IMG/VR virus record: IMGVR_UViG_3300028586_000071
Span: 1-26,033 of that record
Length of the DNA: 26,033 bases
Source of the DNA: a virus
Lineage: Duplodnaviria; Caudoviricetes
Reading direction: 5' to 3' (one strand)
Shown here piece after piece: positions 1 to 26,033 of this stretch (the first letter of the stretch is position 1; each line of letters starts with the position of its first letter). The notes beneath the pieces are model-generated. The model was not told the origin of the DNA. It did no database searches and was given only the letters and a program-made list of their open reading frames with translations. A program made the translations under genes and the position numbers.

Positions 1-36
1 GGCGGCTTCGCGGTAAGTCTTGCGCGAAACCCATCA

Positions 37-127
37 GGAGAGGTGGATGAGTGGTTGAAGTCGCACGCCTGGAAAGCGTGTATAGGTTAATAGCCTATCG
101 GGGGTTCGAATCCCCCTCTCTCCGCCA
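37..127 (+). tRNA. tRNA-Ser (anticodon GGA); prophage integration target
   Basis: GGAGAGG acceptor pairs with CCTCTCC-like 3' end, ending G-CCA at 124-127. Anticodon arm CACGC-CT-GGA-AA-GCGTG (64-80), long variable arm ATAGG-TTAATAG-CCTAT, T-loop GGTTCGAATCC. Confidence 0.97.
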
Positions 128-153
128 GAACATAACCGACTGATTTCGTTGAT

Positions 154-183
154 AAAATCCTCCAGATTCGGAGGATTTTTTTT
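154..183 (+). terminator. Intrinsic, likely bidirectional, terminator between tRNA and integrase
   Basis: AAAATCCTCC-AGATTC-GGAGGATTTT stem followed by further Ts. Confidence 0.85.
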
Positions 184-189
184 GCCCTC

Positions 190-216
190 TGTACTATAGA
201 ATCGGGTTGTACTATT
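190..216. repeat. Direct repeat TGTACTAT x2; candidate integrase arm-type sites
   Basis: TGTACTATA at 190-198 and TGTACTATT at 208-216, in the AT-rich gap between the att region and the integrase stop. Confidence 0.5.
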
Positions 217-223
217 CAAATCG

Positions 224-1273
224 CTACCGCAGCGGTTTCACCACCTCCGGCCGGCGTCGATAAATACGGTCTGTGATCTTGCTGTCGGCGTGCGCCAGCA
301 GGCTACGCGCGTGCTCCAGCGTCGCCGCGTCACTCGCACATTTCGCCCGAAGGTCGTGCTCGGTGAAGTGCTCCGCGACTTTGGTTTCTTCCATCACCCG
401 CCCCATGAAGTTGCGCCACAGCGACTCCCATCCGCCGGCCCGGCCGTTGTCGTTGAAGTAGCACTCGCCCGCGCGTGTGCAAAACAGGTAGGGCGACAGC
501 TGCGCCGGCCGCGCGGCCTTGGCCAACGCCACCGCTTCGCGCAGCTCGTCGGACCAAGCGATCAACATCCTCTTCCCGCTCGACCCGGCCGTCTTGCCTG
601 GCTCGACGAAAATTCCATCATCCTGCAGGTCGGACATCGTGAGACGCAGCATGTCGCCGCGGCGCATGCCGGTCAGCAGCTTCAGGCGGACATAGGCTTG
701 GGCAGCCAGCACGCTGCCGGACTTCCGGCGCGGCACCAGCGACAGGCACTCGACGATCTCCCAGTCTTCCACGTAGCGCGTGCGCGCCTTCTCTCCTTCC
801 AGCCGGACCTCGCCCTTGAAAGGGTGGCGGTCCAAGTATCCCCACTCCACGGCTTTCGTCAGCGCGTGTGACAGCAACTCCATCTCGCGCCGCGCCGCCG
901 TCTTGGCTTCCCGCCGGTCGATGTACTGGTAGACGTGCCGCGGCTTGATGTCGCCCAAGGCCATCGGCCCGAAGGTGGCGCGCACCGGCTTGATGGCCAC
1001 CTTGTTGTGGTTCTGCGTCGTGATTTTCTTCGTTGGGATCACCTCGAGCGCGTACCGGTCCAGCAGCGCGGCCACGGTCTTGGCCTGGTCGACCACCTGC
1101 AGCCGCTCGGCCCACACCTTGTAGGCCTCGGGCAGACTGCCGCCGAGCCGGAAGGTTTGCTTGCCATCCCACGCTGCCTCCTGGCCTTTCGGCACCTGGT
1201 AGTAGTAGCCGCCATGGGTATGGCGCCAGCGCTTCGGCAACCCCTTGTTCTCCGGCTTACGCTCGCGCGGCAT
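224..1273 (-). CDS. int: Phage tyrosine recombinase/integrase
   Basis: 349 aa. Catalytic motifs TGMRRGD (R), PGKT (K), HDLR, LAH, RIY; N-terminal arm-binding segment; adjacent to tRNA. Confidence 0.96.
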   Translation of the reverse strand: MPRERKPENKGLPKRWRHTHGGYYYQVPKGQEAAWDGKQTFRLGGSLPEAYKVWAERLQVVDQAKTVAALLDRYALEVIPTKKITTQNHNKVAIKPVRATFGPMALGDIKPRHVYQYIDRREAKTAARREMELLSHALTKAVEWGYLDRHPFKGEVRLEGEKARTRYVEDWEIVECLSLVPRRKSGSVLAAQAYVRLKLLTGMRRGDMLRLTMSDLQDDGIFVEPGKTAGSSGKRMLIAWSDELREAVALAKAARPAQLSPYLFCTRAGECYFNDNGRAGGWESLWRNFMGRVMEETKVAEHFTEHDLRAKCASDAATLEHARSLLAHADSKITDRIYRRRPEVVKPLR

Positions 1274-1496
1274 TCAATGCTCCCCAGTTCGGTTCGGACG
1301 GCGTCGCTTTCCGCTTTGGCGCGGCAGCGCCGCCGAACGTTTGCTCGACGTGCACGCGCAGAACAGCAAGACTACCATCCGGCCTGGCCCGGTGCGCGAT
1401 TCCCATCGACCTCAGCACCCGCGCCTGGGCGGCGCGCTGTACCCGCGAGGTCATACTCGAGATCTCGTCGGCGCTCAAGAACATATCGCTCATCAT
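1257..1496 (-). CDS. Excisionase-like small DNA-binding protein (DUF4224-like)
   Basis: 79 aa with FLSADEI...AQARVLRSMGI..RPDG...EPNW pattern; overlaps the integrase start. Confidence 0.8.
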   Translation of the reverse strand: MMSDMFLSADEISSMTSRVQRAAQARVLRSMGIAHRARPDGSLAVLRVHVEQTFGGAAAPKRKATPSEPNWGALNAARA

Positions 1497-2260
1497 TCTC
1501 TCCTGTCTGCGCCTACCGGCGAATTGTTAGGGGATGGGGCAGCTGGGAGAGGCATCCAGTGATGAACGATGAAGCGCAATTCCATCTCGGTGTTCTGGCC
1601 CATCCATTCGCCGCCAAACAGCCCGGCAACCTCGTGGCAGACTGAATCGCCGCGCTTTCCCCTCACCAGCACGTCGGTTTCGACTTCCGGAAGTCGATCC
1701 TCTACGCTGATCCACGCATCCCCGGCCTGCTCGGTGCTCACTGGTGCAGCCTGATTGGCTTGTTGTGCTGCCGTGATCACTTTCGCCGCGGCCAGGAACT
1801 CGAAAGCTTTGCGCGCCACGCCCAGCTCTTTCGTGATTTCAATCGGTCGTTTGCCTTGGCTGCGGTTCCAGTCCAGCAGATCCTGTGCTGCGATGGCTTC
1901 CGCATTCACTTGTGGCCATGGCTTCGCCGGTGCTGGTGCAGTGCCTTGGGCTGCGCTACTGGCGCGGCCTTGCCAGCCTGCCCACTGCTGGGCACGGTCT
2001 GCCGGGCTGTCGCAGTACGGCGCGCGCTTGCGCACCGCCCACGCCTCGAACTCCCGTCGCTCGGCCTCTACGTCCAGCTCGGGGGCGGCGACAGGGCTGT
2101 TTTTCTCAACCCAAACTTCCCACGCGCCGGTGGTCAAATCGTTCCAGTACCACCAGTCCTGTTTGCCTGGACCGCCAAACTCCCCATCAAAGTGCTCAAA
2201 TCCATTCTCGCGTGCCCAGGCCTCAAAGGCAGGACGCAGATTCTCAACGTCAACGCTCAT
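1493..2260 (-). CDS. Phage early protein with C-terminal DUF551-type domain
   Basis: WISVEDRLPE...HHWMPLPAAP signature. Start moved to ATG 2260 (AAGGA RBS, ATGA coupling to the upstream ORF). Confidence 0.85.
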   Translation of the reverse strand: MSVDVENLRPAFEAWARENGFEHFDGEFGGPGKQDWWYWNDLTTGAWEVWVEKNSPVAAPELDVEAERREFEAWAVRKRAPYCDSPADRAQQWAGWQGRASSAAQGTAPAPAKPWPQVNAEAIAAQDLLDWNRSQGKRPIEITKELGVARKAFEFLAAAKVITAAQQANQAAPVSTEQAGDAWISVEDRLPEVETDVLVRGKRGDSVCHEVAGLFGGEWMGQNTEMELRFIVHHWMPLPAAPSPNNSPVGADRRE

Positions 2261-2430
2261 TTCATTCCTTTCATATTCTTCGGTGTGCACCACGGCTTAT
2301 TGCTCGGCCCCCAGGAGTGGCCGCAGTCGGAGCACTCGGGTGGGCACTGGCGAGGTGGCGGAACGTGCGTGGCGGCGGCAATCAGGGCGGCCACCGCCAG
2401 CAGCCACAGGGCTATGCCGAGGCGGGTCAC
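2257..2430 (-). CDS. 57-aa membrane-anchored Cys-rich mini-protein (not in ORF track)
   Basis: Manual translation MTRLGIALWLLAVAALIAAATHVPPPRQCPPECSDCGHSWGPSNKPWCTPKNMKGMK; GTGA overlap at start, ATGA overlap at end. Confidence 0.7.
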   Translation of the reverse strand: MTRLGIALWLLAVAALIAAATHVPPPRQCPPECSDCGHSWGPSNKPWCTPKNMKGMK

Positions 2431-2723
2431 TGTCCCGGCCCGTTCTGGTGGATGCCGCGGCGCAGGCGGGCGCGCGCTTCAAGTTCATCATCTTCGGTCA
2501 GCACGCGATGCGCGGTCCAGATGGCCAGTACCGGTGCCAGCGGCACGAGCACCGGCCCGAGCAATGCCAACAGCAGCGGCATCGAATCCCAGAACAGATC
2601 GACCAGCGCGCGCCATGCCGGGCGGGCAGCTCGCGGCACCGTGCGCCACGCCAGAAGCATGTTCAACGTGAGCTCCTTCAGCCCATTCTGGCCGTTGAGG
2701 TAGATGTCGAGGCGGCGGTTCAT
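2427..2723 (-). CDS. Hypothetical membrane protein
   Basis: 98 aa with a hydrophobic stretch (PLLLALLGPVLVPLAPVLAIW); 4-nt overlaps on both sides. Confidence 0.75.
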   Translation of the reverse strand: MNRRLDIYLNGQNGLKELTLNMLLAWRTVPRAARPAWRALVDLFWDSMPLLLALLGPVLVPLAPVLAIWTAHRVLTEDDELEARARLRRGIHQNGPGQ

Positions 2724-4000
2724 GGCTTCACCTGTGCACTGGGCTGGTCTGCCGGTGCCGCTGCGCGCTCGGCGCTTTCAAGCACTGCCAGCCCGTATTC
2801 CGTAGTGTGGTAGTAAGCCCCGGAAATGCGCTGCACCACGCCAATTTCCGACAAGCGGCGCATCATTGGCTTCGGCACGTCGTAGCCTTCGCCATCGGCG
2901 GCGCACTCGTAGAAGCGGCGCAGGGCGGCCAACTCGTCAGCGGTCATCGCCACCTGACCGGCTTGCCCTGCACCCTCGGCAGTCTGTGCCGCTCCAATAG
3001 TGGAGGCGGCAGGGGTAGCGGCGGCAAGGGCAGCGCTCAGGTCGGCAGCGGTGTCTGCCCATTTCTTCATTCGCGGCGTGCTGCCAGCGTGGGACGCGCG
3101 GTCGTGCGCAATGCTGATGGCCTCGTACAGGCGATCCGCCAGGCAGCCAGGAAGTGCCTGCGCTGCTGCTGGCTTGGTGGCGAGAAGGTGGGCGATGATC
3201 CGTTCGGCGTCCACTTCGTCGTCGGCGGGTAGGCCCAGCGCTTCGTGGATGCGCACCATGTCCATCGCGGCGGCGTGCGCAACGGCTTCCATATGCTTTT
3301 CGCGGGCGGTCGGCTTGGTGGCGGCAGATACTGCGGCGCGGGCGCAGTCGCGGCCATACGCTTCCATGTCTTCGGGACGGTAGTGCAGCCCGTAGTGGAG
3401 TCGGGTAGGCGCTGGAAGTGATGGCAGCGGCGGCAGCTCATCGCCCGATGCGGTAGCAGGATGGGCGGTGTACACTGGCACCATGTCGGCATCGTACTGG
3501 CGGGCGTAGATGCGGCCGTATTGGCGCACCGGCTCGCCCTGATGAGTCGCCTTGTCGACCGCATCAAGCAGCCCGTTGATCTCGTTCGACTTCATCCATG
3601 CGAATGGCGCGGTCGGTGCAGGAGCTGCGGCGCACTCGACCTGTTCATTTCCAGCAGCGTTTTCGACACGTTCGCTGGATGTATTCACAGGTTGAACATG
3701 TGCGGTGGTGCGCTCGATGCGGGAGAGTTCGGCGCGGACGTAGCGCACATCGTTTTCGCCTTGCGGATGGTCGCACCACGAAACGTCGGCGTATTCGTCG
3801 AAGTGGCCCAGCGGATCGTCGCCGGCATTCAAGTAAATCTCACTCGGCCAGCCGTCGGCCGGGGCATCGCCCGAGGTAGCGGCAGGCTGCTCCGCGCCGG
3901 CGGCGCCGAACTCTGCCGGCCAGTCGGCAAGGGGCTCGGTCGGGCGCTGGCCGTGCTTGACGCGCGGCTGTGGTTTCTCGCTGCTGTTCGTGGTGTCCAT
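2720..4000 (-). CDS. Mosaic phage early protein with Ala/Pro-rich linkers, function unknown
   Basis: 426 aa; GAGAG purine run upstream; coupled to the next gene. C-terminal GYDVPKPMMRRLSEIGVV...TEYG segment looks winged-helix-like. Confidence 0.8.
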   Translation of the reverse strand: MDTTNSSEKPQPRVKHGQRPTEPLADWPAEFGAAGAEQPAATSGDAPADGWPSEIYLNAGDDPLGHFDEYADVSWCDHPQGENDVRYVRAELSRIERTTAHVQPVNTSSERVENAAGNEQVECAAAPAPTAPFAWMKSNEINGLLDAVDKATHQGEPVRQYGRIYARQYDADMVPVYTAHPATASGDELPPLPSLPAPTRLHYGLHYRPEDMEAYGRDCARAAVSAATKPTAREKHMEAVAHAAAMDMVRIHEALGLPADDEVDAERIIAHLLATKPAAAQALPGCLADRLYEAISIAHDRASHAGSTPRMKKWADTAADLSAALAAATPAASTIGAAQTAEGAGQAGQVAMTADELAALRRFYECAADGEGYDVPKPMMRRLSEIGVVQRISGAYYHTTEYGLAVLESAERAAAPADQPSAQVKP

Positions 4001-4025
4001 GTTCTCTCGCCTGGTGGTTGATGGT

Positions 4026-4232
4026 TTATTTGTTCTGTTCGGGATCCGCGCTCTTCGGCGCCGGTGTTGCGCCGGTGGCGCCGTCCATGTCCAGGCAGTA
4101 CCGCCGGCCGCGCGGCACAGCCGCGGCTGCAGCGATGTCCTTGCGGTCCTGCGCCGTGTTGCCGCCGAGCTGCCGCTCGAGCCGCGTCAGGCCGGCGCCG
4201 GACCAGGGGCCGCGCTTGCGCCGCGCCGTCAC
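4026..4232 (-). CDS. Hypothetical basic protein, 68 aa
   Basis: GTG start overlaps the stop of the upstream mini-ORF (GTGA at 4232-4229). Confidence 0.65.
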   Translation of the reverse strand: MTARRKRGPWSGAGLTRLERQLGGNTAQDRKDIAAAAAVPRGRRYCLDMDGATGATPAPKSADPEQNK

Positions 4233-4342
4233 GATTGCCCCACGAAGGCCTGGGTGTAGAGGATCGCGAGCACCAGGCCGATGGCGGTCAGGCAGCGAAT
4301 CGCGTACGAGGCTACGCGGGCGGAGATCTGGCGCTCGCTCAT
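4229..4342 (-). CDS. 37-aa single-TM peptide (not in ORF track)
   Basis: MSERQISARVASYAIRCLTAIGLVLAILYTQAFVGQS; ATGA and GTGA overlaps at both ends. Confidence 0.65.
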   Translation of the reverse strand: MSERQISARVASYAIRCLTAIGLVLAILYTQAFVGQS

Positions 4343-4473
4343 GGCAGCACCACCACAGTCACGCCCATGGCGCCGGCGTCGTAGGCTGCCGCTTCCAGCG
4401 CGGCGCGATCGCCGATGGCGGTGTAGGTCTCAGGGCGGTCGTTCTCATCGCGGACCGTGATTCGAAAGCGCAT
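4339..4473 (-). CDS. 44-aa hypothetical protein (not in ORF track)
   Basis: MRFRITVRDENDRPETYTAIGDRAALEAAAYDAGAMGVTVVVLP; strong RBS AGGGAG; ATGA overlap with the next ORF. Confidence 0.75.
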   Translation of the reverse strand: MRFRITVRDENDRPETYTAIGDRAALEAAAYDAGAMGVTVVVLP

Positions 4474-4494
4474 GGTGTTCTCCCTAGTTGGTGG

Positions 4495-4926
4495 TCAGTG
4501 GCTCTCGCGAGCCTCGGTGCAAACTTGAATCGCAGCCCGAACGATCGCGGCCCAGGTGGCGGCGTCCTTCGTCGGGTGGTCGGCATAGGCCTCGGTCACG
4601 TCGCGGCGGCGGCTGCCGTTGCCTGCGGAGACCGTTCCTTCTTCCAGGTCGTGGCGCACGCTCAAGCCCAACTCGGTCGACAGCTCGCCGGCGGCCTTCC
4701 AGTTGCGGCGCCAGCGCGGCGGCGCCTTCGGCTGCGTCGAGAACGCCAGGCGCTGCGAACCCGCGCTGAGCAGGTTGCCGCCGCGCCGCGCCGGCTGGCA
4801 GAGATCCGTCTCCAGCGTCGGCGAGACAGGCGCCGTGAACCGGCGGCCCCACTTCGGGTGCACGGCCGCCAGGGCGATCTCGTCGCGGATGGCGCCCTTC
4901 ATGTATTCCTGGGTCCAGATCGTCAT
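4495..4926 (-). CDS. Hypothetical phage protein, 143 aa
   Basis: ATG 4926 preceded by GGAG; starts 2 nt after the upstream stop. Confidence 0.75.
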   Translation of the reverse strand: MTIWTQEYMKGAIRDEIALAAVHPKWGRRFTAPVSPTLETDLCQPARRGGNLLSAGSQRLAFSTQPKAPPRWRRNWKAAGELSTELGLSVRHDLEEGTVSAGNGSRRRDVTEAYADHPTKDAATWAAIVRAAIQVCTEARESH

Positions 4927-4928
4927 GG

Positions 4929-5057
4929 TCAGCTCCACAGCGCCATCACGGCGCCGGCAATGAAGCCCAGCGCGCAGGCGATCATCAGGCCGGCAACGGT
5001 GCGGTCGGCGCGGCTCCAGTCCTGCTGGTCAATCTTGGTTTCGTTCGTAGTGCTCAT
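4929..5057 (-). CDS. 42-aa single-TM peptide, first gene of the PL operon (not in ORF track)
   Basis: MSTTNETKIDQQDWSRADRTVAGLMIACALGFIAGAVMALWS; RBS GAAGGAAG; directly downstream of PL. Confidence 0.7.
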   Translation of the reverse strand: MSTTNETKIDQQDWSRADRTVAGLMIACALGFIAGAVMALWS

Positions 5058-5107
5058 CGGGTCTTCCTTCATTTCCAACTGCTGGGTGAGTTCGCTTCGT
5101 TGTGTCC

Positions 5108-5136
5108 ATTATTAGGCATAACCTTAATCAAAGCAA
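5108..5136 (-). promoter_or_regulatory. PL early leftward promoter
   Basis: Minus strand TTGCTT-17 bp-AATAAT, with an operator (5114-5124) inside the spacer. Confidence 0.7.
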
Positions 5137-5169
5137 GGCTAAACCTAAAAAATATTTCAGGCTGAACCT
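5114..5169. promoter_or_regulatory. OL: three repressor operators
   Basis: AGGCATAACCT (5114-5124), AGGCTAAACCT (5136-5146), AGGCTGAACCT (5159-5169); quasi-palindrome AGGYTNARCCT shared with OR. Confidence 0.85.
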
Positions 5170-5184
5170 AAGTTGGGTTATGAT
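5156..5184 (+). promoter_or_regulatory. Putative rightward promoter overlapping the third OL operator, pointing into the structured segment
   Basis: TTCAGG (5156-5161)-17 bp-TATGAT (5179-5184); good -10, weak -35. Confidence 0.45.
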
Positions 5185-5188
5185 TGCC

Positions 5189-5480
5189 TTATCGGCCGGT
5201 TTCGGCTGGTTGCAGGTCTGGGGCAGGGAGGGGAAACCGCCGACGCCCAGGCTGAAGATGCCAAGGAAGCCGGAAGGGCAACGCGTGGGTGATAGTTCGT
5301 AGAGCGCGCCGGGGGAACAGGTGGAAGCACCTGGAAAGTCTGCGAAAAGCGAAAGTGTCCGAAGGCGAAAGCATGGGATGCAGGCGCTCTCCACGAAAGC
5401 GAGTCTTTTTGACTGGCCTTTAGGGAGGGTGCCGCTCTGGAACCGAGGCTCTGCTGGGATCAAGCAAAACCGATAACCCT
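5189..5480 (+). ncRNA. Putative structured RNA / ColE1-RNA II-like primer-origin element
   Basis: No credible ORF; purine-skewed plus strand. Stems GTCTGGG/CCCAGGC, TTCGT-AGAGCGC/GCGCTCT-CC-ACGAA, CAGGTG-GAAG-CACCTG, AGTC-T5-GACT, TTATCGG/CCGATAA. Confidence 0.55.
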
Positions 5481-5557
5481 AGAACACCTGGTTGATCAGC
5501 CAAGAACAAGAACCTCAACAGTACCTATAGAGGGTGCGCAGAAAAAAAGGCCCGAAA

Positions 5558-5899
5558 ATGCCGGAAAATTTGACCCTCGCGGTCTACCTGGAACGCCGCG
5601 GCTCGGTGAAAGCGCTGACGCGAATCGAGGCCGAAGTATTCGGGGTGCCGTACCCGCTGGTGAAGGGCTGGGCGACAAGGCTCGGCGCCATGAAGATCAC
5701 GCAGGAGATGCTGGACCATCTGCAGGAAAAAATCGGCTGCGTGAACTCAGCAACGGCCGCGCGTGCCCGCCGAGGGCTGGATGGCGCCGAGCGCCCGCAG
5801 CCGGCGCCTGCTGTGGCACTGACTCCACGCGAGGAATACTTGATCGACTGCGCATGCAAGCGCGTGGTCGATCAGCTGCAGCAGGCCGGGCGCATATAG
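5558..5899 (+). CDS. Hypothetical protein, 113 aa (alternative GTG start 5534)
   Basis: GC3-rich codon usage like other phage genes; followed by a hairpin at 5898-5927. Confidence 0.75.
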   Translation: MPENLTLAVYLERRGSVKALTRIEAEVFGVPYPLVKGWATRLGAMKITQEMLDHLQEKIGCVNSATAARARRGLDGAERPQPAPAVALTPREEYLIDCACKRVVDQLQQAGRI

Positions 5900-5932
5900 C
5901 CAGCATTGGCGGTGGGCGATACTGGCTGAACG

Positions 5933-5953
5933 AAAAAGCCCCGACAGGCGGGC
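5933..5953 (-). terminator. Intrinsic terminator for the cI-accessory operon
   Basis: Minus strand GCCC-GCCTGTCG-GGGC-TTTTT. Confidence 0.5.
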
Positions 5954-5998
5954 AGGGAGGATGAAATGGAACAGAACACGGGGCAGTCGCGCGCGGAA

Positions 5999-6463
5999 CT
6001 AGCGAGTAAGGTACTCAGTTTTGCATCGAGAACAGTTGAGGGTGATCTTCCCCCAAACGTCGTGCCGCTGAAGGACGACTTTGACATCCTTGTCAAAGCA
6101 GGGTTGGCATACGTAGTGGGCTGGCTCCGTCAAAGCATGATCCCCTTCGCCGCCGGGCTGAGGAGCGTCAACTTGGTAGACGAAGGATCCGGGCGTGATC
6201 TCGACCAACGTGTAACGCCCTCTGTCCGCGATGAGTTTCTCCATTGCGCGCAGCTTCTCCAGTGCCTCGAAGTAGCGCTGCTGCAGCTCACCCATCTGGA
6301 GGCTGTGAGTGAGCAGAGCTTCCTGAGCCTTCAAAATCTGCTCGTTCATTTGCGAGACTTTAAGGGCAACCATATTGTTGTCCCGGACGCCGATCATCGC
6401 TGCGCCAATATCTTTAGCGGAGACAAGTGCGCCGACGGCGGAGGTGATTAATCCGAAATCCAT
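5999..6463 (-). CDS. Accessory protein: hydrophobic N-terminus, coiled coil, C-terminal zinc ribbon
   Basis: 154 aa; CQPC...CSRC; heptad-like KVSQMNEQILKAQEALL...LQQRYFEALEKLRAMEK. Confidence 0.8.
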   Translation of the reverse strand: MDFGLITSAVGALVSAKDIGAAMIGVRDNNMVALKVSQMNEQILKAQEALLTHSLQMGELQQRYFEALEKLRAMEKLIADRGRYTLVEITPGSFVYQVDAPQPGGEGDHALTEPAHYVCQPCFDKDVKVVLQRHDVWGKITLNCSRCKTEYLTR

Positions 6464-6504
6464 TGCATTTAAATTTAATCGGCATCCAGGCGTGCCGCTG
6501 CGCC

Positions 6505-7002
6505 TTAGATCGAAGAGAACAGCTCAGGTCGGAACTCCTCGGCCTGCCCGTTAGTGCAGTGCTTATTCCAAGCGGCGTTGGCGGTGCTGATTTGCTTGTT
6601 CGCGAAGGTGGCGTGCTCAAGATTCATCCCGCCGAATCCATTACGCGCCCTATATGCCACGCAGACTATAGTGCCGTCGTCATTCGTAAAAATGTTCTGC
6701 CAGCGAACTGATTCCGGGTCGCGCATGGCTGCTTTAATTGATCTAAGCACTCTGACAGATGCCCGAAATCGAGCATCATGCCGAGCTTTTGCTGCAATCT
6801 CGAACTCATTCGGCTCTGGACGTGGCGGCGGCGGCGCCCGATCTGGCTTGGTCGCGCAGCTGTACACTAGTGCGCCTACAATAATCAATGAAACAATTTT
6901 GAAGGGGCCGGCCGAGGGCCTAGGGCGCGCGCCGCATCCTGGGCAAGCGCGAGCCTCGGAGCTAACTTCGCGACCACACTCTTGGCATTTCATTAAAGCC
7001 AT
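6505..7002 (-). CDS. Zinc-ribbon + TM + extracytoplasmic-domain protein
   Basis: 165 aa; MALMKCQECGREVSSEARACPGCG ribbon, TM IVSLIIVGALVYSC, Pro-rich linker, VCVAYRARNGFGG motif; RBS GAGG; 9 nt after cI. Confidence 0.85.
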   Translation of the reverse strand: MALMKCQECGREVSSEARACPGCGARPRPSAGPFKIVSLIIVGALVYSCATKPDRAPPPPRPEPNEFEIAAKARHDARFRASVRVLRSIKAAMRDPESVRWQNIFTNDDGTIVCVAYRARNGFGGMNLEHATFANKQISTANAAWNKHCTNGQAEEFRPELFSSI

Positions 7003-7011
7003 ATCGAATCC

Positions 7012-7680
7012 TCAAATACTCGGCCTAAAAGCCGATTTAGGAATGTGACCAAGTACCAGGTGGAGCGCCGTGATCTCCTCGATGTCGACGATGATGTTCG
7101 GGAAGTCTTTGTTCACCGATTCAAAGCATGCCTGCTCATCTCGCTTCCACAGCAGCCGTTTGATCATTCGGCGCCCGTCCTCGAGCAGCACGATCACCTC
7201 GTCGCTGGGGAAGACATCCGCGCAAGGGTCCACGCCCACGAACTCGCCTGGCAGATACCGAGGACTCATGCTCTCGCCGCGCACGCGCAGCGCGTAGGCC
7301 TCAACGCAGGACGTGTACCAGGCCATGTAGCCCTCCGGGTGCTCCGGAGGGAAATCGTCGATGTGAAGCAGCCCATCGGCGCCGGCCTGTACGCGGCCAG
7401 CCACTGGGATCAACCGCGGGGTAGCGACGATTGCCGGCGCGTCGTCGAGTTCGCTCCCAGCAGGGCCGCCGTCTTCGGAACGAGGAATCTCGCCCATCAA
7501 TTCCGAAAGGGACATATTCAGCCGCTTGGCTAGAGCCGGTAGTTTCGATGCTTCAGGCATGAACTTGCCACGCTCCCAGTCGGATACGTTGACCGACTTG
7601 ATGCCCCAAATATCCGCAATGTTCTGCTGAGTCAGCCCAAGCTCTTTGCGTCTCTGTTTAAGTATTTGCGGAAATTTCAT
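7012..7680 (-). CDS. cI: CI-like repressor (XRE HTH + S24 autopeptidase)
   Basis: LKQRRKELGLTQQNIA...VSDWERG HTH; VQAG cleavage site; GESMSP catalytic Ser; IKRL catalytic Lys. Confidence 0.96.
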   Translation of the reverse strand: MKFPQILKQRRKELGLTQQNIADIWGIKSVNVSDWERGKFMPEASKLPALAKRLNMSLSELMGEIPRSEDGGPAGSELDDAPAIVATPRLIPVAGRVQAGADGLLHIDDFPPEHPEGYMAWYTSCVEAYALRVRGESMSPRYLPGEFVGVDPCADVFPSDEVIVLLEDGRRMIKRLLWKRDEQACFESVNKDFPNIIVDIEEITALHLVLGHIPKSAFRPSI

Positions 7681-7681
7681 A

Positions 7682-7740
7682 AGGCTAAGCCTATCAAAAA
7701 TAATTCAGGTTAAGCCTTGACTTGATATTAGGTTTAACCT
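7682..7740. promoter_or_regulatory. OR: three repressor operators
   Basis: AGGCTAAGCCT (7682-7692), AGGTTAAGCCT (7707-7717), AGGTTTAACCT (7730-7740). Confidence 0.88.
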
Positions 7741-7746
7741 GATACT
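7717..7746 (+). promoter_or_regulatory. PR promoter
   Basis: TTGACT-18 bp-GATACT, with an operator in the spacer. Confidence 0.7.
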
Positions 7747-7752
7747 GTGCCC

Positions 7753-8007
7753 ATGAACACTCAAATCAAAGAGGCGCTTGACCGCGCCGGCGGCGTTGCT
7801 GCAGTCGCCGCCCACTTTCAGATCAGCCCCGTCTCCGTCTACGAGTGGATCAAGCGCGGCCTGGTCCCAGCTGAAAAGTGCCCGGAGATTGAAAAGCTCT
7901 CGGGGGGCGCTGCCCGATGCGAGGAGATGAACTGTCGTGTCGACTGGGGATATTTGCGCACCCCCGCATCTCCCACGAGCCAGCCCGGCCCAGCCACTGC
8001 GGACTAG
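7753..8007 (+). CDS. cro: Cro-like regulator (YdaS/Cro superfamily)
   Basis: AGGVAAVAAHFQISPVSVYEWIKRGLVPAEKCPEIE...VDWGYLR; divergent from cI. ATG 7753 preferred over GTG 7747. Confidence 0.92.
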   Translation: MNTQIKEALDRAGGVAAVAAHFQISPVSVYEWIKRGLVPAEKCPEIEKLSGGAARCEEMNCRVDWGYLRTPASPTSQPGPATAD

Positions 8008-8116
8008 CCAGTTCAGCATCTTGAGCCGCTTGGTCCGCAGTCAGGTTGGTAGTCGGTTTCATGGTCGTGGGTAGCTCTTCAGTGTCGTTAGATTAACTTT
8101 CTATTTAGAAAAAGTC

Positions 8117-8689
8117 ATGAATATCAATCCTCAGCCAAACGGCATCGCAAGCATCCTCCGCAACGAGATCGAAGCCTGGCGCCGCGCTGGCAACGTCAGC
8201 CGCGAGGCGGTGGGCGCCGCCGTGATCGATGCGCATGCTGAGCTGGGCGGCGAGGCCGCGACCGGCGTGGAGTTCGTCTTCACCGGCGACACCTACACCC
8301 AGGCGAAGAAGGCGGCGCAGAAGCTGTTCCGCTGGCTGGACTCCGGCGACACGCTGCCGGCAAACATGGTGCCGGCGATCCTGGCGGTGCTGCCGCTGGA
8401 CGTGCGCCTGCACTGCCTGAACCAGATGTTCCGCCCGCTGGGCGCAGAGGCCCGCAGCCTGGAGGCGGTGGCGCCGGCGCGCTTCGACGGCATGGCGCAC
8501 CTGCAGGCCATGGTGAAGGAGGGCGGCGAGGCCAAGTCGGCAGTGATCGCGGCGATCAGCGCGCCGACTGCGGAGGCGCTCAGCACTGCCATCAAGGAAG
8601 TGACCGAATCGATCGAGGCCGATACGGCTGCCAAGCGCGCGCTTGAGGCGGCGCTGGCCGGCGCCCAGGCCGCGCACCAGTCGACGTAA
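8117..8689 (+). CDS. CII-position regulator (YmfL/CII-like)
   Basis: 190 aa helical protein directly after cro. The call rests mainly on position and the ...KEGGEAKSAVI...IKEVTESIEA helical tail. Confidence 0.6.
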   Translation: MNINPQPNGIASILRNEIEAWRRAGNVSREAVGAAVIDAHAELGGEAATGVEFVFTGDTYTQAKKAAQKLFRWLDSGDTLPANMVPAILAVLPLDVRLHCLNQMFRPLGAEARSLEAVAPARFDGMAHLQAMVKEGGEAKSAVIAAISAPTAEALSTAIKEVTESIEADTAAKRALEAALAGAQAAHQST

Positions 8690-8745
8690 GCAGGCCCAGG
8701 CGGCGGGGCGCGCCGTCACCAATACAACGAGAACAGGGAGGGAAG

Positions 8746-9030
8746 ATGAGCAATGCAACCGCAGCCCCAGTGGGCGAGACCGCCGAGGCGTTCAATCCGG
8801 CCGCGCTGCTGGACACGCTGATCACGACGCTGCGCCTGAAGAACGACGCGCGCCTGGCGGCCGCGCTGGAAGTGGCGCCGCCGGTGATCAGCAAGATCCG
8901 CCACGGCCGCCTGCCGGTGGGCGCTTCGATGCTGATCCGGATGCACGAGGTGAGCGAGATGTCGATCCGCGACCTGCGCGCCCTGATGGGCGACCGCCGC
9001 AAGCAGTTCCGCGCGGCCGGGTCGATGTAG
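8746..9030 (+). CDS. Small XRE-like HTH protein
   Basis: LKNDARLAAALEVAPPVISKIRHG HTH; RBS GGAGG. Confidence 0.85.
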   Translation: MSNATAAPVGETAEAFNPAALLDTLITTLRLKNDARLAAALEVAPPVISKIRHGRLPVGASMLIRMHEVSEMSIRDLRALMGDRRKQFRAAGSM

Positions 9031-9052
9031 GGAAGGTGTAGCAGAAATGACA

Positions 9053-9077
9053 AAGCCCGGCGGCAACCGGGCTTCTT
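9053..9077 (+). terminator. tR-like hairpin
   Basis: AAGCCCGG-CGGCAA-CCGGGCTT then CTT. Confidence 0.55.
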
Positions 9078-9104
9078 GAAACTAGTACAACAACGGAGAA
9101 ACGC

Positions 9105-9560
9105 ATGTTAGCACAACCTATTTCGCCGGCGGCGCAAACCGGCGAAGATCAGTCTTCGCACGCCGTCTTCGCGCCGCGTGAGGCGCACCAGAAGCTGGCC
9201 TTTATTGGCCTTCTGGGCGCCGCCCGCACCGTGGCCACCTACCTCCAGAAGCTCCATGACGAGCCGACCCGCTGCGTTGACGCGGACCACTACCGCGCGG
9301 TCGCCGGCCTGTTCGAGCAGATCAAGCGCGCCGAGGCCTTGGGCCTGACCTGGGTGGGCGCTGACCAGCTGGCTGCCGCCGGCACGTCGGCGGTCGATCT
9401 GTGGTCGGTGCTGATCGAGCCGTTCACCGCGACTTCGCTCGAAGATCTGGTGCAGCAGAACGACTGGCTCCGCCCGGGCGACGTGGTCTACAAGGCCGGC
9501 ACCATCTACCGCCACACCCTGACGGAAACCGATTTCGCCGTTGCCCGGAGCGCAGGATGA
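9105..9560 (+). CDS. Hypothetical protein
   Basis: 151 aa; RBS GGAG; ATGA-coupled to the next gene. Confidence 0.8.
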   Translation: MLAQPISPAAQTGEDQSSHAVFAPREAHQKLAFIGLLGAARTVATYLQKLHDEPTRCVDADHYRAVAGLFEQIKRAEALGLTWVGADQLAAAGTSAVDLWSVLIEPFTATSLEDLVQQNDWLRPGDVVYKAGTIYRHTLTETDFAVARSAG

Positions 9561-10030
9561 CCCGCGCCCGCCACGTCACCCACCGCCAGACCGTCCAGCG
9601 CATCGAGCGCCTGCGCGCCGTGGTTACCGCGCTGCTGGCCGGCGACCTGCCCGGGCCTGATCTCGCCGAAGTCCTGGGCCTGAGCCCGGCCGGCTCCCGC
9701 AAGTACGTCCGCGAGCTGAGCGGCGCCGGCATCATCGCCCTGGCTGTTCCGCTCGACGGCGCTGTCTCGGTCGTGCGCCGCGTGTTCACCCTGGCCGTGA
9801 CCCAAGAGCAGGCGCGCGCCTACCTGGCCGACCTGACGGTCACGGCGCCGATCCGCGCGGCCAAGCCGTCGAAGTCGGCGATGAGCGTCGCCATGCGCGA
9901 CTCGACCCGCCACGTGCACCTGATGAAGCACGACGTGCAGTTCTCGATTCGCCTGAACCGCACCCCGCCGATGCGCGACCCGCTGGTGGCGGCTTTCTTC
10001 GGCGCCGGCCAGCACCAGGTGCGCGCATGA
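9557..10030 (+). CDS. Winged-HTH domain protein
   Basis: Real start ATG 9557 (ATGA overlap); DLAEVLGLSPAGSRKYVRELSGAGII HTH. Confidence 0.8.
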   Translation: MTRARHVTHRQTVQRIERLRAVVTALLAGDLPGPDLAEVLGLSPAGSRKYVRELSGAGIIALAVPLDGAVSVVRRVFTLAVTQEQARAYLADLTVTAPIRAAKPSKSAMSVAMRDSTRHVHLMKHDVQFSIRLNRTPPMRDPLVAAFFGAGQHQVRA

Positions 10031-10140
10031 GCTACGCCACCCATTCCATGCCGCGCTGCGTGGCCTGTGGTCGGCTTGTGGGTGACGCCCACGCCGGCGG
10101 CTGCAAGTTCGCTCGGTACACGATCCGGAGGGCTGCGTAA
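10027..10140 (+). CDS. 37-aa zinc-finger peptide (not in ORF track)
   Basis: MSYATHSMPRCVACGRLVGDAHAGGCKFARYTIRRAA; ATGA and TAATG coupling. Confidence 0.65.
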   Translation: MSYATHSMPRCVACGRLVGDAHAGGCKFARYTIRRAA

Positions 10141-10565
10141 TGGCCGACCCGAAAAACTACCGCCCGAAGCCCGGCTCGATTCCCGACCTGATGGGCGCCT
10201 ACCTCTACGCGCACGGCGCCACGCCGGACAGCATCCTTGCTGCCCAGGTAGGGGCAGGCGGCACCCCTGACCAGCAGGTCGAGGCGGTGCAGCGCGGCCT
10301 GCGCACCGGCTGGCTCACGACGACCCAGGATGACCGGGTCGACTGCAGCGACCTGGCGCGCGCGCACTACGACCGCCTGGCCGGGATCGTCCGGGTGAAG
10401 CCCATGGGCGAGATCGCCGCGCCGCGCGAGGCCGTCAACGCTTTCGACCGCCCGCCGCTGCGCAAAGCGTACATGCTGAACTCGCGCGGCATCCGAGAGG
10501 TGGATCCTCGCTTCCAGCGGCCGGCTGGGTTCGGCTTCAAGCACCTGAGCGGGGGCAAGGCCTGA
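10140..10565 (+). CDS. Hypothetical protein, possibly winged-helix
   Basis: 141 aa; RBS GGAGG; coupled on both sides. Confidence 0.8.
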   Translation: MADPKNYRPKPGSIPDLMGAYLYAHGATPDSILAAQVGAGGTPDQQVEAVQRGLRTGWLTTTQDDRVDCSDLARAHYDRLAGIVRVKPMGEIAAPREAVNAFDRPPLRKAYMLNSRGIREVDPRFQRPAGFGFKHLSGGKA

Positions 10566-11029
10566 TGCGCCGCACGGCTCTCGAGCGCAAGACGCCGCTG
10601 AAGTCGGCCGGCTTCAAGCGCGCGGAGCGGAAGGAAGCGAACGCGGTGGTGAAGCTGCGGAAGGCCATGAGCTCGCGCGGGATGAAGGGGCGGGCGCCGA
10701 CGGCGGAGGAGGCGCGCTTCATGGATGCGATCGCCGGGCTGGGGTGCGTGGCATGCCGGAAGGACGGCTGGCACAACCCGGACGTGAGCATCCACCACAT
10801 CGACGGCAGGACGAAGCCGGGCGCGCACATCCTGGTGCTGCCGCTGTGCGCGGGCCACCACCAGGATGGAACCGGGCCGAATACCACGCTGATCGCGGTG
10901 CACCCGTACAAGGCGCGCTTCGAGGCCCGGTACGGCGCCCAGCGCGCGCTGCTGGCCGAGTGCATCGCGATGCTGCCAGCGGCAATTGAAATCACGAGGG
11001 AGGCGGCGCCTGCCGTCACCCACAACTAA
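10565..11029 (+). CDS. ref: Ref-family recombination-enhancement (RecA-dependent HNH) nuclease
   Basis: Basic N-tail, GCVAC...IHHIDG...LPLCAGHH...HPYKARFEARYG. Confidence 0.85.
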   Translation: MRRTALERKTPLKSAGFKRAERKEANAVVKLRKAMSSRGMKGRAPTAEEARFMDAIAGLGCVACRKDGWHNPDVSIHHIDGRTKPGAHILVLPLCAGHHQDGTGPNTTLIAVHPYKARFEARYGAQRALLAECIAMLPAAIEITREAAPAVTHN

Positions 11030-11049
11030 TAAATTAAACGGAGAACAAC

Positions 11050-11460
11050 ATGGGTGCATTTTGCGTTTTTGGCGTGAGCCGGCAGGTCTGCCGCAAGACG
11101 GCGGAAAAGAATGTTCCTACTCGCTGCCCGAAACTCGGGCGGGAGCTGACGGCGGCCGAGTGGGGCGCGCGAGTGTTCGAGGAGACTGCGCGCATCTTCG
11201 CGGCCTCGGAAAAGCAGGTGCGCATTTCGCCCGAGCTCGACGCGCCGCAATTCTGCCGCGATTGGATCGCCGCACAGCCGGGCGAGGTGAAGCTGACGAA
11301 GTTGATGTGCCGTGGCCCTAAGATGGACAAGCACGGCGCGCCGGTCATCCGCGATGGCGCGCCGGTCCTGACCTGGCTGCCATTCGACGAAAACACCGTG
11401 TGGCCCCGCCCGTTTGGCGAGCCGTCGGCCACACCTGCCCGCGAGTTGGTTGCCGCTTAG
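11050..11460 (+). CDS. Hypothetical protein
   Basis: 136 aa; RBS GGAG. Confidence 0.8.
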   Translation: MGAFCVFGVSRQVCRKTAEKNVPTRCPKLGRELTAAEWGARVFEETARIFAASEKQVRISPELDAPQFCRDWIAAQPGEVKLTKLMCRGPKMDKHGAPVIRDGAPVLTWLPFDENTVWPRPFGEPSATPARELVAA

Positions 11461-11488
11461 TGCGGCCCTTGCATTGAAAGGAAGCGAC

Positions 11489-12220
11489 ATGGGAAGCATG
11501 CTGACCCTGCCCCACACTGGCGCCGCCGAGCAGACGATGTCGAGCCGCGAGATCGCCGACATCTGCGAGGCGCGCCACAACGACGTCATCGCCACGATCG
11601 AGCGCCTGATCAACGAGGGGGTTTTACGACTTGGTCGTAATACTGCCCGTGCGCACGTGCCCGACGGCGGCGGCCGGCCGACGATGGTCTATGACCTGTG
11701 CCGCCGCGACTGCCTGGTGGTGGTCTCGGGCTACAACGCCGCGCTGCGCGCCCGGATCATCGATCGCTGGATGGAACTGGAAGCCGCGGCGCCGGCGCTG
11801 GCATTGCCGCAATCGTTCGCCGCCGCGCTGCGCCTGGCCGCCGACCAGCAGGACATCATCACCGCCCAGGCCGCGCAGCTGCAGGCCGCGGCGCCGGCGG
11901 TGGAGTTCGTGGAGCGCTACGCCGACTCGACCGGCACGAAGGGCTTCCGCCAGGTGGCGAAGCTGCTGGGCGCCAACGAGAACCAGTTCCGCGAGTTCCT
12001 GCTCGACGAGAAGATCCTGTATCGGCTCGGCCGCGAGCTGACGCCGCATGCCCAGCACATCACCGCCGGCCGCTTCTGCGTCAAGGCCGGCACCGCCCAG
12101 GTCAGCGGCCACGCCTACAACGCCGCGCGCTTTACCCCCAAGGGCGTGACCTGGGTGGCGGGCGAGTGGGCGAAGTGGCAGCTGAAGCAGAAACAGGCGG
12201 GGGAGGTGGCCTATGGTTGA
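11489..12220 (+). CDS. Antirepressor-like protein: Rha N-terminal + KilAC/ANT C-terminal domain
   Basis: TMSSREIA...HNDV...SGYNAALRARIIDRWMELE; LPQSFAAALRLAAD; APAVEFVE...FTPKGVTWV. Start ATG 11489 with AAAGGA RBS. Confidence 0.9.
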   Translation: MGSMLTLPHTGAAEQTMSSREIADICEARHNDVIATIERLINEGVLRLGRNTARAHVPDGGGRPTMVYDLCRRDCLVVVSGYNAALRARIIDRWMELEAAAPALALPQSFAAALRLAADQQDIITAQAAQLQAAAPAVEFVERYADSTGTKGFRQVAKLLGANENQFREFLLDEKILYRLGRELTPHAQHITAGRFCVKAGTAQVSGHAYNAARFTPKGVTWVAGEWAKWQLKQKQAGEVAYG

Positions 12221-12893
12221 CCGTGCATCCCTGCGCCAGATGGCTGAGACCATGCCGGCGGTGCTGGTCGACGCGGCGACGCTGATCGAGCTGCTGGACG
12301 CTGCCGACCGCGCGACGAAAGCCAAGGCGCCGCGCGCGCCGCGTCAGGCCAACGACGATGACGAGAAGTGTGCGCGCTGGCTCTACGGCGCCATCCTCAA
12401 CACCGCCCCCAAGTTCAAGGAACCGAACTTCAAGGCCTGGGCCAACGAGGTGCGCCTGATGCGCGAGCGCGACGACCGCACGCACCGTGAGATGTGCGAA
12501 CTCCTGCAGTGGGCACACACCATCCCCTTCTGGCGCGGGAACATCCTCAGCCCGGCGAAGCTGCGCGAGCACTGGGACCGCCTGACGATCCAGCGTGACG
12601 CTGCGGCCGCGCCGAAGCCGGCCGCCACCGCGCCATGGTGGACGAGCGAGGCGGCAAAGCTGGCTAAGGCGAACGAGGTGGGGGTCGGGCCCGCGCGTAT
12701 TGGTGAATCGACGGCAGCTTGGGAGACGCGCATTCGCGCGGCGATCGACAATGGCGGGAAGCCGCCGGCGCCCCAGGTGCGCATCCGGCCCACGGCCGAC
12801 GCGGCAAACACGCAGGAGCAGCGCGGCATGATGCCGGCCGGGCTCAACCTCAAGGCCTTGATTCGCCCAGCGCCGCCCCCGAGGGCTGCATGA
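12213..12893 (+). CDS. Replication protein with lambda-O-like C-terminal domain only
   Basis: PNFKAWANEVRLMRERDDRTHREMCELLQWA...FWRGNILSPAKLREHWDRL closely follows the lambda O C-terminus as recalled; only ~45 aa precede this domain. Confidence 0.85.
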   Translation: MVDRASLRQMAETMPAVLVDAATLIELLDAADRATKAKAPRAPRQANDDDEKCARWLYGAILNTAPKFKEPNFKAWANEVRLMRERDDRTHREMCELLQWAHTIPFWRGNILSPAKLREHWDRLTIQRDAAAAPKPAATAPWWTSEAAKLAKANEVGVGPARIGESTAAWETRIRAAIDNGGKPPAPQVRIRPTADAANTQEQRGMMPAGLNLKALIRPAPPPRAA

Positions 12894-13192
12894 CGCTACA
12901 AACCTCGGGCTGGTCAGGTAGCAACCGACGCGGAGACGACATCTGCGCCATGTGCGAGAACCTGACCACAAAGGGCCATCCGGAACACATGGCGCGCGGG
13001 GAGGGACGGTGCACTGGATACGACGGCAGCTTTACGCCCCTGGCAAATCCGTTTGTCACCTGGGACACCGCTGCGTGCGTCCTCTTCACGCGCGCCCTGG
13101 GGAGCGATGCCCGCGCGGCGCGGGAGCGCTGGATCGAGAAGCAGCAAGCCAAGAGCGAAAACAATGATGTCCAAACTGAAACGAAAGGATGA
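12890..13192 (+). CDS. Cys-rich hypothetical protein, 100 aa
   Basis: Start ATG 12890 (ATGA overlap); CAMC...C...C pattern. Confidence 0.75.
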   Translation: MTLQTSGWSGSNRRGDDICAMCENLTTKGHPEHMARGEGRCTGYDGSFTPLANPFVTWDTAACVLFTRALGSDARAARERWIEKQQAKSENNDVQTETKG

Positions 13193-13193
13193 G

Positions 13194-13667
13194 ATGATCG
13201 ATTCGCATGAGAAGGAAGTGCTTCGTCCGCTGCCCGGCGTGAAGCCGACCAACCCGAAAGACATGGCCGGCGTGCGCAAGGCGCCGATGTCGACGGTGCC
13301 CGCAAACGTGCTGGTCGAGATCGGCGTGGCGATGCTGGAGGGCGCCAGTAAGTACGGTCGCCACAACTACCGCGCTGTGGGCGTGCGCGGCTCCGTCTAC
13401 TACGACGGCGTGATGCGCCACCTCATGGCCTGGTGGGAAGGCGAGGACCTGGACCCGGATTCGGGCATGTCGCACGTGACGAAGGCCATCACCTCGCTGG
13501 TGGTGCTGCGCGACGCGATGATGCAGGGGAAGTTCACGGACGACCGGCCGCCGCGTGCACTGCCGTTCTTCCCGACCCTGAACGCGGGCGCCGCCGATAT
13601 CATCGACCGGTACGCCGACCGCCAGCCGATCCACTACACGATCAGCTTCACCGGGCTGGCGGCATGA
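13194..13667 (+). CDS. dATP/dGTP diphosphohydrolase domain protein (DUF5664-like)
   Basis: NPKD...K.PM...GASKYGRHNYR...YYDGVMRHL.AWWEGEDLDPDSGMSH signature; start ATG 13194. Confidence 0.85.
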   Translation: MIDSHEKEVLRPLPGVKPTNPKDMAGVRKAPMSTVPANVLVEIGVAMLEGASKYGRHNYRAVGVRGSVYYDGVMRHLMAWWEGEDLDPDSGMSHVTKAITSLVVLRDAMMQGKFTDDRPPRALPFFPTLNAGAADIIDRYADRQPIHYTISFTGLAA

Positions 13668-14014
13668 CCCGGCAGAAGGCGATCCAGGCGCTGGGCCGCC
13701 TCAAGACCGGCGCCATGAACAAGACCGAGCAGGCCTACGCCGCCACGCTGGATGCGCGGCGCCACGCCGGCGAGGTGGCCTGGTTTAAGTTCGAAGGGGT
13801 CAAGCTGCGCCTGGCCGACAACACGTTCTACACACCGGATTTCGCGGTGATGCTCGCCGATGGCGCGCTGGAGATGCACGAGGTGAAGGGCTTCTGGCAG
13901 GACGACGCGCGGGCGAAGATCAAGATCGCGGCCGGCATGTACCCGATGCGCTTTCTGGCCATCCAGGTAAAGCCGAAAAAGGATGGCGGCGGCTGGTCGA
14001 TCGAGGAATTCTAG
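13664..14014 (+). CDS. DUF1064-like PD-(D/E)XK endonuclease
   Basis: MNKTE..YA...YTPDF...HEVKG; start ATG 13664 (ATGA overlap). Confidence 0.85.
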   Translation: MTRQKAIQALGRLKTGAMNKTEQAYAATLDARRHAGEVAWFKFEGVKLRLADNTFYTPDFAVMLADGALEMHEVKGFWQDDARAKIKIAAGMYPMRFLAIQVKPKKDGGGWSIEEF

Positions 14015-14126
14015 GGCGCCTCAGTCGTGCCAAAGTGCGACATCTTGTCATTTGGAAAAGTTCGGAACAGCAATGCTTTTCGATGCCGAATGGTAAGCTC
14101 ATCGGGCTTTCATCGGAGACATAACC

Positions 14127-14555
14127 ATGGCCCTTTCAGCTGCTCTCGGCATCATCCCAACACCAGCCCTGCGCCGAGTGCGCCGCGAGGAAGTGGCGCG
14201 TCCAGCGTTCGCCAAGCCCGACCCATATGGCCTGCTGATGGCTTGCTGGTCCGACTTCATGCGCACCGATGACCGCGACCTGAGCGGTAGCGGCATGAAG
14301 CTGCAGAGTGATGCAGTGGCAGACCGCAACGTGCACGACGATCAACGCGCCGCCGACATGAAAATCGGCGAGGCGGTCAATGCGATGGTCGACAGCCTGA
14401 TGGTGCAGCAGCGCTGGGCGATCTATAAAAGCCAGGGCATTTCGACCGCCTGGCGATTCTCGAATGCCAAGTATGAGGACGTGCTGTCCGATGCGCGCGA
14501 CGACCTCGAAAAGAAACTGCGGAACAACATTGCAACTCGGCTGTATTTTTCGTAA
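14127..14555 (+). CDS. Late antiterminator Q-like protein
   Basis: Last early gene; sigma-region-4-like tail (AVNAMVDSL..QQRWAIYK...LSDARDDL); followed immediately by a promoter and terminator. Confidence 0.7.
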   Translation: MALSAALGIIPTPALRRVRREEVARPAFAKPDPYGLLMACWSDFMRTDDRDLSGSGMKLQSDAVADRNVHDDQRAADMKIGEAVNAMVDSLMVQQRWAIYKSQGISTAWRFSNAKYEDVLSDARDDLEKKLRNNIATRLYFS

Positions 14556-14558
14556 ACT
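14530..14558 (+). promoter_or_regulatory. Late promoter pR'
   Basis: TTGCAA-17 bp-TAAACT overlapping the Q stop codon. Confidence 0.75.
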
Positions 14559-14587
14559 GTCGGTACTGGCTGACTTCGCTCGCCCAG

Positions 14588-14622
14588 AAAAAAGCTCGAA
14601 CCGTTAAACGTTCGGGCTTTTT
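14588..14622 (+). terminator. tR'-like terminator
   Basis: AAAAAGCTCGAAC...GTTCGGGCTTTTT, about 25 nt after the predicted start site. Confidence 0.8.
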
Positions 14623-14823
14623 GCGTTTACGGCCCACTTTGCAGATAGCTCTGGGGTGCGTGAAGCGGCTGAAGTCAGCGTGATCAATAGGCCGCATTCG
14701 TGGTCATCTATATAGAACACCTGAACTGGCACTGGCCAGAACAGACGGGCGCTCACCCAGGCGCGCCACGTCGCCGGACGCTGTAACCGGCAAGAATGTC
14801 TCTCCAGGTTCCCCGCCTGGTTC

Positions 14824-14858
14824 GCCGCCAACCGCTTCGATGCGCTGGCGGCTTTTTT
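14824..14858 (+). terminator. Second late-leader terminator
   Basis: GCCGCCA...TGGCGGC followed by T6. Confidence 0.75.
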
Positions 14859-14874
14859 ATTTCCGAGGTCCGAG

Positions 14875-15051
14875 ATGCTTATCCACCCCCTGCAATTCAT
14901 GACCCCGAGTGCGTCTGAGCAGGTGAAGACCGCCGCGGGCATCAGTTCGCTATCGGCTGCGCTTGAGCGTTCACGCGCCGAAGTCGAGCGGGCATTGGCT
15001 GTTCCTGCCGCCCTGCTTGGACGGCCGAGCGAAGGCATCGGTGGCGCATGA
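14875..15051 (+). CDS. 58-aa hypothetical protein (not in ORF track)
   Basis: RBS GAGGT; MLIHPLQF...EVERALAVPAALLGRPSEGIGGA; ATGA overlap with the next ORF. Confidence 0.6.
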   Translation: MLIHPLQFMTPSASEQVKTAAGISSLSAALERSRAEVERALAVPAALLGRPSEGIGGA

Positions 15052-15293
15052 GCATCGAGTCAGAAATCATCTGGCTGCGCATGCTGGTCCAGATCTGCCG
15101 CGAGCAGGAAGCCTTGCAGGCCGAGAGACTGGACTTCGACGCGTGGTACCAGCGGCGCCAGAGCGACGCACATGCCGCGTACATAAAGCGCACCGACCAA
15201 CACTTGGCATGCGACTGGCGCATCACCCGACCCTCTTCCCCCGAGGAGATCAGCCGGCTCTACAACATTCCATTGAATGAGGCTGAATCGTGA
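15048..15293 (+). CDS. Hypothetical protein, 81 aa
   Basis: 4-nt overlaps on both sides. Confidence 0.65.
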   Translation: MSIESEIIWLRMLVQICREQEALQAERLDFDAWYQRRQSDAHAAYIKRTDQHLACDWRITRPSSPEEISRLYNIPLNEAES

Positions 15294-15544
15294 AGCCGAT
15301 CGCCGAGCAATACCGCGACCAGATCATCCGCAGCGTGGTGCCCGACCGGCCAGCCCTGTGCTACCCGGTGAACAAGCCCGAGGCCCTGGCCGACGTGTGC
15401 AAGCTGCTCGCCGATGGCTACGAGGCCAAGCGCCTTCTGCGCGCCAAGGGCTGGGGCCAGGTCGGCATGACCGTGCTGGAGATCGCGCAGCTGCTGCCGT
15501 GTGCGCCGCAGCGCCCGGCACGGAAGAAGAAAGGAAGACGCTGA
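15290..15544 (+). CDS. Hypothetical protein, 84 aa
   Basis: GTGA overlap at start; TGATG coupling at end. Confidence 0.7.
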   Translation: MKPIAEQYRDQIIRSVVPDRPALCYPVNKPEALADVCKLLADGYEAKRLLRAKGWGQVGMTVLEIAQLLPCAPQRPARKKKGRR

Positions 15545-15777
15545 TGCCCAGGTTGATGGAATGGTGGGAATGGTTGGCCGCAGCAACGGTCATCGCTCTT
15601 CTGGTGAGCATGGGCTGGATGTTGTATGACCTGAGCAGCGCTGAGACCTTCAGCCTGCGCAAGGATGAGTGGGCCTGCACCCGCAACCACACGACCTACA
15701 TGCCGCAGGTCGTTGGCAAGGCCACGGTCTTGATGCCGCGCACGGTCTGCGACCAGTACGAGCGCAAGGCAGGCTGA
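15544..15777 (+). CDS. 77-aa single-TM protein with a two-Cys extracytoplasmic domain
   Basis: Start ATG 15544 (TGATG); WWEWLAAATVIALLVSMGWML; WAC...VCDQY. Confidence 0.7.
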   Translation: MPRLMEWWEWLAAATVIALLVSMGWMLYDLSSAETFSLRKDEWACTRNHTTYMPQVVGKATVLMPRTVCDQYERKAG

Positions 15778-16100
15778 TGGTCTGGGGCACGAAGAGCCGC
15801 CACGAGCGCGGCTACGACTATGCCTGGACCAAGGTTCGGGATGAAGTGATGGAGCGCGACTGCGGCCTGTGCCAAGTATGCCAGCGCGCTGGCCGCGTCA
15901 CCGTTGCATCGCAGGTCGACCACATCATCAGCAAAGCGAACTGCGCGCGCATGAAGTGGACGCGGGCGCAAACCGACGACAAGTCGAATCTGCAGGCCAT
16001 CTGCAAGCCCTGCCACCTGGTGAAGACCGAGGAAGAGCAGGGCAAGCGCAAGCGGCCGCGCACCAAGATCGGCGCCGACGGCTGGCCGGTCCTGGGCTGA
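15777..16100 (+). CDS. Terminase-associated HNH endonuclease (HK97 gp74-like)
   Basis: RGYDYAW...RD.GLCQVC...VDHI...NLQAICKPCH..KT...DGWP; start ATG 15777. Confidence 0.92.
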   Translation: MVWGTKSRHERGYDYAWTKVRDEVMERDCGLCQVCQRAGRVTVASQVDHIISKANCARMKWTRAQTDDKSNLQAICKPCHLVKTEEEQGKRKRPRTKIGADGWPVLG

Positions 16101-16195
16101 GGGCAGGGGGGTATTAAAAGTTCCCGCCCCCTCCCCCTAGGGACCGTCCGGGTACATTCCTTTTCACACCCGCGTTTTGAAACTTTTTTTCCTGG
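16101..16195. other. Probable cos packaging region
   Basis: Non-coding gap between HNH and terS with G-run, C-runs and T-run, the usual cos position in HK97-type phages. Exact cut site not determinable. Confidence 0.55.
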
Positions 16196-16203
16196 AGTAA
16201 CAA

Positions 16204-16674
16204 ATGGCCGGCAGGCGACCCACCCCGACCGCGCTAAAGCTGGTCACGGGTAACGCCGGCAAGCGCGCCATCAACAAAAAAGAACCGAAGCCGCGCACCA
16301 AGGCGCCGACCTGCCCGTCGCACCTCGACGCGAAGTCGAAGCTGGTGTGGAAGAAGTTATGCACACTGCTGCGCGGCATGGGCGTGCTGACCGAGGCCGA
16401 CGGCCTGGCGCTCGAGCGACTGGTCGACTGCTACGCCGACATCCTGGCGTGCAAGGAGTTAATCGAGCGCGACAAGCGCACGTACAAGACGGTCGACCAG
16501 AACGGCAACACTCTCATCAAGAACAACCCCGCGGTGAACCAGCTGCGCGCTGCCGACGCCATGTTCAAAAGCTACCTGGTCGAGTTTGGCCTGACGCCGG
16601 CAGCGCGCTCAAAAGTGGATGTGAACCTGCCCGATGGCGACAAAAAGAAAGACCCTCTCGCCGAGTACTTCTGA
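16204..16674 (+). CDS. terS: Terminase small subunit, P27 family
   Basis: GRRPTPT.LK...GN.GKR; NPAV...EFGLTPAARSKV. Confidence 0.95.
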   Translation: MAGRRPTPTALKLVTGNAGKRAINKKEPKPRTKAPTCPSHLDAKSKLVWKKLCTLLRGMGVLTEADGLALERLVDCYADILACKELIERDKRTYKTVDQNGNTLIKNNPAVNQLRAADAMFKSYLVEFGLTPAARSKVDVNLPDGDKKKDPLAEYF

Positions 16675-18364
16675 CGACCCGGTCACTGCGTACGCCCAGG
16701 CCGTCGTCGACGGCACGCGCATCGCCGGGCCGCACGTGCGCGACCAGTGCTCGCGCCACCTGGCCGACATCGCCGAGGGTGGCAAGCGTGGCCTGGTCTG
16801 GGATCTGGCCGAGGCGAAGAAAGCGATCGGCTTCTACCGCGACATCCTGAAGCTGAATGGCGGCGACTTCGAAGGCCTGCCCTTCGAGCTCCTGCCCTGG
16901 CAGCAATTCGTGGTCGGCAGCATCTTCGGATGGAAGGGCGCCGACGGCTACCGTCGCTTCCGCGTGGTGTACGTGGAGACGGCCAAGGGCAGCGGCAAGT
17001 CGCCGCTGGCCGCCGGCGTCGGCATGAAGGGTCTGGTCGCCGACGGCGAGGCGCGCGCCGAGATCTACTCGGCCGCGACGAAGAAGGACCAGGCGATGAT
17101 CCTGTTCCGCGATGCGACAGCGATGTTCGACCAGTCGCCGGAACTTACGAAGCGGCTGGTCAAGAGCGGCACCGGGGAGAAGGCCTGGAACCTGGCCTAC
17201 CTGCAGACCGGTTCGTTCTTCCGGCCCATCAGCAGCGACGATGGCCAGTCGGGCCCGCGCCCGCACATCGCGCTCGTCGACGAATACCACGAGCACAAGA
17301 CGGCGACCGTGCTGGAAATGCTGCGCGCCGGTACGAAGAGTCGGCGCCAGGCGCTGATCTTCATCATCACGAACGCCGGCGCGAGCCGCAAGTCGCCGTG
17401 CTGGAACTCGCACGAATACGGCGCGAAGGTGGCGTCGGGCGAGCTGATCGACGACGCGTTCTTCCCGTTCATCTGCTCGCTCGACGAAGGCGACGACCCG
17501 TTTGCCGACGAGAGCTGCTGGCCGAAGGCGAACCCGAGCCTGCAGGACGCGAACCTGCCCGGCTACAAATACCTGCGCGAGCAGGTGACCGAGGCGAAGG
17601 GCATGCCCTCGAAAGAGGCCATCGTCCGACGCCTGAACTTCTGCCAGTGGACCGACGCCGAGGCGCCGTGGATCAGCCACGAGATATGGACCAGCGCGAA
17701 GCTCGAATACGACGTCGAGCAGCTGCGTGGCCGCCGCGCGATCGCGGCGATGGACCTCGCGAGCACGACCGACTTGACTGGCCTGGTGTACCTGGTGGAG
17801 CCGGTGGAGCCGGCTGAACCCTGGAAGCTGGTGCCCTACGCCTGGCTGCCGGACGCTGACCTGCAGCGGCGCGCCGAGCAGGACCGCGTCCCGTACGTCC
17901 AGTGGAAGGCCGAAGGCTTCCTAGATACGACGCCCGGCCGCGCAATCAGCAAGCGGATCATCCTGCAGAAGCTGTCCGGCATGTGCGACTTCTTCGAGGT
18001 CATCACGTGCGCATACGACCGCTGGCGGATGGCCGACCTGATCCAGATGGCGGCCGACGACGGCATCACCCTGCCACCGATGAGGGAGTTTGGCCAGGGC
18101 TACAAGGACATGAGCCCGGCCATCGAGCAGTTCGAAACGATGCTGCTCAACGGCGAGCTGGCGCACAACGGCCACAAGGTGCTGACCATGTGCGCCGGTA
18201 ATGCGGTGACTGACTCGGACGCCGCCGGCAACCGGAAGCTCGACAAGGCAAAGGCCACCGGCCGCATCGACTTGATCATCGCTGCGGTGATGGCGGCCGG
18301 CCTGGTCAACATGCTGGAGCCCGAGGCCGAGACCGCACCTGAAATTTACTTCCTGGACTTATAA
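16634..18364 (+). CDS. terL: Terminase large subunit
   Basis: LLPWQ, Walker A KGSGKS, Walker B LVDEYH, ITNAG, nuclease DLASTTD and RIDLIIA. Confidence 0.96.
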   Translation: MATKRKTLSPSTSDDPVTAYAQAVVDGTRIAGPHVRDQCSRHLADIAEGGKRGLVWDLAEAKKAIGFYRDILKLNGGDFEGLPFELLPWQQFVVGSIFGWKGADGYRRFRVVYVETAKGSGKSPLAAGVGMKGLVADGEARAEIYSAATKKDQAMILFRDATAMFDQSPELTKRLVKSGTGEKAWNLAYLQTGSFFRPISSDDGQSGPRPHIALVDEYHEHKTATVLEMLRAGTKSRRQALIFIITNAGASRKSPCWNSHEYGAKVASGELIDDAFFPFICSLDEGDDPFADESCWPKANPSLQDANLPGYKYLREQVTEAKGMPSKEAIVRRLNFCQWTDAEAPWISHEIWTSAKLEYDVEQLRGRRAIAAMDLASTTDLTGLVYLVEPVEPAEPWKLVPYAWLPDADLQRRAEQDRVPYVQWKAEGFLDTTPGRAISKRIILQKLSGMCDFFEVITCAYDRWRMADLIQMAADDGITLPPMREFGQGYKDMSPAIEQFETMLLNGELAHNGHKVLTMCAGNAVTDSDAAGNRKLDKAKATGRIDLIIAAVMAAGLVNMLEPEAETAPEIYFLDL

Positions 18365-19672
18365 ATGACCGGAAAACTACTGAACCTGGAGGCCACGGCG
18401 CAGCCCTCGCGCGTGCTGGGCTCCTGGCTGGCCGGTCGCGATGGCGGCGCGGAGCGGGCGGGCATTGCCGCCCTGGGCGAGAACTCCCACAGCGATCTGT
18501 CGATGAGCGAGCTGGCGAACCTGCTGGGCGCCGCACACCGCTCGTCGTCCGGCGCTGCGGTGACGGCTGAGACAGGCATGCGCGTCTCGGCGGCCTACGG
18601 CTGCATGTCGCTCGTCGCTGGCGCCATCGCTACGCTGCCGATCGGCATCTACGAGCGCAAGGGCAACGAGCGCGATTCCGCCGACCACGAATACTGGTGG
18701 ATGCTGAACGAGAAGGCCAGTGACGGCTGGACCTCGGCTGCCGCCTGGGAGGCCATCATCTTATCGAAGCTGTCGCACGGCGATGGCTTCGGCGAGCTGA
18801 TCCGCCCGCACTTCGGGACGAACCGTGTCATCGGTTGGAAGCCGCTGCCGCGCCACACCGTGACGCCATTCAAGGATGGAAGGGTGGTGCGGTACCGGAT
18901 CACGCCCGGCGACGCGCCGGCGTATGTCCTCGACCGCGCTGACATCATCCACCTGCCCAGCCTGGGTTTCGACGGTCTCACCAGTCCAAGCCCGCTCACC
19001 TATGCGGCGCTGGAAGCGATCGGTACCGCGCTGGCGGCGCAGCAGCATGTCGGCAAGTTCTTCTCGGGCGGCGCCAACTTCGACTATGCGCTGAAGACCG
19101 CGTCGAAGCTCGACAAGGAGCAGCTCGAGCAACTGAAGGCGTCGCTGCTCGCGCGCGTGCAGAACGGCGGGCGTGGCCCGCTGATTCTCGGCGGCGGCCT
19201 GGAGCCGACACAGCTGAGCGTTAATTCGAAGGACGCGGAGATTCTTGCCACCCGGTTGTTCACGGTCGAGGAAATCTGCCGGATCTTCGGCGTGCCGCCG
19301 TCGATGGTCGGACACGGCGGCGCCGTCTCCAACTGGGGTACGGGCGTCGCGCAGCAGGGTATGGGCTTCGTGCGCTACACGCTGCAGCGGCATCTGACGC
19401 CAATCGTTCAGGAGCTGAACAGCAAGTTCTGGCCAGTGCGCGACCGTTTCTTCGTCGAGCACATCACCGCGGCGTTGGAGCGCGGCGACCTCAAGGGCCG
19501 GTACGACGCGTACCGGGTTGCCCTGGGCCGCGCCGGTGAAATGCCGTTCTTGGACGTCGACGAAGTGCGGCGCCTGGAGAACATGCCGAAAAATCCGAAT
19601 TTGCAAATGAATGGAGGCAAGAGTGCCGAAAAGTCTGACCCAGCTCCTGGCGAGCAACAAGAAGCGGCCTGA
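18365..19672 (+). CDS. HK97-family portal protein
   Basis: IATLP...; DIIHL...FDGL..SPL; EEICRIFGVPP.MVG; DEVRRLENM. Confidence 0.96.
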   Translation: MTGKLLNLEATAQPSRVLGSWLAGRDGGAERAGIAALGENSHSDLSMSELANLLGAAHRSSSGAAVTAETGMRVSAAYGCMSLVAGAIATLPIGIYERKGNERDSADHEYWWMLNEKASDGWTSAAAWEAIILSKLSHGDGFGELIRPHFGTNRVIGWKPLPRHTVTPFKDGRVVRYRITPGDAPAYVLDRADIIHLPSLGFDGLTSPSPLTYAALEAIGTALAAQQHVGKFFSGGANFDYALKTASKLDKEQLEQLKASLLARVQNGGRGPLILGGGLEPTQLSVNSKDAEILATRLFTVEEICRIFGVPPSMVGHGGAVSNWGTGVAQQGMGFVRYTLQRHLTPIVQELNSKFWPVRDRFFVEHITAALERGDLKGRYDAYRVALGRAGEMPFLDVDEVRRLENMPKNPNLQMNGGKSAEKSDPAPGEQQEAA

Positions 19673-20372
19673 CCGGCTGCCGCAGTCGCGGATCGTCGCC
19701 AGTGCTGACGAAACCGAGATCTATATCTACGACGCGATCGTGGCGGACGAGGACACCGCTTACTGGTGGGGCGGCGTTTCTGCTGAGGCGCTGGTGCCGG
19801 CCATCCGCAACATCAAGGGCGGCACGATCCACCTGCGCATTAACAGCCCGGGTGGCGACGTGTTCGCAGCGCAGACCATCTGCCAGGCGATCCGCGACAC
19901 CGGCGCTAAGGTGATCGCGCACATCGACGGCTATGCAGCCAGCGCGGCCACCGTGATCTCGATTGCGGCAGACGAGGTCGAGATCGCGGCCGGCGGCTTC
20001 TTCATGATCCACAACGCCTGGACCTGGGCGATGGGCAATGCCAACGACCTGACAGCCACCGCCGTCCTGCTCGGCAAAATCGACAGCAGCCTGGCAGGCC
20101 AATACGCAGCGAAAAGCGGCATGACCGTCGACGATGTGCGCGCCGCGATGGACGCCGAGACCTGGTACACCGCCGAGGAAGCGGTGGCCGTCGGCCTGGT
20201 CGACCGCATTGCCGCGGGCAAGAAGGCTGAGGCCTCCTGGAACATGAGCGCCTATGCCAAGGCGCCGAAGATCGAAAACAAGGAACCCGACCAGGTCGAC
20301 CCGGTCGCTACCGCCGAACACCGCGCCCGCCAGCAGCAACGCATCTCGATGCTGGCCCGCATTGCAAGTTAG
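19623..20372 (+). CDS. ClpP-like head maturation protease
   Basis: INSPGGDVF, DGYAASAA (Ser), MIHN (His), ETWYTAEEAV..GLVD. GTG 19623 follows GGAGG. Confidence 0.95.
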   Translation: MPKSLTQLLASNKKRPDRLPQSRIVASADETEIYIYDAIVADEDTAYWWGGVSAEALVPAIRNIKGGTIHLRINSPGGDVFAAQTICQAIRDTGAKVIAHIDGYAASAATVISIAADEVEIAAGGFFMIHNAWTWAMGNANDLTATAVLLGKIDSSLAGQYAAKSGMTVDDVRAAMDAETWYTAEEAVAVGLVDRIAAGKKAEASWNMSAYAKAPKIENKEPDQVDPVATAEHRARQQQRISMLARIAS

Positions 20373-20396
20373 CTGACGCTCTCGCGCCACTAAGCC

Positions 20397-20421
20397 AGCC
20401 GCCTTCGAGCGGCTTTTTTTT
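20397..20421 (+). terminator. Terminator-like hairpin upstream of the capsid gene
   Basis: AGCCGC-CTTCGA-GCGGCT followed by a T run. Confidence 0.7.
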
Positions 20422-20468
20422 CGCCCCAACCAGGCCGCGAGAGCGGACCACCCACCGAAAGGTAATAC

Positions 20469-21716
20469 ATGAGCAAGCTCGCACAACTGCGCGCCCAGCG
20501 CGACGCCGTGGCCAAGAAGGCCCACGACCTGAACAACAAGTACCCAGCCGACCAGCGCATGCCGGCCGCCGAGGCAAAGGAGCTGGACGGCTACCTGGCA
20601 GACGTCGAGAAGATCGACGAAGAAATCGCTCGCGAGCAGCGTGTGATGCAGCTGGCCGCCGAAACGCCGGAAGGCCAGCACGCCGCGGCGCTGTCCGCTG
20701 CCACTCGCCCGGGCGGTGCACAGACTGACGAAGGCTCGGCCCTGCGGGCGATGCTGACCGGCGGCCTGGGCGCCCTGTCGGCCGAACAGCGTAACGCGAT
20801 GTACGCCCGCGTGAATCCGGACATTCGCGCGGCCATGTCGACCACGACCGCCACCGAGGGCGGCTACACCGTGGCCACCGAGTTCAATACGAACTTGATC
20901 CAGGCAATGAAAGCCGCTTACGCCGTGCGTAGCGTCGCAACCGGCATCCGGACTTCGACCGGCGCGCAGATGCTGTTCCCGACGGCCGACTCGACCAACG
21001 AGGAAGGTGAGATCGTTGGCCAGAACACCGCCGTGACCACTGCCGATACCACCTTCGGCCAGGCATCGATGGACGTGTACAAGTACTCGTCGAAGGCGAT
21101 GTCCCTGCCGTTCGAGCTGCTGCAGGACTCGATGTTCAATGTCGAAGGCTACATCGCCGGTCTCCTGCAACTGCGTAAGGGCCGCATCCACAACCGCCAT
21201 CACACCGTTGGCACCGGTTCCAGCATGCCGCGCGGTATCGTATCCGCTGCGGCGCCTGGCAAGGTCGGCGCGACCGGGCAAACCGTGACCGTCACCTACG
21301 ACGATCTGGTCGACCTGGAGCACTCGGTGGATCCGTACTACCGTCCGGCCGGCAAGTGGATGATGCACGACGACACCTTGCGCGCGTTGCGCAAACTGAA
21401 AGACGGCCAGGGCCGTCCGATCTTCGTGCCAGGCTACGAGCAGGGCAATCCTGGAGGCGCGCCTGATCGCCTGCTGGGTCGCGAGATCATCATCAACCAG
21501 CACATGCCGGTGATGGCCGCGAACGCGAAGTCGATCCTCTTCGGCGACTTCTCGAAGTACCTGATCCGCGACGTCATGGACACCACCCTGTTCCGTATGA
21601 CCGACAGCGCCTTCACTCTGAAGGGCCAAGTCGGCTTCGTGGCGTTCTCGCGCATGGGCGCCAACATGGTCGATGTCGGCGGCGCGATCAAGTACTACCA
21701 GAACAGCGCGTCGTAA
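20469..21716 (+). CDS. HK97-fold major capsid protein with N-terminal delta (scaffold) domain
   Basis: N-terminal coiled coil; EGGYTV; ELLQDS; LRKLKDGQGRP; LLGR; ILFGDFS. Confidence 0.96.
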   Translation: MSKLAQLRAQRDAVAKKAHDLNNKYPADQRMPAAEAKELDGYLADVEKIDEEIAREQRVMQLAAETPEGQHAAALSAATRPGGAQTDEGSALRAMLTGGLGALSAEQRNAMYARVNPDIRAAMSTTTATEGGYTVATEFNTNLIQAMKAAYAVRSVATGIRTSTGAQMLFPTADSTNEEGEIVGQNTAVTTADTTFGQASMDVYKYSSKAMSLPFELLQDSMFNVEGYIAGLLQLRKGRIHNRHHTVGTGSSMPRGIVSAAAPGKVGATGQTVTVTYDDLVDLEHSVDPYYRPAGKWMMHDDTLRALRKLKDGQGRPIFVPGYEQGNPGGAPDRLLGREIIINQHMPVMAANAKSILFGDFSKYLIRDVMDTTLFRMTDSAFTLKGQVGFVAFSRMGANMVDVGGAIKYYQNSAS

Positions 21717-21721
21717 TCGGA

Positions 21722-21752
21722 GCTGGCGGCAGGCCCTGCGCCGGCCGCCAGC
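21722..21752 (+). other. GC-rich hairpin after the capsid stop (mRNA 3' stabiliser or attenuator)
   Basis: GCTGGCGGC/GCCGCCAGC 9-bp stem with no U-tract. Confidence 0.5.
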
Positions 21753-21797
21753 ATCGCAACTCACATGCCCGCTGAAGCGGGAACCCTGGAGAACAGA

Positions 21798-22136
21798 ATG
21801 GTCAAGAAAGCTTCTGCACCTGCAGCGGCGCCGGCCGAGCAGGTGCTCGGCGCGCCGGCGCAGCCGCAAGCCGAACAGCAGCCCGCCGAACAACAACCGG
21901 CTGAGCGGGCAGCGCCGGAAGAGCCAGCGCCCGTGCTGGCCGTTGCCGCTGCCGTTGAATCCGAATCTGCAGCGGCGCCGGCCGATCAGGTACTCGTCAA
22001 AGCCCGCGTCCTGGTGGCATGCGCGCACGGCCAGCCAGACGACGTGGTCGAGCTGAGCGCCGACTTGGCGAAAACCCTGGTCGACGTGGTCGACACCGAT
22101 CCGGCGGCCGTGAAGTACGCCGAGTCGCTGAAGTAA
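21798..22136 (+). CDS. Small post-capsid protein with Ala/Pro/Glu/Gln-rich N-terminus
   Basis: ATG 21798 with GGAG RBS; C-terminal KARVL...G..DDVVEL...VDTDPAAVKYA. Confidence 0.8.
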   Translation: MVKKASAPAAAPAEQVLGAPAQPQAEQQPAEQQPAERAAPEEPAPVLAVAAAVESESAAAPADQVLVKARVLVACAHGQPDDVVELSADLAKTLVDVVDTDPAAVKYAESLK

Positions 22137-22140
22137 GCAG

Positions 22141-22356
22141 GTGGGCATCGGGCCCGCCACCGCCGCACTGCTCGCCGATCTGCGCGAGTGGGCGGCCGAT
22201 CCGGGCGCCTGGTGCTACCCGGTCAAAACCACACGCGGCCGCGCCGTCCTCTTTCCTGAAGACGTCGACGGCCGCACCGATGAACAGCTGGTCGCAGTGA
22301 TCTGCGAGCGGCTGAACGAAAACCGAACACGAGGCCAGCATGTCCGCGCAGAGTGA
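22141..22356 (+). CDS. Hypothetical protein, 71 aa
   Basis: Fills the gap between flanking genes; GC3-rich codons. Confidence 0.55.
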   Translation: MGIGPATAALLADLREWAADPGAWCYPVKTTRGRAVLFPEDVDGRTDEQLVAVICERLNENRTRGQHVRAE

Positions 22357-22810
22357 CAATTTTGAAAACAAGTATATCGACTGGCTGTTCCGCGCGCAGG
22401 CGCTGGGCCTGGCCGGCGCGACCGCTGGCGCCGGCACCGGCCCGGCCACGGTGTACATCAGCCTGAAGCTGGCGGCCGACACGGACGCCGCCCAGGGCGC
22501 AGAGGTTTCCGGCGGCGGCTACGCGCGCGTGGCGGTCACCTCGTCGCTGGCCAACTGGGCCGGCACGCAAGGCGCCGGCACCACGGCGGTGTCGAGCGGA
22601 ACCAGCGGCACGACCTCGAACAACAACGCCATCACGTTCCCAACGCCGAGCGCTGCATGGGGCCAGGCGGTTGGCTTCGGCGTGCACGATTCACTGACCG
22701 GCGGGGTCGAGCTGTTCTATGCGCCGCTGGCAGCGCCCAAGACCATCAACAACGGTGACCCCGCCCCGTACTTCGCGCCGGGCGCACTGACCATCCAATT
22801 AGACAACTGA
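22340..22810 (+). CDS. Virion structural protein (fibre/appendage-base type)
   Basis: ENKYIDWLFR...EVSGGGYARV...NNAITFP..SA.WG...D..TGG..L...KTI..GD...F.PGAL pattern of small phage fibre-associated proteins; RBS GAGG. Confidence 0.75.
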   Translation: MSAQSDNFENKYIDWLFRAQALGLAGATAGAGTGPATVYISLKLAADTDAAQGAEVSGGGYARVAVTSSLANWAGTQGAGTTAVSSGTSGTTSNNNAITFPTPSAAWGQAVGFGVHDSLTGGVELFYAPLAAPKTINNGDPAPYFAPGALTIQLDN

Positions 22811-22880
22811 CCTTGACGCCTGCGCCTTTGCGCTGGCGACTAGAAATCTTCACTCGGCGCGCAGAAGGCGAACCCTGAAA

Positions 22881-25070
22881 ATGGCATTTGACCTAACCCT
22901 TACCAGCGCAACGTTTAATGCGAGCGGAAAATTCGGGCAAAGCCTGAATGGCGGTCGCGGCATCGCGTCGTCCGTCTTAAGCGGTACGCAACTCACCATT
23001 GAGGGCTGGGTCAAAGGAAGCGCGAACGGCACCACCGCAGTAGCATTCGGCCAGGGCGATGTGCTATGGGTGGGCATGGATGCGAGCGGCCAAGCAGTCG
23101 GCCATTACGGGAAGAGCCCCGACGTTACTGTCGCCTCAACCGCGATGATCGGCGATAACGCCTGGCACTATCTGTCGTTCAACGTCGACTCTGCGGCCGG
23201 CTCGAAATTGTTCGTCGACGGCGTTCTCGTCGGCAGCAGCACGACCGTAAGCGCGTTTAATTTCACGACGGCGCAAAACCGTTTCGGCGTGCGCATCTTC
23301 CCGTACGGTACGCAAACCGGCTTTGCGTGGCCAGGTGAGGTCGACGAAGTCAGCGTCTATTCCGGTTTGAAGCGCGCAGAAAATTTCAGCGTACCGACCG
23401 CAGTTACGCCGGACTCGGACGCAAGTCTAATCGCCCTGTGGCGGCTGAATGGCGACGGCACGAATTCGGCGGGCGCAGGCTCGACGCCGCCGGCCGATAC
23501 GGTCGCGCCGTATCCTGTGAGCGCGCAGGTTGCCTCCGGATCGCTGGGCGTGGTGCAGGTCACTATGTCCGAGGCCCTAGCGGACAGCTTGCCGCCTGCA
23601 ACCACTTGGTCGCTATCCGGCGGGCGCACCGCCACCGGCGTTGCGATCAATGGCAGCGTGGTCTCGGTCACGGTCAATGCCGCTTATGCGTTCGGCGATG
23701 TCGTGACGATCGGCTATACGCAGCCTAGCGAGAACCCGCGCATGCAGGATGCCGCCGGCAACCTCACGGCCACGTTCTCGGGCCTGGCCGTGACGAACAA
23801 TGCCGCGGCGCCGAACTCGTACGACCCGACGAAAATTCTGTTTTCGCCGGCCAATTGGGACGTCCAGCCGGGCTACGCGAAAACCATTAACTCCGGCGCG
23901 TACCTGCGCACCAGCTTTGGCGGATCGGCATGCACGCTCAATTTTGATATGACGAACGTTGCGGCCGTGCCGCCGAAATTGTCGTATCGCGTTGACGAGT
24001 TTGGGCCGTGGGTAACGGTCGACTTGGCTGCAAGCGTGGCGATCGCCGTGCCTGCCGACACTGCCGGTTACCCGTCGCACGCACTGGAGCTGCGCGTGCG
24101 CTCGACCTCCGAAGCGAGCGCACGTTGGGCCGGCGGCGGCGTTAAGTTGACTGGCGTTATTCTCGGCGCGAACAAGTCTCTCGCGCTTGCACCAGCAGCT
24201 GGTGATGAGTGCTGGTGCTACGGCGACAGCATCACCGAGGGCATTAACACTCTCAAGTCGTCCGGCGACACGACTGGACGGTCGGACTCGGGCCAGAGCT
24301 ACGCCTATATTGCGGCGAAACTCCTCGGGTTTGAATGTGGAATTATCGGATTCGGCCGCCAGGGTTTGACCGTGACAGGCAATCCTGACGTGCCAGTATT
24401 CGGCAGCGCATACAACCTGCTGTATCAAGGCGTCGCGCGCTCGTTTGCGAAGCCGCCGCGGTTCGTCCTTATCAACCAGGGCACGAACGACGGGTCGGCA
24501 AACATCCTGTCAGCCGCTACCGCAGTGCTGAATAATCTGCTCGCCGCGTTGCCGACCAGTACGAAAATTATCGTGATGCGCCCCTTCAACGGCTCGGGCG
24601 CCACGCATTGGGTCAACGCCATTGCGGCCTGCTCGGCGCCGGCGCGGGTCGCGTACATCAACACAGCGGGCTGGTACAACACGGCCAACTCCCCGGACAC
24701 CTTGCACCCGAACGGTTTCGAGAATGCGAGCAACCTCGGGCCGCGCACTGCGGCAGCAATCCGCGCCATTCTGGACGGCGCACCGGCGCTCACGCAGCGT
24801 ACCGTGACGGTCGCGCTCGCATCGGGTAGGAATGGCAGCGGCGATCCGATTCTTGCAGCCAATCTGGCCGGCTTGAAAGTGTCGTTCCACGACGAACCCA
24901 CGCCAGACCAGACGTCTACCGCGCGATATCAGTCGGCTAGCGAGACAACCGACGCAGATGGCGTGCTCACGTTCGTCTTCGGATCGACGCTGCCGGCAGG
25001 GGGTAGCGGTCACCTTGTCGTGGTCGGGGCCGGCGGCCTGCATTACAACGGCACTGTGGCGGTTACCTGA
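22881..25070 (+). CDS. LamG-like jelly-roll + SwmB/Ig-like + SGNH-hydrolase multidomain protein
   Basis: LamG: TIEGWVK, DNAWHY, LFVDG, GEVDEV. SwmB-like: DTVAP...VTIGYT.P...QDAAGN. SGNH blocks GDSITEG, GRQG, GTND, DTLHP. Confidence 0.88.
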   Translation: MAFDLTLTSATFNASGKFGQSLNGGRGIASSVLSGTQLTIEGWVKGSANGTTAVAFGQGDVLWVGMDASGQAVGHYGKSPDVTVASTAMIGDNAWHYLSFNVDSAAGSKLFVDGVLVGSSTTVSAFNFTTAQNRFGVRIFPYGTQTGFAWPGEVDEVSVYSGLKRAENFSVPTAVTPDSDASLIALWRLNGDGTNSAGAGSTPPADTVAPYPVSAQVASGSLGVVQVTMSEALADSLPPATTWSLSGGRTATGVAINGSVVSVTVNAAYAFGDVVTIGYTQPSENPRMQDAAGNLTATFSGLAVTNNAAAPNSYDPTKILFSPANWDVQPGYAKTINSGAYLRTSFGGSACTLNFDMTNVAAVPPKLSYRVDEFGPWVTVDLAASVAIAVPADTAGYPSHALELRVRSTSEASARWAGGGVKLTGVILGANKSLALAPAAGDECWCYGDSITEGINTLKSSGDTTGRSDSGQSYAYIAAKLLGFECGIIGFGRQGLTVTGNPDVPVFGSAYNLLYQGVARSFAKPPRFVLINQGTNDGSANILSAATAVLNNLLAALPTSTKIIVMRPFNGSGATHWVNAIAACSAPARVAYINTAGWYNTANSPDTLHPNGFENASNLGPRTAAAIRAILDGAPALTQRTVTVALASGRNGSGDPILAANLAGLKVSFHDEPTPDQTSTARYQSASETTDADGVLTFVFGSTLPAGGSGHLVVVGAGGLHYNGTVAVT

Positions 25071-25957
25071 TGGCGTACTTTGCTCCCGCATCCGTCGGCG
25101 GCGTCGCTTACCTGGCGCCGGCCGAACTACCAAGCATTCCCGCTGCGTTAATAGGGGTCGTCACTTGCGGAAGCGCAAGCTTTGGCACGCTGTCGAGCAA
25201 GATTGCGCTAGTCGGCGCGCCCGTGGTCAGCACGACCGCCACCGGCGAGCTGTCCACAGCGATCCCGCTATCCGGCACAGCAACGGCGCAGGCGTCAATT
25301 TCCGGCACGCTAGCGTCCTCAATCAGCTTGTCGGGTGCTGCGCTGGTCCAAGCCTCGATATCGGGTTCGCTCGCGAGCATGAATGTGGCGCTCGCCGGGG
25401 AGGCTGTGGCGCGCGCAAATGTTGGCGGCGACCTAGCCACGGCGATCTCGCTGGCCGGCGCTGCGGTGACGCATGCTTTGGCAGCAGGGGAACTTGATGG
25501 TGGCGCTTCGCTACTTTCGGGCGCCGCTAGCGCGCACGCATCGACTGCCGGTGCGCTGACCACCTCCATCGCCCTGGCCGGCGCTGTTGTGCATCAATCG
25601 TCCGCGTCGGGTTCGATGACGGGCGTTGGTGCGGCGCTGTCTGGTACTGCGTCGATCCACGTGCTGGCAACTGCCTCGCTCGCAACCAGCATTGACCTGT
25701 CAGGCCTGGTTGTGTCGCGCGCTACCGGCGATGGTTCGCTTATGACCTGGGTGCGCTTGGTGGGGGCGGCATCGGTGCGCACGTCAGCAGCGGGTTTTCT
25801 CGGCGAAGGCGTGAGGTACGCCCGGGCGCCGGCCGGCGCCGGCTACACGCCGCGCCGCAGTGAATACCAGGTGCGCCCGCAGCAGGGCGGCCACCAGGCG
25901 CGGCCTGGCCAGACCGGCGGCGCGCGCCCAACAGCAACACAGAAAGCATACCGATGA
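25070..25957 (+). CDS. Ala/Gly/Ser/Thr-rich ~20-aa repeat protein, putative fibre shaft
   Basis: About 10 tandem units of form I.L[SA]G.A.......G.L..; TGATG and ATGA coupling. Confidence 0.8.
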   Translation: MAYFAPASVGGVAYLAPAELPSIPAALIGVVTCGSASFGTLSSKIALVGAPVVSTTATGELSTAIPLSGTATAQASISGTLASSISLSGAALVQASISGSLASMNVALAGEAVARANVGGDLATAISLAGAAVTHALAAGELDGGASLLSGAASAHASTAGALTTSIALAGAVVHQSSASGSMTGVGAALSGTASIHVLATASLATSIDLSGLVVSRATGDGSLMTWVRLVGAASVRTSAAGFLGEGVRYARAPAGAGYTPRRSEYQVRPQQGGHQARPGQTGGARPTATQKAYR

Positions 25958-26033
25958 GCAAAGAACAAGTATCGGCGCCGGTGGCGCTCGCCCTGACGAT
26001 GGCCGAGGCCAAGCAGGCGCTGCGCATCGAGGA
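25954..26033 (+). CDS. Head-tail connector (gp6-like), N-terminus only; truncated by window
   Basis: MSKEQVSAPVALALTMAEAKQALRIE matches the P....T..EAK..LR. start typical of gp6-like adaptors. Confidence 0.8.
   Translation, partial: MSKEQVSAPVALALTMAEAKQALRIE

Follow-up and report, generated by a model that had tools for sequence, protein, structure and literature searches.

Introduction

Lambdoid replication is taught as a process in which an initiator protein binds iterons. RNA-dependent phage origins are also known (T4, c2-type phages, mycobacteriophages), and RNA-based origins occur in MRB plasmids as well (PMC3035462). The c2-type phages have three mutually dissimilar types of origin, with a non-coding early transcript (PMC7150918), and in the RNA-DNA hybrid of ColE1 an rG/dC tract is essential (PMC4412123, PMC5043065). 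Replicons of the ColE1 type are reported from gamma-proteobacterial orders (PMC8683028).

The DNA analyzed here is a stretch of 26,033 nucleotides (the window), a 26-kb virus record that is 33% complete. An initial annotation had proposed that it contains an RNA-primed phage origin resembling ColE1 RNA II and silenced in the lysogen, an arrangement of which its author knew no example in lambdoid phages. The claim of novelty holds in part: RNA-dependent phage origins as such are described, but no repressor-gated RNA origin for lytic replication in lambdoid phages was found in the literature.

Results

The Window and Its Relatives

The window contains a tRNA gene, an integrase gene, a leftward early operon, cI, cro and cII-like genes, a Rha/Ant gene, an O-like gene, and terminase, portal and capsid-region ORFs. 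Its named relatives are Massilia prophages, and the element-bearing phages considered here integrate. The tRNA gene (37-124) adjoins the integrase gene and is the likely attachment site. In two relatives (L107:13337-16677, from G133, and L248) the left early operon carries genes for a reverse transcriptase, an Avd-like protein and a protein with an Lcl_C domain, which suggests a diversity-generating retroelement whose target is not a tail gene.

Relatives were gathered through the small ORF downstream of the element (ORFx) and through DNA patterns, giving 84 merged loci, some of them near-duplicates and some found via ORFx. The element is carried by 52 of these loci, as type I in 29, type II in 10, type III in nine and a divergent type IV in four. 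The other 32 all lack the left-arm marker genes too, so that the slot is probably not covered in them; every close relative with a covered slot has the element. Searches with blastn gave no match of the element in phage records and only short chance matches in plasmids, while a type II element matched phages twice, over 22-23 nt, and plasmids not at all. Covariance model R1, built for type I, matched four of 151 genomes of the family and one of 151 of the order. Input to the R1 screen comprised 81 of 98 metagenome and five of 29 viral matches to 20-mer patterns, five earlier distant loci and eight further identifiers; 22 of the pattern matches screened with R1 had the seed match only and were read as chance. 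The features of the locus are collected in Table 1.

Table 1. Features of the element and of its surroundings in the window.
Feature	Position	Strand	Basis or remark
Three palindromic operators AGG-N5-CCT, OL-type	5114-24, 5136-46, 5159-69		Between leftward early operon and element
Putative rightward sigma-70 promoter	5156..5184	+	Inferred by reading the sequence
Type I structured RNA element, about 270 nt	5191..5460	+	Alignment A7, pair counts, model R1
5' hairpin P1	5191..5210	+	Double changes at 5/8 pairs
Stem P2, enclosing upstream G-tract GGGAGGG (5226-32)	5216..5252	+	A7 pair counts
P5 (5298-5303 with 5339-44), internal loop, apical CAGGTG/CACCTG hairpin (5318-33)	5296..5346	+	A7
Stem P7 with small inner hairpin	5355..5381	+	97% paired, one-sided changes only
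Outer stem P9 around variable T-loop hairpin (5399-5417), ending in G-tract GGGAGGG (5423-29)	5383..5433	+	
Conserved 3' tail including GGAACC (5439-44)	5435..5460	+	Alignment
Conserved AGTACC-containing motif ahead of the ORF, common to type I and II elements	5520..5539	+	
ORFx, small basic protein, 113 aa, no known family	5558..5899	+	
cI-type repressor (7012-7680, minus strand), OR operators, cro	7012..8007		
Lambda-O-type initiator cut to C-terminal domain (226 aa)	12213..12893	+	Profile match

The Predicted Structured RNA Element

The segment had been described as free of any credible ORF and rich in nested stems. Its open frames indeed match no Pfam or PHROG family, and the core lengths of the 29 type I copies span all three frame classes (12, 6 and 11 copies). 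All the motifs named in the initial annotation are present where it placed them, and covarying helices are found in alignment A7, which holds 29 distinct type I copies. A model of 13 helices, drawn from the same A7 sequences and hence favored by the test, pairs 93.5% of its cells and shows double changes at 20 pairs. Shuffles reached this percentage in 0 of 500 cases and this number of double-change pairs in 3 of 500, and slid controls were 31-44% paired. The single sequence of the window folds only modestly better than shuffles (z -1.97). Within the helices G-U cells number 219 and A-C cells 29, which identifies the plus strand as the folded one, as the first reading had it.

The individual stems fared differently. 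The GTCTGGG/CCCAGGC stem is 92.6% paired in A7 and has covariation support, the CAGGTG hairpin is 99.4% paired with three double-change pairs, and the T-loop hairpin is also supported, although variable (73% paired). By contrast, the proposed long stem (5296-5307/5384-97) is not conserved, being 70.8% paired with eight of its 12 pairs showing only breaking changes, and its arms have other partners. One of them forms P5, with 10 and four double changes at two pairs; the other (5383-89) pairs with 5427-33, is 100% paired and at two of its pairs shows 11 and 13 double changes. The stem thought to close the whole structure (5189-95/5470-76) likewise lacks conservation in the alignment as read by eye, and its 5' arm belongs to the local hairpin P1. 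P2 also occurs in the distant copies L226 and L250 and in some type II and III elements. All 29 type I copies contain GGGAGGG two or more times, 187-200 nt apart, which is reminiscent of the rG/dC tract needed in ColE1; in the distant copies the two G-tracts are not identical to each other. By analogy with ColE1, the 3' tail is a candidate for the RNA-DNA switch region. Two possible pseudoknots, one of them pairing 5309-14 with 5435-40 (99% paired), are near-invariant and, having no double changes, unproven.

An Rfam search of the window returned nothing besides the tRNA, and the element has no match. A resemblance to RNase P was considered and discarded, as thresholds up to E 10 gave chance matches only, among them RNase P at 7.5 bits. 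The literature searched holds no description of this RNA; the supplements of PMC5737381 and PMC10690425 (files 1, 2, 4), which may list the motif, lay outside that search. Contigs from RNA libraries cover the element in all six runs, for example a 257-nt contig at 5312-5562, but these runs were selected by this very stretch and the contigs, in which DNA may be present, carry no strand, start or level, so that they do not establish transcription. Many short contigs of this kind (8865-9001, two runs) fall in an HTH gene at 8746-9030 and probably stem from a chromosomal homologue. We regard the element, predicted to fold as RNA, as a genuine family of structured RNAs that is operator-gated and so far uncatalogued.

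Putative Promoter and Operators

The proposed overlap between an operator and the promoter of the element is supported. The putative promoter consists of a -35 box TTCAGG (5156-61), a 17-nt spacer that contains the third operator, and a -10 box TATGAT (5179-84), and predicts a transcript start near 5190-91. The -10 positions are nearly invariant in alignment A2; the -35 box matches the consensus at three of six positions, falls under the threshold of the promoter scan and was hence not listed by it. Three like palindromes (7682, 7707, 7730) lie on the OR side, between cI and cro. Across 51 loci the operator region tracks the phage's own OR region, with which it shares a mean of 4.8 9-mers, compared with 0.9 for the OR regions of other phages, and at least one 9-mer is shared with the own OR in 43 of the 51.

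Comparison With ColE1 RNA II

The similarity to ColE1 was assessed with a set composed of one real record (L002) and nine related origins. The resemblance noted in the first reading is visible by eye against L002, but none of the pairwise, profile and covariance-model tests was significant. In local alignments to ColE1 under five scoring schemes, 143-546 of 1000 shuffles reached the score; profile HMMs of the element and ColE1 gave 0 bits or less in both directions; model R1 found only the CAGG hairpin on ColE1 (5.6 bits); and a ColE1-only covariance model placed the element fifth of 27 hits on the window (E 0.53). Run on 16 loci, this last model gave 47 weak matches, of which 18, counted by hand among sequences related to each other, fell on the sense strand of the elements, which makes up about 3% of the bases searched. 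Such sense-strand matches were seen in 11 of the 14 type I-like loci, and most of them were in register with the model; the best had E 0.053.

A descriptor of the features shared with ColE1 was also tried. It recognized 28 of the 29 type I elements, nine of 10 ColE1 sequences and a single shuffle out of 5000, and among 4470 seeds it picked out nothing else; having been written after both sets were seen, and failing five of six distant copies, it is not counted as evidence.

The Occupants of the Slot

The slot is shared by other RNAs. The Rfam family Betaproteobacteria-1 (RF02932) matched five of nine tested loci, four of type II and one of type III, and had no match in the tested loci of type I, L033 among them, or type IV; on the window it gave none at its gathering score of 49.4 bits or at E up to 10. 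At least two RNA classes without mutual match fill one slot. Rfam classes Betaproteobacteria-1 as an sRNA gene, and the motif goes unnamed in the accessible main text of PMC5737381. It was found in eight of 151 genomes of the family, including Tn7-like elements, and a helicase-primase prophage (L387) carries it together with an ORFx homologue. In the Tn7-like (tniB/tniQ) elements it lies at the 3' end of tniQ, in convergent orientation (L386:6986-7106, L389:14302-14418 and L390, the last placed there from its near-identity to L389).

The 3' part of all nine type III elements (L048, L049, L131, L140, L147, L151, L153, L157, L158 and kin) contains GAAGCGG, a motif present in one of the 29 type I copies. 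We take GAAGCGG to be primosome-assembly-site-like; it also occurs about 160 nt beyond the ColE1 origin in L002. Type III elements are followed by DUF5710-like or ORFx-matching ORFs. Two loci (L283, L332) are chimeras in which a 5' module of type I is joined to a body of type II, and so reveal that recombination took place at the P2 junction.

These data bear on the possibility that the RNA is an early regulator, either a put-like antiterminator or leader with which rightward transcription would cross the moron/cI region in antisense, or a decoy that acts in trans on host defense. As the first transcript of a promoter that appears to be operator-gated, the element would suit such a role; the terminator scan found no terminator-like site on the plus strand from the element to 6573, and Betaproteobacteria-1 is an sRNA gene in Rfam that also occurs in non-phage elements. 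However, put has about 70 nt and is far exceeded by a multi-branched fold of 270 nt, the interval between element and cI differs by several kb among the phages, and the distant copies L226, L227 and L250 have no such position. Since the truncation of the initiators described below would also go unexplained, we regard a regulatory role as clearly unlikely.

The distant copies raise a second question, namely whether the fold acts as single-stranded DNA, that is, as an ssi signal recognized on the plus strand by a primase or primosome. L226 and L227 start directly after genes for a helicase and a Toprim primase, and comparative folding cannot tell single-stranded DNA from RNA (PMC5737381, in its accessible part). 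This reading is nevertheless very improbable, given the 219 G-U cells tolerated in the helices and a fold that starts, in all element types, about 6 nt past the conserved -10 box.

The Downstream Protein

ORFx follows 27 of the 29 type I and all 10 type II elements, and is absent after two of the 29 type I and all four type IV elements. Its N-terminal domain of about 80 aa is also found fused to HNH nucleases, N-terminal to their HNH domains (P0091), and to DUF5710. No match was obtained by tblastn, a structure model (pLDDT 69) gave a best Z of 3.9 and no Foldseek match at E 0.001 or better, and in the Atlas only unnamed clusters under 0.9 were found. In one locus (L005:8780-9310) the type I RNA and ORFx are separated by an HNH-type ORF whose N-terminus looks ORFx-like by eye.

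Such fusions make it conceivable that the RNA and ORFx are a ribonucleoprotein cassette that descends from a mobile element with an HNH nuclease or still behaves as one. The RNA would then serve as scaffold, guide or ribozyme, and ORFx would be the N-terminal, RNA-binding remnant of a protein that has lost its nuclease. The HNH-type ORF of L005 (motif by eye) fits, as does L250, where the RNA lies between terminase and portal and is followed by an HNH gene, and the unit of RNA and small ORF is spread over phages whose replication modules are of three kinds, L387 included. Set against this, the element is present in all covered close relatives under operator control, as would be expected of a core function rather than of a selfish insert; an HNH gene adjoins it only in L005 and L250, the nuclease being missing from most copies; ORFx itself is missing in the cases given above; and no retron, intron, ribozyme or HEARO family of Rfam matched, nor does a reverse transcriptase gene adjoin the element. 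As the truncated initiators are not explained either, a cassette of this origin seems to us rather unlikely.

Replication Genes of the Carriers

The initiator of the window matches phrog_391 only over positions 176-281 of 298 and phrog_277 only over 206-307 of 318. Matches to phrog_391 in 11 of 24 records are all restricted to positions 168-285, and the short initiators that were tested match only the C-terminal halves of two different initiator families. With length classes assigned by BLAST label and length, the initiator has 155-242 aa in 38 of the 44 element-bearing loci with the slot covered and 303-388 aa in the other six; these counts cover element-bearing phages, so that the link between element and truncation is an apparent one. 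DnaC-like and DUF6475 proteins are found as partners. No primase, polymerase or replicative helicase was detected among 149 scanned early-region representatives of 12 near-complete records (of 165 candidates with at least 90 aa, from early regions only, with genes called by a custom script).

The association has exceptions. The same type IV element accompanies a short initiator in one phage and a full one in another (L119, L170), the L250 phage has a complete DUF1376 initiator elsewhere in its genome, and the phages of L226 and L227 encode full helicase-primase modules. G283, whose sequence ends just past the repressor, has no element and carries a full initiator plus lambda P. A gene with a dATP/dGTP diphosphohydrolase domain (13164-13667) adjoins the truncated initiator in the window and is common in the relatives.

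Discussion

The reading that we prefer is that the element is a repressor-gated, transcript-dependent lytic origin, analogous to those of c2 phages and ColE1, a proposal for and against which the balance seems to us level. The N-terminal half of the initiator is lost in most carriers, and the RNA therefore likely opens or primes phage DNA replication. A replication role has indirect support from the truncated initiators, the interchangeable RNA types in the slot and the distant copies behind a primase gene, and a non-coding region lies behind an early promoter (inferred here), as is the case in RNA-dependent phage origins. The collinear order of the ColE1 3' modules, the weak in-register matches and the lack of a primase, polymerase or replicative helicase in the early regions scanned also count in its favor. 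Of the readings considered, it is the only one to account for position, interchangeable types and truncated initiators together. Full-length initiators coexisting with the element in six of 44 loci speak against it, as do the position of L250 between terminase and portal in a phage with a complete initiator and Betaproteobacteria-1 beside tniQ (L386, L389), where no origin is expected; moreover, the phages of L226 and L227 encode a primase and would not need an RNA primer.

In the proposed sequence of events, repressor bound to the operator at 5159-69 would shut the rightward promoter in the lysogen. After induction the RNA would fold during synthesis and stay hybridized to its template around the 3' G-tract, possibly helped, as in ColE1, by the identical upstream G-tract. 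The resulting R-loop would give a primer or expose the displaced strand, and the C-terminal domain of the initiator, with a partner of the DnaC, P or DUF6475 type where present, would load the host helicase there. We propose that, with the helicase loaded at an R-loop, the N-terminal origin-binding domain of the initiator became dispensable. ORFx may bind the RNA or the displaced strand, and elements containing Betaproteobacteria-1 would be a second, interchangeable type of origin.

A more far-reaching version holds that a clade of integrating lambdoid phages exchanged its O/iteron origin for a repressor-gated primer RNA that has a common ancestor with the 3' domain of ColE1 RNA II, that two or more initiator families lost their origin-binding domain, and that Betaproteobacteria-1 is a second, interchangeable class of primer RNA, which would give the orphan motif a function; as a whole, we consider it doubtful.

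If the preferred origin reading is correct, a widespread group of betaproteobacterial prophages begins lytic replication from a folded transcript gated by the repressor, which would explain their half-length initiators and hint at what the orphan Betaproteobacteria-1 motif does. It would also provide an inducible, Rep-free replicon for Massilia-type hosts. Should the function be another one, there would still be a multi-helix RNA family that no catalogue lists, together with a partner protein that has no known fold.

Compared with ColE1 RNA II, the element is likewise a non-coding structured transcript from an upstream promoter (putative here), and the order of the 3' half is alike: a stem with a GAGCGC internal loop and a CAGG/CCTG hairpin, an outer stem with an inner hairpin, a G-tract and TGGAA. 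The P5 domain is collinear with the like domain in the ColE1 consensus fold, and both RNAs have two similar G-tracts (928 and 1175 in L002; 5226 and 5423 in the element). They differ in size, the element having about 270 nt and ColE1 RNA II about 550 nt; the distance from the predicted start at about 5191 to TGGAA (5438-42) is about 250 nt, and the pre-primer has about 550 nt. Additionally, the element has the extra branch P7, and control is apparently exerted by the phage repressor, neither RNA I nor Rop having been found. As to an antisense RNA I, a consensus scan, which a weak promoter could escape, detected neither a promoter-like site on the minus strand of the element nor anything like a terminator at the element's 5' end. 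At best the element would work like ColE1, and its membership of that group is not supported.

The T4 origins oriF and oriG also combine a promoter with a persistent RNA-DNA hybrid downstream of it in a phage, but they use an unwinding element and the phage's own replisome, and the accessible text describes no conserved RNA fold (PMC4412123). Cluster A mycobacteriophages are temperate, have no Rep protein and need a region of non-coding RNA; there, however, it maintains a plasmid prophage beside parABS and is dispensable in lytic growth (PMC7157519), whereas the phages described here integrate and their element is apparently repressed in the lysogen. In the Ceduovirus (c2-type) phages, the non-coding PE1 transcript comes from the first early promoter and dissimilar types occupy one slot (PMC7150918). 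In contrast to the present phages, these are lytic Lactococcus phages without a repressor, whose origin activity was shown experimentally. Finally, although the type I element fails the Betaproteobacteria-1 model, it shares with that RNA the slot, the promoter position and the downstream ORF, and often the same 5' hairpins.
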